Shown here: in pieces, positions 1 to 64,000 of the stretch | How the letters are laid out: the number at the start of each line of letters is the position of its first letter | Numbering within the stretch: position 1 is the first letter of the stretch | DNA from: Polyangiales bacterium | Lineage (GTDB): Bacteria > Myxococcota_A > Polyangia > Polyangiales > Polyangiaceae | Assembly (NCBI GenBank): GCA_038231275.1 | Contig: JBBRLQ010000003.1 | Coordinates: 384,001 to 448,000, forward strand | Length of the DNA: 64,000 nucleotides | Direction of reading: 5' to 3' | Program-made: the position numbers and the translations under genes | The notes under the pieces: generated by a model | Database searches by the model: none | What the model saw: the letters and a program-made list of their open reading frames with translations, nothing else | What the model was told of the DNA's origin: nothing

Positions 1-579
1 GACAGCCCCGAAAATTTTCAGAACGTCGCGCGTCGCATGGCGCGCGAGGAGGGCTGGTTCCTCACCGACCAGTTCGAGAGCCTCGCGAACGCGCGCATCC
101 ACGAAGAGACGACGGGCCCAGAAATCCTCGAACAAGCGGGCGGCATCGTCGGCGCCTTCGTCGCGGGCGCGGGGACCGGTGGCACCATCACGGGCGTCGG
201 TCGCTTCCTGAAGGCGCGCGTGCCTGGCGTGCGCATCGTGCTCGCCGATCCCGTCGGCTCCGGACTCGCGCGGTGGGTCGTGGACGGCGTCGTCGGCCCG
301 GATGCCGCGTACGCCGTCGAAGGAATCGGGACCAGCAAGCCGCCTGCGATCCTCGATCGCGCGGTGATCGACGCGTCGGAGAGCGTGTCCGACGACGAGA
401 GCTTCGCGATGACGCGGAGGCTCTGGCTCGAAGAGGGGCTCTTCGTGGGCGGCTCCAGCGGAACGGCGGTCGTCGCAGCGCTCCGTGTCGCCGCCGCGCC
501 TGGCATCGCCGGTCCGGTCGTCGCGTTGCTTCCCGATTCGTGGGACCGCTACCTGTCGAAGGGCTGGGTCGCGGGGTGA
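1..579 (+). CDS. PLP-dependent cysteine synthase/cystathionine beta-synthase family protein (5'-truncated by window)
   Basis: Frame open from base 1 (DSPENFQNVARRM...); motifs HEETTGPEI, GAGTGGT, VEGIG, EEGLFVGGSSG. Confidence 0.9.
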   Translation, partial: DSPENFQNVARRMAREEGWFLTDQFESLANARIHEETTGPEILEQAGGIVGAFVAGAGTGGTITGVGRFLKARVPGVRIVLADPVGSGLARWVVDGVVGPDAAYAVEGIGTSKPPAILDRAVIDASESVSDDESFAMTRRLWLEEGLFVGGSSGTAVVAALRVAAAPGIAGPVVALLPDSWDRYLSKGWVAG

Positions 580-595
580 AGGGTGAAGGAGGGCG

Positions 596-1150
596 CTACG
601 GCTTCTCGAGCTCGCTGAGGATGAACGCGCGCGCCTTGCGCCAGTCGCGCCGCACCGTTCGAACGTCGACGTCGAGCGCCCGCGCGATCTCGTCCTCCGC
701 GAAGCCCGCGAAGAATCGCCACTCGACGACCCTCGCGAGGCGTTCGTCGAGCGCGGCGAGGCGGGTCAGGATCGCGTCGATCGCGAGGAGCTCCTCGACG
801 TTCGACTCTTGGCCCACCGCGTCGAGCGCCGACCCCGTCGCCGGCAGCGGGCCACGCTTCTGCGCGTGGCGTCGCCGCGCGTGGTCCACGAGGATCTGGC
901 GCATCGCGGTCGCCGCGACGGCGTAGAAGTGCGCGCGCCCCTGAAAATCCGGCGCTCCGTGAACGAGCTTGAGCCACGCCTCGTGCACGAGCGCCGTCGT
1001 GTGGAGCGTGTTGCCGCCGCTCCGCTCCAGATGCCGATGCGCGAGCGCGCGCAGCGTGTCGTACACCGCCGAGAACGCCTCGTCCGCGCCCGCGGCGTCT
1101 CCCGCAGCCGCGCGCGTGAGGAGCGGCGCGAGATCTACGGGCGCCGTCAC
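596..1150 (-). CDS. ECF sigma factor, TIGR02999/EcfK-like (kinase-activated type)
   Basis: TLHTTALVHEAWLKL, RAHFYAVAATAMRQILVDHARRR, RTVRRDWRKARA; GTG start chosen because TACGAT lies 7 nt upstream. Confidence 0.88.
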   Translation of the reverse strand: MTAPVDLAPLLTRAAAGDAAGADEAFSAVYDTLRALAHRHLERSGGNTLHTTALVHEAWLKLVHGAPDFQGRAHFYAVAATAMRQILVDHARRRHAQKRGPLPATGSALDAVGQESNVEELLAIDAILTRLAALDERLARVVEWRFFAGFAEDEIARALDVDVRTVRRDWRKARAFILSELEKP

Positions 1151-1272
1151 ACGAGGAATCGTACCAGAACCGACACGGCCCATGTCCTGTCGCGCCGCCC
1201 CTTTGCGTTTAAGGGGGGTAGAGCCGACGTCCGGCTTTCGACAACGTCTCGGGAACGAGGAGGGCTTACGTC

Positions 1273-2523
1273 ATGAAGCTTCGAGGGTTTGGACTTTCGG
1301 TGGGGCTCCTGGCTGCGCTGCCTCTGGCGTGCTCCAGCACGACCAACAACGTCACGAACACCGTCGATGCCGGCGGTGGGGGAGACGGCGGCGGCGGCGG
1401 CGGAGACAGCGGCGGCGACACCGGCACGACAGGGGATGGAGGAGCGACCGGCCCGCTGCCGTTCAAGCCCTCCAACATCGACCTCGGCGGCTGGGATCTC
1501 TCGCAAGTCGGCGACGTCGATCTGAGCGGGACCAACTGCGTCCTCGACAGCGAGCAACCCGACGGCCTGGTCGCCGTTCTTTGCGACACGCCTTTCACGA
1601 ACAAGGTGGTCCACAAGATCGTGACGCTCTCCGATCAGACGCGCCTCTCCGTCTTCGTCATGAAGTCGCTGCGCGTCGAGGCGTCGACCGTGTTTTCGTT
1701 CAGCCGCGGTCACCTCCCGGTCGTTCTCGTCGCGCTGCAGACCGTCGAGCTGCTCGGTTCGATCGACGTCGCGCCCGGCACGACCGGCGGCGCGTTCAAC
1801 ACCGGCGGGGTGAAGGACATCAAGGGCTCCGGTCCAGGAGGCGGCACGGGCGGCGACACCACCGGCCTCGCAGGCGGCGGCGCGTCGTACTGCGGCTCCG
1901 GGGGAAAAGCCGGGACCGCGACGCCTGCGGGGACCCCGCCTCCGTCGCCGACCGCCACGTACGGATCTCCGGAGATCGTCCCGCTCCTCCCTGGATCCGC
2001 GGGAGGGAGCGGCGCGCTCACCGACGACACCGCCAGCGGCGGCGGCGCCGTCCAGATCGTGGCCGGCGTTTCGTTCGCGCTTCATACCGGCGGCTTCGTC
2101 AACGCGGGCGGCGGCGGCGGCGCGTTTGGCGGTCTCGGCACCGACGGCGCAGGCGGGGGCGGCAGCGGAGGCGCGATCCTCGTCGAGTCGCCGACGGTCA
2201 CGATCGAGGGAAAAATCGCGGCAAACGGCGGCGGTGGCGGTCAGGGAAACGGCGACACGGGAGAGTCCGGTCACATCGACGTCGTCGCGCAAGGCGGACA
2301 CAAGACGACGGGCACGGTCGGAGCTCCGGGCGGAAGCGGCTCGTTCGCGGCGACCTTGAGCGGTAGCGACGGACCTTCCTCGGCGACGACCAGCGCGGGC
2401 GGTGGTGGCGGCGGCGCGGGCCGCATCCGCATCAACACGACGAGCGGCGCCGCTACGATCAGCGGCGCCGCGTCACCGGCGGTCGCCTCCGCGTGCTTGA
2501 CTCAGGGCAAGCTCGCGAAGTGA
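1273..2523 (+). CDS. Gly-rich secreted lipoprotein
   Basis: SD GAGGAGG; lipobox LPLAC; repeated GGGGSGGAI/GGGGAGRIRI motifs. Confidence 0.8.
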   Translation: MKLRGFGLSVGLLAALPLACSSTTNNVTNTVDAGGGGDGGGGGGDSGGDTGTTGDGGATGPLPFKPSNIDLGGWDLSQVGDVDLSGTNCVLDSEQPDGLVAVLCDTPFTNKVVHKIVTLSDQTRLSVFVMKSLRVEASTVFSFSRGHLPVVLVALQTVELLGSIDVAPGTTGGAFNTGGVKDIKGSGPGGGTGGDTTGLAGGGASYCGSGGKAGTATPAGTPPPSPTATYGSPEIVPLLPGSAGGSGALTDDTASGGGAVQIVAGVSFALHTGGFVNAGGGGGAFGGLGTDGAGGGGSGGAILVESPTVTIEGKIAANGGGGGQGNGDTGESGHIDVVAQGGHKTTGTVGAPGGSGSFAATLSGSDGPSSATTSAGGGGGGAGRIRINTTSGAATISGAASPAVASACLTQGKLAK

Positions 2524-2572
2524 CCGCGGCGCGCGGCGCGGAGGCTGACGGAGCCGAAGCTCAGTGCGCTTC

Positions 2573-4381
2573 TCAGTGTGCTTGCAGGTAGGTCGCGATG
2601 GCGGTGGCGGCGGCCCCACGCTTCGGGTCGCTGCTGCCGCGCTCCTTCTGGACCTCGGCGAGGACGGTCGCCTTCGCGTCCGAGGAGGTCGGGTCGTCGC
2701 CCTGGCAGTTGCGCATGATCTCGAAGGCGTCGAAGAGGACTTCGTTCAAGTCGGCGTCGGCGACGCCGGCGACGGTCGCGTCGAGGAGCTCACGGGCATG
2801 CGCGGAGTCGAGGCTGTAGGCGCGGACGACCACGGACAGGCCGCTGGCGCGGTCGGCGCCGTGCTGACCGGAGCCCACCTTGTGGAAGAGATCCGGCGAC
2901 GAGCGGCCGAGCCACTGAATCGTCTCGGGCGCGAGTCCTGCGCCAGGGTTCTTCCCGGCGGTGGGCGATGCGCCGAACGCCGTGATGACCTTACCCGCCT
3001 TGCGGTCGAGGCCGCTGAACGCTGCGACCGTCGCCTCGTCGAGACCGGACGCGGTGAGCAGGCCGGGGAGCTCCTGCGCCTCCATGTCGTGGCGCTTCAC
3101 CGTGTTGAGGTGGTCGATGTAGAGGTCGATGAGCACCGCGAAGACCGCGAGCGCCGGTCCGATGAACGGGTTCGAGATGGTCACGATGCCGAGGACGCCC
3201 GAGGCGATGCCGGCGAAGTCGCTGAAGATCTTGAGGACCGTGGCCTCGTCGGCGCCGTGCGCGTCGATCGCGCCCTTGATGTCCTTGATGGTGTCGATCG
3301 TGCCGACGATGATGCCCACCGCCGAGGCCATCTTGCCGGCGAACTTCGCGATGTCACCGAGCTGAAGCGAGTCCTTGCCGGAGATGATGCCGCGGATGCT
3401 GTTGGTCGCCTCGGCGAGGCCGCCCACAGCGTCGGGACCCGACTCGAGCAAGCTCACGAACGCGTCCATGTCGCCGGCCTTGAAGGCCTTGAGGTCGAGG
3501 CCCGCGCGCCAGAGGCCGAGGATGGCGTTGGTCGCCTGGATGGCGATCGAGACGTTCGCGGCGTCGGCCTCGAGCTTCGGGTGCCTCAGGTTGCCGTCCG
3601 CGTCGAGCATCGCCGAGAGGCGGATGTCCGCCAGGCCCACGACCTGGTTGATCGCGTCGATCTGATCGCGCAGCGTGGTGAGCTTGTCCGGATCGTTCAG
3701 GATGTCGAGCATCGGCGCGAGCTTCTCCTTCACGGCCGCCTGCGCGGTCGCGGCGTCGTCCGACTTCGCGAGCTCCATCGCCATCGTCTTCGGCAGCGCC
3801 GGCGCGATGATGTCCTTCATCACGTCCTTCGCCGACTTGTGGAAGCCGTCGAGGGTGAGACCGGACTTCGTGTACGCCGCGTCGGCCGCGATGAGCTTGG
3901 CGCCGAACTCGAGCGCGTAGCCGGACACCGGCGAGTGCGCGAGCAGCCCCATGTCGCGGTAGATCTGCTTGTAGCCGACCTCGCCCTTGGACACCCAGAG
4001 GCGGCCGCCCTTCATGGCCTGCTGCGTCTTGTCGGAGTCCTTGAGCAGAGTCTTGAGCGCCGTCTCGAGCGCGAGCGCGCTGGCGTTCTGGCTGTCGTGC
4101 GCTTCCTTCACGTCGGGGATGAGCCCGAACGAGTCGGAGTACTTTTGCTGCTGCGCGTCGTTCAGGACGGCGCCGACGAGCTGCATCTCCTCGGAGAGGC
4201 GACGATCGACCTCGTCGACCGCTTCGTTGGCGGCGGCGAGATTCGTGACCGCTTTGGTGATCTCCGGAGCGGAGACGACCGCGTCCTCGGTGCCGTCGAC
4301 CGCCGAGGCGTCACCCGCCGAGCAGCCGCCGATGAAGCACGCACCCGCAACAAGAACCGCCCAGAGGTTTGCTTTGCGCAT
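2573..4381 (-). CDS. Hypothetical helical lipoprotein with internal hydrophobic segment
   Basis: MRKANLWAVLVAGACFIGGC signal/lipobox; strong GC3 codon bias; hydrophobic FAGIASGVLGIVTISNPFIGPALAVFAVLIDLYI. Confidence 0.8.
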   Translation of the reverse strand: MRKANLWAVLVAGACFIGGCSAGDASAVDGTEDAVVSAPEITKAVTNLAAANEAVDEVDRRLSEEMQLVGAVLNDAQQQKYSDSFGLIPDVKEAHDSQNASALALETALKTLLKDSDKTQQAMKGGRLWVSKGEVGYKQIYRDMGLLAHSPVSGYALEFGAKLIAADAAYTKSGLTLDGFHKSAKDVMKDIIAPALPKTMAMELAKSDDAATAQAAVKEKLAPMLDILNDPDKLTTLRDQIDAINQVVGLADIRLSAMLDADGNLRHPKLEADAANVSIAIQATNAILGLWRAGLDLKAFKAGDMDAFVSLLESGPDAVGGLAEATNSIRGIISGKDSLQLGDIAKFAGKMASAVGIIVGTIDTIKDIKGAIDAHGADEATVLKIFSDFAGIASGVLGIVTISNPFIGPALAVFAVLIDLYIDHLNTVKRHDMEAQELPGLLTASGLDEATVAAFSGLDRKAGKVITAFGASPTAGKNPGAGLAPETIQWLGRSSPDLFHKVGSGQHGADRASGLSVVVRAYSLDSAHARELLDATVAGVADADLNEVLFDAFEIMRNCQGDDPTSSDAKATVLAEVQKERGSSDPKRGAAATAIATYLQAH

Positions 4382-4393
4382 GCGACTACATGT

Positions 4394-4409
4394 AGCCACA
4401 TGTGTGCCA
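4394..4409 (-). promoter_or_regulatory. Putative sigma54 -24/-12 promoter
   Basis: TGGCACACATGTGGCT (GG-N10-GC), 12 nt before ATG 4381. Confidence 0.6.
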
Positions 4410-4426
4410 AAGACCGCACTGTGAAA

Positions 4427-4439
4427 TATCAAAGAGTTG
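4427..4439 (+). promoter_or_regulatory. Putative IHF site
   Basis: TATCAAAGAGTTG matches WATCAANNNNTTR exactly; lies just upstream of the sigma54-like box. Confidence 0.55.
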
Positions 4440-4557
4440 TATGGCGTCCTGTCCCGGTTGGCGTCCGGCGCGGCTGGATCATTCTGACCACACGCCCCGT
4501 CCGGGAAGGAACCTCGGGGTGGTCCCTCGACTCGGGGCGGTTGCTAGACTGGAGGAG

Positions 4558-5157
4558 ATGTTCGCGCCGGGGGAGAGTCCGTTTCGGGCGAAGGGGACGA
4601 TCTACCAAGGGCTCGTCGCCTCGACGGACGCGCGTTGCCCGGGCGGCACGGCGGCGGTCATCGAAGCGCTGGACGACGACGCGCTCCGCGCCTTCTACGG
4701 GCAGCAGTTCCTCGCCGCGAGCTGGTACGACCTCCTCCCGCTGATCCCCTTTAGCCACACGGCGGCGCGCGTCGCCGGCATCGCGCACCTGGCGTATGCC
4801 AAGGAGGGGGCGCGCTTCCATGCGGTGCGCGACATCAACGGCGTGCATCGCTTCTTCTTGAAGCTCGCGTCGCCGAAGATGGTCGCCGTGCGCCTCCCTC
4901 GCCTGATGATGCAGTACTTCAATTTTGGGCGCGCAGAGGGGCAGGCGACGGGCGAGAAATCCTTCGAGGTCATCGGGCGTGCGATCCCCGAGCCGGTGTG
5001 CGCCTGGTTCGTCACGGTCATCGAGGGGTTCGTGCCGGCGGCGATGCAACACGCAGGCGCCCGCAGCATCGTCGCGCGCACCGATCCGCCGGAGCCCGAC
5101 GGCTTCGCGCATGGTGTGCCCCTCGTTCGCTCGCGCCTCGCGCTGACGTGGACCTGA
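4558..5157 (+). CDS. Myxobacterial DUF2378/V4R-like protein
   Basis: RAKG...FLAASWYD...YFNFG...G pattern; TAGACT and GGAGGAG before ATG. Confidence 0.6.
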   Translation: MFAPGESPFRAKGTIYQGLVASTDARCPGGTAAVIEALDDDALRAFYGQQFLAASWYDLLPLIPFSHTAARVAGIAHLAYAKEGARFHAVRDINGVHRFFLKLASPKMVAVRLPRLMMQYFNFGRAEGQATGEKSFEVIGRAIPEPVCAWFVTVIEGFVPAAMQHAGARSIVARTDPPEPDGFAHGVPLVRSRLALTWT

Positions 5158-5203
5158 ACGAGCGCCAGGGTAGGGTTCCCGATCCTCCGGTATGCTCTCG
5201 CGC

Positions 5204-6478
5204 ATGCGCGCCCGCCTCGCTACGCCGGACGACGCCGCCGCCATCGCGGGCGTCTACAACGAGGCGATCGCCGAGCGCGCGGCGACGTTCGAGACGCGCT
5301 CGCACGGCGTGGCGGAGATCCGCGCGTGGTTCGATCCGAGCCGCCCCATCGTGCTCGTCGAGGACGACGCGGGGAGCGCGATCGCGTTTGCGGCGACGAG
5401 CGCGTACGGCGCGAACGAATGCTACGCCGGGGTGTCCGAGCTTCGCGTGTTCACCGCGCGCGCCCACCGCCGAAGGGGAGCCGGCAAGCTCGCGCTCCGC
5501 GAAGTCGCGCTTCATGCACGCGCGGCAGGCTCATGGAAGCTCGTGTGTCACGTCCTCGTCGGCAACGCGGCATGCGCGGCGCTCTTGCGCTCTCTCGGGT
5601 ACCGAGAAGTGGGCACCTACCTGCGTCACGGAAAGCTCGAAGGGAGTTGGCGCGACGTGCTCGTCGCCGAAAAATTCCTGGCGCCGGTCGGTGGAGAGGC
5701 GAGGCCTGCGCCACCCAGTCGGCCCGCGCGCGACAGCGTGATCGAGCTCCTCCGTGATGAGCGTCCCGACGCGCACGGCGCCGCGGTGGACGCGGCGATG
5801 GCGCTCCTCGAGGCGCAGCGCCTCCCCGACGACGAGATGGTCGACGCCGCGCTCGACGCATTCTTCTCGGCCCACGCGCACGATCCCGCGAGCCGTTCGC
5901 GCTTCGTCCGGCTGTTTCGGGCGTACGCGTCGCTGTCGGCGGCCGCGGCGCGGCGCCTCGCGGATGGGATGTTCGCGCGCCTCGGCCGCATGTCGGTCGC
6001 GCTCGACATCACGTCGTTCTACGAGGCGCTCTACGTCGTGAAGCAGACGGTGGGACCTCACGTGGCTGCGCTGGCGGGGCGCGCGCCGGACCTCGCCGAG
6101 TGGATCAAGTTGGTGACGGAGATGCCGCCCGAGTCGCGAGGCCGTATCAGCCCCGCGAACGTGACGAGCCTCCTCATGTCCCTCGCGCTCGCCGCGGCCG
6201 AGACGGACGCGCAGAAGAAGGAGCTCACGGAGCTCGCCGCCGGCGCGAGCGCGAGGCACCGCGTGTCGCCGCCGTCGTCGATCCGGCCTCCGGCCTCAGG
6301 CCCGTCGCCCCCGCCTCCACCGGCGCCGGAGCCGGCTCCCGCGCCGGGGCCCGAGGCCGCGCCCGAGCCCGAGCCGAGCGCGGCGCAAGGACGCCGGCGA
6401 AAAGCGGCGACGCCGGGCAAGCCGCGCGCGAAGCCTCGTGCGGCGAAGCCCTCGAAGCGCGCGGCACCCAAGCCCTGA
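5204..6478 (+). CDS. Phosphinothricin/ArsN1-like GNAT acetyltransferase fused to an unknown helical domain and a Pro/Lys tail
   Basis: IAGVYNEAIAERAATFET, RRRGAG, GYREVG..HGKLEGSWRDV in the first ~165 aa. Confidence 0.8.
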   Translation: MRARLATPDDAAAIAGVYNEAIAERAATFETRSHGVAEIRAWFDPSRPIVLVEDDAGSAIAFAATSAYGANECYAGVSELRVFTARAHRRRGAGKLALREVALHARAAGSWKLVCHVLVGNAACAALLRSLGYREVGTYLRHGKLEGSWRDVLVAEKFLAPVGGEARPAPPSRPARDSVIELLRDERPDAHGAAVDAAMALLEAQRLPDDEMVDAALDAFFSAHAHDPASRSRFVRLFRAYASLSAAAARRLADGMFARLGRMSVALDITSFYEALYVVKQTVGPHVAALAGRAPDLAEWIKLVTEMPPESRGRISPANVTSLLMSLALAAAETDAQKKELTELAAGASARHRVSPPSSIRPPASGPSPPPPPAPEPAPAPGPEAAPEPEPSAAQGRRRKAATPGKPRAKPRAAKPSKRAAPKP

Positions 6479-6484
6479 CCTATT

Positions 6485-7798
6485 TCACGGGCACGTGTGG
6501 CTCGAGCACGCCGAGTACGCGTCGAGGCACTTTGCGAGCACGCAGGTCTGGCACGTGGACGGATCCGTGCACTCCGTCTTGCAGTTCTTTTGCACACAAT
6601 CGAGCATCCCGAAGAGCGGGCTCGACGCGCTCGCGCACGAGTCGACGATGCACTTCTGAAAGTTCGGACCGACGTCGATCTGCCCGTCGTGCGGGTTCGG
6701 CGCCTCCGTCGGATCCTTGCCGAGGACGTTCTGGACGCACGTCAGCGTGGTGCCGCACGTGGCGGTGCCGGTGCCGAAGCCGTCGCCGAACCCTTCGAGC
6801 TCGCCTTGCGGCGTCAGCACAGGGTTCTGGATGCAGTTCTCGAAGAGAGCCTGCTTCCGCGCCTCGACGACCGGGTAGTAGTAGGCGATCGTCATGCACA
6901 TCTCCTTGTCGCCCTTGAACTGACCCTGCACCACCATCGGATGCTCGTCGCCCGTGTAGTGGCAGACGGTGCGGAGGTACTGCCCTTTGCCGACCTTCAC
7001 CGGATCGTTCTTGATCAGCGGGAGATCCCAGTTGGTGCTGGTCAGAAGCGGCGTCGTGGAGGGCGCACCGTCGGCGCCGTCGAGGAACGTCTCGACCTTC
7101 GTGCCGCGCGAGTGCTCGTGCGTGGTCGTGCGGACCAGCGTGATGTCCTGGGGGACCTTGCAACGCATCTGCGCGACCGCGTCGGTGTGCGCGGGGACCA
7201 CGATATACGGATCGTAGAACTGGACGAGGCCGAGGCGGTCTTTCACCGCCGCGGGATCCGCGATGGTCATCGTCACATCCAGCTGGGTCGAAATCGGCGA
7301 CGCGGTCGTGTTGATCGCGTGCGTCTGGAAGAGCACCACCTCCTCCGACTTGAACGGGAAGGCGGTGGTCGCCGGGAAGTCGATGGTCCCCGTGGGCTCG
7401 CCCTGCAAGAACGCCGACGAGAACTGCGCATACTTCATCGCCCCGGCCGGCGCGAAACAGTCGAACGGCGTGTCGAGCGGAAGCTCCGCGACCGGCGCGC
7501 TCTCGACGAGGCGGTAAAGGCCCCAGTGGTGCGCCGCCTTCCAAGACCACGCGACGCCGGAGACGAGGACCTCGCCCGTCGCGCTCTTGGGCATCTTCTT
7601 GTACTCGCACCAGTGCGTCTCCTGCGACGGCGCGGTCGTGTAGCGGAGGGCATACGTGGAGCCGGCGGTGGTCGGCCCCGCCTCGGTGACCCCGGCGTCG
7701 GCGGGCGTGGCACCCCCCGGACTGGACGTCGACGAGCACGCGGCGGCGGCGATCGAAGCGGAAAGACACACGAAAAAGAGCGACGACCTGAGGAACAT
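6485..7798 (-). CDS. Copper type II (PHM/DBH-like) monooxygenase lipoprotein
   Basis: Lipobox AAAC; HH...QTH (CuH) and HEH...EMC (CuM); Cys-rich C-terminus. Confidence 0.8.
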   Translation of the reverse strand: MFLRSSLFFVCLSASIAAAACSSTSSPGGATPADAGVTEAGPTTAGSTYALRYTTAPSQETHWCEYKKMPKSATGEVLVSGVAWSWKAAHHWGLYRLVESAPVAELPLDTPFDCFAPAGAMKYAQFSSAFLQGEPTGTIDFPATTAFPFKSEEVVLFQTHAINTTASPISTQLDVTMTIADPAAVKDRLGLVQFYDPYIVVPAHTDAVAQMRCKVPQDITLVRTTTHEHSRGTKVETFLDGADGAPSTTPLLTSTNWDLPLIKNDPVKVGKGQYLRTVCHYTGDEHPMVVQGQFKGDKEMCMTIAYYYPVVEARKQALFENCIQNPVLTPQGELEGFGDGFGTGTATCGTTLTCVQNVLGKDPTEAPNPHDGQIDVGPNFQKCIVDSCASASSPLFGMLDCVQKNCKTECTDPSTCQTCVLAKCLDAYSACSSHTCP

Positions 7799-7817
7799 GC
7801 GAAGACCTCCCTGTTAA

Positions 7818-7934
7818 TCTTAACGTCGTTCAGACGTACGTAAGGTACCATCTGAACGTCGTCAAGATAGGGGAGATCAAAAATCTCGATCCGGGCACAA
7901 ATGTAGCCAAAGTGTGAACTTGACTGCGTAAAGC
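7818..7934. promoter_or_regulatory. Three putative TetR operator dyads
   Basis: TCTTAACGTCGTTCAGA (7818-34), TCTGAACGTCGTCAAGA (7851-67), ACTTGACTGCGTAAAGC (7918-34); consensus CTTGAC-N3-GTCAAG, between divergent genes. Confidence 0.7.
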
Positions 7935-7957
7935 TGCGGCTGGAGACTTGGAGAGGC

Positions 7958-8605
7958 ATGCCGCGCGCAAAATCGATCCCCAAGCGCGCGTACCACCACG
8001 GCGACTTGCGCGTCGCGCTCATCGCCGCCGCCGTCCAGATCCTCGAGAAGGACGGAGAAGCGGCGCTGACCCTCCGCGAGGTCGCGCGGCGGGTCGGTGT
8101 GTCGCAGGCCGCGCCCTACCATCACTTCGCAGACAAGGAAGCGATCCTCGCGGCGGTCGGCGAGGACGGTTTCAACCACCTCGCCGTGGCGATGGAAGAC
8201 GGGCGCGCCGCCGCGGGTCGCGGGACGCGCGCGATCCTCCGCGCGATGGGCGTCGCGTACGTGCGGTTCGCCGTGCGGCATCCGTCGCACTTCCGCGTCA
8301 TGTTCTCGGGCATCCTGCAGAAACGCGGCGTGAAGGAGTGCGGCCCCCTTCACGCCGCGGCGCAGCGCTCGTTCGGGATGCTGCTCGAGGCGGTCGTCGC
8401 GGCGCAGAAAGCCGGGGCGATCGTCGAAGGGAATCCGGCCAAGCTCGCGCTCTTCTCGTGGTCGATGGTGCACGGCCTCGCGATGCTGCACCTCAACGGC
8501 GTCGCCGATGGACCGGCGGGCCCGCTCGGCTCGATCGACGACCTCGCCGCCGGCGCGGCGGAGGCGATCTCGCGCGGGCTGGAGACGCGCGGCACGCGTT
8601 CTTGA
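7958..8605 (+). CDS. TetR/AcrR family regulator (WHG-like C-terminus)
   Basis: YHHGDLR, LTLREVARRVGVSQAAPYHHFADKE, WSMVHG. Confidence 0.92.
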   Translation: MPRAKSIPKRAYHHGDLRVALIAAAVQILEKDGEAALTLREVARRVGVSQAAPYHHFADKEAILAAVGEDGFNHLAVAMEDGRAAAGRGTRAILRAMGVAYVRFAVRHPSHFRVMFSGILQKRGVKECGPLHAAAQRSFGMLLEAVVAAQKAGAIVEGNPAKLALFSWSMVHGLAMLHLNGVADGPAGPLGSIDDLAAGAAEAISRGLETRGTRS

Positions 8606-8611
8606 GCGCGG

Positions 8612-10717
8612 TCACGCCAGGGTGCGGACCTTTGCCTCGCGTTCCCACTGACGGGTCTTGGCGGCTGCGAGGAACGCCTTCGTGTCCCCGGCGTCGACGA
8701 CGCCCGCGTCCTCCTCGACGTTGGCGCCCTCGAGGAGCTTGCGCCCTCCGGCGTCGACCGCGATGGCCTTGAGGTGGCCAAACGCGTCTCGCACGAAGTC
8801 GATCGCCGACGACTCCCTCACGAGCGCCTTGCTCCCGGCCTCCGACAAGATCACTGCGACGGCGTCGAAAACGACGGAGGGCGTTCCGGCGAGCTGACCG
8901 TCCGCCGCCAGCGTGGACCCGTCCGCGAGCTTCACGCCACCGACCTTCGGCGCCACGATCTTCACCGTCGCGCCGGCGCCGCTCACCGCTTTCACGACTC
9001 CTCGGACTGCCCGCGCGTCTGAGCCGTCCGCGACCAGGACGCCGACGCACCGGCCTTCGAGGGTGTGCTTCATTTTGCCGAGAATCTGGAGCGCCGGTGA
9101 GGGCGCCATCGGGCGAACGGGCGCGGCGGCTTTCGGAGGCGGCGGCATCTCGCCGAGCGCGAGCCCGTTCGCGACGCGTTTCGCGAGCGAGGGATCGACG
9201 TGAACGAGGTGGCCCACCATCGCCGCGCGCACGTGCGCGTGCTCGACCTTGGAGAGCTCGAAGACGAGCGCCGAGGCGATGTGGGCCTGCTCGTGCGAGG
9301 TCTGGCTTCGGTAGAACATCCGAGCCTGCGAGTAATGATCGGCGAAGCTCTGGGCCCGCACGCGTCCCTTCTCGCCGTCGTCGCGCGCGGCAGCGCTGCG
9401 AAATCCTCGCGGCGTCTCGCGCGGTGAGTCCGCGGCGAGCGAGCTCGGCTCGTAGGCCACGCGCCCCTTCGGCATCTCCGTCTGCATGTGACCGTCGCGC
9501 TGGTGATTCGCGAACGGGCACTTCGGACGGTTCACCGGGAGCTGGTGGAAGTTCGGCGACCCGAGCCGCGACAGCTGCGTGTCGAGGTACGAAAACAGTC
9601 GCCCCTGCAAGAGCGGATCGTTCGAGAAGTCGATCCCGGGCACGACGTGAGAAGGGCAGTAGGCGACCTGCTCGGTCTCCGCGAAAAAATTGTCCGGCCA
9701 CCGGTCGAGCACCATCCGGCCGACGACCTGGAGGGGCACGAGCTCCTCGGGAACGAGCTTCGTCGCGTCGAGGTGATCGAAGGGGAAGGCGTCCGCCTCT
9801 TTCTCCGTGAAGAGCTGGACCGAGAGCTCCCACTCCGGAAAATTCCCCGCGGTGATCGCCTCGAACAGATCGCGCCGATGAAAGTCGGGGTCTGCTCCTG
9901 CCAGCTTCACGGTCTCGTCCCAGATCGTCGACTGGAGGCCGAGCTTGGGCCGCCAATGAAACTTCACGAACGTCCCCTCGCCGGCCGCGTTGACGAGTCG
10001 GAAGGTGTGGACCCCGAACCCCTCGATCATGCGAAGCGATCGCGGCAGCGTTCGGTCCGACATGATCCACATGACCATGTGCATGGACTCGGGCGTCAGC
10101 GAGATGAAGTCCCAGAAGGTGTCGTGCGCGGTGGCCGACTGCGGGAAGCCGCGATCAGGCTCCATTTTCACCGCGTGGACGAGATCGGGAAACTTGATCG
10201 CGTCCTGGATGAAGAAGACGGGGATGTTGTTTCCGACGAGATCCCAGTTTCCTTCCTTCGTGTAGAACTTGACCGCGAACCCGCGAACGTCGCGCGGCGT
10301 GTCCACCGAGCCGGCGCCTCCCGCGACGGTCGAGATGCGCGTGAACACGGGGGTCCGCTCGCCGACCTCGGTGAGCACCTTCGCCGTGGTGTAGCGCGAG
10401 AGGGACCGCGTGAGCTCGAAGAAGCCGTGCGCCGCGGAGGCGCGCGCGTGCACGATGCGCTCGGGGATCCGCTCGTGGTCGAAGCGCGTGATCTTCTCGC
10501 GGAGCACAAAATCCTCGAGGAGCGTGGGTCCCCGCGGGCTCCCTCGGAGCGAATTTTGGTCGTCCGAGATCGGCACGCCTTGATTGGTGGTCAGCGGAGG
10601 ATGGGTTGCGCCCGCCACTTGGTGCAGCTCCCCCCCGGCCCCGCGCGTCGCGTCGGCCCTGCCCGTTCGCGTTTTCGTTCGCGCGGCGCCTCGGTCCGTA
10701 GTCGTCTTGTTCTTCAC
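8612..10717 (-). CDS. katE: Large-subunit catalase HPII with C-terminal DJ-1-like domain
   Basis: [46 protein letters not shown]. Confidence 0.96.
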
Positions 10718-10745
10718 GGTTTGCTGGTTCTCCCGCGCGGCCTAC

Positions 10746-10761
10746 TGCGAGCGACGTGCCA
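10746..10761 (-). promoter_or_regulatory. Putative sigma54 promoter of katE
   Basis: TGGCACGTCGCTCGCA followed by a short leader containing GGAGA. Confidence 0.55.
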
Positions 10762-10781
10762 TTCGTCGTGTTCCGCGCCGA

Positions 10782-11288
10782 TCACCGAATCGCGGGACCG
10801 TCGACCTCGCCATGCTGGCCCGGCACGACCACGGGCTGCCGCCCCTTCACGTACGCCTTCGCCGCCTCGTACACGTAGCGAAGGCCCTTGATGCCCTCGG
10901 TGTTCCAGTATTCGGCGTGCACGGGGCGGAGCTGGAGGAGGCACAGCGACGGGTCGTCGGGGCCTTTCGGGAACCAGACCTTCATGGTCTCGCTCCAGCA
11001 CGCGCGAATCTGCGCGCGGTCGGTAACGATGCGCGCCGGACCACTGATCGACACGTACGCGCCCGTCGACTGGAAGGTGACCGCGGCGTGGTGATCGTGC
11101 TCGATCTCGGACACCTTGCCCGACTCGATGCTGGTCGCGAAGAACAGATCGTCGTCGTCGGCGAGCTTGGCCAGGGCCATCGGGCGCGCGTGCATCGTCC
11201 CTTCCGGCGCGCGGGTGACGAGCATTCCACTGTGAAACTCCTTCACGAGCGCGCGCATGCGCTCGCGGTCCGTTCGTTCGTCCGTCAT
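10782..11288 (-). CDS. General stress protein 26 / pyridoxamine 5'-phosphate oxidase-like FMN-binding protein
   Basis: MHARPM, YVSISGPA, WFPKGPDDP, AEYW; SD GGAGG. Confidence 0.88.
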   Translation of the reverse strand: MTDERTDRERMRALVKEFHSGMLVTRAPEGTMHARPMALAKLADDDDLFFATSIESGKVSEIEHDHHAAVTFQSTGAYVSISGPARIVTDRAQIRACWSETMKVWFPKGPDDPSLCLLQLRPVHAEYWNTEGIKGLRYVYEAAKAYVKGRQPVVVPGQHGEVDGPAIR

Positions 11289-11467
11289 GAATTCCTCCGA
11301 TTTGCCACCCCGCCTTGCACGTGCCGTGCGCACGGAGAGCGAGCGTGCATCCTCGTTGGAGGTGCCGCGAGGCCGTGCAGTGTGGCGGTCGGCATTGTCG
11401 CTACGCGCAAAAGCGCCGCGACCGTCGGCCGAAGCTCATCTACGAGATCGCCGCGTGACCGGGTGAC

Positions 11468-12358
11468 TCAGAACGCGCCGCCGAAGCCGAACGGCGTGCG
11501 CCCTGCCGGGGCCAGCGCTTGGCCGGCCGCGCCAGTCGCCGCGGCGTCGGGAGAGGACTTCGCCGCGTGGAAAAGGACGGGGACGCCGACGCCGATGAGC
11601 GAGCCGACCACGACGGCGGTGAGCACATCCGAAAGGTAGTGCTTGTCGGCGGCGATTCGCAGGTAGCCGACGGCGCTCGCCGCGGTGAGCCCGATCGCCC
11701 ATACGACCGGCGCCAGGCGATATCCACGCAGCGACGCCGTTGTTCCGCTCGACGTCGCGATGGCGAACGCCATGTTGGTGTGGCCAGAGAAGAACGAGAG
11801 GTTGTCGTCCGACGGCGTGTCGGTGAGCGCGCGCACACCCTGCGGCGCGCGCGGCATGAAGTGCACGAACGGGCGTTCGCGCGCGAACGCGAACTTCACG
11901 AGCTGGTTGAGGTCTCCCGCGAGCAGCGAGGCCTCGACGATCACGAGCGCGTCGACGGGGTAGCCGTGCATCGCGTCGTCGTGGTTCGCCGCGATCGCCG
12001 TCATCCCGAGCCCGCCGAGCGGGAGGAGGACGAAGCCGATGATCGAGCTCGAGAGGTCCGCCGCGCGTGTGTTCTGCCAGAGGAGCTGCTTGCGGCACCA
12101 GCCGTCGGCCGCGTTGAGCGCGCTCGTCCCGTCCTCCGCGCGGTAGCACCAGCGGCACTTGTCGGGCACGAGCTGGGATTTCAGCACCTCCGAGGCGCCG
12201 AGCCACAGTCCGGCCGTCGCCGTGACCGCGAGATCGATGCGCGTGTCGTAGCGGAGCGTGCGCACGTTGGAGCGTGGCACTTCGGCGTCCGCGGTCCCGC
12301 TCACGAGGAGCGCGCACGCAAAGAGCGCGAGAGCGATTGTCGGCGTCGAGGCGCGCAC
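11468..12358 (-). CDS. PAP2 family phosphatase
   Basis: K...RERP, SFFSGH, RIAADKHYLSDV motifs. Confidence 0.88.
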   Translation of the reverse strand: MRASTPTIALALFACALLVSGTADAEVPRSNVRTLRYDTRIDLAVTATAGLWLGASEVLKSQLVPDKCRWCYRAEDGTSALNAADGWCRKQLLWQNTRAADLSSSIIGFVLLPLGGLGMTAIAANHDDAMHGYPVDALVIVEASLLAGDLNQLVKFAFARERPFVHFMPRAPQGVRALTDTPSDDNLSFFSGHTNMAFAIATSSGTTASLRGYRLAPVVWAIGLTAASAVGYLRIAADKHYLSDVLTAVVVGSLIGVGVPVLFHAAKSSPDAAATGAAGQALAPAGRTPFGFGGAF

Positions 12359-12396
12359 GAGCGTGCAGTATAGAGGAGCGACGGTCACGATCGCCC

Positions 12397-13452
12397 ATGA
12401 AGACGACGCACTTCGCCACCCTCGCGGCAACGGTCGCGCTCTCCACGTGCGTGGGAGGCGAGGCGTGGGCGCAGTCGGCCGGCTTCGCGGTGGACCGGTT
12501 CGAGCCGTCGGAGCGCGGGAGCGACTGGTTCGTCAACGAGTCGCTCGATTTTCGCAGCGCCGCCCGTCCCGCGGCGGGCGCCGTCTTCGACTGGGCGTAC
12601 AAGCCGCTCCTCCTCTTTCCACGCGACGACGTCCAGGGCGTCGCGCGCGCGACGGTGATCACCGATCAGGTCTTTTTGCACGTCGGCGGCTCGCTCATCC
12701 TCGCCGATCGCCTCCGCCTCGGCGCGAGCTTGCCGATCGCGATCTACCAGCAGGGCGAGGACACGCGCGGGATCACCGTCGCGACCTCTGCGCCTTCCAA
12801 GGCTGCGCTCGGCGACGCGCGTCTTGCCGCGGACGTTCTGCTGTTCGGCGAGTACGGAGGGCCTCTGCGCGGAGCCGTGGGGGCGCGCATTTTCTTGCCG
12901 TCCGGCAGCCGCGCGCAATTCACGGGCGACGGTACGGTACGCGCGTCGCCGCACGTCCTCCTCGCCGGGGACTACTCAGGCTTCGTCTACGCGGCGAAGC
13001 TCGGCGCCGCGATCCGCCCGTTCGACGGCACGTTCGAAGGACGCCCGCTCGGCAGCGAGGCCCTCTTCGCCGCGGCCGTGGGCGTGAAGGTGAACGATCG
13101 CTTCGTCTTCGGACCGGAGCTGTACGGGAGCACGTCCGTCACGCGCGACGCGCCGCTCCGCACGCGTGACACTCCGCTCGAGATTCTCGTCGGCGCACAC
13201 CTCAGCCTGGGCGACGACGCGCAGGTCGGCACCGCGATCGGACCAGGCCTCACGCGGGGCGACGGAAGCCCGTCCATGCGCGTTCTCATCGCCCTCGAAT
13301 GGGCGCCCGATCCGTGCGTCGACAAGGACGGCGACGGCATCTGCGCGAACGACGACGCGTGCCCCGACGTCGACGGCGTCCGGACGAACGATCCCAAGAC
13401 GAACGGGTGCCCGCGGCCGTCACCACCTTCTGCCGAAGAGACGCCGAAGTAA
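12397..13452 (+). CDS. Outer-membrane beta-barrel protein with thrombospondin type 3 repeats, no OmpA C-terminal domain
   Basis: Signal peptide; amphipathic strands; DKDGDGICANDDACPD...TNGCP then stop. Confidence 0.75.
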   Translation: MKTTHFATLAATVALSTCVGGEAWAQSAGFAVDRFEPSERGSDWFVNESLDFRSAARPAAGAVFDWAYKPLLLFPRDDVQGVARATVITDQVFLHVGGSLILADRLRLGASLPIAIYQQGEDTRGITVATSAPSKAALGDARLAADVLLFGEYGGPLRGAVGARIFLPSGSRAQFTGDGTVRASPHVLLAGDYSGFVYAAKLGAAIRPFDGTFEGRPLGSEALFAAAVGVKVNDRFVFGPELYGSTSVTRDAPLRTRDTPLEILVGAHLSLGDDAQVGTAIGPGLTRGDGSPSMRVLIALEWAPDPCVDKDGDGICANDDACPDVDGVRTNDPKTNGCPRPSPPSAEETPK

Positions 13453-13532
13453 GTACCGCCCCTGCTTCGCGTTTCTTTTTGGTTCGGCTTGCGCGAAGGC
13501 GACGGTATTCTGCGAGGCTGAAAAGAGGTGTC

Positions 13533-14834
13533 ATGCGCGTCAGCTCCGGCCATCGGTCGCACGTGTGGAGTCTTGGGCTCGTCGGTTTCCTTGGCGTCGC
13601 TGCGTGCGCCGCAGCGGGCTGCAGCGGGGACGACTCGAACGGCGGGACACCCACGCCCGACGCCGGACCCGACAAGGACGGGACGACCTCGCACGACGGA
13701 GATACGACCGACACGAGCGTCGCGGACTCGTCCGATGGCGCGACGACCGGGGACGCGAACGACGCGGGCATCGATACCGGGCCTCCGTTCGACTGCACGA
13801 CGGACACGCCGGACGCGGGAGGCGGCGCGGTTCAGCTCCCGACCGATCTGCGCTGCACCGGCCTCTATTCGGTGTGGGCGACCAAGACGGTCGCCGCCGA
13901 CGCGCGTCCTTACGCGCCCGGCTACCCCCTTTGGAGCGACGGCGCGATCAAATCACGGTGGATCCACCTGCCTGCGGGCGCAAAAATCGACGCGACCGAT
14001 CCGAACGAGTGGACCTTCCCGGTCGGCACCAAGCTGTGGAAGGAGTTCGCCCTCGGCGGCAAGCGCATCGAGACCCGCTTGTTCCAGAAGGTCGCGGACG
14101 GCACGTGGGCGCGCACGACGTACCAATGGTCGGCGGATGAATCCGCGGCCACGCGCCTCGACACGGGCTTCGGCGGTCCTCCGGCGGACGCCGGGCTCAT
14201 CGACGACGGCGGCGGCGCGGTCGACGCGTCGGCAACCTACGAGATCCCGAGCGCCGCGAAATGCGACAGCTGTCACAACGGCCGGCTCGACAAGGTGCTC
14301 GGCTTCGAGGCGGTGAACCTCGGCGCCGCGGCCGCGACCGGCGTGACGCTCGGCGTCCTCAAGACCGAAGGGCTCCTCGTCACCGCGGACGGCGGCGCGT
14401 CGCCTCTCCCCGCGACGCTGACCATCCCCGAGGACGGCACAGGCAAGGGGCGCGAGGCGATCGGGTGGCTCCACTCGAACTGCGGCATTGTCTGCCACAA
14501 CGCGAACCCCGGCGCGGGGTGCAGCTTCAACAGCATGCGACTTCGCGTCAATGTCGCAGAGCTCGTCCTCACCGACGGTGGAACGCCGACGCTCCAGGCC
14601 CTGCAGGCCTATACGACGACGCACGACGTCGCCGCCTCGACCGGGCTCGGCGATCCGGCGAATTTCCCTTACAGCCGCATCGCGCACGGCAATCCGACGA
14701 AGAGCCTCGCCCGGTACCTCACCGGTCGGCGCACGACGACGGAGCTGTACGGTCAGATGCCGCCGCTCGACAGCCACGTCGTCGACGTTGCCGACGTCGC
14801 GAACCTGAACGCGTGGATCGTGGCGATGCCCTGA
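13533..14834 (+). CDS. SO2930-like diheme cytochrome c lipoprotein
   Basis: PLWSDGAIKSRW, FPVGTKLWKEF, IETR, CDSCH, NCGIVCH, QMPP. Confidence 0.78.
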   Translation: MRVSSGHRSHVWSLGLVGFLGVAACAAAGCSGDDSNGGTPTPDAGPDKDGTTSHDGDTTDTSVADSSDGATTGDANDAGIDTGPPFDCTTDTPDAGGGAVQLPTDLRCTGLYSVWATKTVAADARPYAPGYPLWSDGAIKSRWIHLPAGAKIDATDPNEWTFPVGTKLWKEFALGGKRIETRLFQKVADGTWARTTYQWSADESAATRLDTGFGGPPADAGLIDDGGGAVDASATYEIPSAAKCDSCHNGRLDKVLGFEAVNLGAAAATGVTLGVLKTEGLLVTADGGASPLPATLTIPEDGTGKGREAIGWLHSNCGIVCHNANPGAGCSFNSMRLRVNVAELVLTDGGTPTLQALQAYTTTHDVAASTGLGDPANFPYSRIAHGNPTKSLARYLTGRRTTTELYGQMPPLDSHVVDVADVANLNAWIVAMP

Positions 14835-14852
14835 TCCTTCGCGTGAGGCACG

Positions 14853-15284
14853 CTAGGCGTGCGTGCTGATCGTGAAGTAGTGACCGGCCTGCTGGAGGTC
14901 GACGGTGTTGTTGCCCGCCCCCGAGACGGTGCCGACGCAGATGACCTCCATCCCGATCTTGTTCACGCTCTCGACGACCAGCTTGTACGCGGTCACGATC
15001 TCTTCGCGATCGGTGCTGGTCACCTGGCACGTCGGGCTGATGTGGCCGCCGACTTTCACGAGCGCGCCGTCGTAGTCGGCTGCCGCCATGTAGAGCGACC
15101 ACTTTCCGTTCTGCTTGCGGAGATCGACCTGCACGATGGAGCTATTGACCTGCTTCGTGCCGCCAGGACCGCTGATTTGGTAGACGAGGTGCGATTGGAA
15201 CGTCGCCCCGGCGGCTCGACCATCGGAGGGAGCGAGGAGGAGCGCGGCGAACGGCAAGAGGGCGGCGAGGTGGGGGAGGCGCAT
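14853..15284 (-). CDS. Hypothetical secreted protein
   Basis: Signal peptide MRLPHLAALLPFAALLLAPSDGRA; codon bias. Confidence 0.7.
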   Translation of the reverse strand: MRLPHLAALLPFAALLLAPSDGRAAGATFQSHLVYQISGPGGTKQVNSSIVQVDLRKQNGKWSLYMAAADYDGALVKVGGHISPTCQVTSTDREEIVTAYKLVVESVNKIGMEVICVGTVSGAGNNTVDLQQAGHYFTISTHA

Positions 15285-15296
15285 GAGCACTCACTA

Positions 15297-15312
15297 AGCA
15301 AGGGCTCGGCCA
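15297..15312 (-). promoter_or_regulatory. Putative sigma54 promoter
   Basis: TGGCCGAGCCCTTGCT, 12 nt before ATG 15284. Confidence 0.6.
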
Positions 15313-15350
15313 GTGTAGCGAGGCGTCGCGAACGCAGCGAAACCTCGTCG

Positions 15351-15416
15351 CTCGAAGTGCAACGATGCGCCACCGCGGCGTCGCCCTCGTGCGCGCGGTG
15401 CACTCGAAGTGCAACG
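15351..15416. repeat. 14-bp direct repeat, possible enhancer (bEBP UAS)
   Basis: CTCGAAGTGCAACG at 15351 and 15403, upstream of the sigma54-like box. Confidence 0.55.
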
Positions 15417-15445
15417 CGCGCACAGAGTCCATGCGCGCGCGTGCG

Positions 15446-16456
15446 CTACGGAATCAGCACCGCGCGGAAGCGGACTTTGTTGGCCATCACCTTGCCGAAC
15501 GCCTCTTCTGCCTTCGCGAGCGGGAATTTCTCGATGCGCGGGCGCACGTTCATGAGCGCGCTGAAGGCCATCGTGTCCTCGGAGTCGATCGCGCTGCCGC
15601 TCGGCCATCCGGCGACGGTCTTGCCGCTGAGGAGCGAGAACGGCGAGATCGAGATCGGCTCGAATGGCGCCGCGACGATGAGGAGCTTGCCGCGCGGCTT
15701 GAGACCGTCGACGGCGCCGGAGATCGTCGCGGCGTGCGGTGCGGTCGCGAGGACGAGATCGGCGCCGCCCAGCTTCTGAAGCCCCTCCGCGGTCGTCGTC
15801 TTCTCGCTGTCGATGTACTCGTGCGCGCCGAGCTGCCTTGCGAGCTCCGCCTTGTCGCTCCCGCGCGAGAGGGCGACGGTGCGGAAGCCCATTTTCGCGG
15901 CGAACTGGATCGCGAGGTGACCGAGGCCGCCGATGCCTTGCACGGCGACGGTGTCTCCCGGTCGCGCGCCGCTGTTTCGGAGCGCGTTGTACGTCGTGAT
16001 GCCGGCGCACAGGAGCGGCCCTGCGTCGGCGGCGTCGATCGCTGCCGGAATGCGTGCGAGGGCTTGTTGCGGCACGACCGCGAACTCGGCGTAGCCGCCG
16101 TCGAAGCTGATCCCGGTGACCAGCGCGTTGGGGCAGTTGAGGAAGTGACCGCGCCTGCACGCGTCGCACTCCATGCAGCTGCCGCCGTGCCAGCCGACGC
16201 CGACGCGCTCGCCGGCCTTCCAGGCCTTGACGCCCGAGCCCACGGCGTCGACCTTCCCGGCGATCTCGTGCCCCGGAATGCGCGGGAGCTGGAGGCCGGG
16301 AAACGCCCCGGATTTCACGAACGCGTCGCTGTGGCAGATGCCGCACGCCTCGACCTTCACGCGCACGTGCCCGGGACCCGGCTCGGGAACGTCGCGCTCG
16401 ACGAGCTCGAACGGGCCGTTCGCCTTCGACACCTGCATCGCCTTCATCTTCGCCAT
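15446..16456 (-). CDS. Zinc-dependent alcohol dehydrogenase
   Basis: CHSD, GHEIAG, CMECDACRRGHFLNC, GIGGLG. Confidence 0.95.
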   Translation of the reverse strand: MAKMKAMQVSKANGPFELVERDVPEPGPGHVRVKVEACGICHSDAFVKSGAFPGLQLPRIPGHEIAGKVDAVGSGVKAWKAGERVGVGWHGGSCMECDACRRGHFLNCPNALVTGISFDGGYAEFAVVPQQALARIPAAIDAADAGPLLCAGITTYNALRNSGARPGDTVAVQGIGGLGHLAIQFAAKMGFRTVALSRGSDKAELARQLGAHEYIDSEKTTTAEGLQKLGGADLVLATAPHAATISGAVDGLKPRGKLLIVAAPFEPISISPFSLLSGKTVAGWPSGSAIDSEDTMAFSALMNVRPRIEKFPLAKAEEAFGKVMANKVRFRAVLIP

Positions 16457-16578
16457 CGCGTCCTCCTCGGGTGGTGCCAGAGCATCGGCAACGGAGGGCG
16501 CAACCGCAAGGGGCGCCGGAGGACCAGGCGCCCGTGCCTACGGTTGGGCTGAGGCGTCGAGCGCGTGTGTGCGGCGCG

Positions 16579-17466
16579 TCAGGCTGCGTGACGTTTGGCG
16601 GCGCGGCGGCGCGCGGCGGTGATCGCGGCGATGCCGAGCCCGACGCCCAGCATTCCGCCACCGATCGGCGGCGCGTCACCGGGAGCCGCTGCGCACCCCG
16701 CCGATGCCTTCGCCTGCGCCTGACACGTGTTGCCGCTGCAGCTCGCGCTGGCGTCGACCTTCACGTTGAGGATGGCGTTGAGCGCGTCGACGCAATTTTG
16801 CAGGTTGTTTCCCGTGTCGACATAGTTGCCGTCGCAGAAGAGCGCGCCTTCGGGTTTCTGGCACTGCGCCGTGCAGCCGCCCTGGAGATCGCTCTTGCAC
16901 TGCACGTAGCCCTTGGACTGGCAGCTCACCTGGCAGTCGATGTTGGCCTTGCCGGAGCACGAGCCGTCGCAGCTCGCCTTGCACTTCGCGTCGCACGTCG
17001 CGCTCGGCGGCGTGCCCTTGCAGCTCACGTCGCAGTGGCCGCCGCACGTCGCTTTGCACGACGCTTGGCACTCCGCCTGCGCGCCGCCGTCGGTCGTACT
17101 CGCCGAGCACTTGCCGCTGCAGTCGGCCTCGCACGTCGCGGTGCAACTCCCCGCGCAGTCGTAGGTCCCCGGGTTGGCCTGACACTTTGCGCTGCAGTCG
17201 GCGGTGCATCCGCCGGAGCACGTCACGTCGGCGGTCGCGGAGCACTGCCCGTTGCACGTCGTCTCGAGCTTGCCGGCGCACGCGGCCTCGAACGTGATCG
17301 GCGTGCACTGCGCGGTGCAGCCGCCCGAGGCCACGACCTTGCACTTCGCGTCCGCGTGGACATCGATGGTGCCACACGCGTCGAGGCCCGCGCGCGCCTC
17401 GGTGGCGGCGAAGAGGACGGGGGCGGCGGCGAGGACGGCGGAGAGGAGAAACGTGGCTCGACGCAT
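16579..17466 (-). CDS. Cys-rich surface protein with MYXO-CTERM-like tail
   Basis: CxxxC repeats; GC + TM helix + RRR end; SD AAGGAG. Confidence 0.8.
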   Translation of the reverse strand: MRRATFLLSAVLAAAPVLFAATEARAGLDACGTIDVHADAKCKVVASGGCTAQCTPITFEAACAGKLETTCNGQCSATADVTCSGGCTADCSAKCQANPGTYDCAGSCTATCEADCSGKCSASTTDGGAQAECQASCKATCGGHCDVSCKGTPPSATCDAKCKASCDGSCSGKANIDCQVSCQSKGYVQCKSDLQGGCTAQCQKPEGALFCDGNYVDTGNNLQNCVDALNAILNVKVDASASCSGNTCQAQAKASAGCAAAPGDAPPIGGGMLGVGLGIAAITAARRRAAKRHAA

Positions 17467-17507
17467 GGAGTGGGCTCCTTATGGATGAGATGACGGCAGC
17501 GTGGAGC

Positions 17508-17523
17508 TGCAACGACCGAACCA
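17508..17523 (-). promoter_or_regulatory. Putative sigma54 promoter
   Basis: TGGTTCGGTCGTTGCA upstream of 17466. Confidence 0.5.
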
Positions 17524-17650
17524 TCGCGCGATCCCGCGATGTTCGTCGTCTTTTCTCATCGCGGCCTCGCCGCAGCGCCTTTTCGCCACGGCATTCGCGA
17601 CACCGGCGTCAGGCGTGCGTGCGGCGCGCGTCAGGGGACCGAGGCGATCT

Positions 17651-19321
17651 TCACTTCCGGAACGAGCACGTCGGCGCGTCGCTCCCGGAGGCCGCAGCGG
17701 CCTTGGAGAAATTCCAGAGCGGCGCCCAGAACGTGTCGCGCGCGACCTTCGCCGCGTCCTTCGAGTCGACGATGTACCCGAACTCGGCGAGGTCCGACGT
17801 GTAGAGGTTCTGCGAGCCAACGTAGAGCGCCTGATCGTCGATCATCAGGAATTTGGCGTGATTCGAGAAGACCTTGCCGTCGGCCCAGCGATCGGTGGCG
17901 GCGAGGCGTAGCGGCGCGACATGGAGCTTGTCGCAGAGGATTCCGATCACGTCGGCGCCGGCGGGGAACGCGTCGGTCTTCGCCTTCATGCGCGTGACCA
18001 TCTGCGCGGCCGTCTCCTCGGCGCTCCAGCCGTGGCTGTAGCTCGTCGTGAACAGCCCGCCGTCGACGTTGGAGATCACGACGTACACGTCGACGCCGCG
18101 TCCGATCGCCACCGCGAGGCGATCGAGCAGCGCGTTCGGCGGCGGCGCCACCGAGAGGTTGGTCTTGGGGATGCGCCCGCCGAGGATGTCCTCTTGCGAC
18201 ATGACGATCGACGTCTTCGCCGCGTCCACCATCGCGAGCAGCGCCGCGTCGCTGGCGTTGTCCTTCACGGCGCCGAGGCGGCCCGCCGTGATGACCGCGG
18301 TATCACCGGTGCCGTGCGTGCTGCCCTTCGGCTCGATGTGCGCAGGGCAGCCGAGGCTCGCCGGGAAGGTCTCGAGGCCGATGCCGGTCTTGTATTGCCG
18401 GCTGCACGCGACGTCCCATACTGCGTTCGCGTACCTGTGCACGGCGGCGGCGGCCGGGCCCTTGAGGCGCATCGAGAGATCGGACACCGGATCTTTGAGC
18501 TGATAGTCGGCGGTGTGCATGTTGTGGCCGCCGACGAGCGCGGTCTTGCCGTCCGATGCGACGACCTTCGAGTGGTTCCACGACGTCAGCGACGACGAGT
18601 GCTCGGCGACGTAGAGCTTGATCTTCGTGTCGGCCGGGAGATCGGCGGTGAGCTTCTTCACGAGATCGCTCGTGTGGAGCATCGCGCGCGGACCGAAGTC
18701 GGAGACGTTGCCCGACAAGATGCGAACCGTGACCTCCGCGTTGCGCGCGGCGAGGCGCGCGAGGCCGTTCTTGATGGCGGGCAGGAAGCGATCGGTGGGG
18801 AGCCACAGCGACGTGATGTCGACGAAGCTCTCGGCGTTGGCGAGCGCTTGGTACATCGCGTCCTCGAACCAGTCCGCGTAGCCCACGCAGAGCTTCTTCG
18901 GCGCGTCGCCGTCGGCCTTCACGCTCGCCGCGAAGTCGGTGCACGTGCCCGACGAGCAGGTCGCCCCCTCGCCGTCGCACGTGCGCATGAGGAAATCGGG
19001 ATCGCAGTCCGCGTCGCCGGCGGTGCAGTCGGTCTGGGTCGGCAGCGACGCGAGGCCGTCGCCCCAGACATCGGAGCCCGTCGTCGGCAAGAGCCAACCG
19101 TCCTCGAGGACGTTGCCCGTCGTCACCTCCCAGGTCTTTCCCTTGAGCGCCGCGAGCGGGTGCTGCTTCGTCAGCGCGTCGACGACGGCCTGCCCGACGT
19201 AGCTGAGCGACGGATCGCGCGCGGCGGTGACCGCGGAATCGGTGTTCGCTGTTTCGGCGGCGGAGCTGCACGCGGCGGCGAGGAGCCCGAGAGCGACGGG
19301 GGCGAGAGGGCGGAGCGTCAT
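17651..19321 (-). CDS. Phospholipase D family lipoprotein (Streptomyces PLD/Ymt-like)
   Basis: Lipobox LLAAAC; two HKD motifs NHSKVVASDG..GGHN and NHAKFLMIDD..GSQN. Confidence 0.9.
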   Translation of the reverse strand: MTLRPLAPVALGLLAAACSSAAETANTDSAVTAARDPSLSYVGQAVVDALTKQHPLAALKGKTWEVTTGNVLEDGWLLPTTGSDVWGDGLASLPTQTDCTAGDADCDPDFLMRTCDGEGATCSSGTCTDFAASVKADGDAPKKLCVGYADWFEDAMYQALANAESFVDITSLWLPTDRFLPAIKNGLARLAARNAEVTVRILSGNVSDFGPRAMLHTSDLVKKLTADLPADTKIKLYVAEHSSSLTSWNHSKVVASDGKTALVGGHNMHTADYQLKDPVSDLSMRLKGPAAAAVHRYANAVWDVACSRQYKTGIGLETFPASLGCPAHIEPKGSTHGTGDTAVITAGRLGAVKDNASDAALLAMVDAAKTSIVMSQEDILGGRIPKTNLSVAPPPNALLDRLAVAIGRGVDVYVVISNVDGGLFTTSYSHGWSAEETAAQMVTRMKAKTDAFPAGADVIGILCDKLHVAPLRLAATDRWADGKVFSNHAKFLMIDDQALYVGSQNLYTSDLAEFGYIVDSKDAAKVARDTFWAPLWNFSKAAAASGSDAPTCSFRK

Positions 19322-19333
19322 GCTGCTTCGTGT

Positions 19334-19349
19334 AGCAGCATGTGTGCCG
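19334..19349 (-). promoter_or_regulatory. Putative sigma54 promoter
   Basis: CGGCACACATGCTGCT, 12 nt before ATG 19321. Confidence 0.62.
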
Positions 19350-19494
19350 GCTCTTCCGCTCGAGATTTCTCGGTGATTCGCGCGATTCTCGGATTGGATC
19401 CCGGCGCGTCTCCGATCCAGCGCCGGTGTCATTGCGCGGAGACGCGCGCGGTTTCGTGCAGCACGACGGTCAGAATGCAGCGAGAGGAGAACGT

Positions 19495-21129
19495 TTACGG
19501 ACGGCGTCGTGCTCGGCGCGCGCCAACTGCGGCGACCGCGATCACAACGCCGAGCGCCGCGCCGTCGGAGCGCGAGCCGCCATCTGGCGATGTGTGCACA
19601 GTGCATCCTTTTGCGCCAGGAGAGCCGCTCCCGCCCCCTTGCGCGGGCGGCACCGGATCGGGACCGGCCGCGTCGAAGGCCAAGAAGACGTGGTTGGTGA
19701 TCGTGTGGATCTTCGCGCCTTCGAAGAGGACTTCGAAACGCCAGCGATCCTCCCCGGTCGCCGGCGCCTGGACGTCCTTCTCGAGGATCTGCCCCTCCGT
19801 CGTGATAGGCAGCTCGTCCTCCGCGACGCCGTTGTGCACCCATCGCCCGGTGATCGTGTGGTTGACCATGTCGAGGCCGCTGACCTTGGCCTTCAGCACC
19901 GCGGTCTTCTGCTTGAGCGCATCGCCGGGCAGCGCGTCGCCGGCGGTCAGCTCCACCATCGGATCGTTCGGCTGATCGGTCTTCACGACGACGTGTCCCT
20001 TGCGCACGCCGTCGAGGATCGCCGCGGCGCTGAGCTCGGTCGCGTAGACGAGCGTGGTCGGGCTTCCCATCGCGCTCTGGAAGCTGCCGGTCTCCTTTCC
20101 CGCGCGGTGATCGTCGCCGCCGCCGAGCCCGACGACGTGCGCGCCCTCCGCCAGGTACTTCTCCCACAGCGCGATCGTCTGCGGCTGGAACAGGAGGCCG
20201 CTGCTCGAGAGACCGCCGGTCTCGATCTCGACGGCGAAGATCTTGCTCGTGGCGACGTCGTGCTTCCACGCGCAGCCGATGCAGAGGTTGCCGAGGTCGA
20301 GCATCGGGTGGTTGATGCTGAAGATCGCCCCTTGCGCGGCGATCGCGTCGACCGAGCCGTCGATCGTCGCGCCGTCGAGTCCGATCTTGTGGTCGACCCA
20401 GCGCGTGGCGCCGATCGCGTTCGCGTGGCCTTTGTAGGTGGTGAACTCGATACCGGGAATGAACAGCAGCTTCGCGAAGCGGGACTGCGCGTCGACGATG
20501 AAGTCGTCCTGCGTGACGGTGTTGTGATCGCTGAGCTCGACGAAATCGAGGCCGCGTGACAACGCGAACGTGCCGACCTCGTCCAGTGAAGGCGTCGCGT
20601 CGCCGCTCTCTTTCGAGTGCACGTGCAGATCGCCGGCGTAGTAGCGCGCGCCGGTGGTGAGGGCGGCGGCGGGGGCGTAGGGCTTGCGCTCGGTCTGCGG
20701 CGGCAGCGTCGGCGCGGTCCGTAGCGTCACGACGATGTGGTAGACGGCCGGGGACGCGACGACCTTCGCCTTGCCGACGTCCACCTTCCAGGTGCCGGCG
20801 GCGATCGCGCCCGTCATGTACGAGCGCGACGAGGCGCTCACCCCGACGATCGCGTTCTCGGAGTTGCCGCCGCCGTAGCCGCGCCAGGAGCCGGATTGAT
20901 CGTAGAGGCCCCAATCGAGGATGTTCTGATCGCTCTCGTCGGTGTGCAGGATCTCGATCTCCTGCGTGCCCGCGGGGACCTCGAAGGGGACGTAGAAGTG
21001 ATCGGGCCCGTCGGGCGGGACGTTGCCGTCCAGGGTGAGCGTGGAGTCGGCGCGCGCCGAGCCGGCCATGACGAAGGCGCCCAGGCCGACGAGCAACGGG
21101 ACGGACATGCGGAGCGGCGCGGACTTCAT
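19495..21129 (-). CDS. CehA/McbA (PHP-fold) metallohydrolase with MYXO-CTERM-like tail
   Basis: GDLHVHSKESGD, LSDHN, GIEFTT..GHAN, INHP, GGDDH; GC-TM-RRRP tail. Confidence 0.85.
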   Translation of the reverse strand: MKSAPLRMSVPLLVGLGAFVMAGSARADSTLTLDGNVPPDGPDHFYVPFEVPAGTQEIEILHTDESDQNILDWGLYDQSGSWRGYGGGNSENAIVGVSASSRSYMTGAIAAGTWKVDVGKAKVVASPAVYHIVVTLRTAPTLPPQTERKPYAPAAALTTGARYYAGDLHVHSKESGDATPSLDEVGTFALSRGLDFVELSDHNTVTQDDFIVDAQSRFAKLLFIPGIEFTTYKGHANAIGATRWVDHKIGLDGATIDGSVDAIAAQGAIFSINHPMLDLGNLCIGCAWKHDVATSKIFAVEIETGGLSSSGLLFQPQTIALWEKYLAEGAHVVGLGGGDDHRAGKETGSFQSAMGSPTTLVYATELSAAAILDGVRKGHVVVKTDQPNDPMVELTAGDALPGDALKQKTAVLKAKVSGLDMVNHTITGRWVHNGVAEDELPITTEGQILEKDVQAPATGEDRWRFEVLFEGAKIHTITNHVFLAFDAAGPDPVPPAQGGGSGSPGAKGCTVHTSPDGGSRSDGAALGVVIAVAAVGARRARRRP

Positions 21130-21141
21130 CACCGGAGGGTA

Positions 21142-21157
21142 TGCGCCTCTCGTGCCA
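21142..21157 (-). promoter_or_regulatory. Putative sigma54 promoter
   Basis: TGGCACGAGAGGCGCA, 12 nt before ATG 21129. Confidence 0.6.
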
Positions 21158-21430
21158 TGCGTCGGTTGGACGTCGCGCGCCCCATCCTCTGGATCTTCGC
21201 GGGCTCAGCGCCTGCACGGCCCGCCCGCCAAAACATCGTGAGGAGTCTACGGCTTGCACCGGCGACCGAAGCCAAGAGTCGCACGAGAGGAGGCTACGCC
21301 CCTCGCTGGGCGCGGACGTTCTCTCTTCTAGTCCGCGGTCCCTCGCGAGGCCGACATTGGATCCGCGGCCTCCTGCGGGCGGCTGAAGGCGCGGTTGCGC
21401 GGCGGAAACTTCATGCTAGCTAGATGTAGT

Positions 21431-21742
21431 ATGAAGACGCACATTGGTGTCGCGATGATCGGGGCGGCGCTTGTTTTCTCGGGATGCGCGGCGGTTCCGG
21501 GGGCCGAACCCGTGAGCGTGACCACGCTGACGAGCGCGGAAGTCGAGGCGCCGGCGCATGCCTATTCGGCGACGCCGTCGTGGTGGGCGGAGGACCCGTG
21601 GGGGCCTTCGGTGAGCCAGCGCGTCGCTCCGCTTCCGACCGAAGATCCGTGGAGCTCGGCGCCGCCTCCTCCTCCGCCCGCGCCCGTGACGGCGTGGGGT
21701 GGCCCGTCGGGTCACGAGATCATCCTGACGCGCACGCGCTGA
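21431..21742 (+). CDS. Small Pro/Trp-rich lipoprotein
   Basis: Lipobox FSGC; EDPW twice. Confidence 0.6.
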   Translation: MKTHIGVAMIGAALVFSGCAAVPGAEPVSVTTLTSAEVEAPAHAYSATPSWWAEDPWGPSVSQRVAPLPTEDPWSSAPPPPPPAPVTAWGGPSGHEIILTRTR

Positions 21743-21921
21743 CGTCGAGGCGATCACGCCGTTTCATCGCGGACGGGTGCTCTACGGAAAGGTGACGACG
21801 AGAGAGCCCGGTCGGTCGTGCCGCGTCCGAGCTGGCCGTCGGTGTTGAAGCCCCAACAGCTGGCGCGCGTGCTGACTCGTAGCTACACGGCGGTGCAGAC
21901 CGAGGTGTAGAGTTCCATACG

Positions 21922-22749
21922 ATGGGCAGCGCCGCGGACGAAGAGGACTGGCGTGCCGCCCAAGCGGTGTGGCCAGAGGTCGGCGTGACCGCGGAGGAGC
22001 TCGCCGCATTCGTCCGCGACCGTCTCGGTGACGCGAGCGCTCCAGCCGCGCACCCCGACCGCGCGGCGCGCTTGGCCGATCTCTTCCTCGCGTGCGGGTG
22101 CGCTCGTGGCGACGAAGCGGCGCTCGCGGCGTTCGAGCGCACCTACTTCGGCGAGGTCGACCGCATCGTCCGGCGCTACCGCGGTCCGGCTGCTCCAGCC
22201 CCCGATGAGGTGCGCCAGCTGCTTCGCCACAAGTTGTTCGTCACGCGGGACGGAGCCCTCCCCAAAATCGCCGACTACAGAGGCCAGGGCAGCCTGCGGA
22301 GCTGGTTCAGGGTGACGGCGAGTCGACTCGTCATGAACCTTGTCGTCCGAAAGGGCCCCGAGGTTCCGTTCGAAGGTGACGCGCTCGAATACTTGGCGGG
22401 CGCCTCCGACGCGCCCGACCTCGAGCACGCGCGGCGCGCGTACAAGGACGAGTTTCGCGCGGCGTTCGACCAGGCGTTCGGATCGCTCGCCGATCGCGAG
22501 CGATCCATCCTCCGTTACGCGTTTTGCGAGGGTCTCACGGTCGAAGCAATCGGCGCGCTCCACGGCGTCCACAAGACGACGGCCGCGCGCTGGGTCGTCG
22601 CGGCGCACCGGAAGCTCCAGGAGCACGTGCGCACGGCCATCATGGCGCGTCTACGTCTCGGCGAAGGCGAATACGCAAGCGTCATCCGGGCCCTCGGCAG
22701 CGGCCTTCAGCTCTCGCTCGATCGCTATTTGAAGCCCGCCCCGGCCTGA
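21922..22749 (+). CDS. ECF sigma factor, Myxococcales family (TIGR03001-like)
   Basis: DLFLACGCARGD, KIADYRGQGSLRSW, LTVEAIGALHGVHKTTAARW. Confidence 0.85.
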   Translation: MGSAADEEDWRAAQAVWPEVGVTAEELAAFVRDRLGDASAPAAHPDRAARLADLFLACGCARGDEAALAAFERTYFGEVDRIVRRYRGPAAPAPDEVRQLLRHKLFVTRDGALPKIADYRGQGSLRSWFRVTASRLVMNLVVRKGPEVPFEGDALEYLAGASDAPDLEHARRAYKDEFRAAFDQAFGSLADRERSILRYAFCEGLTVEAIGALHGVHKTTAARWVVAAHRKLQEHVRTAIMARLRLGEGEYASVIRALGSGLQLSLDRYLKPAPA

Positions 22750-22921
22750 AAAATCCGCAACCGGCGGCCTCCCCGAAAGAATCGCCTCAGGTGCGCGCTA
22801 CAAAACGCCGTCCTCGTGTCTGTACGGGCGAGAGAGCGGGGGAGCCCGGCGCCGCGGCGTGTCAGCCGTCGTATGCCCATCCGCGTGCCGTAACTACCCG
22901 CTCTCCATGAGGAGGTCTGTC

Positions 22922-23455
22922 ATGTCGAGGTCGACCGTCGGTTCGCTCGGTGGGTTCGTCGCGCGCGCGCGTTTGGGGTGGGTCGGAGGTGTGATCGCCG
23001 TCGTTGTGGTTGGGTGCAGCAGCAGCACGGAGAGCGGCTCGACCTCGAGCGGCGCGAGCGGCGGCGCCGGAGCCGGCGCGACCAATGGACCTCCGGCCGA
23101 CTGCGCCGCGCAGTGCGTCGCGCGCGCAAAGCAGTGCAACTCGGACGCGAGCCACTGCGCGTCGACGTGCGCCACCGTCTCGGCGACCCAGTACGCCTGC
23201 CTGGACAAGGCCGGATGCGACGTGGCGGCGGCGAACGCGTGCTTCAAAGGAACGCCCAGCAGCAGCAGCGGCGGAACCAGCGGCAGCAGCGGAAGCAGCA
23301 CGAACCCCTGCGCCGGGCAGCCGAACAGCCCGTCGCACGTGAAGTGCACGTGCGACGGCGCGACGTCTCTTTACTGCACGACCCTGCCGTCGAGCCAGTG
23401 GGCCACCAACTATTGCAAAAATCCCGGGTCGGGCTCGCCGTGCGTCGTGGACTGA
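22922..23455 (+). CDS. Cys-rich lipoprotein
   Basis: SD GAGGAGG; VVVGC lipobox; Cys clusters and SSG linkers. Confidence 0.7.
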   Translation: MSRSTVGSLGGFVARARLGWVGGVIAVVVVGCSSSTESGSTSSGASGGAGAGATNGPPADCAAQCVARAKQCNSDASHCASTCATVSATQYACLDKAGCDVAAANACFKGTPSSSSGGTSGSSGSSTNPCAGQPNSPSHVKCTCDGATSLYCTTLPSSQWATNYCKNPGSGSPCVVD

Positions 23456-23471
23456 CGAGCGCCTTGGGCGG

Positions 23472-25445
23472 CTACTCGTGGGCACGCCGCGTCTGGGCTC
23501 GGAAACCGTAGGGATAGAGGAACGCAATGGCGACGATGGAGACGGCCGCGCAGAGCGGCGCGAATCGCGGCCAGATGAACGCGACCGCGACCGAGGCTGC
23601 AAGGATGGGAACGGCGATCCAGAGGAGCCGCACCACCGTCACCGCCGTCATCGCCGTCACGAACGTCGCGAGCAAGAGCGAATGCACCGCCGCCTCGCTC
23701 GTGCTCCGGCCGAGGGCGAAGGTGGCCGCGTCGGAGGCGAGGACGCCGAGGCATGCGATGCCGTAGGCGCCCGCGATTCGGCGCGTCGCCGCCGTCGCGA
23801 GCAGCGCGCGACGCGTGAGCGCAAACGCGAGAGCGAGCGCGACCGCGGCGGCGCCGTCGAAGACGAGCGCCTCGGCGACGGGAAACGCCGCACCGCTGCG
23901 GACCGTCTGGTACGCCGCGATGGGCCCCGTGATGGCCCCGATCGCCGCCATCACCAGGAGCATCCGCGAAAGCGGATTGACGATCTTGGACGTATCGGCC
24001 TCGCGCGTCGTGTGCGCGTGTGCCCGAGCGTCGTCCTGCTCGCGGCGCATTTCCTCTTCCAGCGCGCTCACGCGCTCCACGAGATCTGCGTCGGGCGCGG
24101 TGAGATCTTGCAGGAGCGCGCGCGCCGTCGTCGGGCTCCGGACGGCGACGTCCCGCTCGACGAGCCGCGTGATGCTCGCCTGGAGCTCGGCGTGCAGCGT
24201 CGTATCGTGCGGCAAGAGCCTGAGCGCCGCGGCGAAGCCGAAGCGCGCCTCGATGAGGAAGCGGAACGCGTTCGCCGACGCCGGCCCTTCCTCGGTGACC
24301 AGCTCGCGCGCGCGCCGCGTCGCTTCCCGTGCGTCGCGCGCGACGATCTCGGCGTCACGGGCAACGAAGAACTGCGTGAGCGCCAAGCGAAAGGCGTCGG
24401 CGGACGGAGGACGGTCGTCTCTCTCGCGCGCCAGCGACGCGCGGACGAGCCTCGCGAGATCAGGGGAGACGCTGTCCGGAAGCTCGGGGATGGTCCCCGC
24501 GAGCGCTTTGCCGATCGCCACCATCGCGTTCGACGCCGCGTGCGGAGCGCGCCCCGTCAAGACGTGGTGTAGCGTCGCGCCCAAGAGGAAGACGTCGGTT
24601 CGCTCGTCGATCATCATCGGGTCGCCCATGGCCATTTCCGGCGCGAGGTACCCCGGCGTGCCCACGACCCCCTGCGCCTCGTCGGCGCGATCAGCCATCC
24701 GGAGGGCCACGCCCCAGTCGAGCAGGTAGACCTCTCCGAAGCGCCCGATCATCACGTTGTCGGGCTTGAGGTCTCGATGGATGACGCCGCGGTCGTGCGC
24801 GAACGCGAGCGCGCGGCAGATCTGGGAGAGGATCTCGACGTTCGCGCGCAGTCGATCGTCGTGCCCGTGCAGGAGCGGCGTCCACGCGGGGTGCGCTTCG
24901 TCGTCGAGCAGATCCCGCCACGTCGCGCCCTCGATGCGCTTCATCGCGAGCAGCGGCGATCCGTTCGCGTCCATGCCGAGCCAATGAACCGGAACGAGGT
25001 TCGGGTGCTCGAGCGCGCCCATCGTACGTGCTTCGCGGAGCAGGCCGTTCACCACCGCGGGGTCGCTGGAGGTCGGGACCTTGAGCGCGACCTGGCGCGA
25101 CAGATCGGGCTCGTCGGCGAGGTAGACGACGCCCATCCCGCCGGCCCCGAGCGCCTCTCGGACCGTGTAGCGTCCGATGCGGCTCCCAGGGGCGAGGAAG
25201 CTCCGCCCCTGCGCTTGCATTCGCGCGACGATGGCGGTCTGCGTCCCATCGCCCCCGCTGTCAAAAGGCGACGGCTCGAGGAACGTCCGCGCGAACCCGG
25301 CGGCGAGCTGATGACACTCCTGGCATCCGTCGAGGTGCCAGCGGACTCGGTCGGCGTCGCCCGGCGCGAGGTCGCCGTCGATGAAGGCGGCGAGCGCGCC
25401 GTCGTCGATGCAAGGACCGACGGACAGGGACTCGCGCAGCGCCAT
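23472..25445 (-). CDS. Ser/Thr kinase with N-terminal zf-HC2 (ZAS) domain and C-terminal multi-TM region
   Basis: HLDGCQEC; GAGGMG, VALK, HRDLKPDN, DWG, GTPGYLAPE; about 5 TM helices. Confidence 0.9.
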   Translation of the reverse strand: MALRESLSVGPCIDDGALAAFIDGDLAPGDADRVRWHLDGCQECHQLAAGFARTFLEPSPFDSGGDGTQTAIVARMQAQGRSFLAPGSRIGRYTVREALGAGGMGVVYLADEPDLSRQVALKVPTSSDPAVVNGLLREARTMGALEHPNLVPVHWLGMDANGSPLLAMKRIEGATWRDLLDDEAHPAWTPLLHGHDDRLRANVEILSQICRALAFAHDRGVIHRDLKPDNVMIGRFGEVYLLDWGVALRMADRADEAQGVVGTPGYLAPEMAMGDPMMIDERTDVFLLGATLHHVLTGRAPHAASNAMVAIGKALAGTIPELPDSVSPDLARLVRASLARERDDRPPSADAFRLALTQFFVARDAEIVARDAREATRRARELVTEEGPASANAFRFLIEARFGFAAALRLLPHDTTLHAELQASITRLVERDVAVRSPTTARALLQDLTAPDADLVERVSALEEEMRREQDDARAHAHTTREADTSKIVNPLSRMLLVMAAIGAITGPIAAYQTVRSGAAFPVAEALVFDGAAAVALALAFALTRRALLATAATRRIAGAYGIACLGVLASDAATFALGRSTSEAAVHSLLLATFVTAMTAVTVVRLLWIAVPILAASVAVAFIWPRFAPLCAAVSIVAIAFLYPYGFRAQTRRAHE

Positions 25446-25604
25446 GCGCGTGAGTGTACACCCCGCACCGCGTCGCCCTGACGCGGGCGTCGGGCGAGCG
25501 GGAACGGCAGCAGTGGATCCAAATCCCACCGGCGGCTGCGCCAAAGTCAAATCAAGCCATGGCGTAAATTACTGATAACACAAGAGTTGTACAATGTAGG
25601 ACAT

Positions 25605-25620
25605 TGGCACACCTGCTGCA
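25605..25620 (+). promoter_or_regulatory. Putative sigma54 promoter
   Basis: TGGCACACCTGCTGCA, 11 nt before ATG 25632; AT-rich tract upstream. Confidence 0.62.
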
Positions 25621-25631
25621 CCTCCTCCCGC

Positions 25632-27134
25632 ATGCTGACCCGCTCCGTTGCCCTCTCGGTCCTCGTCCTTGGCGTGGGTTGTTCGGCGGCGCCGGTCGCA
25701 AGTGAAACGCAGCGGTCCGCCGAAACCCGCGTCGCCGCGGCGGGTGCGCCTCTCGTCGAGTGCTGGCTCGAGGCCGACGACGTCAACCATCGCGACATGG
25801 TCGCGTGCGGCATGACGCCGAGCGCGCTCACGCTGCCCGTGAAGGTGAGCGCGCTGTCGGTGCGCAACGAGAACGGGTGGGGTGCTGACGTACCGCTCGA
25901 CCCCGCGGCGTCGGCGCGCATCGTGGAGTACGATCCGGCCAAGCTGATGCTCGCGTCGATCACCTGGGACGCCAGCGGCGTCGCGGGGCTCGCGGGGCTG
26001 ACCCAGCTGCACATCCCCGTGGTCGTTGGCGCCGGCGCGCGCGGCCGCGCGAAGGCACAGAGCGCCCGACTGCCGTTCGAGATCTGGCGCGTCGCCATCG
26101 TGGGCCACGCCGCGATGACCGGCGCGACGCTCGACGACATGTCGATCGCGTACACCGACCAGTTCGACCAATCATCGACGTACGCGGTCTCGCACGCGGT
26201 GCTTGCGGACGTCGGCGTCGGCGCCACGCAGTCGGTGTTCGTCGCCGCAGCGACGCACGGCACCGTGACGGGAACGGCCTCGTTCGGCGACACGACCGCG
26301 CCGTTCACGCTGAACGGTCCAGGCACCTACTTCGTAGAGTCGACGGGCCTCACGCGCGCCGCCGAGGACCCCGGCGCTCCGGCCGCGTGGTCGTGCTTCG
26401 TGCAGGGCACGGACAAACTCCAACTCGCCTGCCGTCTCGAAGCCGCCGAAGGGCTGTCGCTCCAGGTGGCCACCCTCAACCTCACCCTCGCCACCGGCGA
26501 AGCCAAGCGCGCCCTCGTCATCTACGACGGGAACAAGCGCGCGTACGAGCGTGCAGACACGGCCGGCATGACCACGCTGACGGATCCGACCGCGCTCGTG
26601 GTCGCAGACCTCGAGGCCAGCGCGTTCCCGCTCACCGTGAACCTCGAGGTTTCGCTCACCGGCAACCCCGGCGGCGGGCGTAGCAACTACGCGGGCGAGA
26701 TCTTGGGGCTCGGTAGCTTGGGCAGCCCCGACCCGTTCACGGTGAAACCCCTCAAGGGGAGCTTCACCGCGCAGAGCCCGACCGACATAACGAGCGACGT
26801 CCCGTACACGCTCCGCATGCCGTTCCGCCTGTGGCCGTTGACCTTCTCGACCACGGCGTCGTTCTTCACCTTCACGCTCGACGGATACACCGTCACCGCC
26901 GGCGCGGACTGGGACGTCGCCAAGAAGGGTGACCCGGTCTCCATTCCCGCGGGCCTCCTGCCGCCGCTGACGCCTGCCGCGTCCGCCACCACCTACTACG
27001 TGGCCGTCGACGCGAACGTCGTCTCTCTGAAGGGCACCTCGCGGTTCGGAGGGAACGACGAGAAGCCGTTCACGATCCCGGGCCCCGGCGCCTACGTCGC
27101 GCAGCCCGACGGGCTCCACGCCGCCGCGAACTGA
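25632..27134 (+). CDS. Hypothetical lipoprotein with internal duplication
   Basis: Lipobox GVGC; both halves share RxPFxxW and PFTxxGPGxY. Confidence 0.78.
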   Translation: MLTRSVALSVLVLGVGCSAAPVASETQRSAETRVAAAGAPLVECWLEADDVNHRDMVACGMTPSALTLPVKVSALSVRNENGWGADVPLDPAASARIVEYDPAKLMLASITWDASGVAGLAGLTQLHIPVVVGAGARGRAKAQSARLPFEIWRVAIVGHAAMTGATLDDMSIAYTDQFDQSSTYAVSHAVLADVGVGATQSVFVAAATHGTVTGTASFGDTTAPFTLNGPGTYFVESTGLTRAAEDPGAPAAWSCFVQGTDKLQLACRLEAAEGLSLQVATLNLTLATGEAKRALVIYDGNKRAYERADTAGMTTLTDPTALVVADLEASAFPLTVNLEVSLTGNPGGGRSNYAGEILGLGSLGSPDPFTVKPLKGSFTAQSPTDITSDVPYTLRMPFRLWPLTFSTTASFFTFTLDGYTVTAGADWDVAKKGDPVSIPAGLLPPLTPAASATTYYVAVDANVVSLKGTSRFGGNDEKPFTIPGPGAYVAQPDGLHAAAN

Positions 27135-27180
27135 GCCACGTCGAGATCACGAATTCGACCGAGATGGTAGAGTGCGTGGT

Positions 27181-27651
27181 GTGAGGAGTGACGACGACGC
27201 GCGGGTTCGTCCGAAGACTCCCCGCGCGTTGCTCGTGGCGCTCGCAGTCCTCGCCGCGATCCCGTGCTGCTCGTCGGCGCAGCGTCCGGCGCTCGAATAC
27301 CCCAGCGTGCGGGAGGCGGCGGCAAAGGCGCTCGACTGCGCTCCGGCGGGCGTTCACCTCGCGGAGGATCCCTCGCCCACCGGCGTCTACCTCGCCGACG
27401 GTTGCGGACGGAGCGTGAGCCTGACGTGCACCGAGTTCGCCGACGGCGTCACCTGCCGCGACGTTCCGCCGAAGAGCGGCAACGGCGGGGGGCAAGCGGG
27501 CGGCGAGGGCAGCGACAACGATACGACCGACACGAGCGACGACTCCGGCGGCTGCGGCTGCGGGCACCTCTTCAGCGGCAAGCACAACGCCAACGATCCG
27601 CCGAGCAACAACAACCCCACGAGCACGACGCCCCAGCGGACCAAGCGCTGA
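27181..27651 (+). CDS. Small Cys-containing lipoprotein
   Basis: Hydrophobic signal + PCC; ALDC...YLADGCG..LTC; TAGAGT 7 nt before GTG. Confidence 0.6.
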   Translation: MRSDDDARVRPKTPRALLVALAVLAAIPCCSSAQRPALEYPSVREAAAKALDCAPAGVHLAEDPSPTGVYLADGCGRSVSLTCTEFADGVTCRDVPPKSGNGGGQAGGEGSDNDTTDTSDDSGGCGCGHLFSGKHNANDPPSNNNPTSTTPQRTKR

Positions 27652-27700
27652 CCGCTCGCGAATTTTAGCAACCTCCGGCGCGTCGTGCCGATGGGGAGGC

Positions 27701-29491
27701 ATGAGCCACTCCTTCCATGCCACCGCCTTCCGTTTTGGTTCGTTCGGCTGCGCGTTCGCGCTCGCCGTGGCGCTCTCGCCCGCCTTCGGTTGCTCTTCGT
27801 CGGACGGCGGCAACGCCGGTGCCGGTGGAGGAGTCGACGACGGAGCTGCGGACGCCTCTCCTCGCGCACCCCGCGAAGGCGGCGTCGGCGTCGATGGTGG
27901 GGCGCTCGCGGATGGTGCGTCGGGCGACGGGGCGCCGAACGGATCCGCGAAAACGGAGGGAGCCGGAACGCGTCTTCGTCCGGCGTACGTGCGCTTCGAC
28001 GCCGCCGACGGCGCATCGTGGCGGCAGTGGGAGGGTTGGTACGATACGCAGCGCGACGAGCAGTGCGGCGTCCAGCGAATGAGCGATGGCAAGTACCGGT
28101 GCGCGCCGTGGGGCGAGGAGCCGAGCTTCGTTCCCGACACGTATTTTTCCGACGCCGCGTGCAAGGCGCCGATCATGGGGACCATCAAGTACCCCGGCCA
28201 GGAATCGCAGGACAGATGCACGAACCTGAAGATCCAGGGGAGCAAGCGCTACTACCGGCTGACGTCGAGAGCGGCGTGCGCGCCGACGCGTCTCGTCGAG
28301 GTGCCGACCTCGGCGCCGCTCATCTTGTCGCAGTACTTCTACAAGATGCCGGATGGGTCGTGCCTTTCTCAACCGATTCCGGCGGGCGTCACGACGGAAA
28401 TTTACGCCGTGCAGCTCCCCCTTACCGAGGTGAACCCGTCGTCGTTCGTCGCGTTCACGAAGACCGACAGCACGCCCGCCACCTCGTCGCGCCTCCGCGT
28501 CTCCACGACTGTGTACACCGGCGATGACGGCGCGTGGAGCCGCTTGTCTGCACGCCTCATCGACAGTGGGCGCAACGAAATTTGTTACAGGCGGACCGCG
28601 GCCGACGGAGTACAGCGCTGCATGCCGTACGGCGGCTACGTCGCGTCCGGGCAGTTCACCGATCCGGGCTGCACGCAGCCGTCGTGGGAGGTGAGCAACA
28701 ACGGCAACTGCGCGGACGACGACGGTCGCGACAAGTTCGCGTCGTACATGGATCAGACCGACTACACGGCGTGCTACGCGACGCGCGTGTACGAGCGGTT
28801 CACGTCCGGACAGCTCTCCACCATCTACTACGGCAAGCCGGGCACCTGCTCCTCGCAGGACGTCACGAGGGAGACGGGGTACACGTACTACGCGGCGAAG
28901 AGCCTGCCCGCGCCGATCCCGGCGACCGACTTCGTCGCGATCTCCAGCGACTCGCGCGACGCCGCGAGTCCGTTCTACGGCCAGGCCGGCTCGCGCCTTG
29001 GCATGCGCCAGACCGTCACCCTCGGCGATAGTGACATGACGATGACGTCGCCATGGATCACTGCCTACGACACGCAGAAAAAGGCGGACTGCTATACGAC
29101 GATGCTCCCGGACGGGAACTTCTACTGCGTGCCGAACGCGCGCTATTTCGACTACGACGCGAAGCGCACGAACCTCTTCGCCGACGCGGCGTGCACCGAG
29201 TCGGTGTTCGGCGTCACCAAGCTCCAGAACGGCTGCGGCGGGAGCGGCACGATCGACACCTCCGCGCTCTACGCCGAGACCCCGTTCACGCTCGGCGCGT
29301 GCGAGGCCTACCGCTACTTCCACATCCCGCGCACGCCGTATCCGGCCACGACCGTCTACACGCGCTCGTCGTCGAATACGTGCGCGCCGTACACGGGGGA
29401 CCTGAGCGCCGTCGCCTTCTATCGCCGCCGGGACTGTACGGAAGTGCAACCGTCCGAGCTCGTCGGAGTGAGCGTCCACACGGAGAAGTGA
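27701..29491 (+). CDS. Lipoprotein with three ~170-aa Cys-rich repeats
   Basis: AFGC lipobox; D...C.....DG...CxP...FxDxxC occurs three times. Confidence 0.82.
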   Translation: MSHSFHATAFRFGSFGCAFALAVALSPAFGCSSSDGGNAGAGGGVDDGAADASPRAPREGGVGVDGGALADGASGDGAPNGSAKTEGAGTRLRPAYVRFDAADGASWRQWEGWYDTQRDEQCGVQRMSDGKYRCAPWGEEPSFVPDTYFSDAACKAPIMGTIKYPGQESQDRCTNLKIQGSKRYYRLTSRAACAPTRLVEVPTSAPLILSQYFYKMPDGSCLSQPIPAGVTTEIYAVQLPLTEVNPSSFVAFTKTDSTPATSSRLRVSTTVYTGDDGAWSRLSARLIDSGRNEICYRRTAADGVQRCMPYGGYVASGQFTDPGCTQPSWEVSNNGNCADDDGRDKFASYMDQTDYTACYATRVYERFTSGQLSTIYYGKPGTCSSQDVTRETGYTYYAAKSLPAPIPATDFVAISSDSRDAASPFYGQAGSRLGMRQTVTLGDSDMTMTSPWITAYDTQKKADCYTTMLPDGNFYCVPNARYFDYDAKRTNLFADAACTESVFGVTKLQNGCGGSGTIDTSALYAETPFTLGACEAYRYFHIPRTPYPATTVYTRSSSNTCAPYTGDLSAVAFYRRRDCTEVQPSELVGVSVHTEK

Positions 29492-29558
29492 ACGCTTTCG
29501 CGGGCTCAGCCCCGGGGGGGCCGGATCGGCGGCGCGTGACAAATCCTTTCGGTACCTG

Positions 29559-30332
29559 ATGCGTCAAAGGATCATGCGGCGCTTCTTCGGGCATCTCCCC
29601 CGGCGGGTCTTTCTGTTGTTGATGCTCGCGGGCGCCGCGCTCATCACGGCGTCCAGCCTCGCGTATTTCGACGGCGAGACGGTCCCGGCCTTCATCGTCG
29701 AGAAGCTGCCAGTGCGCTTCGAGACCTTGTGGCTCGCGTCGCTCCGCATCCACGTCGTCGCGGCCTTGCTCTCGCTCCCGCTGTGCACGGTGCTCATGAC
29801 GCGCACGCTCCAGAGGCGGCCGACGTGGCACCGGTGGATGGGGCGCGTCGCCGGGCTGCTCGTGCTCTTCGCGCTGGTGCCGACCGGCATCGTCCTCGCG
29901 TTCGACGCGAAGGGCGGCGGAGTCGTCACCGCGGGCTTCCTCCTCTCGGCCGCGATCGTCGCGTGGTTCATGGTGCGCGGGATCGCCGCCGCCCGCCGCC
30001 GCGACCTCGTTAGCCACCGACGCGCGATGCGTCACGTGTTCGCGCAAATGAGCGTCGCCGTTACATCGCGCGCGCTCCTGCTCGGTCTCGACGCCTTCGG
30101 GATTGACCCCGCCCTCTCGTACGTCGTCGCGCTCTGGGCTCCTGTCCTCGTCAGCGCCGGCGTCGCGGAGCTCGTATCGTCCAACGTCTCGAACCTCGTC
30201 CGATTCATTCGACCCATCCGCCTCATCCAACCTTTTCACCTCATCGTAAGGATCCGCCGTGAAGTCTCCGATCTGGTTGTCCGCGTGCGCGCTCGTTCTC
30301 TCGCTCGTCCCGTCGTTCGCGAAGGCCGATGA
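29559..30332 (+). CDS. DUF2306-like membrane protein
   Basis: HV...WHRWMGRV...HRRAMRH, multiple TM helices; start could be 29574. Confidence 0.75.
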   Translation: MRQRIMRRFFGHLPRRVFLLLMLAGAALITASSLAYFDGETVPAFIVEKLPVRFETLWLASLRIHVVAALLSLPLCTVLMTRTLQRRPTWHRWMGRVAGLLVLFALVPTGIVLAFDAKGGGVVTAGFLLSAAIVAWFMVRGIAAARRRDLVSHRRAMRHVFAQMSVAVTSRALLLGLDAFGIDPALSYVVALWAPVLVSAGVAELVSSNVSNLVRFIRPIRLIQPFHLIVRIRREVSDLVVRVRARSLARPVVREGR

Positions 30333-30696
30333 GCCGTCGCCTGCCGCGCAGGTTCAGACCCGCGTAGAGCAGGGCCTCGTCAAGCCGCTGGCCGACTACG
30401 AGCGATCGACCAGCCGCTTCTCTCGCGCGCGCGTGCCGCCGCGGGAGCGCCGTGTCCGGGTTACGCAGGTCGCTGCGTCGCGCGACGCGTCGGGTCGCGC
30501 GTTCATGGCCTTCGCGGTCGACGTGCGGTTCGGCACCGAGTGGCGCGAGAACGATCTGGTGGGATGCGCCTACACGACGAGCGGAGATTTGTTCGTGAAG
30601 CGTGGCGACGCGTACCGCCCGGCGGCGTTCCTGCTCGGCAAGAACGTCGAGCCGGTGGCCGGTGTCTGCCAGTCCGCCCCCACGGCGAGCGCCTGA
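30259..30696 (+). CDS. Hypothetical secreted protein (overlaps upstream gene by 74 nt)
   Basis: Signal peptide ending AKA; codon bias. Confidence 0.65.
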   Translation: MKSPIWLSACALVLSLVPSFAKADEPSPAAQVQTRVEQGLVKPLADYERSTSRFSRARVPPRERRVRVTQVAASRDASGRAFMAFAVDVRFGTEWRENDLVGCAYTTSGDLFVKRGDAYRPAAFLLGKNVEPVAGVCQSAPTASA

Positions 30697-30725
30697 CCGG
30701 ACGACGCCTCCGCGGGCTCGCCGAG

Positions 30726-30762
30726 AAAAAAAGCGCCCCGCGGGTTTCGTCCGCGGAGCGCT
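30726..30762 (-). terminator. Rho-independent terminator after metallothionein
   Basis: Minus strand AGCGCTCCGCGG-acgaaac-CCGCGGGGCGCT then T-run (TTTTTT). Confidence 0.85.
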
Positions 30763-30786
30763 CGACGCGGCGCGCAGGTCAGCGCG

Positions 30787-30948
30787 TCAGCTGGGGGTGC
30801 TGCAGCACGCGCAGCCGTTGCACGCGCAGGGCTTCGCGCAGCCGCAAGCAGGCGCGCACTCGCAGCCACCCTTCGCCTCGGCCTTGCATGCGCAGGTTTC
30901 GGCGTTGCACTTCGCGCAGGTACAATCGGGGTTCGTCTTCTTCGACAT
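30787..30948 (-). CDS. Metallothionein-like peptide (53 aa, 14 Cys)
   Basis: Hand translation MSKKTNPDCTCAKCNAETCACKAEAKGGCECAPACGCAKPCACNGCACCSTPS*; GC3-biased codons. Confidence 0.85.
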   Translation of the reverse strand: MSKKTNPDCTCAKCNAETCACKAEAKGGCECAPACGCAKPCACNGCACCSTPS

Positions 30949-30986
30949 GACGGTCTCGCTTTCCGAGCACTGGGCTCACCCTTGCT

Positions 30987-31012
30987 GACGCACGCCCCGG
31001 CCCCGCATTACA
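30987..31012 (-). promoter_or_regulatory. Putative ECF promoter for the metallothionein
   Basis: TGTAAT-N16-CGTC overlapping the sigma gene stop codon. Confidence 0.55.
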
Positions 31013-31601
31013 CCGATTCGCGATCGGCTTCGTTTTTACACGTGCACGCGACACAGCCGTGGGTGGCGCACGTCCCGCACGAGACCGCTACCTGCCGCCG
31101 CAGCGCGTCGCGGGCTCGAAATACACGCACGGCCGCGTTGCTCTCGGAGATTCCGCGCTCCTTTGCGAAGTCCTTCACCGCGACGCCGTCGATCTCGACC
31201 CTGCGGAGCGCTTCGGCGTACTCGGGCTTTAGCGTGACGGCCAAGCGCGACACGCAACGGCAGACCTCGGCGCGATCGTCGGGCGACGGCTCTTCGGCCT
31301 TCTCGAGCTCTTCGGCGAATTTGCCGAGCGCGCGATCGGCGGCGCTCGTGCGCCGGTAATAGTCGATCGTCGCGTTACGGAGCGTCCGGTAGAACCACGG
31401 CACGGCCGACTCTCCGTCGCGCAGCGTCGCCATCGTGTCGAGCCCACGGGCGAAGGCTTCTTGGAGGATGTCCTCCGCCACGTCACGCCGACCGACGCGG
31501 CGCTCGAGGAAGCGCAGAAACGCGCGATGGTTCTCGACGAGCGCGGCGATGACCTCCGGATCGCGGGGCCGCTCGGGGAGGTCACTCGGATCGTCGCTCA
31601 T
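31008..31601 (-). CDS. CorE-like metal-responsive ECF sigma factor
   Basis: AEDILQEAF, WFYRTLRN; CRC between sigma2 and sigma4; C-terminal CGTCATHGCVACTC. Confidence 0.88.
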   Translation of the reverse strand: MSDDPSDLPERPRDPEVIAALVENHRAFLRFLERRVGRRDVAEDILQEAFARGLDTMATLRDGESAVPWFYRTLRNATIDYYRRTSAADRALGKFAEELEKAEEPSPDDRAEVCRCVSRLAVTLKPEYAEALRRVEIDGVAVKDFAKERGISESNAAVRVFRARDALRRQVAVSCGTCATHGCVACTCKNEADRESV

Positions 31602-31649
31602 GCCTTCCGTTTAGCACTTCTCGCCGCCGCCGTCGGCAGCCGCGACGCG

Positions 31650-32120
31650 TCACACGAGGCGCAGCTCCATGAAGCGCGCGCCGTCGATTGGATTCTCCCG
31701 GTAGGGCGCGACGTCGCGGAAGCCGAGCGATTCGTAGAGCGCGATGGCGGCCTTCATCGACGACACGGTGTCGAGCTTCATCGCGCGATGGCCGGCGGCC
31801 CGTCCCTCCATGACGATGGACTCCGCGAGCCGTCGGCCAATTCCGCGACCGAGAAATCGTGGCCGGACGAAGAGCCGCTTCATCTCGCACTCGCCATCGC
31901 CGATCGCGCGGAGGGCGACGCACCCCGCGACGACGCCGTCCGCGCGCGCGAGCAGGAGACGCCCGGAAGGAGGGGCATACGCGCCGGGGAGGCCCGCCAG
32001 CTCGGCCGCGAAGCCTTGGAAGCCGAGATCGAAATCGAGGGACCGCGCATACTCCTCGAAGAGCGCACGAGCTTCGGGCAGATCGTGCGGCGACGCATGG
32101 ACGACGGTGACGCTCGACAT
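31650..32120 (-). CDS. GNAT N-acetyltransferase
   Basis: EMKRLFVRP..GRGIG, LDT..M.AAIALYESLGF. Confidence 0.9.
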   Translation of the reverse strand: MSSVTVVHASPHDLPEARALFEEYARSLDFDLGFQGFAAELAGLPGAYAPPSGRLLLARADGVVAGCVALRAIGDGECEMKRLFVRPRFLGRGIGRRLAESIVMEGRAAGHRAMKLDTVSSMKAAIALYESLGFRDVAPYRENPIDGARFMELRLV

Positions 32121-32158
32121 GGCGACGGCATCGTACCGCGGGCGTACATTGGAGGGAG

Positions 32159-32947
32159 ATGCTCCGACGCCACGCCCTCGCGATCGCCGTCCTCGCGGCC
32201 TCGGCCGTGCCCCTCTCGTGCACGCGGAGCGGCGAGCCGCGGATCACCGTGGAGCCGCGCACCGCCACCCCTCCCGCACGCTCCACGATCGCGGAGGCGC
32301 CGTCGGTTGCCGCTCCGCCCGTGTCTGCGGCGCCGCCCGTCGCGCCGCGGGCGACCGCTCCTTCCGCGTGGACCGATCCCGCGGTCGTCGCGTCTCTGGC
32401 GAGTGATTGCGGGTGGACACCGCCCAAGAGCGACGCCGAGTCGACGTCCGACTCTCGCCGCGGCGCGCTCTCTTGCGAATTTCTCGTCGAGCAGTCGTGC
32501 GTGCCGGATCCGTGCCTGACGGAGCAAGAGGAGAAGTGCAAGCCCGTCTGCGCGAAGACGTGCGCCTCGTGCGGCACACGCTGCGCCGTCGCGTGCACGA
32601 CCTGCAAGAGCCCGTGCCGCGACGACGCGTGCCGACTTCGGTGCGCGACGACGTGCGGCCAGTGCCGTCAAGGATGCGTCGCAGACGCCGACCGGTGCGC
32701 GACCGGAACCTGCGGCGCCGCCCACGCGCGGTGCGCCACCGAAAAGAACGCGCTCTTCAAGAAGCACGCGGCCGCGTGCAAGAAGGTCTGCGCAGCAGCG
32801 GCCGACTGCCCTGGTCGGTGCTCGGCCGAGCCGGAGGAGAAGCAGGCGGCGTGTTGGACGGCGTGCAAGACGCGCTTCGTCGCGGGTGGGTGCCCGGAGA
32901 TCTTCTACGGCACGTGCATGATGGCAGGCTCGCTCGAAGGCGGATGA
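32159..32947 (+). CDS. Cys-rich lipoprotein
   Basis: PLSC lipobox; many CxxxC. Confidence 0.72.
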   Translation: MLRRHALAIAVLAASAVPLSCTRSGEPRITVEPRTATPPARSTIAEAPSVAAPPVSAAPPVAPRATAPSAWTDPAVVASLASDCGWTPPKSDAESTSDSRRGALSCEFLVEQSCVPDPCLTEQEEKCKPVCAKTCASCGTRCAVACTTCKSPCRDDACRLRCATTCGQCRQGCVADADRCATGTCGAAHARCATEKNALFKKHAAACKKVCAAAADCPGRCSAEPEEKQAACWTACKTRFVAGGCPEIFYGTCMMAGSLEGG

Positions 32948-32990
32948 TACGCGTGCTCGTCACGTGCGCTGAGGAGGCGGGCGACGCCGC

Positions 32991-33569
32991 TCACGCGTCT
33001 CGGTATCCCCTCGCCGGCGAGGTGCAAACCGCCGTCGCGATCGCGAGCGCGCGGTCGATCTCGCCGAACGGGCTCGCGTCACGTCCATCCCATTCGAAGC
33101 GGAATACGCCGTCGTCGTACGACGACTCTCCGTAGTCTCCGAACGCGAGCAAGGCGCGGCGCGCGGCGTCGCCCAGGACCTCGACCGCGACCGCGCGGGA
33201 GGTGCCCTCGATCCGAAAACAGTCGTCGAACAAGACGTCTCCCGTTCGCAAGCCTACCTTCTGATCTTCGTGTTTCGGCCAAAGGGCGAGCTTCCCGGGA
33301 ATCCCACCGCTGGCGCGGCCTTCGACGATCCAGTGAAACGAAGGGCCGCGGTGCTCGGGGGTGACGACCATCCGCACGTCGAGGGCGACGCCGTTCTTCA
33401 GGGCCACGAACCCCATGCCATCGTTCGTGAGTCGGTAGCCGCGGTCGGCAGCGAACCGCTCGAGGCTCGAGCTTCGCCGTGAGAGTGAGGCGAGGCCGAA
33501 CCGCGAGGCCATGACGAGGCCGAGGGCGCCGACGACCCCGACCACGAGCACGCCGAACCAGAGCTCCAC
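32991..33569 (-). CDS. Hypothetical membrane-anchored protein
   Basis: N-terminal TM; TGD..FD..F motif; start uncertain. Confidence 0.55.
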   Translation of the reverse strand: MELWFGVLVVGVVGALGLVMASRFGLASLSRRSSSLERFAADRGYRLTNDGMGFVALKNGVALDVRMVVTPEHRGPSFHWIVEGRASGGIPGKLALWPKHEDQKVGLRTGDVLFDDCFRIEGTSRAVAVEVLGDAARRALLAFGDYGESSYDDGVFRFEWDGRDASPFGEIDRALAIATAVCTSPARGYRDA

Positions 33570-33700
33570 GGACCTACCGTGGAATGGTGCGCCCGCCTGG
33601 TCAAGCCGACTCCCGCGGCGTGGTCCCCAGGTCGCGCCGTGTCTGCATCGCGCCCGTAATGGGGACACCGCGGATCACCTCGCGAGCGCAAACATATGCA

Positions 33701-33732
33701 TTGACAGTTATATGAATATGAGGTTATATAAC
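33701..33732 (+). promoter_or_regulatory. sigma70 -35 box and ArsR operator dyad
   Basis: TTGACA followed by GTTATAT-N12-ATATAAC just before ATG 33735. Confidence 0.7.
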
Positions 33733-33734
33733 GC

Positions 33735-34088
33735 ATGGTCTCGACCTTCGCGGCGTTGGCAGAGCCGAATCGATTCCACATCGTGGAGCACCTCCGCCAC
33801 GGCGCGCGGAGCGTCGGGGACTTGTGCGAGCGCCTCGACTTGAGCCAGCCGCTCGTCTCGAAGCACCTCCGCGTCCTCCTGGACGCCGGTCTCGTCGACG
33901 TCGAGGCGCGCTCCCGCCAGCGGTTCTACGGCCTCCGTCCGAAGCCGCTCCGCGCGCTCCACGACTGGCTCGACACGTACCGCACGATTTGGGACGCGCG
34001 CTTCACGGCGCTCGACGATCTCCTCGTCGAGCTCGAACCCAACACCAAAAAGAAGGAGTCCCCCCATGGCCGCAAGAGGCGAAGCTGA
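33735..34088 (+). CDS. ArsR/SmtB family regulator
   Basis: FAALAEPNR..SQPLVSKHLRVL..AGLV. Confidence 0.9.
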   Translation: MVSTFAALAEPNRFHIVEHLRHGARSVGDLCERLDLSQPLVSKHLRVLLDAGLVDVEARSRQRFYGLRPKPLRALHDWLDTYRTIWDARFTALDDLLVELEPNTKKKESPHGRKRRS

Positions 34089-34578
34089 CCGATTCCAGAC
34101 CCACGCCGAGCGCGTCTCCGACCGCGAGCTCTTCATGCGACGCGTGTTCCGTGCGGTTCGTCAGACGGTCTTCGACGCGATGACGAAGGAAGATCTCGTG
34201 CGCCGCTGGTGGGCACCGAGATCCCTCGGCGTCACGCTCTTCGAGTGCTCCATCGAGGCGCGCGTCGGCGGCGCCTACCGCTACGTCTTCGGCAAGGAGG
34301 GGCAGCCGCCGATGGCCTTCTCCGGCGTCTTCCGCGAGGTCGCGCCCGGCGCGCGCGTCGTCTACACGCAAATTTTCGAGCCGATGCGCGAGGCGGGGGA
34401 GGGGCTCATCACCGCGACATACGCCGACACGGACGACGGATTCACGCTCTTCGAGCAGCGCGAGCTCTATCCGTCGAAGGAGGTCCTCGACGGCGCGATG
34501 GCGTCCGGCATGGAGCGCGGCATGCGCGAGACGCTGGACCAGCTCGCGACGCTGCTCGGCGAGCTCGGGTCGTCGTGA
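34066..34578 (+). CDS. SRPBCC/AHSA1 domain protein
   Basis: RVFRA..VFDAMT..LVRRWW, RVGGAYRY, GMERG. Confidence 0.88.
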   Translation: MAARGEADRFQTHAERVSDRELFMRRVFRAVRQTVFDAMTKEDLVRRWWAPRSLGVTLFECSIEARVGGAYRYVFGKEGQPPMAFSGVFREVAPGARVVYTQIFEPMREAGEGLITATYADTDDGFTLFEQRELYPSKEVLDGAMASGMERGMRETLDQLATLLGELGSS

Positions 34579-34584
34579 CTCCTC

Positions 34585-34842
34585 TCAATCGCAGGTGCAG
34601 AAGTCGATGAGCGTCGGAGCGCAGCCGCCGATCCCGCAGTGGTACTCGCGGTCGCGGCCGCAGCCGTAGGCGCAGTAGCGCGACTCCCTCGCGTTGTTGA
34701 CGCAGACATCCACCTCGGAGCGAGGGCACGGGAGGTCCTCCGCGCCGACGTCTCGCACCTCGTCGTAGTAGGGATCGACCGCGATGCAACTCGACAGCAC
34801 ACCGAGCGCTGCTGCGACGACGAGGAGGGCGCGCAGGTTCAT
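34585..34842 (-). CDS. Small Cys-rich lipoprotein
   Basis: LSSC lipobox; DLPC...AYGCG..YHC. Confidence 0.68.
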   Translation of the reverse strand: MNLRALLVVAAALGVLSSCIAVDPYYDEVRDVGAEDLPCPRSEVDVCVNNARESRYCAYGCGRDREYHCGIGGCAPTLIDFCTCD

Positions 34843-35091
34843 ACAGCGAGGTAGAGCATCCGCCGTACCAGCGCCGGCGACCGCGCGCGCCCAAAATCAC
34901 GAAGAAATCGAGCGCGGTTTCGTGCGCGCCGCGGCTGCCCGTCGTGCCTTTGCGACAAGCGGCCTCGACGAGTCGCGGGGCACGGGGCGCCCAGGCGTCA
35001 CCGCGTCACTACCTACACGGAGGGCACACGAACCGATCGAAAATACGATTGAAGTTCGAGCAAGTCTTCTACGTCTGACGTGTAGACGACG

Positions 35092-35562
35092 TCAGCGTGT
35101 CATCTCGAGCATCGTCGCGCGGAAGCCGGCGGCGGCGAACAAGCGCTGGGCGGCGACGTTCGACACCATCGTTTGGAGGATCACGCGTGCGGCGCCCGCC
35201 GCCTCGAGGCGCGCGACGAGGTCGTCCAGTAGGCGCTTTCCTACGCCGGCCTTTCGCGCATCGTCGGCGACGAAGATGTCGTGGATCGCGCCGTGCTCGT
35301 CGAGCAGCATGTTCCAGTCGCGTGCCTCGAGCGTGCCGTACGCGTACCCGACGACGCGCCCATCGATCTCCGCGACGACGACGCGCGCGCGGTCGCGAGC
35401 GATCTCTCGCGCCAGCCAGCCCTCGTAGCCTTCTTCGATCCGCTCCGGCAGAAAGAAGCGCGCGGGATCGACGGCGTGGTGCATGCGCACCAGCGCGCCC
35501 GCCATCTTCGCGAGGTGAGGGAGATCGGTCGCGATCGCGGGACGGACGATGGGCTCTGTCAC
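35092..35562 (-). CDS. GNAT N-acetyltransferase
   Basis: IHDIFV..ARKAGVG, NVAAQRLF..AGFR. Confidence 0.88.
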   Translation of the reverse strand: MTEPIVRPAIATDLPHLAKMAGALVRMHHAVDPARFFLPERIEEGYEGWLAREIARDRARVVVAEIDGRVVGYAYGTLEARDWNMLLDEHGAIHDIFVADDARKAGVGKRLLDDLVARLEAAGAARVILQTMVSNVAAQRLFAAAGFRATMLEMTR

Positions 35563-35572
35563 GCCCAGGAGC

Positions 35573-35914
35573 TTAGCGCGTCGGCGTCGGCATGCTGGGG
35601 ACCGGAGGACACACGCACGTGACCCGCGCCTCGGTCGAGCCGGAGCAATCCGCCGGCACCGTCGCCGCGCACGTGAAGGTGGAGCTTCGGGGCTTCGGGT
35701 CGGCGACCGGCGAAGGCACCCCGCCCCCGCAGGGCCCGTATTCGAGGCAGTGCTCGTTCGCAGCGCACGTCGCCGTGCCGCACGTCATGCCCTTCGCAGG
35801 CGACGGAGGTTGCGCCGTCGACGCGGACGAGGCCGTCGGCGCGACGGGCGGCGGCGTGCCCGGGTCGCATGCCAAGAAGAGGAGGGCGAGGATCTCGACC
35901 GAAAGGATTCGCAC
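35573..35914 (-). CDS. Small Cys-rich lipoprotein
   Basis: FLAC lipobox; CG..TC...EHC; TACACT 7 nt before GTG. Confidence 0.6.
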   Translation of the reverse strand: MRILSVEILALLFLACDPGTPPPVAPTASSASTAQPPSPAKGMTCGTATCAANEHCLEYGPCGGGVPSPVADPKPRSSTFTCAATVPADCSGSTEARVTCVCPPVPSMPTPTR

Positions 35915-36200
35915 GGACCCGAGTGTATCGACGCGCGCGATCGAGGCAAGGCCGGAAGCCGTCACGCTCTCGCGATCCGACGCGGCGCTCACGGGAGGTT
36001 CGGTAGCACCAGCGGCCCGAGGAACACGAGCGCGAGCACCGCGATGCTGAAGATCTTCTGTCCGGCGGCGCTCATGGGAGATCATACGGAGCCGGCAGGA
36101 AAACGATCTGGGTGCCGATCAGGAACGCGGCCTTCGCTCATCCCCCGGAATTCTCGGCAAATTGCGCCTGACGCCGGATTCTGGCACCCTGCGCCGCGGC

Positions 36201-38072
36201 ATGAACAAACCGCATCGCCTTCGGGTCATCGCGTGCCTCGTTCCGCTCGCCGTGCTGGCGCGCGCTTCCGCGGGGTGCGGGACCGCAAAGTCGTCGTCTG
36301 GCTCGACGCCCGACGGCGGCGGCACGCCGGACTTTCAGGACGGCGGCGGATCGTTCGGCGATGGAGGATCGAGCGGACACCCGAACCCGCAGGTGCCGAT
36401 CACGATCGACGATTGTCCAGGCACACTCCCCGCGGCGACGGTGACCGCGCTCCAGGCGGGCGGTCCGGTCGATGCGGCGATGAAGTGGCTCTACCCCTAC
36501 GACGGCACCGTCTTCCCCGGCGGCCTCGCGGGGCCGGTGCTGCAGTGGGCGCCTCAAGCGGCGGGCACCGACGGCATCTACGTGCACATGCACTCGCAGC
36601 TCTTCGACTACAAAGGGTGCTTCGGTCCCGCCAATCCGGCGCGATGGACCGTCTCGATGAGCGTGTGGTCGAAGGCGTGGCTGCAGAGCAAAGGCTCCGC
36701 CGATCCGCTGCGCGTCGAGCTGACGACGATCGCCGGCGGTAAGGTGAGCGGGCCCATCACCGAGTCGTGGACGTTCGCGCTCGGGAGCCTCAAAGGCTCG
36801 ATTTACTACAACACGTACACCTCGCCGCAGGTCAAAAACAACGGCGCGGTCATGCGCATCCAGCCGGGCGCGACGGCGCCGACGGCGCTCCTCTCGATCG
36901 CGGGGACGTCGCCGGTCGGGCCGTGCATCTCGTGCCATTCGCTCTCGGCCGACGGCGCGACGATGGTGGCCCAGCGCCATCAGTACCCGCCGGGGCTCGT
37001 GCAGAGCGAGTCGTACGATCTGAAAGCGCAGCCCATGCCGAACCCCGCCGCGCCGCTCGCGACGAAGAAGACCGACGACTGGGGCTTCAGTGCGCTCTAC
37101 CCCGACGGCTCCCGCCTCCTCACCAACGGCGCGCCTGGTCAGACCGGCGGCATCTTCCCGGCGGGACCAGGCAGCAACCCCGGGATGGAAGGTCCGCTCG
37201 CGAGCACGATGTACGATCCAAGGACGGGAAACACGATCGCCTTCACCGGCCTCAGCGTGAAGTACGCCAAGATGCCAGCGTTCTCGCCCGACGGGACGAA
37301 GCTCGTCTTCAACGATCACGACACGGGCGGAGGCCACTCGCTCACCGTCCAGGATTTCGATCCGAAGACGAACACCTTCGCGAACGCGCGCACCATCTTC
37401 AAGGATTCGAATCTCTATCCTGGGTGGCCGTTCTTCACGCCCGACTCCACCTCCGTCATCTTCGTCGTCGGCGACTCGCCGAACTACGCGAGCGTCTACG
37501 ATCCGACGCAGCCGACTGTCACCAAAGGTGATCTGCGCGTCGTCGACGTCGCTGGCGGCACTTCGATCGCGCTCGACTCTGCAAACGGCCTCAAGGGAGG
37601 CGCGAGCACGTTGCCGTACCCCGGGCGCGACGAGCACCTCGATTTCTATCCCACGGTGAGCCCCGTCGCGGCGGGCGGCTACTACTGGGTATTTTTCACG
37701 AGCCGCCGCAACTACGGCAACACGCTCGTCGGCGCCGTGGAGGACACGCGCTCGAAGAAGATCTGGGTGAGCGCCGTCTCGATCGGCGCGCCGCCTGGCC
37801 AGGACCCGAGTCACCCCGCGTTCTACTTGCCGGGACAAGAGGACGGCAGCGGGAACATCCGCGCGTTCGCGACGCTCGATCCGTGCAAGGCGGCGGGGAG
37901 CGACTGCCAGAGCGGCATCGACTGCTGCGGCGGCGCGTGCGTGAGCGGAAAATGCGGCGCGCCGTCGGGCTGCGCGAAGACGGACGAGAAGTGTACGAAG
38001 ACCGCCGACTGCTGCACGACCGAGGGGGCCCTCCAGTGCATCAACGGCTTCTGCGCGCAGATCATCCGCTGA
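36201..38072 (+). CDS. TolB/WD40-like beta-propeller lipoprotein with Cys-rich C-terminus
   Basis: PAFSPDGTKLVF, PFFTPDS, WVFFTSRR; CISCH; CC-containing repeats at the end. Confidence 0.8.
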   Translation: MNKPHRLRVIACLVPLAVLARASAGCGTAKSSSGSTPDGGGTPDFQDGGGSFGDGGSSGHPNPQVPITIDDCPGTLPAATVTALQAGGPVDAAMKWLYPYDGTVFPGGLAGPVLQWAPQAAGTDGIYVHMHSQLFDYKGCFGPANPARWTVSMSVWSKAWLQSKGSADPLRVELTTIAGGKVSGPITESWTFALGSLKGSIYYNTYTSPQVKNNGAVMRIQPGATAPTALLSIAGTSPVGPCISCHSLSADGATMVAQRHQYPPGLVQSESYDLKAQPMPNPAAPLATKKTDDWGFSALYPDGSRLLTNGAPGQTGGIFPAGPGSNPGMEGPLASTMYDPRTGNTIAFTGLSVKYAKMPAFSPDGTKLVFNDHDTGGGHSLTVQDFDPKTNTFANARTIFKDSNLYPGWPFFTPDSTSVIFVVGDSPNYASVYDPTQPTVTKGDLRVVDVAGGTSIALDSANGLKGGASTLPYPGRDEHLDFYPTVSPVAAGGYYWVFFTSRRNYGNTLVGAVEDTRSKKIWVSAVSIGAPPGQDPSHPAFYLPGQEDGSGNIRAFATLDPCKAAGSDCQSGIDCCGGACVSGKCGAPSGCAKTDEKCTKTADCCTTEGALQCINGFCAQIIR

Positions 38073-38103
38073 TCTCGCATCACGCGCGGCCGAGCGTGCG
38101 GCG

Positions 38104-39426
38104 CTAAGGGCAGGCGGCCGAGAACGTCGCGGGCGTGGCCCAGCCGATCGACGACGCCGCCGGGTAATACGCGCTGAACGAGTAACACATCTCGTTTTCG
38201 GAATTTTGGCCGAACGAGACGCCGGACGCGGTCGTGTTGTTCCACACGCACTCGGTCTTCACGACGTCGCCTTTGTGGAGGAGCGCGTCGAACGTCAGCC
38301 ACGGCTGGTTCTTGAAGTCCCACGTCGCGTCGGTGCCCATGTCCACCTGCGCGCCTCCGCCCGACGGCAGCTGTTTGGTCGAGATGGATTTCCCGAGCTG
38401 GTGCATGTGCGGGAACGAGGCGAAGACGCGTCGCCCGTCGAACGCGTCGGGCACCGTGTAGCAGGCTTTGAGATCGGTCGTGGCGTGCGGCGGGAGCGAG
38501 ATCGCCTGCGTGCCGAACGCGACGACGTCGGCGTCGTACTTGCGCAAGGTCGGCGTGGTGCAGAGATCGAAGCCGGTCGCGTCGCTCGCGTTCGGCGAGC
38601 CCGCAGCGTTGTTGTAGTGGATCTGCACTTGGTAGTGCGTCGACGCGTCTTGCCGGAACCCTGCTTCGGGAGGCAGAACGAGCGGCAAACCGCCCGGCGA
38701 CCATGCGTAGATCATCTGCGCCGCGAGCGACGGGCCCGGGTTGCACGTCACCGGCGTCGACGACGTCGTCCCCGGCGATCGCAAGAGGAGGATGTGGTGC
38801 ACGATCTTCGGGTTGTCGACGTGCACGCGAATGCCCGTGACGTGGCGCGTGCCGGCGGGGACGTCGAAGCCGTAGCAGGCGTACTCCTCGGGGGAGCCCA
38901 TCTTGTACGCCGTCGCGGGGGCGATGCGCAGATCGGGGATGCACGCGGTCGGGGTCGTGCCTCCGTCGTCCGTCGGGGTCGTGCCTCCGTCGGGGGTCGC
39001 CGTGCATGTCGCGCCCGCTGCGCCTGCAGGGCCTCCGCCCTGAACCCACGCGTCGAGCGTGGCGGCGTCCGTCGCGTCGAGGCGCGCGTTGGGCGGCGGC
39101 GGCATCGGCTGCGCGTCGTCGTGGATGCGCGCGTGGAGGCGCTGGAAGACGGGCACGCTCGATGCGCTCTTCGACGGCGCGTGGAGATCGTCGTAGGTCA
39201 CGAGCGGCATCGGCGCGCCGAAGAGAGGCGTGGCGGCGTGGCACGATCGGCACCGCGCCGCGAAGACGGCGTCGACGTCACAAGGGAGCGCGTGGACAAC
39301 GCCGCCGCCGTCGACGGCGTGGTTCCCCGAGGAGCCACCCGGCTGCGCGCCGACCGGCGACGTTCCGCAGCCAACGTGCGCAGCGATCACGACGAGGCTC
39401 GCGAACCCGATCAACGCGCAACGCAG
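38104..39426 (-). CDS. Cytochrome c - copper type II monooxygenase fusion lipoprotein (start uncertain, 39414-39426)
   Basis: HVGC lipobox; CRSCH...MPP; VHHILL..IHY; FPHMH..EMC. Confidence 0.82.
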   Translation of the reverse strand: MRCALIGFASLVVIAAHVGCGTSPVGAQPGGSSGNHAVDGGGVVHALPCDVDAVFAARCRSCHAATPLFGAPMPLVTYDDLHAPSKSASSVPVFQRLHARIHDDAQPMPPPPNARLDATDAATLDAWVQGGGPAGAAGATCTATPDGGTTPTDDGGTTPTACIPDLRIAPATAYKMGSPEEYACYGFDVPAGTRHVTGIRVHVDNPKIVHHILLLRSPGTTSSTPVTCNPGPSLAAQMIYAWSPGGLPLVLPPEAGFRQDASTHYQVQIHYNNAAGSPNASDATGFDLCTTPTLRKYDADVVAFGTQAISLPPHATTDLKACYTVPDAFDGRRVFASFPHMHQLGKSISTKQLPSGGGAQVDMGTDATWDFKNQPWLTFDALLHKGDVVKTECVWNNTTASGVSFGQNSENEMCYSFSAYYPAASSIGWATPATFSAACP

Positions 39427-39530
39427 GTCGTCCTCGCGGCTAATGACCTCGCCATCATGAACCAAGCGGCCGCATGTGGCGAGGCCCTCGGCTCGCGTGG
39501 CGCCAGGAGCGCCGGGATGCCGTCTCGCCA

Positions 39531-40253
39531 TCACTTCGAGAGAGCCGAGGCGGCCACGTAGACGAGCCCGACCACTGGCGGCACGCCGACCACGCAGCCG
39601 AGCACGCACGCCACGAGGAAGCCGTAGAGCGACACGACCACGGCGCGCCCCGTGTCGATGCCCTGCGATTCGCGCACGACGACGAGCCAGTAGTACGAGC
39701 CGAGCCCGAGAATCGCCACGAACGAGAGGAACGACATCATCAGATCGCCGGTCACGTCGGCGAGCCCGAGGATCTGAATCCAGCCCGCGTACGCGAAGAG
39801 CTGCACGATGCGGCGGAACGGCGTGTGAAGGCACCGGGCGAAGCGAAGCCCGATCCAGGTGAGAAACGCCGTCGCGTAGAGGTTGAACAGGTACGTGATC
39901 GGCGTGATGACGAGCGAGCCGATCGCCGAGACGGAGGTGAGGGTCCGGATCATCTCGGGCGCGTGAGGCACCACTTGCTCGAGCTGCGGATAGATGGGGC
40001 TCAGCGCCTGTTCGAGCTCCGCCGCGCCGAAGAGCTGGTGATGAAGGAAGCTTGCGACCGCGATGATCAGCTCGAACGCGAAGCCGTACGCGAGCGCCGG
40101 CCAAACCGAATCCTCCGTGGGCACGAGCCCATAGAAGCGCGTCGGCTCACGGATCGAGAAGACGAGCGTCTCCCTGAAGGCGCGAACGACGCCGAGCTCG
40201 CGCCGCCGCTCCCATGGAATCGAAGGGGGCTGCCCCGCCCCGGCGAGGCTCAT
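39531..40253 (-). CDS. YIP1-like membrane protein
   Basis: PWERR...P..FY; about 5 TM helices. Confidence 0.7.
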   Translation of the reverse strand: MSLAGAGQPPSIPWERRRELGVVRAFRETLVFSIREPTRFYGLVPTEDSVWPALAYGFAFELIIAVASFLHHQLFGAAELEQALSPIYPQLEQVVPHAPEMIRTLTSVSAIGSLVITPITYLFNLYATAFLTWIGLRFARCLHTPFRRIVQLFAYAGWIQILGLADVTGDLMMSFLSFVAILGLGSYYWLVVVRESQGIDTGRAVVVSLYGFLVACVLGCVVGVPPVVGLVYVAASALSK

Positions 40254-40386
40254 GGTGAAGAGTCTGACACGACGCTTCGTTGAGCGCAGTGTTCGGTTGC
40301 TCGACGAAGAGCTCGGCAGGCGGCAGCGTGGCGAGGGTGTCGATGAAAGAGCGACCGCTCACCCCGTAACGCTCGTGCCGATGGCG

Positions 40387-42150
40387 TCAGTTTTGCCAGT
40401 CGACGTCGATGCTCGCCGTGGTCGCGACGGGGATCGCGTTCGCTCGGTTTCCGAGCGCCTGGCGTTCGTAGCGAACCGCCGCGGCTTCACCCACGATGGT
40501 CTTCCACTCGATCGTCGCCCCCTGCGGGATCTCCGCATGGCCAGTGTAGCGGTATCGGCCGCTCGTATCGGATGTCGTCTTCACGAGGGTGACCGACGGG
40601 TTCGCGATCTTCCACGCGCCGAGCGGATCGGTAGAGAGCGCGCCGATGCCGGCGGGTGCGGTCGTCGCGCCGAGGACGCGGAACCCTTCGGTGGTCGGAT
40701 CGAAATCGGGCGCGCCGACGGCCGTTCTCACGGTGAACGTCACGTCGCACGTGGGCGGCGCGAAGCCTGCTACGTCCACGAGGGCGAACATGGGGCGCGC
40801 GTCGTTGGCGCCGACGTCGATCGTGCTGCGCGTGAAGCTCACAGCGTCCACGTGGCGGAAGAAGACGCCGGCGGCCGGCACTTGGCCCCACAAATTGGGA
40901 TCAGGGTATTGCCCGGCATATTCCGGCGGAACGGCCGGCACGCTCCCGACGCCGCCGCGCGCCGTGACGTGGACGTCCTGGAACGCGACGTTCTTCACGA
41001 GGTAGGTCTGCCCGCCCTGCGACAAGCCGGAGATGACCGAGCCCCAGTCGTGGCGCACGCCGTCGCCCGTCACGTTCTCGAACCGAACGCCGTCGACGCT
41101 GCCGATCTTTCGCGGCGCGTCGGCGGGGCGATCGCCGCGATCGCCGATCAAGACGAAGAACGGCGTGCCCACGTCCTTGAACGTGATGTTGCGGAAGACG
41201 ACGTTCTGGATGTCCGCGCCGTCGACCGACTCGACCGCCATCGCGGCCTTGTCGGCGTGCTGGACGTCGATCGTGTCGAACGTGATGTTCGTGAAGTTGC
41301 CGTAGGTGGCCGTCCCGATCTTGAGCGCGTTCGCGACGCCGGCCGTCATGACGTGGCTGTTCCGAACGGTGACGTTGTCGACGCCGCGCGCGACGCCGCT
41401 CTTCAGGCAAATCGCGTCGTCTTCGGACGAGACCGTGCAGCCTTCGACGAGGACGTCGTGGCAATCGACGATGTCGATCCCGTCGCGCGTGCTGCCGTGC
41501 GTGGAGTCGACGACGAGGTTCCTGATCGTGAGACCGTCGGTCTCCATGTTGACGACGGCCCACATCGCCGCGTTCTTCACGGTGAGGCTGTCGATCGTGA
41601 CCTTCTGCGAGAGGACGACGAAGATCGCCATCGGGCGCTTCGCCTACGGCAGAGTCTTGGACGAGCCATGCCACTTCGCGGCGTCGCCGTGGCCGTCGAT
41701 GATGCCGGTGCCGGTGAGGTGGAGATCGTGGACGCCTTCCGCGTAGAGGAGCGTCTTCTTGCAGTTGTGGAGCTGCGAGTTGTTCGTCGCGGGCGTCGTG
41801 TCGGGGTAGTCGGCGTCGTCGAGGGAGCCCCTGAGCGTGGCGCCGCCGTGGACGTGGAAGATCATGTTGCTCTTCAGGCGCAGCATGCCCGAGAGGAAGG
41901 TGCCCTTCTGGAGGTGCACTTCGCCGCCGACGTCGGCGCACGCGTCGATCGCGGCCTGGAGGGCCGCCGTGTCCTTCGTGACGCCGTCGCCCTTCGCGCC
42001 AAAGGCCCGCGCATCACACGAACGGACGCCGGTCGCGCTCTCGTCGCCGGTATCGCTCGTGCTCGCGTCGGTGGCATGGACGCATGCGACGATGGGCGAC
42101 GCGACCGCCAGGAGAGGCGCGCAGAGAAAGGCGACAGGTCGCATGAACAT
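40387..42150 (-). pseudogene. GH28 polygalacturonase-like lipoprotein with C-terminal CBM20-like domain, interrupted by in-frame TAG at 41644-41646
   Basis: FGAKGDGVTKDTAALQAAID, RDGIDI, EDDAICLKSG; frame reads KTLP-TAG-AKRPMAIF. Confidence 0.8.
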
Positions 42151-42273
42151 CTGACGCCACTTGTACGCCGCCGTCGCGAAAAAACTCCCTGAGAGGCCCT
42201 CCGCGTCGGTCCCAGAGGTTGGGATCAATTCGATCACACCGCGACGGATCGCGAACGGCGTAGAGTCACGGGC

Positions 42274-43119
42274 ATGCCAAACCGATTGCCGATCGTGGCG
42301 GTCTGCCTCGTGCTGGCCTGCGGTCCTGCCCCGCGACCTCCGCCTGTCGCGACGATCTCCGATTACGACGCCGGTTCTTCCGACGCCAGCGCCGACGCCG
42401 ACATGCCTGTGAGCGTGGACGCTGGAGACTCGCACCCGCCGGGGACGTGGTGCGCCGAGCATCGTCACGACCTCTGCGACGACTTCGACGATCCCGCGTT
42501 CACGGCCAAGACCTGGTTGATAAGCGACAGTTTGGGGACGAGCGGCACAGGGATCCCGCCGCGCGGCGCGCTCGAGAGCGCGAGCGTCACGTCTGCACCC
42601 AACGCCTTCGCCTCGATGACTTCGGCGCTCGCCGCGAACGCGTTCGAGACCGTCCAAATCATGGCTTCGTCGACGGTGCCGGCCGGCAAGGACCACGTCG
42701 AGGCCGATTTCGCGTTCGACGTCCGCGTCCAGGTCGGTGCGGGCGCGCAAATCGAGATCGCGCGGGTCAAGGGTGTGAACCCGATCAACTTCCGTGACTA
42801 CGACTTCTCGCTGCTCGTCACGCAAACCGGAGCTTCCATCGTGCTGCAACCGGGGTCTGGTGGCGGCGAGACGCACGCCCTCGCCCGCGCGCCCGCGATC
42901 GGCGTGTGGACCCGCATCACGATCCACCTCGGACTGAACGTGGTCGTCACCGGACCGCCCACGGCGATCTCGATCCAGATCGGCGATGGCGCCGCGGAGT
43001 CGTTCTCGCTCGCGGGAGGCATGGGCGTGCGCCCGTTCCTCTACCTCGGCGCCAAGGTCGCCGGGCCTGCCGACGCCTGCGTGATCGATTACGACGACGT
43101 CACCTACGACGCGCGCTGA
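42274..43119 (+). CDS. Hypothetical beta-rich lipoprotein
   Basis: VLAC lipobox; LCDDFD; IDYDDV end. Confidence 0.72.
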   Translation: MPNRLPIVAVCLVLACGPAPRPPPVATISDYDAGSSDASADADMPVSVDAGDSHPPGTWCAEHRHDLCDDFDDPAFTAKTWLISDSLGTSGTGIPPRGALESASVTSAPNAFASMTSALAANAFETVQIMASSTVPAGKDHVEADFAFDVRVQVGAGAQIEIARVKGVNPINFRDYDFSLLVTQTGASIVLQPGSGGGETHALARAPAIGVWTRITIHLGLNVVVTGPPTAISIQIGDGAAESFSLAGGMGVRPFLYLGAKVAGPADACVIDYDDVTYDAR

Positions 43120-43121
43120 AG

Positions 43122-43667
43122 CTACTGCGCGCTCGGCTTCTCTGCGGCGTCGCGTTGGGCGGCGCTGTTGCCGGTCGCCTTCGCGACGAGCGCGTGTCCT
43201 TCGTCGACCATGAACGTGCGCGTCGAACGATCGATGGCGAGCACGCCGACCACCATGCACATCGCGAGGCCGACGATGTAGGTGACGCGCGAGATCTTCT
43301 TCTTCGGAGCGACACGCCGGAGCGCGTCGAGGAACGCGGGCGAGACCTGGATCATCGCCGTCGGGACTGCCTCGAGCAGCGACGGCAGCTTCGCGCGCAT
43401 GATCGTGGGGGCAGGGATCACGAGCTCGGGCGGTGCTTCGACCACCGGGGCCGCTGCGCTCGCCGGGGCTACGGCCGGCGCAGAGTCGGTCGCGACCGGA
43501 AAAATCCCGGAGCTTGCGGGAGACGCCTGCCCACATCGCATCACGTCGGATACCGGTGCAGGTCGCGACGACGGAGGAGGCTCGTGGACGGCCACGTTCC
43601 TCGCAATCGCGTGGTTTGCGAGCGCAATCATGTGCGCGCGGGACGGGGGAGGCAGCCGAGTGCTCAT
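43122..43667 (-). CDS. Hypothetical Pro-rich single-TM protein
   Basis: SD GAGGAG; SGIF motif; C-terminal TM. Confidence 0.55.
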   Translation of the reverse strand: MSTRLPPPSRAHMIALANHAIARNVAVHEPPPSSRPAPVSDVMRCGQASPASSGIFPVATDSAPAVAPASAAAPVVEAPPELVIPAPTIMRAKLPSLLEAVPTAMIQVSPAFLDALRRVAPKKKISRVTYIVGLAMCMVVGVLAIDRSTRTFMVDEGHALVAKATGNSAAQRDAAEKPSAQ

Positions 43668-43874
43668 CGTTGCTCCTCGAGTAGTGCGGACTCGAGGGCG
43701 AGGCGTGGCAAAAATCTGCCAGCCCGGACGACTCCATCGAAATTAGGGCGGGCAAGGTACGTCGAGGGAGGTGGCTGACCACCGACGGTGTCGCCGCGGT
43801 TCGTCGGTCACCACCGCCGAGGTCGACGCCGCCGGCCGCCTCGCCACGCGGGAGCCCGGGCTCGAGTAGTCGTT

Positions 43875-44375
43875 TCACGCCAGACTTGCGGCGACCTCGC
43901 GCATTCCCTCACGCAGGCGCTCCGGCAACCGCGCCTCTTCGATCTGCGCAGCCTCACACCCGCGACGGTACGCGAGCCGCATCGCGCTCCATTGCTCGGG
44001 CAGGAGGAGCCCACCGAGGACGAAGAGGATCCGGCCCGCCGGCGACGACGCCCCGTTCGCCCACATGAAGGCCTGGAGCTCCATCTCGCCCTGGATGTTC
44101 GTCTCGTAGCCGAGGATCGCGTGGATCGCGTCGTGGTTCTCGTAGCGGACCTTGAACGGTAGGCCCCGCGCGTCGAGGAACGCGGCGACCGATCGTCCGA
44201 GCGTCTCCGGCGGATAGGTGCGAAGAGCCTCGAGCGTCGGCCACGGAGTCGGTCTTCGCACGAGGTTCAGGACCGGGACGTAGTCCCCGATGACGTGGCT
44301 TACGAAGCGCTCGCGGAGGTGCTTGAGGAACATGACGTAGAGCGTAGGCGTCACGGCGCAGCGCTCAAGGTCCAT
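43875..44375 (-). CDS. Coq4-like protein
   Basis: PPETLG...HDAIHAILGYETNIQGE (HDxxH-x-E metal motif). Confidence 0.75.
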   Translation of the reverse strand: MDLERCAVTPTLYVMFLKHLRERFVSHVIGDYVPVLNLVRRPTPWPTLEALRTYPPETLGRSVAAFLDARGLPFKVRYENHDAIHAILGYETNIQGEMELQAFMWANGASSPAGRILFVLGGLLLPEQWSAMRLAYRRGCEAAQIEEARLPERLREGMREVAASLA

Positions 44376-44418
44376 CGCCGCGAACGGTCGCTCCCGCCAT
44401 CCGAGCGGCTCGGGGGTC

Positions 44419-46878
44419 CTAGGGACGCGCGAGGTCTGCGCGGGCCAGCTCTGCGCGGGTCGTGCGGAGGTCGTGGTGTGTTGGCGACAGCACCTCCTCT
44501 TCTACTGCGAACGCGCTCGCGAGCTCGGCGCGGGCCTCCGCGACGCGTCCTTCGTCAAGGAGCACCGAGCCGAGCGTGGAACGCAGGCGCGCGACGGTGT
44601 GGCGCTCGGTGCGGCGCGGCGCGAGGATCGCGATGGCGCGGCGCGCGTCCCCCTCGGCTTCCGGCAGTCGCCCGAGGTGCCGAAGCGCGATCGCGCGGGG
44701 ACCGAGGGTGCGCACGACCTCCACGCTCTGTTCGCCGCGAAGTCGCGTTTGTTCGCGGAGCACCTCGTCGAGGAGAACGATGGCCTCCGGCGCGCGTCCA
44801 AGGCCATCGAGGGCGCGCGCCCGCAAGCGAAGCGTGTTGAGCGCGTACGGCGACTGTGGACCGACGACCGAGACCTGCCGCGGGTACACGTCGCGCAAGA
44901 TCACATCCGCCTCCCCGTTGCGCCCGAGCTCGATCAGCGCGCGCGCGAGGTTGCCGCGAACGATGAGTGTGCCAGGGTGATCGTCGCCGAACACGCGCGC
45001 GTCGAGGAGCGCGACCGCCCGGCTGAGCGTCTCGCTCTCGTCGAGCCTTCCCGCGTCGCAGAGCATGGACGCCAGATCCCCGCGCGTCTCGAGGGCCTCG
45101 CGGCTTTCGTCGCCGTGGAGCCGTGTATGCAGCGCGAGCTGCTCGCGATAGAGCTTCTCCGACAGCGCGAAGTCGCCATGACCGCGCGCCACGTAGGCGA
45201 CCGCGCCCAGCGCCACGAGCGCGGTGGGACCCTCGGGACCTTCGACCTCGCGCGCGATGGAGAGCGCTTCGGCGTAAGCGCGCTCGGCGTCCTCCCAGTT
45301 CCCCGGAATGTCCGAGAGCTCCCCGAGGACGAGCAGCGTCTTGGCGACCTCGATGTGGCGCGGACCGAGCACGCGCCGCTGCAGCGTCAGCGCCCGGTCC
45401 ACCGGCGGTCGCGCCCGCTCCAGCTCCCCCATGTTGATCCAAGTGCGCGCGAAGATCCGCAGAAGCTCGGCCTGCACCTCCGGCTGTCCGTCGAGCTCGC
45501 CGAGCCGCGCTTCGCCCCGCAGCAGGATGTCGTGCTGCGTGACGGGCTTGCCGCCTTGCGCATAGGGATCGAATCCCTCGAGCAACGTGACGAGGAACTC
45601 CCGCGTCTGCGACGCCTTGCGCGCTTCCTCGCGCGCGCGATGCGCTTGCCAGAGCGTGCCGAGCAGCCCGACGACGAGCGCGAGGACCACGAGCCCCGAG
45701 AGGCCGGCGCCGACCCGATGCCGTCGCACGAACGAGCGGAGCAAGTACGCGGTGGCCCCGCCACGCGCGGCGACCGGGACGCCTTCGAGGTGCCGCCTCA
45801 CGTCCTCCGCCAGCGCGTCCACCGAGCCGTAGCGATCGGCAGGGTCGGTACGCATCGCCTTCAGCACGATCGCGTCGAGATCACCTTTGAGCCTGCTTTT
45901 CAGCGCTGCGGACGAGAGGTCGGAGGGGCGATTGCGGCTCTCTCCCGCTGCAACGCAGACGCTCGGGCGACCCTTGCCCGTATCGAGCAAGGACCGATCG
46001 ACGCGTTCGCCGGTCAAGAGCTCGTGAAGAATCGAGCCTAGAGTCCAGACGTCGCTGGCTGTAGTGATGGGGCCGTCGCGGAGTTGCTCGGGCGACGCGT
46101 AGTCGGGCGTCATCGGTCGCTCGCCGTCGACGGTCAAAGAGGTCGCGACGCCGTCGTCGTGCTCGACGAGCTTCGCGATCCCGAAGTCGAGCAGCTTCGG
46201 CGCGCCCCGCTCGTCGACCAGGATGTTGCTCGGCTTCAGGTCGCGGTGCACGATCAGGTTTTGGTGCGCGAACTGGACGGCTTCGCACACCTCCACGAAG
46301 AGCGCGAGACGCGCAGAGACATCCAGTCGCGCCTCCACGCAATGCTCGACGAGCGACAGACCCGTGACGAGCTCCATCGCGATCCACGGCTGGCCGTCGG
46401 ACGTGATCCCGCCATCGAGCAGGCGCGCGATCCGGGGATGCTCGAGCCGTGCGAGGATCTGGCGCTCGCGACGGAAGCGCGCGCTCGAGGACAACCCCGC
46501 GCCGCCCTTGAGGAGCTTGATCGCGACCTTCTGCTCGAAGTCGGCGGAGACACGCTCGGCCGTCCACACTTCGCCCATGCCGCCGCGACCGATGAGCGCG
46601 CAGAGGCGAAACGGACCGACCAGAGCGCCAACGGCGATGCCCGTCGGTGTCGTGTCGCATACACCGTACAGCGCCGATGGGACCCTCGAGCCCGCGGGCT
46701 GCGAGAGGAGGTCGCCGTCGCGGGCGTCGGCGGCGAGCAAGCGCTCCACGTGATCGCGAAGGTCAGGGTCGGCGTCCGCGAGCAGACGTTCGCGCGCGTC
46801 GGCGGGGAGGTCCAGGGCGCGGTCCACGAGCTCCATGGCGCTCATGAATCGCGCGCGTTCGTCGTCCGCCTGCCCCAT
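44419..46878 (-). CDS. Ser/Thr kinase with TM and TPR repeats (ECF-associated type)
   Basis: ALDLP..R..L..VERLL N-terminus; RERQILARLEHPRIARLLDGG; HRDLKPSN; DFG; MTPDYASPEQ. Confidence 0.92.
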   Translation of the reverse strand: MGQADDERARFMSAMELVDRALDLPADARERLLADADPDLRDHVERLLAADARDGDLLSQPAGSRVPSALYGVCDTTPTGIAVGALVGPFRLCALIGRGGMGEVWTAERVSADFEQKVAIKLLKGGAGLSSSARFRRERQILARLEHPRIARLLDGGITSDGQPWIAMELVTGLSLVEHCVEARLDVSARLALFVEVCEAVQFAHQNLIVHRDLKPSNILVDERGAPKLLDFGIAKLVEHDDGVATSLTVDGERPMTPDYASPEQLRDGPITTASDVWTLGSILHELLTGERVDRSLLDTGKGRPSVCVAAGESRNRPSDLSSAALKSRLKGDLDAIVLKAMRTDPADRYGSVDALAEDVRRHLEGVPVAARGGATAYLLRSFVRRHRVGAGLSGLVVLALVVGLLGTLWQAHRAREEARKASQTREFLVTLLEGFDPYAQGGKPVTQHDILLRGEARLGELDGQPEVQAELLRIFARTWINMGELERARPPVDRALTLQRRVLGPRHIEVAKTLLVLGELSDIPGNWEDAERAYAEALSIAREVEGPEGPTALVALGAVAYVARGHGDFALSEKLYREQLALHTRLHGDESREALETRGDLASMLCDAGRLDESETLSRAVALLDARVFGDDHPGTLIVRGNLARALIELGRNGEADVILRDVYPRQVSVVGPQSPYALNTLRLRARALDGLGRAPEAIVLLDEVLREQTRLRGEQSVEVVRTLGPRAIALRHLGRLPEAEGDARRAIAILAPRRTERHTVARLRSTLGSVLLDEGRVAEARAELASAFAVEEEVLSPTHHDLRTTRAELARADLARP

Positions 46879-46939
46879 CGCCTCTTCTTTTCATGACGGG
46901 AGCACCGCGTCGAGCCATACATAGGGTGAGGAAGCTCCC

Positions 46940-47185
46940 ATGGCCGGCAACGTCGTCAATCTGAACAAGTTCCGAAAGAAGAAGCAGCGGGACCAGAAGA
47001 CCAAGCAGGCCGACGCCAACCGAGTCCGGCACGGACGGACGAAGGCCCAAAAGGAACGTGAGCTCGCCGACCGTGAGCGCGCCGCGCGCTTGCTCGGTGG
47101 CAAGCGCCTCGAGCAAGGCAGCGAGCATGGCAGCGAGCAGGTCGCCGCCCTTGGGGTCTTGCCCGAAGAATCCGAGGAGACCTAG
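46940..47185 (+). CDS. DUF4169 family protein
   Basis: VVNLNKFRK..ANRVRHGRTK. Confidence 0.8.
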   Translation: MAGNVVNLNKFRKKKQRDQKTKQADANRVRHGRTKAQKERELADRERAARLLGGKRLEQGSEHGSEQVAALGVLPEESEET

Positions 47186-47245
47186 CTCTCGCAGGCGGCG
47201 ATCCGTCCCTCGAGGCGCCAGCCTGACCGACGGCTGTCGCGATCC

Positions 47246-48904
47246 TCAGGGCTCGTTCATTGCAAAATGCACGCAATAATTCCGCAAATCGTGCCGGAAT
47301 TTCAACATCACCTTCCCCGACGCTCCCGGCCAAGGCACCGACATCGCGAGCGCGTCGGCGCTGGCCGCCGCCGCGATGATCGTGTCCGGCGGAACGCCCG
47401 GACCCTCGACGATGTCCCAGCCCGTGCGACGCGCGAAGGCGCCTGCGGTCGTGCTCGCCAGCGCCGGCGAGCCGCTCGTGACCTGCGCCTCGATCGTCTC
47501 GGCGTCGTAGCCCACGAGCTCGTCGGAGTCGCGGAGCAATCCGTACAGCCCAAGGCTCGTGCCCCCCTGGATGCCGACGCCGTCCTGCGTGACGGCGTAG
47601 GCGACGTTCACTTTGGTGGCGCCGGGGTCGGCGGCCAATGTCAGGATCACGCTCGTGCCCGAGATCGCGGCGCTCGCGATCGCGAGCGGCTGGCCGGCGC
47701 CGTCCTTCAGCTCGAACCCCTTGCCGGCGGCCCACGCGGTGTTCGCCGTCGTGTGCGGCGGCGCGAAGTGCGACTCGAACACGAGCGGCGGGTTGGGGAC
47801 GTCGAAGCCGAGGGTGATCACCGCGCCCGCGCGCGTCAGCTTGTTCGGCTGGAGCGGCTTCCACGGGACCTTCTGGTTGAACGCGAGATCGAAGACCTCC
47901 GCGTATTTTTGGCCAAGCCGCTCATAGCCAGGCGCGGGGAAATGCAGGTGGTCCCCCGAGTGCTGGTACGCGTATTTCGGGCCGGTGCAGATGATCTGCC
48001 CCGGGTGCTGGACGCCCGCTTGCCAAACCTGCACCGCGGAGCCCGTGGCGCCGCTCGCGATCGTGCTCTGCTGCGACACGAGCAAGACGACGTGATCGCT
48101 CTGCCCGGTGACCGCGCGGAGATCCGTGTCGTAATCCTGCCAGAGTTGGAACAGCCCCGCGCCGTACCCCAGGTTGCCCGCGTCGCATTCACCGTGCGTC
48201 ATCACGATGCCGCCGTAGCCGAACGTCTTGCCCGCCGCCGCCGCCAGGCCCTTCCAGATCGCCGCTTCGTGGAGGCTCGCCGGGAACGCGCGCTTGCCGC
48301 CGGCCTTGTCGATGTCGCTCAGGCAGTGCGCTGACCAGCCCACCACCGAGTGCGCCGTCGTGTAGTCACCTTGCCCGCCGCGCGCGCGGAAGAGCGACGT
48401 GAGCGTGTTGGCCATTCCGGAGTGCGGTGTCTCCCCGAGGATGTTGTTCGGGTACTGGCCGTCGTCGTAACCGGCGCCGGTGCCGCTCACCGCCGCGCGA
48501 ACGGGCTCGGCGAGCGGCGTGGTCGCCCAGTTGGGGGCGCCGGCGTTTGCGACGATGGGGTATTTCGGGTCCGCGCCGGTGTCGACGAGCATCAGGTTCG
48601 AGAACGGTTGCTTGGTGCTGATCGTCCCGGCGGTTGCGCCGACGGAGAGGCTCTGTCCCGTGCCGACCACGCCGACCCAGTCGAACGGCGGCTTCGGCGG
48701 GGGCGACGCGTCGGCCGCGTCTTTGCTGGCGTCGCCGGCGGCGCCGTCGCTCGAAGGAGTCGTATCGGCGCCGGCGTCGGAGGGTGTGACGTCCGTGGTC
48801 GCGTCCGGCGCATTCGCGCCGGGGTTGTCGTCGCCGCCGCCGCAGGCGACGCCGGCCACGAGCGCCGCGAGGAGGACGGACCGAGGCGGGGGCAGGAACT
48901 GCAT
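47246..48904 (-). CDS. SGNH/SASA-type carbohydrate esterase-like lipoprotein
   Basis: GVAC lipobox; GQSL, HGECD, DHLH. Confidence 0.72.
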   Translation of the reverse strand: MQFLPPPRSVLLAALVAGVACGGGDDNPGANAPDATTDVTPSDAGADTTPSSDGAAGDASKDAADASPPPKPPFDWVGVVGTGQSLSVGATAGTISTKQPFSNLMLVDTGADPKYPIVANAGAPNWATTPLAEPVRAAVSGTGAGYDDGQYPNNILGETPHSGMANTLTSLFRARGGQGDYTTAHSVVGWSAHCLSDIDKAGGKRAFPASLHEAAIWKGLAAAAGKTFGYGGIVMTHGECDAGNLGYGAGLFQLWQDYDTDLRAVTGQSDHVVLLVSQQSTIASGATGSAVQVWQAGVQHPGQIICTGPKYAYQHSGDHLHFPAPGYERLGQKYAEVFDLAFNQKVPWKPLQPNKLTRAGAVITLGFDVPNPPLVFESHFAPPHTTANTAWAAGKGFELKDGAGQPLAIASAAISGTSVILTLAADPGATKVNVAYAVTQDGVGIQGGTSLGLYGLLRDSDELVGYDAETIEAQVTSGSPALASTTAGAFARRTGWDIVEGPGVPPDTIIAAAASADALAMSVPWPGASGKVMLKFRHDLRNYCVHFAMNEP

Positions 48905-49033
48905 GGACTGAGCGTAGTGAGCGGCGCGCCGCACGTCACGCGCAGCGTCCCTCGAGGGGCGCCGCCACCGTGGCGATCGGGCCACCTCCGGCGGGGGCTT
49001 TCGAAACGGCAGTCGCCGGGGTAGATCGAGCGC

Positions 49034-49891
49034 ATGGCGAAACTGGCGTTTCTCGGTGCGGGTCTCATCGGCAGTGGGTTGGCGGAGGCCGCGGCCAAGC
49101 GAGGCGATTCGGTCGCGGTGTGGAACCGCTCGCCCGCGAAGGCGCGCGCGCTCGAGGCGTTCGGCGCGAGGACGGCGGCGACGCCCGCCGAGGCGGTAAA
49201 GGGTGTCGATCGCGTGCACGTCGTCCTCACCGACGACGCCGCGGTCGACAGCGTCCTCGAAGCCTGTGGCCCCGCGATCGGCGACGCCGTCGTCGTTGAT
49301 CACACGACCGCCTCGCCCGCCGGCACCGCCGCCCGCGCGGCCCGGCTCGCGAAGGCCGGCGTCGCGTTCCTGCACGCCCCCGTCTTCATGTCCCCGAAGA
49401 TGTGCCGTGAAGCCGGCGGCATCATCCTCGTCGCCGGCCCCAAACCCGTCTTCGAGCGCGTTCACGCCGGTCTCGCCACAATGACCGGCTCGGTCCGCTA
49501 CTTGGGCGAACGTCCCGACGTCGCCGCCGCGAACAAGCTCTTCGGCAACGCCATGATCCTCACCATCACCGCCGGCCTCGCCGACGTTTTCGCGATGGCC
49601 GCCTCGCTCGGCATCTCCGCAGAAGACGCGCACGCGCTCTTCTCCGCGTTCAACCCGGCCGGCACGCTGACGTACCGTGGCGCCGCGATGTCGAAGGGCG
49701 ACTACACCCCGAGCTTCGAGCTCACGATGGCGCGCAAGGACGTGCGGCTGATGCTCGAGACGGCGGACGCGGCGCACCCGCTCCATCTGTTGCCGGCGAT
49801 CGCGGCGCGGATGGACGCGCTGCTCGCGAAGGGGCACGGACAGGACGATCTCGGCGTCCTGTCGATCGACGCCGTGCCCGCGAGGCGGTAG
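49034..49891 (+). CDS. NAD(P)-dependent beta-hydroxyacid dehydrogenase/imine reductase family
   Basis: GAGLIG, VWNRS, HAPVF, NKLFGN, ARKD. Confidence 0.88.
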   Translation: MAKLAFLGAGLIGSGLAEAAAKRGDSVAVWNRSPAKARALEAFGARTAATPAEAVKGVDRVHVVLTDDAAVDSVLEACGPAIGDAVVVDHTTASPAGTAARAARLAKAGVAFLHAPVFMSPKMCREAGGIILVAGPKPVFERVHAGLATMTGSVRYLGERPDVAAANKLFGNAMILTITAGLADVFAMAASLGISAEDAHALFSAFNPAGTLTYRGAAMSKGDYTPSFELTMARKDVRLMLETADAAHPLHLLPAIAARMDALLAKGHGQDDLGVLSIDAVPARR

Positions 49892-49898
49892 GCACGCC

Positions 49899-50819
49899 TC
49901 AGCGAAGGTGGTGCTTCACCGCGTCCGCGATGTAGCGCCAGTCCTCTGCGGTGCCCGCCGCCGACGGCTCACCGGTCATGATGGCGAGGAGCTCGCGGTA
50001 CCGGGCGGTGCGCGGATCGTGTGCGGCGAAGCGCTCGCGAAACATGCGGTAGAAGGTCTCGTCGGCGACCCTCCCGCCCGCGCGCGCCGCCGCCTCCACG
50101 TACGCGCGCACGAACGCGCCGCACGCTTCGGACGTCGCCGGAATCCCCCGCGCTCGCACGGCTCCCGCTGCGGCGGCGACGGCCTCGTTCGCGAGGCGGA
50201 GGCCGTCCATGTCGAAGCTCTTCTCCCGGATCTGCATCGCGCTCGCGCGCAAATTCTCGGCGAACGACGCGTCGGCGAGGAGATCGGAGAGCTCGATCCA
50301 GGCGTCGAGCTGCGCCGGTGTCGCGTCTTCGGGGAGCTTGGGCGTCGCCGTCACCATCATCTTTCGTCGCCACGCCTCGTCGACGGGCATGCCCTCCGCG
50401 ACGCGCTCGTGGAACTGCTCGATCACGGCCCTTCGCTCATCGCTGGTCAATCGGGTCACGGCGCACAGCCTCCTCACGTCGCTCTCGTTGGGCTCGCCTC
50501 GCAGCGCGGCACGGAGCGCCGCGGCTACGCCCTGGAGCGAAGCCACGTGCGCCTCGACGGCGGCGAGTTGAAGGCGCAGCGCGTCCGCGAGCGACAGGTC
50601 GTGGCGCAGCACCTTCCGGATCGTGTCGAGACCCAGCCCGGCGTCCCGCAGAGTGCGCACGAGATCGAGGCGCACGACCTCCTCCTCGCCGTATGTGCGG
50701 TAGCCGTTCGAAGACCTCGACGCGGGAAGGAGCCCTTCGTCGGACCAGAACCTGAGCGTCTTCACGGGCAGCCCCGTTCGACGCGACAGCTCTCCGATCG
50801 TCAGTCGCTCCTTCTTCAT
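49899..50819 (-). CDS. MerR family regulator with long C-terminal domain
   Basis: LTIGELSRRTGLPVKTLRFWSDEGLL..GYRTY. Confidence 0.92.
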   Translation of the reverse strand: MKKERLTIGELSRRTGLPVKTLRFWSDEGLLPASRSSNGYRTYGEEEVVRLDLVRTLRDAGLGLDTIRKVLRHDLSLADALRLQLAAVEAHVASLQGVAAALRAALRGEPNESDVRRLCAVTRLTSDERRAVIEQFHERVAEGMPVDEAWRRKMMVTATPKLPEDATPAQLDAWIELSDLLADASFAENLRASAMQIREKSFDMDGLRLANEAVAAAAGAVRARGIPATSEACGAFVRAYVEAAARAGGRVADETFYRMFRERFAAHDPRTARYRELLAIMTGEPSAAGTAEDWRYIADAVKHHLR

Positions 50820-50825
50820 GAACGG

Positions 50826-50856
50826 AGCGTGAGGCTTCCCGTCACGGGAGAGTCAA
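50826..50856 (-). promoter_or_regulatory. MerR-type 19-bp-spacer promoter with dyad
   Basis: TTGACT-ctcccgtgacgggaagcct(19)-CACGCT, 6 nt before ATG; dyad TCCCGT-g-ACGGGA. Confidence 0.85.
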
Positions 50857-50919
50857 GAAGGATCGTCATCGGGCGCAACCGTCATGTTGCGACGCGTGGC
50901 CTCGGGCCGCGGTGCGCGA

Positions 50920-51852
50920 CTACTTGTCGTAGAACGAGCCGCCGAACGAGCTCGTGGCATTGCCTCCCGCGTCGCCCGTGTTCGGCGTCGCGGCCGCGTC
51001 GTAGTAATCGAGGTACGGCTTCCACGTCGCGGCGTCCATGACCTCGACGATCGCCTTCACCTTGAAGCCGGTGCCCTTGATCTCGGCGCCGTACTTTCCA
51101 TCCCGGGCGGTGGTCACGCCGAGCGTGGCCACGGCGGCGAAGGGGAACGGCGCGTCGCTCGCGTCGACGATCGTCATCGTCAGCCGTCCGGTCAGCGTGG
51201 TGGGCCCCCCATCGGCGAGGGAGATTTGGGTCGAATTGGTGAAGACCAACTTGCCTGCCGGGAGGTCCGAATCCGCGGCGCTGAGCAGCCACTTTTCGCC
51301 CGCCACGTCGATCGGCCCGTCGAGCGACAGGCCGCACGGGGTGCCCGGATCGTCGCAGACGACCCACCAGATGTGAAAGAGGTCGGCGCGCTGGATGCCC
51401 GTGTACGTCCAGGTCAACCCGCCCGCCCGTCCGAGGTTGCCGGTCGGCGTCCACGTGAGGCCGTACGGAGGGAAGCCTTCGAGCTTCGGCGTGATCTGCG
51501 TCTCCGCGCAGCCGTCCTTGTTGACCGTCGCGCCGGGCGGCGTGCCGGGGCACTTGTCCACCGGGTCCGGCACCTTGTCGCCGTCCGCGTCGCACGTGGT
51601 GCCGCACGACGCGCCGTCCCCGCTCGAGCCGCTGCCGCTGCTGCCGCTGCTGCTGCCGCTGCTGCCGCTGCTGCTGCCGTCGCCGCTCGAGCCGCTACTG
51701 CCGCCGCCGTCGTCTCCGACGTTGTTGGGATCTCCGCCGTCCGCCTGGCCCTGCGCGCAGCTCGTCCCCGTGATCACGGCAGCACCGATGAACGCGGCGG
51801 CGAGGACGAGGCTCCTCGGTCGCGTCGCTCTATCTTCCTTCACGTGCTCCAT
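50920..51852 (-). CDS. Hypothetical lipoprotein with TSP3 repeat
   Basis: GTSC lipobox; SSG linker; DADGDKVPDPVDKCPGTP..VNKDGC. Confidence 0.72.
   Translation of the reverse strand: MEHVKEDRATRPRSLVLAAAFIGAAVITGTSCAQGQADGGDPNNVGDDGGGSSGSSGDGSSSGSSGSSSGSSGSGSSGDGASCGTTCDADGDKVPDPVDKCPGTPPGATVNKDGCAETQITPKLEGFPPYGLTWTPTGNLGRAGGLTWTYTGIQRADLFHIWWVVCDDPGTPCGLSLDGPIDVAGEKWLLSAADSDLPAGKLVFTNSTQISLADGGPTTLTGRLTMTIVDASDAPFPFAAVATLGVTTARDGKYGAEIKGTGFKVKAIVEVMDAATWKPYLDYYDAAATPNTGDAGGNATSSFGGSFYDK
51620..51710. repeat. In-frame low-complexity (GCT/GCC)n repeat encoding a Ser/Gly linker
   Basis: gccgctgctgccgctgctgctgccgct... Confidence 0.7.
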
Positions 51853-51942
51853 ACGCACTTCAGGCTCCCACGGCATCACGGCTCCGTCAAACCGCGACCT
51901 CGTCGCCCGCCCCGCACGGGTGATGCGGTGTACAATCGACGC

Positions 51943-52917
51943 GTGAACGCGCTCGATGGGCTTCTCCAGTCGGATCGCGGCGTGCGCGACCGGGTGGGCA
52001 CCGCGCTGCGTACCGCGGTCGTCGGTCTCGGCGCGCCGTTGGTCCGCGCGTACATGCAGGGCCCCGTGAGCTGGGGAAAGCGCGTCTTTTGGAAGCGCGT
52101 CGGCGAGCGCTTCTTCTGGCAGTCGCGCGCGTTCCAGACCACGACCGAGTTCGGCGCCGTCATCCGCGGCCGCACCGGGGACTTCATCCCCTCCGCCGTG
52201 TACTACTTCGGCGTTTGGGAGCCGCACCTGACACGGTTCATCCAGGAGCGCCTGCGCGCGGGAGACGTGTTCGTCGATGTAGGCGCCAACATCGGCTACT
52301 ACACGCTCCTCGCGTCCACGCTCGTCGGGCCCACGGGCGGCGTCGTCTCCGTCGAGGCGTCGGCCCGGATCCACGCCGTCCTCCTTGATCACGTCGCCAT
52401 CAATCACGCGGACAACGTGCGGCCTCTGCTTTGCGCGGTCTCCGACGTAGAGGGCACCCTGACCGTCTTCGCCGGCCCCGAGCACAACTCCGGCAGGACG
52501 ACGACGCTTCGCCGCGAGGACCAGCCGTTGGCGGAGGGCACCGTCCGCGCCGCGCCGCTCACGTCGCTCCTCCGCGCCGAGGAAGCCGCGAAGGCGCGCA
52601 TCGTCAAAGTCGACGTGGAGGGCGCCGAGTGGGGCGTCGTCCAGGGGATGCGCGCACTGTTGGCGTCGTGCCGCGAGGATCTCGAGATCGTCGTCGAGGT
52701 CGCGCCCGACCACCTGGCGGGGCAGGGGCACACGGTCGCCGATCTGTTCGCGATCTTCGCCGCGCACCGATTTCACGCGTACGCCATGGTGAACGACTAC
52801 GAGATGATCAGCTACGTGCCGCCGGTACGGCGCGAGCCGATCGTACGAGTGACGGCGGAGGACGTGACCGCGCAGACCGACATCGTCTTTTCGCGCATCG
52901 ACCGGCCCGCGCTCTGA
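51943..52917 (+). CDS. FkbM family methyltransferase
   Basis: FVDVGANIGYYT, VKVDVEGAE; TACAAT 6 nt before GTG. Confidence 0.9.
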   Translation: MNALDGLLQSDRGVRDRVGTALRTAVVGLGAPLVRAYMQGPVSWGKRVFWKRVGERFFWQSRAFQTTTEFGAVIRGRTGDFIPSAVYYFGVWEPHLTRFIQERLRAGDVFVDVGANIGYYTLLASTLVGPTGGVVSVEASARIHAVLLDHVAINHADNVRPLLCAVSDVEGTLTVFAGPEHNSGRTTTLRREDQPLAEGTVRAAPLTSLLRAEEAAKARIVKVDVEGAEWGVVQGMRALLASCREDLEIVVEVAPDHLAGQGHTVADLFAIFAAHRFHAYAMVNDYEMISYVPPVRREPIVRVTAEDVTAQTDIVFSRIDRPAL

Positions 52918-53033
52918 GCGCCTGCGCAGAGCGTGATCGTCGCGAGCATCGGCTGCACGTTTCATCTTCACACAGACGCGCGAGGCCCCAGGCTACATAC
53001 GGAATTTCCAGGAGCGGAAGCGCCGGCATTCGA

Positions 53034-53049
53034 TGGCGCACGGCGTGCA
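53034..53049 (+). promoter_or_regulatory. Putative sigma54 promoter
   Basis: TGGCGCACGGCGTGCA followed by a leader with SD AAGGAGG. Confidence 0.5.
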
Positions 53050-53075
53050 ACGCGCAAGACGAAGGAGGGGCGACG

Positions 53076-53870
53076 ATGGGCATCGAGCAACTCGGGCACG
53101 TGGACGTGAAGAGCGGCATCTTGTGTGTCCTCGACTTCGGGATGGCGGCGGCGTTCGCCGGACCGTCGGGCGCACAGGCGGTGCGCGGCGCCGTTCAAAA
53201 GGGCGGCTACGCGTTCGAGCACGAAGGCGCGCCCGGCATCGCGGTTCCGCACCTGCCCCCTGGCAGGTATCCGGTGAGCAGCGTCCGCCTCGACGACGGC
53301 CCGTTTCGCGGCCTGCGGCAGGCCGTCATGGTCGACTTCGTCCCGAATCCGCGCCCCGCGCGCACGATCGAGCTAGGCAAGGTCCTCGTCGACCATGCGC
53401 GCCTCGGCTTCTTCGACGTCGACGCGCTCGGCGCATGGAACGAAGAGCAGCCGGTCGACGGCATGGCCGACGTCGTCTTCTGGGGCCTCCACGAGCGCGA
53501 GGTCGCGCAGCGCTTCAACGCGCCCAAGCTCGGCGAGGACGGCTCGGGCTTCAAGAATCTCCCGGTCGCGCAGGCCGAGGCGATCGGGCGCGATCTCGAG
53601 GCCGCGAAGTCCTCCGGGCAGCTCCGCTTCGCGTGGGACTTCCGCCCGCACACGCACCCGTACTACTTGCTCTCGCAGATCCGCGGGAACGCGAACGAGG
53701 CGGGCGTCCTAGACGTTGGCGGCTTCGGCGTCTGCGGCTTCATGACGTCGTGGGGCGACGGCGAGTTCCCGGTGATGATCGATCTGGACGAGCAGAATCG
53801 CCCCATTCGCTGCGGCATCTTCTTCGCCACGAACGAGGCGATGCAGAACATGCGGCAAGTGAACAGCTGA
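53076..53870 (+). CDS. DUF4241-like hypothetical protein
   Basis: LG.V.V.SG.L..D, PGRYPV, VDHARLGFFD, SWGDGEFPV. Confidence 0.6.
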   Translation: MGIEQLGHVDVKSGILCVLDFGMAAAFAGPSGAQAVRGAVQKGGYAFEHEGAPGIAVPHLPPGRYPVSSVRLDDGPFRGLRQAVMVDFVPNPRPARTIELGKVLVDHARLGFFDVDALGAWNEEQPVDGMADVVFWGLHEREVAQRFNAPKLGEDGSGFKNLPVAQAEAIGRDLEAAKSSGQLRFAWDFRPHTHPYYLLSQIRGNANEAGVLDVGGFGVCGFMTSWGDGEFPVMIDLDEQNRPIRCGIFFATNEAMQNMRQVNS

Positions 53871-53878
53871 CGGCAGAA

Positions 53879-54949
53879 TCAAGGCATCGGGTGGGCGATG
53901 AAGAACTTCATGATCTCCTCGCCCCACACGAACGCGTTGGGCAGCTTGCACGGGATCGCGTACTGCGGCGCCTGCGGATCGCTGGGGCTGCCAGGGATGC
54001 AGTGGCCCTTCGCGAACTCCCACGGCCCCGGGCTCACCGTCTCGTAGGCGTGGTCGAGCGTCTCGAAGACGAGGCCGCCCGCCCCCGTCCACCGGTCGTG
54101 CCGGTAGTTGGCGTCTTGCGCGAGGGTCGTCGGGCCAGTCAGACCGTAGGCCTGGATCGCGGCGTCGCGGATCGTGGTCATGCTCGCGTAGCCGACGGAC
54201 GCGTCGGTGCGGCCCATCAAGAGGAGGACGGGAATCTTCCGCGTTGGAGCGCGACCCGGCGTGAAGCACGTCGCCTCACCGAAATTCGTTCCGTCTCCCG
54301 CGCCGCCGGGCGAGGCCGAGGCGAACAGATCGGAGTGATCGCAGAGGAGCCTCCACGTGACGAAGCCGCCACGCGAAAAGCCAGCGACGTGGATCTTCTT
54401 CGTGTTCACGCGGAAGACGCTCGCGAAGGTCTGCACCATGGCGACCAACGAGGCGTCGTTGCTCGACGTCCACGTAGAGCCGGGCTGGCCTCCGAAGGGT
54501 GGCCCGGTCGGCGCGAGCACGACGAACCCGGCGGCCTGGCCCCGGTCGCGCAAGGTGACATGGCCGTCCATGAGGAGGCCGGTGCCGGTGTCCCCGTGAA
54601 GCTCGAGGATCAGCCCGCACCCAGGCGCCTCGCACGCCGCGGGGATGCGCGCGTCCACCTTTAAGCCGTTGCACGTGTACACATGATCGCCCGCGGACAC
54701 GTCGGTGACGCACCCTTGCGGCGTGGGAGGCCCCGCGTCGACCGCCGTCCCGCCCCCTTCGGGCGGGAGCACCGCGCTGCCGTCGGAAGGTGGCGGAGGA
54801 GGCGACGAGCTCGCGTCGGCCGCGTCGTGAGCGCCGCCGCCGTCGTACGGCGAACCGGTCAAGGCATCCGACGGCGACGCGTCGCTGCTGCACGCCGCGG
54901 CGGCGAGGAGGACGAGGGGCACGAGGAGCGCGATCAGCCTGCGATCCAT
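53879..54949 (-). CDS. PHB depolymerase/LpqC-like esterase lipoprotein
   Basis: AAAC lipobox; LHG; GFSRGG nucleophile elbow. Confidence 0.8.
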   Translation of the reverse strand: MDRRLIALLVPLVLLAAAACSSDASPSDALTGSPYDGGGAHDAADASSSPPPPPSDGSAVLPPEGGGTAVDAGPPTPQGCVTDVSAGDHVYTCNGLKVDARIPAACEAPGCGLILELHGDTGTGLLMDGHVTLRDRGQAAGFVVLAPTGPPFGGQPGSTWTSSNDASLVAMVQTFASVFRVNTKKIHVAGFSRGGFVTWRLLCDHSDLFASASPGGAGDGTNFGEATCFTPGRAPTRKIPVLLLMGRTDASVGYASMTTIRDAAIQAYGLTGPTTLAQDANYRHDRWTGAGGLVFETLDHAYETVSPGPWEFAKGHCIPGSPSDPQAPQYAIPCKLPNAFVWGEEIMKFFIAHPMP

Positions 54950-54998
54950 TCGCTTCAGCATACCAGCCGGAGTCGGAAGTGTATCTTCGGTCCCCCAC

Positions 54999-55490
54999 GT
55001 GGCTGCCCGACGAAAAGAGGCGCAGAGGTTCATCGCGCAGAACCGCTCCGCGACGTTCCACTACGTCATCCGCGAGCGCTACGAGGCGGGCATCGTACTC
55101 AAGGGGAGCGAGGTGAAGTCGATCCGCGAAGGCGGCGTCCACCTCACCGAGGCGTACGCGTCGATCGAGCGCGGTGAGGTCTGGATCCGGCAGTTGCATA
55201 TTGCATCCTTCTTCGCCGCTCGCGCGTTCCCCCACGCAGAGCGCGGCGCGCGCAAGCTGCTCCTCCACGCGAAGGAGATCCGCCACCTCGAGCGCGCCGT
55301 GACGCGCGAGGGGTACACGCTCGTGCCGCTGAACCTCTATTTCAAGGAAGGGCGCGTCAAGGTCACGCTCGCCCTCGCCCGCGGCAAGAAGGCGTACGAC
55401 AAGCGCGCCGCGCTCAAGGAGAAGACCGAGACGAAGGAGGCCGTCGACGCAATGCGCCCGCGCGCCGCGAGGTCCCGGCGCGCGCGGTAG
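54999..55490 (+). CDS. smpB: SsrA-binding protein
   Basis: EAGIVLKGSEVKSIR, RKLLLH..EI, GKKAYDKR. Confidence 0.97.
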   Translation: MAARRKEAQRFIAQNRSATFHYVIRERYEAGIVLKGSEVKSIREGGVHLTEAYASIERGEVWIRQLHIASFFAARAFPHAERGARKLLLHAKEIRHLERAVTREGYTLVPLNLYFKEGRVKVTLALARGKKAYDKRAALKEKTETKEAVDAMRPRAARSRRAR

Positions 55491-55499
55491 GGTCGACGG

Positions 55500-58295
55500 C
55501 TACGGGCACGAGAACGTTCCCTCGAGGGCCTTCGTCGCCGGGCGGTACACCATCCCGGAGTCCATGCTGTCGACGGCGGTGCCGCGCCCGTCGACCTTGA
55601 TGCATTGGACCACCGAGTCGGCCTCGGCCTCTCCGGTGGCGAGGTCGAAGTGCAGGCGGGTCTCGGTTCCGACGAGGTCGACGTTCTGGCCCGCGCGTAG
55701 CGCGCTGAGGGCGCTGAAGATCTTGGCGGGGCCGACCTCGATCGCCGGTCCGGGGCCGACGAGCCGCGCGATCCCCTTCGCGAGGCTCTGCCCGGTGAGG
55801 GGCGCGTCGCCGGCGGCGTACGCCGCGTACGCCAGGAGGTACACCGCGTCGTAGGCGGGACGAGGGGCATCGGACGTCGACACCTTGTCCTGGAACGCTT
55901 CGTTGAAGTGGGTCGTGAAGAGGTTGCTCGCGACGGTCGTCGTGGGGGTATTGATCCGAACGAAGCGCTTCCGCCGCTGCGCGTCTCGTCCGACGAAATC
56001 GAGGATCACGCCGATCGCCGGCGGGCCCAGGACCACGTGGAAGGGGCGGTGGCGGGCCCCCTTTGGCCAGCGCTCCTCGAGCGGCAACAGGATCGCTTTG
56101 ATCACGGCTTCGTCGGCGACCCACGCGATGACGTGCGGCTTGAGCTCCAGAAGCTTGGTCACCGCCGCGTCGAGCTGCGGCGCTGCCTCGCGGCTCTGGA
56201 TGTCGCCGTAGCCGATGTCGCGGTAGTTTGGGCCGTTCTCCACCGCGGTCTTGCCGTTGAAGCGCAGCGTTCGAAGGAGCGCGTCCGAGACGCTCAAGCC
56301 GACGGTGGAATCGGCGCGGAGCAGCGCGACGCGGATGGGGCCGGTAATCGCCGCCGACGAGCGCACGCGAGGTTCGGCGAGTGAGCCCACGATCGCCGCC
56401 ATCGCGCCGACGTCGTGCGAGACGCTGGTGGTCGCGCGCCACACCATGCGGGGCGTTCCCGGCGGCTGAGGGATGGCGGTGACGAGATCGCTGTGGTTGA
56501 GCGCGGTGACCGCGACGACGTCGTTGGGGATGAACAAGGACTGCGCCGCGTCGATGAGGTCGCGGCTCGAGTGAAAGCCGACGACGCCGGGCACGTGGAG
56601 ATCGAGCGCGAGGTGGCGCGCCGCGCGTTCGTGGGCGACGGCGTCGTCGCACATGACCAGCCCGAGCGGGCGCGCGCGGCCGTCGGTCGCCGTCGGGATG
56701 CCGTGCGAGACCGTCGCGAAATCGCGGCGCGCGAGCTCCGCGGCCTGGGAATAGCGGACGCCGAACGCTGCCGCGTCCACTCCCGTCGTGGGAAACATCG
56801 TGCCGAGCCAGATCGTGTCGTCGTTCCTCGCGTCGGCGGGCTCAGCGTGGACCACGCAGTCCGCCGACGCGAGCGCGACGCACGCGCCGGTGTCCTTGCG
56901 GCAGAGGAAGGGGGCGCCCTGGTGCGCGTCGATGCATTCGGCGTTCGTCGTGCAGCGCGGCGCGGCGGCGCGGGGATCGATCGCTGCGGAGCGGCCCGCG
57001 CGCCCCGCGAAGAGCGCGATCGCGCCCGCCACGAGCGCCAGCGGCACGAGCGCAGCGATCCATGGCCGGCGTTTCGCGACGGGCGGCATCGACGGAGCTG
57101 CTTTGGTGGCGCTGCCCGTCTCCTCCGCCGGCTCTACGCCCGAGCGTCGCGCGCGGGGAACCTCCGCAACGGTGCGCGTCTCCGATCCGGCCTCATCCAC
57201 CGGCGGCGGCGGCGCGCTCGACGCAGACCCCAGCGCTGCTCCGAGGTACCTGGGGTCGGAGCCTGCATCGACGGCGTTGGAGGCGGATCCCGGATCGTCC
57301 GCGACGCTCTTGATGCGCGCCTCGATCAGCGCCTGCCGCTTCTCGCGCTGCGTCCCGAAGAGCCGCACCATGAACTCGGCGAGCTGTCGCGCGCTGACGT
57401 GCTCGTCGCGCGCGCGGAGGACCGCTTCGAGCGCGTCGGCGAAGTCGGACGCCGTCGCGAAGCGATCGCTGGGCTCCAGAGCCAGCGCCTTCATGCAGAT
57501 GGCTTCGAGCCCCTCGTCGACGCCCGGCGCCACCGTGCTCGGCCGCGGGATGTCGCCGGTCGCTACGCGGGCGACGACGTCGAGGTCGGTCTGGTCCGCC
57601 CACAGTCGCTTTCCGGTCAGCACCTGCCAGAGGAGGATGCCGACCGCGAAGACGTCCGCGCGCCGATCGACGACGCGCTCCCCCGGCGTCGCCCCTTGTC
57701 CGGGGGTGTACCGTCCGGCGAGCACTTGCTCGGGCGCCATGTAATGCAGCTTGCCGACCAAGGCGCCCGCCTCGGTGAGACTCGACGAGTCGACGGCCTT
57801 GGCGATGCCGAAATCGAGGAGCTTTACCGCCCCCTCGTACGTGACGAAGACGTTGTGGGGAGAGACGTCGCGGTGCACGACATAGAGCGGCCGTCCCTCG
57901 AGATCGCGGAGCTCGTGCGCGTAGTGCAGCCCGATGAGCACTTGCGCGAGGATGAACAAGGCAGTGGGCAGCGGGACGCCCCCGATGCTCTGCGCCTCAC
58001 GCACGATCGCGGAGAGCGACTGTCCCTCGAGGTATTCCATCTCGATGAAGTACTGCTCCCCGTCGAAACCCACCTCGTTCGTCTGCACGATGTTGGGGTG
58101 GTTGAGGCGCGCCGAGAGCCGCGCTTCGTCGAGAAACATCTTCAGCCGGCGCTCGTCGTTCTCGACGTCGGCGTGCATCTGCTTGACGACCTTGAGCTTG
58201 CTCCACCCGGCGGGCCCACGCGCGATCACGAGGTAAACCGTGCCCATCCCCCCTTGGCCGAGGCGGAGGAGCACACGATGCCGCGGGGGACTCAC
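55500..58295 (-). CDS. Ser/Thr kinase - TM - Cys-rich - type I periplasmic binding protein fusion
   Basis: GQGGMG, HRDVSPHN, DFG; TM WIAALVPLALVAGAIALF; LIVBP-like C-terminus (YDAVYLLAYA). Confidence 0.9.
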   Translation of the reverse strand: MSPPRHRVLLRLGQGGMGTVYLVIARGPAGWSKLKVVKQMHADVENDERRLKMFLDEARLSARLNHPNIVQTNEVGFDGEQYFIEMEYLEGQSLSAIVREAQSIGGVPLPTALFILAQVLIGLHYAHELRDLEGRPLYVVHRDVSPHNVFVTYEGAVKLLDFGIAKAVDSSSLTEAGALVGKLHYMAPEQVLAGRYTPGQGATPGERVVDRRADVFAVGILLWQVLTGKRLWADQTDLDVVARVATGDIPRPSTVAPGVDEGLEAICMKALALEPSDRFATASDFADALEAVLRARDEHVSARQLAEFMVRLFGTQREKRQALIEARIKSVADDPGSASNAVDAGSDPRYLGAALGSASSAPPPPVDEAGSETRTVAEVPRARRSGVEPAEETGSATKAAPSMPPVAKRRPWIAALVPLALVAGAIALFAGRAGRSAAIDPRAAAPRCTTNAECIDAHQGAPFLCRKDTGACVALASADCVVHAEPADARNDDTIWLGTMFPTTGVDAAAFGVRYSQAAELARRDFATVSHGIPTATDGRARPLGLVMCDDAVAHERAARHLALDLHVPGVVGFHSSRDLIDAAQSLFIPNDVVAVTALNHSDLVTAIPQPPGTPRMVWRATTSVSHDVGAMAAIVGSLAEPRVRSSAAITGPIRVALLRADSTVGLSVSDALLRTLRFNGKTAVENGPNYRDIGYGDIQSREAAPQLDAAVTKLLELKPHVIAWVADEAVIKAILLPLEERWPKGARHRPFHVVLGPPAIGVILDFVGRDAQRRKRFVRINTPTTTVASNLFTTHFNEAFQDKVSTSDAPRPAYDAVYLLAYAAYAAGDAPLTGQSLAKGIARLVGPGPAIEVGPAKIFSALSALRAGQNVDLVGTETRLHFDLATGEAEADSVVQCIKVDGRGTAVDSMDSGMVYRPATKALEGTFSCP

Positions 58296-58403
58296 CGATC
58301 CGGCCCGTGGTCTTGGTGCGCGGGGATCAGTGGCAGCATCAACGTGATGCTACTCAGTCGTCACGCGGTCGCAAAAGGCATATCTGCGCGCGCGACGGGA
58401 GCG

Positions 58404-59213
58404 CTACGAAATGGCCGAGATGACCTTGTTCATGCGCTGCGCGAGCTCGCGCGCACGGCTCGCCGCGTCGCCGTACGCGATGACGTACCCGAAGACGTAC
58501 GTGGAGCTTCCGGGCTTCGCGCCGCCTTCGAGGCTCACACGAAGGAGCGCATCGTCGAGCTCGCTCACCGTGAGCGCGAGGTCGCGTCCGTTCGCCATCT
58601 CGACCTTGCCCGAAAGCGCATCTCCACTCGACGTCGTGATGCGATAGCTGTCGCCCGGCTTGGGCGCAGATTCGAAGCCCATCGCGGCCTTCGAGAGGAG
58701 CGTGGTCCAGAGGGCGCCGTGCTCGGTCTTGGCTTCCGCCATGAAGGTGACGTGGGCCGCGGGCTTCTTCGCGTGCCGGGCGAAGTAGTGGCGAAGGTTC
58801 GCGAGCATGAGCCTCCAGCCGCGCGAATGCGACTCGAACTCGCCGTCCCAATCGGCGGACGCGCTGAAGCCGGAGTGAACGAGGCGAAGGGTCGTCGTAG
58901 AGCCGTTGGCCTCGATGGACCAGTCCGCCCAGAGCGGCGCCTTGCTCTCGGGGTTCGTGCCGGAGCTGTGGCGCACGTGGCGCGGCGCGTCCCAGATCTC
59001 GACGGGCTTCTCGACGCTCATTCCTTCGCCCCAGGAGATCCAGATCTGTCCCTTCTTGCCGTCGCTCGGCGGCGTGACGCGGGCCTCCGGCGCGAGCCAC
59101 TTCGCGAGCTCGGTGCCGTCGGTCACGGCGCGGAAGACCTCTTCGGGCGATGCGTTGAGCTCGACGGAGAGCACGATGTCACGGGTGTTGGTCTTGCTGT
59201 CGTCGCTGCTCAT
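58404..59213 (-). CDS. SRPBCC domain protein
   Basis: LNASPEEVFRAVTD..LAKW, LRLVHSGF, GW...LRHY. Confidence 0.85.
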   Translation of the reverse strand: MSSDDSKTNTRDIVLSVELNASPEEVFRAVTDGTELAKWLAPEARVTPPSDGKKGQIWISWGEGMSVEKPVEIWDAPRHVRHSSGTNPESKAPLWADWSIEANGSTTTLRLVHSGFSASADWDGEFESHSRGWRLMLANLRHYFARHAKKPAAHVTFMAEAKTEHGALWTTLLSKAAMGFESAPKPGDSYRITTSSGDALSGKVEMANGRDLALTVSELDDALLRVSLEGGAKPGSSTYVFGYVIAYGDAASRARELAQRMNKVISAIS

Positions 59214-59794
59214 GGGGTTCGCTGCTCTTTCTCGCTGTCGGGGGCGGGTTTTGGATACGCCAATGTGAGGACGCGGTGGACGCGACCTCGGGGTGCGTCC
59301 GCGTGGTGATACTTGGCGGTGAGCTGCGCGATGTTGTTCGCGAGCTCCTCCGCGAACGCGGCGCGATCGTGCGCGCTCGCGAACGTGATCTCCGTCTCGA
59401 GCGTCATCGTCGCCAGACGCTTGCCTGCCTCATCGGCGGCGCGACGAAGTCCGGCGAGCTCGCGAATCGTGCGCGCGCAGACCGCGACGACGTAGGCCGC
59501 GGAGAAACGATCGGTCGCCTCGAGCGCGCCGTGCGCGAGGGAGCCGAGCGCCTCCGCGGAGACGAGGTACGCGCGCCCGGTCGCGCGCACGATGCGCTCG
59601 ACACAGTTGCCGGACCTCTTCTCTTCGACGAGCTCGACGAGGCCTTCCTTCTCGAGCTCCTTCAAGTGGTAGTTGATCTTCTGCCGCGCGACCGAGAAGC
59701 GGCGCGCGATGCCCGACGCGGACTGCGGCTCCGCGAGCTCCTCGAGGATCCTCGTTCGGAGTGGCCTTAGAAGGACCTCAGCGGCGTCGGCCAT
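59210..59794 (-). CDS. ArsR-type winged HTH regulator
   Basis: PLRTRIL..RQKINYHLKELE..GLV. Confidence 0.88.
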   Translation of the reverse strand: MADAAEVLLRPLRTRILEELAEPQSASGIARRFSVARQKINYHLKELEKEGLVELVEEKRSGNCVERIVRATGRAYLVSAEALGSLAHGALEATDRFSAAYVVAVCARTIRELAGLRRAADEAGKRLATMTLETEITFASAHDRAAFAEELANNIAQLTAKYHHADAPRGRVHRVLTLAYPKPAPDSEKEQRTP

Positions 59795-59809
59795 GGGTCG
59801 GATGTAGCC

Positions 59810-59826
59810 GACCTATAAAATAGGTC
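59810..59826. promoter_or_regulatory. Operator dyad overlapping promoter of the HTH-SRPBCC operon
   Basis: Perfect GACCTAT-AAA-ATAGGTC; minus strand TTGACC-N16-TACATC. Confidence 0.7.
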
Positions 59827-59891
59827 AAGGAAAATTATTTTGTCGGCAAACGGTCGGAGAATTTAGCGCTCCGTGGGCCCGTGCGGCGCGA

Positions 59892-60680
59892 TCACGGGCA
59901 AAGGGCGGGCTTGGGGTGGCACTTCGCAGTGGTGACCTCGCAGTAGTAGCCGCCGTAGCATCCGTTGGCCTGGCACGCGTGGGTGCCGCATCCGTGACAC
60001 GGCGCTGCGGCGCCGGGCGCCGCGAACCCGGCGCAGATGGCGCCCGAATCGGGGAGCGGCTCGACCGTCCCGCCGTCGGTTGCAGCGTCCTCCCCCGCGT
60101 CGTCGGGGACCGGCGCGTCAGCGTCGTCGGCGCCGCCGTCCGCCTCGGGGCCCGCCGCGCACTGGCTCTCGGGAACCTGCCGATGAACCGGCGTCAGGCC
60201 GCGCAGGTACGCGACGATGTCGGAGGCCTGCGCGTAGCTGAGATCCGCGAACCGCGGCATCACCGTGCAAAGATCGTCCATCGCGTCGTTCTTGCCCTCG
60301 CGGATCGCGCGCACGATCTGCTCCTCGGTCCAATCGCCGAGCCCGGTGTCCTTGTCGGGCGTGAGGTTGGGAGGATAGGCGGACCCCTCCATGGGCGTCG
60401 TCCGACCGGCGAGCGTGCCGTCCTTCGAGTCGCTCGGCTGGTGGCAACCGCTGCACCCGTGCGACTGCACGAGCGCCTGCCCCCGCTCCGCCGCCGTCGT
60501 CAGGGCGCCGCCCCTCGAGGTGTCCGGCGCCTGCGTGCCCGCGCCCCCGTCGGGCAGGCTCGCCGCGGGCCCCGCCGCATCGCCCGCCGATGGCCCCGCG
60601 AAGCAGGCGGAGAGCGCCGCGGCTCCCGCCGAGAGGAGCACGAAGGTCGCGGAAGCGGTGAGCCAGGTGCCGGTGCGCAT
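59892..60680 (-). CDS. Cytochrome c lipoprotein with Cys-rich tail
   Basis: LSAC; CSGCH; PNLTPD..TGLGDW..RAIREG..MP. Confidence 0.85.
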   Translation of the reverse strand: MRTGTWLTASATFVLLSAGAAALSACFAGPSAGDAAGPAASLPDGGAGTQAPDTSRGGALTTAAERGQALVQSHGCSGCHQPSDSKDGTLAGRTTPMEGSAYPPNLTPDKDTGLGDWTEEQIVRAIREGKNDAMDDLCTVMPRFADLSYAQASDIVAYLRGLTPVHRQVPESQCAAGPEADGGADDADAPVPDDAGEDAATDGGTVEPLPDSGAICAGFAAPGAAAPCHGCGTHACQANGCYGGYYCEVTTAKCHPKPALCP

Positions 60681-60800
60681 GGGAGGGTGTCTCCCACGTA
60701 GCCGGGCGATTGGGCACCGCCGACTTTGCACAAGGGCCATGTCGAATTCGGAAAGTCCGGCGGCGTGACCGCCGACGCTCGGAGGAGCGCGCCCTGCGTG

Positions 60801-61246
60801 TCACCTCGCGAACGAGCAGCAGCGGAAGCCCAGGTTCGGGAGCGCCGTGTTGCGCGCGAGACCGTCGACGTATTGGCAGTCGATACGTTCCACCCGCACT
60901 CCGGCGGCTGCGCGTCGAGCGCGCCGGGGGCCGCGGCCGCGAATTGCAGGTACGGCTGCCCGACGACCTCCGTCTCGTCGATGCACAGGCACGACGATGG
61001 CGTGAGGCGGACCATGCCAGGAGGGCACAGGGTATTCGCGTCCGCCTCGGCGCGATCGTCCACGACATCGGCGCCGGCGTCCGCAGGGGCGCCGGCGTCG
61101 GCCCTCACGTCGGGAGCGCCATCGATTACGTCGCCGCCGTCGGCGCCGACGTAGCTCACGTCCTCGATGCTCAGGAGCGCGCCACACGCGCAGAAGCACG
61201 CCGAGCCGAGCGCCGCGACGACGTGCGGAAGACGGAGGCGCGGCAC
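60801..61246 (-). pseudogene. FGE/SUMF1-domain lipoprotein with large internal deletion and frameshift
   Basis: CPPGMV..CIDETEV..Y..F..CGWN in one frame; LGFRCC end in another; junction near 60882. Confidence 0.72.
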
Positions 61247-61328
61247 CGTCAAATCGTAACGGTTTTCATTTGTCGACTCGAGGCAGATTACGCCAGAGGC
61301 GCACCACTTGGCCTGAGGCCATCGCTAC

Positions 61329-62459
61329 TCAGGCCGCTCCAGGCCGCATTGACGCGGGGGGAGCATGACGCGGGAGACGGACGCTGAACGTAGTGCCCGC
61401 AACGTCGGTCGAAGTCGCGATGATCTTCCCCCCGTGCGAAGAGACGATCTGGGATGCGATGTAAACCCCCAGGCCAAGCCCGGCGTGGGTCTGGTTCTTT
61501 GCGGCGTGACGGACCATGGGGTCGAAGATCGTCGTCAGAGCCGCTTGGGAGATCGTCGGGCCGCCGTTGTGGACTTCCACCAAGACCTCGGCGCCCACGT
61601 CCTGCGCGACGAGGCGGATCGGATCGTCTTTTCCGCCATACTGAATCGCGTTTCGAACGAGGTTCGAGAGCGCCTGCGCGATCCGGTCGGAGTCCCAATC
61701 CCCGCGAAGATCGCCCTTCGGCTCGAAGTGAACTTCGCCGGATGGGCGAAGTCCCTCCAGCTCGGCGATGACTTGTCGGCAGAGCGGCTCGAGATCCATC
61801 GCTCCGCGAGCTACGGGGATGGCGTCTCCAAAGCGGGTGCGCGTGAGGTCGAGCAGGTCACTGATCATTCGGTTCATGCGGTTCGCGCTGTTCAGCATCC
61901 GCGCGGCGATGCTGATACTTCGGTCGTCGAGCTTCTCCGACCCGATGAGCAACGTGGAGCCCGAAATGATGGCCGCGAGCGGATTGCGTAGATCGTGACC
62001 GAGGATGCCGAGCGATTGGTCTCTGTAGTGCTCGGTCGTCGTCGTGAAGCTCGAGACCCCCTCGGTAAGGGCTTCGTCGATGGCCTCGTTGAAGCGAGTC
62101 ACACCTCCCGGATCGCTGCCTTTCTTTTCCCATAACCGAAGGACGCTCGCCCGCAGCGCTCGGTATTCCGCCACGATCTGACCGAGCTTGAAACCGAACT
62201 CGATCCGCAGGGCGGCGTGAACCTGGCCCATCTCTCCGAGGTTCTGGACGTTCCCATACCCCCTGGACTTATCCGCCTGTTCGGCCGCCGTCTGGCGAGA
62301 CCTCATGTCGTGGACGATGGCGGTCAGGATTTGATTGGCATGATCTCGCAGCGCGGTGGGGTTCATGCCCTCCGCCGCAGGTAGGAGCGTGCTGGCGAAC
62401 GCCTCCCATTCGGCGACGATGGCGCTCCGCTCGGCGTCGATGAAGTCTGCGAGCTCCAC
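61329..62459 (-). CDS. Soluble sensor histidine kinase (RsbRD_N-like N-terminus)
   Basis: EYRALRASV, HDLRNPL, NLVRNAIQY, GLGLG. Confidence 0.9.
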   Translation of the reverse strand: MELADFIDAERSAIVAEWEAFASTLLPAAEGMNPTALRDHANQILTAIVHDMRSRQTAAEQADKSRGYGNVQNLGEMGQVHAALRIEFGFKLGQIVAEYRALRASVLRLWEKKGSDPGGVTRFNEAIDEALTEGVSSFTTTTEHYRDQSLGILGHDLRNPLAAIISGSTLLIGSEKLDDRSISIAARMLNSANRMNRMISDLLDLTRTRFGDAIPVARGAMDLEPLCRQVIAELEGLRPSGEVHFEPKGDLRGDWDSDRIAQALSNLVRNAIQYGGKDDPIRLVAQDVGAEVLVEVHNGGPTISQAALTTIFDPMVRHAAKNQTHAGLGLGVYIASQIVSSHGGKIIATSTDVAGTTFSVRLPRHAPPASMRPGAA

Positions 62460-62543
62460 GCAGTTACCGTAGCATCGGCCCGCGCGGAGGGTGCGGTAGA
62501 GCTCCTGCTCGGGGATTGCGACGTTGCATGCTACGGAGCGACC

Positions 62544-62870
62544 ATGCACATCGCGCTCGTGGCTTCCTTGTCGCTCTACGGTCTCCTCGTGCTGGTGGGC
62601 GGCGTGATCGGCTACGTGAAGGCGAAGAGCCGCGCGTCGCTCGTCTCGGGCATCGGGTTCGGGGTCCTGCTAGGGCTCGCGTCGAGGCTCGTCTCGTCGG
62701 GCTCGGTGCGCGTCGGCGCCGGCCTGGGCGTCGTCCTTGCGCTCGCGCTGCTTGGCCGTTTTCTTCCGGCGTTCATGAAGACGAAGAAGGTCATGCCGGC
62801 GGGGCTCGTGGTCGCCCTCGGCGCCGTGGTCGTGGTCCTCGGGGCGATCGCGCTCGTTGACGGGACGTGA
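62544..62870 (+). CDS. TMEM14 family membrane protein
   Basis: YGLLVLVGGVIGYVKAKSRASLVSG..KKVMPAG. Confidence 0.85.
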   Translation: MHIALVASLSLYGLLVLVGGVIGYVKAKSRASLVSGIGFGVLLGLASRLVSSGSVRVGAGLGVVLALALLGRFLPAFMKTKKVMPAGLVVALGAVVVVLGAIALVDGT

Positions 62871-62901
62871 CGTCGGAGCGACGCGCAGAGCGCCTACGAC
62901 G

Positions 62902-62994
62902 ATGAGCATGCACAGCGACACTGCGCCGCGCCGTCCTCGCGTCGCCATCGCGGGCGCGACCGGCTTCGTCGGCACCGCGCTGTGCACTCGATGA
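62902..62994 (+). pseudogene. Truncated NAD(P)-binding (atypical SDR) N-terminal stub
   Basis: MSMHSDTAPRRPRVAIAGATGFVGTALCTR* - Rossmann GATGFVG then stop. Confidence 0.6.
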
Positions 62995-63052
62995 TGCCGT
63001 CCGCGCGCCTCACGCAAGGCTCCTTCGAGGAAAGTAAAAGGCTCGGCCGAGC

Positions 63053-63085
63053 TTGACTGGACATAAGTTGTACAACATATGCACA
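63053..63085 (+). promoter_or_regulatory. -35 box overlapped by three 11-bp direct repeats (CarH/CarA-like operator)
   Basis: TTGACT 63053; TGGACA 63058, TGTACA 63069, TGCACA 63080. Confidence 0.65.
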
Positions 63086-63138
63086 TACGAACGACAGCGG
63101 CACTTCCGCCGTCCCTACCCTCGACCAGAGGAGAGCCC

Positions 63139-63768
63139 ATGCGTCCTTCTTCCAACACGTCGAAAAGCCCGCGATACGTGGCGAGCGCTCGCGCCACGCG
63201 GAGCCTATGCGCCGCCGTGTGCGTGGTGGCAGCGGCGAGCCTGGTTAGCCCTACAGCTCGCGCCGAGGAGCCGGTGTCCCTCCGGGTCGCGTCGCCGCCG
63301 ATCGCAGAGTTACGCGCCCAGTATGCCGGATTCTACCGGTACGCGGGCGACGCCAAAGAGCAGCAAGCGCGGCAGGACGCGGTCGAGCGCGCCGTGGGGA
63401 CGTTCTTCTTCGCGGTCCGCGGCATGGCACGCGCGAGCATCGAAGGGCGTACGCGCATCATGCCGACATGCAAGTTCGAGTTCGCGAGCGGGAAGGTCTC
63501 CTCCACGGTGCCCGGTCACGCGGTCGCCGTCAGCCCGGACTCCGGCGCGCCCGCTCCCTACCGCGTCGACGACGACGCGATCGTCCTCACGCAACGCTTC
63601 GAAGGCTCGCACCTCGTGCAGACGTTCGTGGCCGACGAGGGGGGCACCCGCAGGAACGAGTTCTCGCTGAGCGCCGACGGCAAGCTCCTCTTCATGAAGG
63701 CGACCTTGAGCAGCCCCAAGCTCTCCGCGCCGATCGTCTACACCCTCACGTACCGCCGGGCCGAATGA
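63139..63768 (+). CDS. Secreted hypothetical (lipocalin-like beta-barrel)
   Basis: SD GAGGAG; signal peptide; YAGFYRY...FSLSADG..YTLTYRR. Confidence 0.7.
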   Translation: MRPSSNTSKSPRYVASARATRSLCAAVCVVAAASLVSPTARAEEPVSLRVASPPIAELRAQYAGFYRYAGDAKEQQARQDAVERAVGTFFFAVRGMARASIEGRTRIMPTCKFEFASGKVSSTVPGHAVAVSPDSGAPAPYRVDDDAIVLTQRFEGSHLVQTFVADEGGTRRNEFSLSADGKLLFMKATLSSPKLSAPIVYTLTYRRAE

Positions 63769-64000
63769 CCGCGCCCACTGCGTCCCGCTCCGCTCGGCCT
63801 CGTGGCGTGCGTCAACTCGTGTCCGCCGCCGTCGTCGCGTTCGCTGCACTCTCGGTCTCCGCGTGCTCGTCCGCCCCCATGAAGACCGCCGAGCACGTCG
63901 ACCTCACGCGCTTCATGGGCGATTGGTACGTCCTCGCGCACATCCCCACGTCCGAGGAGAAGAACGCGTGGAACGCCGTCGAGTCCTACCGCCTCGCGGA
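63765..64000 (+). CDS. blc: Lipocalin (Blc-like) lipoprotein, 3'-truncated by window
   Basis: ATGA overlap; VSAC lipobox; VDLTRFMGDWYVLAHIP (GxW lipocalin motif); absent from ORF track. Confidence 0.85.
   Translation, partial: MTAPTASRSARPRGVRQLVSAAVVAFAALSVSACSSAPMKTAEHVDLTRFMGDWYVLAHIPTSEEKNAWNAVESYRLA

Follow-up and report, generated by a model that had tools for sequence, protein, structure and literature searches.

Does the short Cys-rich open reading frame (ORF) behind an ECF sigma gene of this Polyangiales bacterium encode a metallothionein-like peptide, and do the two genes together form a unit that answers to metals? The background against which such a peptide would stand is small: a 2020 paper states that biological function had been investigated for only two bacterial metallothioneins, SmtA and MymT (PMC7387436). 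We examined gene content, promoter sequence and gene organization at this locus, which lies within a 64,000-nucleotide stretch of DNA (hereafter the window), and compared it with other loci that encode sigma factors of the same type.

Gene content and organization of the locus

The features of the locus, in the order of transcription, are:

31650..32120, minus strand: GNAT acetyltransferase gene (Pfam Acetyltransf_1, E 1e-16), 48 nt upstream of the sigma gene and possibly co-transcribed with it
31008..31601, minus strand: CorE-like ECF sigma gene, 197 aa, with Sigma70_r2 and Sigma70_r4_2 domains
31254..31262, minus strand: linker CxC of the sigma factor, CRC (C114-R-C116), both Cys invariant in 14 of 14 aligned CorE-like sigmas
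31038..31079, minus strand: C-terminal Cys-rich domain of the sigma factor, CGTCATHGCVACTC, C175-x2-C178-x2-H181-x-C183-x2-C186-x-C188, five Cys and one His in residues 175–188
30987..31012, minus strand: predicted sigma-dependent promoter, with −35 TGTAAT (31012..31007), a 16-nt spacer and −10 CGTC (30990..30987), then AGC
30949..30986, minus strand: predicted 5' leader of ~30 nt with a weak Shine-Dalgarno-like GGAAAGCGAG, its start placed from the −10 position
30787..30948, minus strand: metallothionein-like peptide gene, 53 aa, ATG to TGA (stop codon 30789..30787)
30724..30763, minus strand: intrinsic terminator (hairpin 30763..30731), with a 13-pair stem that has 10 G-C pairs, a 7-nt loop and a T run

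The peptide ORF is a real gene. Direct reading of the sequence gives 14 Cys (26%), six CxC units and zero His, Phe, Trp or Tyr, which is the composition of a metallothionein (i.e. small, Cys above ~15%, CxC/CxxC motifs, few or no aromatics). GC3 reaches 0.87 in the peptide frame, against 0.83 in the sigma gene and 0.68–0.78 in four overlapping alternative ORFs. A scan of the 9.28-Mb genome for Cys-rich ORFs (25–120 aa, at least 8 Cys and at least 18% Cys) returned 42, which were sorted by eye: the peptide ORF alone begins with ATG, has CxC units that do not form a repeat and does not look secreted, and the others are poly-Cys frames from GC repeats or disulfide-type proteins of greater length. 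The sigma stop codon and the peptide ATG are separated by 59 nt, and the 1.9-kb region holds two terminator-like sites where shuffled sequence averages 1.0. Peptide ORFs at other loci have good Shine-Dalgarno sequences, the window copy a weak one. An earlier, sequence-only reading of this DNA had claimed the ORF with its 14 Cys, six CxC units and lack of His and aromatics, the 59-nt gap and the strong terminator behind the peptide gene, together with a CRC motif and a C-terminal Cys-rich segment in the sigma factor; all of these are present, the last two at residues 114–116 and 175–188.

The exact peptide sequence is absent from a 15-billion-protein collection. Two DNA runs, representing the same DNA in two samples of a single study, yield an identical 361-base contig that spans the peptide gene. 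A search for RNA runs that contain this DNA listed none.

Pfam assigns Sigma70_r2 (residues 23–86, E 6e-11), Sigma70_r4_2 (residues 116–167, E 5e-6) and no further domain to the sigma factor, and its best NCBIfam match, SigZ, falls under the cut-off of that family. Across 14 sequences, the Cys-rich domain keeps C175, C186 and C188 without exception and C183 almost without exception, and H181 is invariant among the nine closest ones; the linker CxC and the Cys-rich domain both persist in homologues with 32–63% identity. Among named relatives, records from Polyangiaceae, Nannocystis, Kofleriaceae and Archangium come closest (52–68% identity). No membrane, zinc-binding or ZAS-type anti-sigma ORF adjoins the sigma gene, whose neighbours are the GNAT gene and the peptide gene. 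Judged by its CxC, its Cys-rich domain and the lack of an adjacent anti-sigma gene, the protein belongs with the CorE-like ECF sigmas (formerly group ECF44, now within ECF238). In CorE and CorE2 the linker CxC is essential, the activity of CorE varies with the redox state of copper, and of the studied family members one responds to Cu and the other to Cd/Zn (PMC4937300).

Putative promoter of the CorE-like sigma family

The TGTAAT-N16-CGTC box that had been proposed to overlap the sigma stop codon is present, its −35 element containing the TAA stop of the sigma gene (31010..31008), and it is conserved upstream of peptide genes elsewhere. The strict box occurs in 50 of 77 CorE-like loci (58 instances in 287 kb) versus 3 of 72 control loci (four instances in 358 kb). 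It lies upstream of the peptide genes at all 12 of the first loci, twice as a one-base variant, and ahead of 26 of 31 peptide ORFs (20 by script and six more by eye with a proper ATG). The flanks, which were not part of the search pattern, have preferences of their own: of the 58 instances, 57 have G or C before TGTAA, 54 have T or A after CGTC and 47 have C two bases later, and the window copy fits all three. The family promoter consensus reads (G/C)TGTAA(T/G/C)-N16/17-CGTC(T/A)GC; the ECF classification, in its supplement, reported no promoter consensus for ECF238 (supplement of PMC7826278). On these sequence comparisons the box is a conserved promoter of the CorE-like sigma family, and we infer that the window sigma uses it. 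The sigma factor itself is probably not autoregulated here and rides on upstream transcription, because no TGTAAT-N16/17-CGTC box was found upstream of its gene.

Box targets at other CorE-like loci include genes for HMA (heavy-metal-associated domain) chaperones, P1B-ATPases and cupredoxin-like proteins. Counting both strands, the 9.28-Mb genome of the window has 14 copies of the box, two of which sit next to its only two CorE-like sigma genes. One is the copy described above; the other, on contig C16, diverges from the paralogous sigma gene, with genes for an HMA protein (Pfam E 1e-10) and a P1B-ATPase behind it. In this ATPase-linked paralogue, Ala takes the place of His181 of the window sigma.

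Recurrence of the sigma–peptide pair

A scan for small Cys-rich ORFs beside CorE-like sigmas, which the sequence-only reading had suggested as a check, reveals that the pairing recurs. An ORF of 20–100 aa with at least six Cys, at least 15% Cys and at least two CxC lies no more than 500 nt from 31 of 76 CorE-like sigma genes, compared with 1 of 72 other ECF loci. By script, the controls gave 0 of 71; locus L017, outside that run, is positive by eye, which makes 1 of 72. The positive loci are distributed over relatives (7 of 15), named public genomes (5 of 13) and a 401-genome phylum sample (19 of 48), and the pairing is found in Myxococcota and Acidobacteriota.

The organization of the pair varies among loci. 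The peptide gene lies upstream of the sigma gene on the same strand in 24 of the 31 loci, where the two probably share one operon, and downstream in four, the window layout being this rarer one. Such an ORF is missing from 45 of the 76 CorE-like loci, including the closest relatives of the window sigma: the peptide ORF is absent from L002, both box and peptide are absent from L021 within 256 nt of flank up to the contig end, and an HMA chaperone occupies the same downstream slot in L106. No third gene is conserved with the pair, and no maturation enzyme was found among the 67 ORFs scanned (of 121 candidates) at peptide-positive loci. An AhpC/TSA peroxiredoxin gene lies near the pair at one locus (L109), and one ABC-transporter ATPase domain, without a peptidase domain, near the pair at another (L015). 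The pairing is not known to have been described, and the word 'metallothionein' occurs zero times in the CorE and CorE2 papers, in two reviews, in the ECF238 supplement text and in one CorE2 supplement file.

Relation to known metallothioneins and metal-sensing systems

The label 'eukaryote-style', given to the peptide by the sequence-only reading, refers to a resemblance in composition and Cys pattern only. Pfam and NCBIfam contain no family that matches the window peptide; even at E ≤ 10, Pfam returned no family for any of 12 peptides (the window peptide and 11 aligned relatives), Metallothio_Pro and the eukaryotic metallothionein families included. The best match of a profile of the 12 peptides in the PDB is a snail metallothionein (E = 0.016). 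Atlas feature scores to metallothionein clusters are 0.80–0.86, under the 0.9 level, and the libraries searched returned no match to MymT. A word search with the single peptide gave zero candidates, and the 12-peptide profile gave four matches at E ≤ 1e-3 among 1.84 billion proteins and three in the word-indexed collection, such profile searches being limited by the low complexity of the peptides. Across loci, peptide length ranges from 23 to ~97 aa and Cys spacing alone is common to all. Because of this low complexity (30% mean column identity among the aligned peptides, four profile matches), common descent is not demonstrable, and the class may have arisen several times. Where these peptides are called at all in public annotation, they are unnamed or 'hypothetical protein'. 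A Cys-rich frame near the sigma gene of L012 can be read as 132 aa or 97 aa, with no Pfam match.

Members of the SmtA/BmtA family use Cys and His ligands and are controlled by the repressor SmtB; the sequence-only reading attributes His ligands to MymT as well. Like SmtA/BmtA (Metallothio_Pro), which buffer Zn/Cd, the window peptide is predicted to be a bacterial cytosolic metallothionein; unlike them, it is Cys-only and has no Pfam match. A further difference is their zinc-finger-like fold (PMC7558416). MymT of Mycobacterium tuberculosis, a copper-induced 4.9-kDa protein predicted to bind up to six Cu(I) (PMC7558416), can be likened to the window peptide by description, as a small Cys-rich bacterial ORF that was originally left unannotated. 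It is, however, Actinobacterial and a member of the RicR repressor regulon (PMC10141476), in line with the repressor control that had been claimed for it, whereas the window peptide would be under a sigma factor.

By description, the window sigma resembles CorE2 of Myxococcus xanthus (ECF44/ECF238) in its linker CxC, its C-terminal Cys-rich domain and its predicted lack of both an anti-sigma factor and autoregulation. An internal metal-induced promoter just past the CorE2 gene drives the downstream MXAN_5264/5265 (PMC4937300), and the predicted promoter in the window has a like position. These CorE2 targets are a cation-diffusion efflux pump and a Kelch/glyoxal-oxidase protein, whereas the predicted target in the window is a Cys-only peptide of 53 aa whose gene has a terminator of its own. 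The regulon of M. xanthus CorE lies beside its own gene, with copA, copB, cuoB and the HMA protein MXAN_3427 (PMC3107203). The window is predicted to share with it a regulon beside the sigma gene that includes a small cytosolic metal-binding protein, and the paralogue on contig C16 has the exact CorE-type layout, with HMA protein and P1B-ATPase under the same box. The small target of CorE has a one-site HMA chaperone fold, in contrast to the putatively multi-thiolate, metallothionein-like peptide of the window.

The circuit logic that we propose for the window is that of yeast Ace1/Cup2, a Cys-rich activator that is switched on by metal binding and directly induces the Cys-only, CxC-type CUP1, which lowers the signal. 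Ace1 is, however, a eukaryotic DNA-binding activator and not an RNA polymerase sigma subunit, and the two systems have no sequence relationship.

Proposed function and alternative explanations

With a probability of about 0.7, we read the locus as a two-gene metal-response module, whose metal binding, induction and feedback would proceed as follows: (i) by analogy with CorE and CorE2, metal bound by the linker CxC and the Cys-rich domain would switch the sigma factor on with no anti-sigma; (ii) the active holoenzyme would recognise GGTGTAAT-N16-CGTCAGC, overlapping the sigma stop codon; (iii) the predicted transcript would be monocistronic and ~250 nt long, starting ~30 nt before the ATG and ending at the hairpin 30763..30731; (iv) the peptide would work in the cytosol as a metallothionein, tying up the inducing metal in thiolate clusters, where 14 thiolates would be expected to bind roughly 4–5 M(II) or 6–8 Cu(I); and (v) as free metal falls, the sigma factor would lose its metal and transcription would stop, which amounts to negative feedback. 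The CorE-type promoter suggests that the peptide is metal-inducible, and Cu(I), Zn and Cd are all possible inducing metals.

A peptide that sits beside a sigma gene might instead be mainly the regulatory partner of that sigma factor, as a metal-dependent anti-activator or as a metallochaperone to or from its Cys sites, and set the threshold or duration of the response. The 24 of 31 peptide genes directly upstream of the sigma gene on the same strand do have the typical sigma/anti-sigma layout, no other gene is conserved with the pair, and a library protein of 144 aa (P0003) reads as the peptide followed by a sigma-like C-terminus. We nevertheless regard this as unlikely: CorE and CorE2 are described as functioning without anti-sigma factors (PMC3107203, PMC4937300), the window peptide has a promoter and terminator predicted to be its own, and a specific protein interface is hard to reconcile with peptides that vary so widely in length and offer no common surface beyond Cys spacing. 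The prominence of Cys in both proteins, the dependence of CorE activity on copper redox state (PMC4937300) and the AhpC/TSA peroxiredoxin gene at L109 would also suit a module that answers thiol or redox stress (oxidants, electrophiles) and not metals, in which the sigma Cys sense oxidation and the peptide is a sacrificial thiol buffer. This is quite improbable, given that, wherever a box target has a known domain, this domain is specific for metals (HMA, P1B-ATPase with HMBD/YHS, cupredoxin-like) and that Cu or Cd/Zn is what the two characterised family members answer to.

There is a very slight chance that the peptide serves as precursor to a Cys-rich natural product which is modified or exported (e.g. 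a chalkophore-like metal scavenger), as might be expected of a small, Cys-rich product with no family assignment, encoded in producers of many natural products; against this, none of the 67 neighbouring ORFs scanned matches radical-SAM, YcaO, lanthipeptide or peptidase families, neither a leader/core division nor a signal peptide is visible, and the sigma factor is the sole conserved partner. Least probable of all, and very unlikely, is a chance frame in GC-rich DNA, with the box serving something else or nothing. High-GC genomes yield many spurious ORFs, four alternatives overlap this one, no gene caller produced the protein and its Shine-Dalgarno sequence is weak, but the peptide frame has the highest GC3 of all overlapping frames, box, leader, ORF and terminator are correctly ordered, the pairing is frequent at CorE-like loci and nearly absent from the controls, and no comparable ORF exists elsewhere in the genome.

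Beyond the metal-response reading of this one locus, we give slightly better than even odds to a broader proposal: the pair may be an autonomous, mobile 'sense-and-sponge' module that represents a third class of bacterial metallothioneins, so far without annotation, and the first to be controlled by a metal-binding sigma factor instead of a repressor. Such a module would occur at ~40% of CorE-like loci, at least in the Myxococcota and Acidobacteriota, would have been gained or lost at least seven times (the sigma tree is a quick tree) and would swap with HMA chaperone/ATPase cassettes behind one promoter.

Implications

The negative-feedback idea is directly testable, as it involves two genes and ~700 bp of DNA, and the same two genes could serve as a compact pair of parts in metal biosensing or bioremediation. 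For the CorE family, the comparison provides a conserved promoter consensus where none had been reported for ECF238. More generally, the finding suggests that a whole class of small genes for putative metal sponges has escaped gene callers and family libraries, and it ties this peptide class to one defined promoter and to a predicted metal sensor made of a single protein.

A CorE-type sigma factor gene and its small Cys-rich neighbour

Re-reading the minus strand from 30700 to 31650 recovered every element claimed by the sequence-only reading, i.e. a peptide ORF, a 59-nt gap between it and a sigma ORF, a promoter-like box over the sigma stop codon and a terminator:

31601..31008, minus strand: sigma ORF, 197 aa; its TAA stop falls within the TGTAAT hexamer
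TGTAAT 31012..31007, 16 bases, CGTC 30990..30987, minus strand: promoter predicted from sequence (the box)
30948 (ATG)..30787, minus strand: peptide ORF, 53 aa, with 14 Cys, six CxC units, no His and no aromatic residue
30763..30731, minus strand: terminator hairpin, a 13-pair stem followed by a T run

The minus strand thus reads as predicted promoter, leader, ORF and putative terminator, in that order. The features of the peptide ORF exceed chance because GC3 is highest in its frame (0.87, compared with 0.83 for the sigma and GNAT genes and 0.68–0.78 for four overlapping alternative ORFs) and because a scan of the 9.28-Mb, 69% G+C assembly, which yielded 42 small ORFs containing 8 or more Cys and no less than 18% Cys, contains no other ATG-started, CxC-patterned ORF when sorted by eye. 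By the same inspection, the remaining ORFs are either GC repeats whose frames read as poly-Cys or longer Cys proteins that look secreted. The peptide gene is real.

The sigma protein contains the Pfam domains Sigma70_r2 and Sigma70_r4_2 and no others, and its best NCBIfam model, SigZ, scores under the cut-off. A CRC motif (residues 114–116) lies between both domains and a C-x2-C-x2-H-x-C-x2-C-x-C motif (residues 175–188) lies at the C-terminus. An alignment of 14 relatives shows no variation at the two linker Cys or at three of the C-terminal Cys, and almost none at a fourth. A linker CxC with a C-terminal Cys-rich domain defines the CorE-like group ECF44 (PMC4937300; PMC6851896), now placed inside ECF238 (PMC7826278, text and supplement). 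On these residues, the sigma factor has a CorE-type architecture, as had been claimed. It is flanked by a GNAT acetyltransferase gene 48 nt upstream on the same strand and by the peptide gene on the other side; an ORF and Pfam check of the flanking genes found no anti-sigma candidate.

Two further features lie nearby. Just past the GNAT gene, a 262-aa ORF (32159-32947, plus strand) has 29 Cys in a CxxxC/CxxC-like pattern, and its N-terminus resembles a signal sequence or lipobox; neither Pfam nor NCBIfam matches it, and it lacks a CorE-type box. An ArsR-family HTH regulator gene (33735-34088, plus strand) overlaps the start of an AHSA1/SRPBCC-domain gene (34066-34578, plus strand), which is a common small regulator–effector pair and, as far as seen, unrelated to the sigma–peptide unit.

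Recurrence of the sigma–peptide pairing

CorE-like loci were gathered in three ways, each independent of the peptide: (i) 15 loci found in the window's own genome and in 14 relatives; (ii) 13 loci from named public genomes (Polyangiaceae, Nannocystis, Kofleriaceae, Archangium, Vicinamibacterales, Bryobacteraceae, Bryobacterales, Granulicella, Planctomycetota and Brocadiaceae); and (iii) 48 loci from a sample of 401 genomes of the window's phylum, of which 43 had matches at E<=1e-30 and 40 of these supplied the loci. A single definition was used everywhere, i.e. an ORF of 20–100 aa that has 6 or more Cys, a Cys share of 15% or higher and two or more CxC, and lies no more than 500 nt from the sigma gene. 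Such ORFs occur at 7/15, 5/13 and 19/48 loci, respectively. The scan for small Cys-rich ORFs beside CorE-like sigma genes, advised by the sequence-only reading, therefore finds the pairing at 31 of 76 loci versus 1 of 72 control ECF loci. The scripted control run, on other ECF loci that these searches had also brought up, gave 0/71; the figure is 1/72 because locus L017, omitted from that run, has a Cys-rich ORF. The peptide gene lies upstream on the same strand at 24 of the 31 loci, downstream on the same strand, as in the window, at four, and is divergent at three. By sequence, the pairing is conserved. It had also been noted as seemingly undescribed: the word 'metallothionein' does not occur in the CorE paper, the CorE2 paper, the 2019 and 2022 reviews, the ECF classification supplement text or the CorE2 supplement context table (65 sigmas), and a full-text search of openly accessible papers found none describing a sigma–metallothionein pairing.

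Several loci depart from the simple pair. The L017 sigma is SigZ/ECF24-like, with a Cys-rich tail and no linker CxC; its upstream ORF (L017:2183-1986, minus strand) has 65 aa and 15 Cys, and there is no TGTAA box. The theme may also occur outside the CorE clade, under another promoter. At L012, the region upstream of the peptide–sigma pair (L012:2322-3091, minus strand) holds a gene for a MerR-family regulator and a frame rich in Cys; the frame (132 aa stop to stop, 97 aa as an ORF) has no Pfam match, and together these may add a second metal sensor to the module. Library protein P0003 (144 aa) reads as a metallothionein-like N-terminus joined to a CorE-like sigma C-terminal tail; it is a fusion, or else a peptide–sigma operon that was frameshifted or over-called. 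At L008 (= L120; G040:C7:104637-108146, in another genome), the sigma body and Cys-rich tail are in different frames, which points to a frameshift or a fault in the assembly; part of a second copy is present ~10 kb away (G040:C7:116025-116312).

A conserved promoter box and its targets

In the first 12 peptide loci, TGTAA(T/G/C)-N16/17-CGTC lies 23–90 nt ahead of every peptide start, including two one-base variants (CGTAAG in L015 and CGTT in L025). The strict box has 58 instances at 50 of 77 CorE-like loci (287 kb), versus 4 instances at 3 of 72 control loci (358 kb). Conservation extends to the flanks, outside the searched pattern: G or C precedes TGTAA in 57/58 instances, T or A follows CGTC in 54/58 and C stands two bases on in 47/58. 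The window copy (GGTGTAAT...CGTCAGC) agrees with every conserved flank position. A script places the box ahead of 20 of the 31 peptide ORFs, and it also precedes the L004, L012, L033, L119, L123 and L144 peptides when the proper ATG is taken instead of the longest frame. The claimed box is thus a conserved predicted promoter, and the regulatory link from sigma factor to peptide gene is well supported. This consensus adds to published knowledge because the ECF classification supplement gives ECF238 no conserved promoter motif, and a conserved context in one subgroup only (PMC7826278).

At peptide-less loci, the box stands ahead of HMA chaperones and P1B-ATPases (e.g. L106, L110, L111 and L124–L130), cupredoxin-like genes (L022 and L026), the sigma gene itself (L005 and L006) or what looks like another ECF sigma (L023). 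In L023, from a Polyangiaceae MAG record (L023:2433 onward), the sigma stop codon and the box overlap just as they do in the window, and the locus may be a sigma cascade.

The window's own genome contains 14 boxes; most lie inside long ORFs, and one is the window copy. Another is divergent from the only paralogous CorE-like sigma gene (contig C16, C16:203000-210748, L101) and stands ahead of the genes for a 72-aa HMA protein and a 776-aa P1B-ATPase, which adjoin an RND (AcrB-type) pump gene. The paralogue is 55% identical to the window sigma, with Ala in place of His181. CorE likewise controls an HMA protein and P1B-ATPases adjoining its own gene (PMC3107203). Two others of the 14, at C6:316960 and C11:59937 (both minus strand), share a longer near-identical stretch (TTTGTAATACAACTT...) and may belong to another repeated element, not to the sigma regulon.

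Identity of the peptide and alternative roles

The peptide had been called an unannotated metallothionein. Its lack of annotation holds: its exact sequence is absent from 15 billion predicted proteins, its relatives there are unnamed or 'hypothetical protein', no NCBIfam model matched it, and 12 aligned peptides found no Pfam family even at E<=10. The second part stands in a narrower form. A profile of the 12 peptides matched a single PDB entry, a periwinkle metallothionein (E 0.016). In a protein-language atlas, whose scores serve as leads only, the nearest entries are three unnamed clusters of 49–60 aa (0.92, 0.90 and 0.89), one of them mostly Myxococcota, followed by fungal, plant and vertebrate metallothionein clusters (0.86–0.80). 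The peptide is thus metallothionein-like in size, composition and Cys spacing; it would fall outside every described metallothionein family.

A Cys-rich peptide of this size could also be a natural-product precursor. However, among 67 of 121 candidate neighbouring ORFs of peptide-positive loci (sigma, peptide and overlapping frames were excluded, and the window's ORFs were scanned separately), there is no peptide-maturation enzyme family and no third gene conserved with the pair, and the sole ABC-transporter ATPase domain (L015) lacks a peptidase domain. Neighbours include only scattered metal genes (P1B-ATPase, MerR, ZIP, MerC, HMA and FeoB). Together, these results weigh against a precursor and favour a two-gene unit. 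Alternatively, the peptide may be a regulatory partner of the sigma factor, either anti-activator or metallochaperone, which would suit the common peptide-then-sigma operon layout, although peptide length and sequence vary greatly and CorE and CorE2 are anti-sigma independent. Redox or thiol stress is a less likely trigger, since those targets of this box whose domains are known are specific to metals.

Evolution and predicted function of the module

Peptide linkage was mapped as a label on a quick maximum-likelihood tree of the 76 sigma proteins. Linked rows are clustered (12 label changes versus a shuffled mean of 24.3; 0/500 shuffles as low), and well-supported branches require at least seven changes of linkage. 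In a 17-row clade with 13 peptide-linked members, the Cys-rich domain is reduced and the second Cys is missing; in an 11-row clade with 10 HMA/ATPase-linked members, the tails are of the CGACAA(A/R)GC type. The window sigma falls in a large mixed clade, and its closest relatives are without a peptide gene: L021 has neither box nor peptide within its 256 nt of flank up to the contig end, and L106 has an HMA chaperone behind the same box, in the same downstream slot as the window peptide. Target cassettes seem to swap behind one fixed promoter.

By analogy with CorE and CorE2, metal bound at the CxC and Cys-rich domain would activate the sigma factor, which would then read the box. On chemical grounds, the peptide would chelate the metal and lower the signal, closing a negative loop. 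At the 24 operon-type loci, the sigma factor would be co-induced along with the peptide; the window sigma gene, having no box of its own, is probably not autoregulated, like that of CorE2. The predicted function is a CorE-type metal response with an unannotated metallothionein-like peptide as its output.
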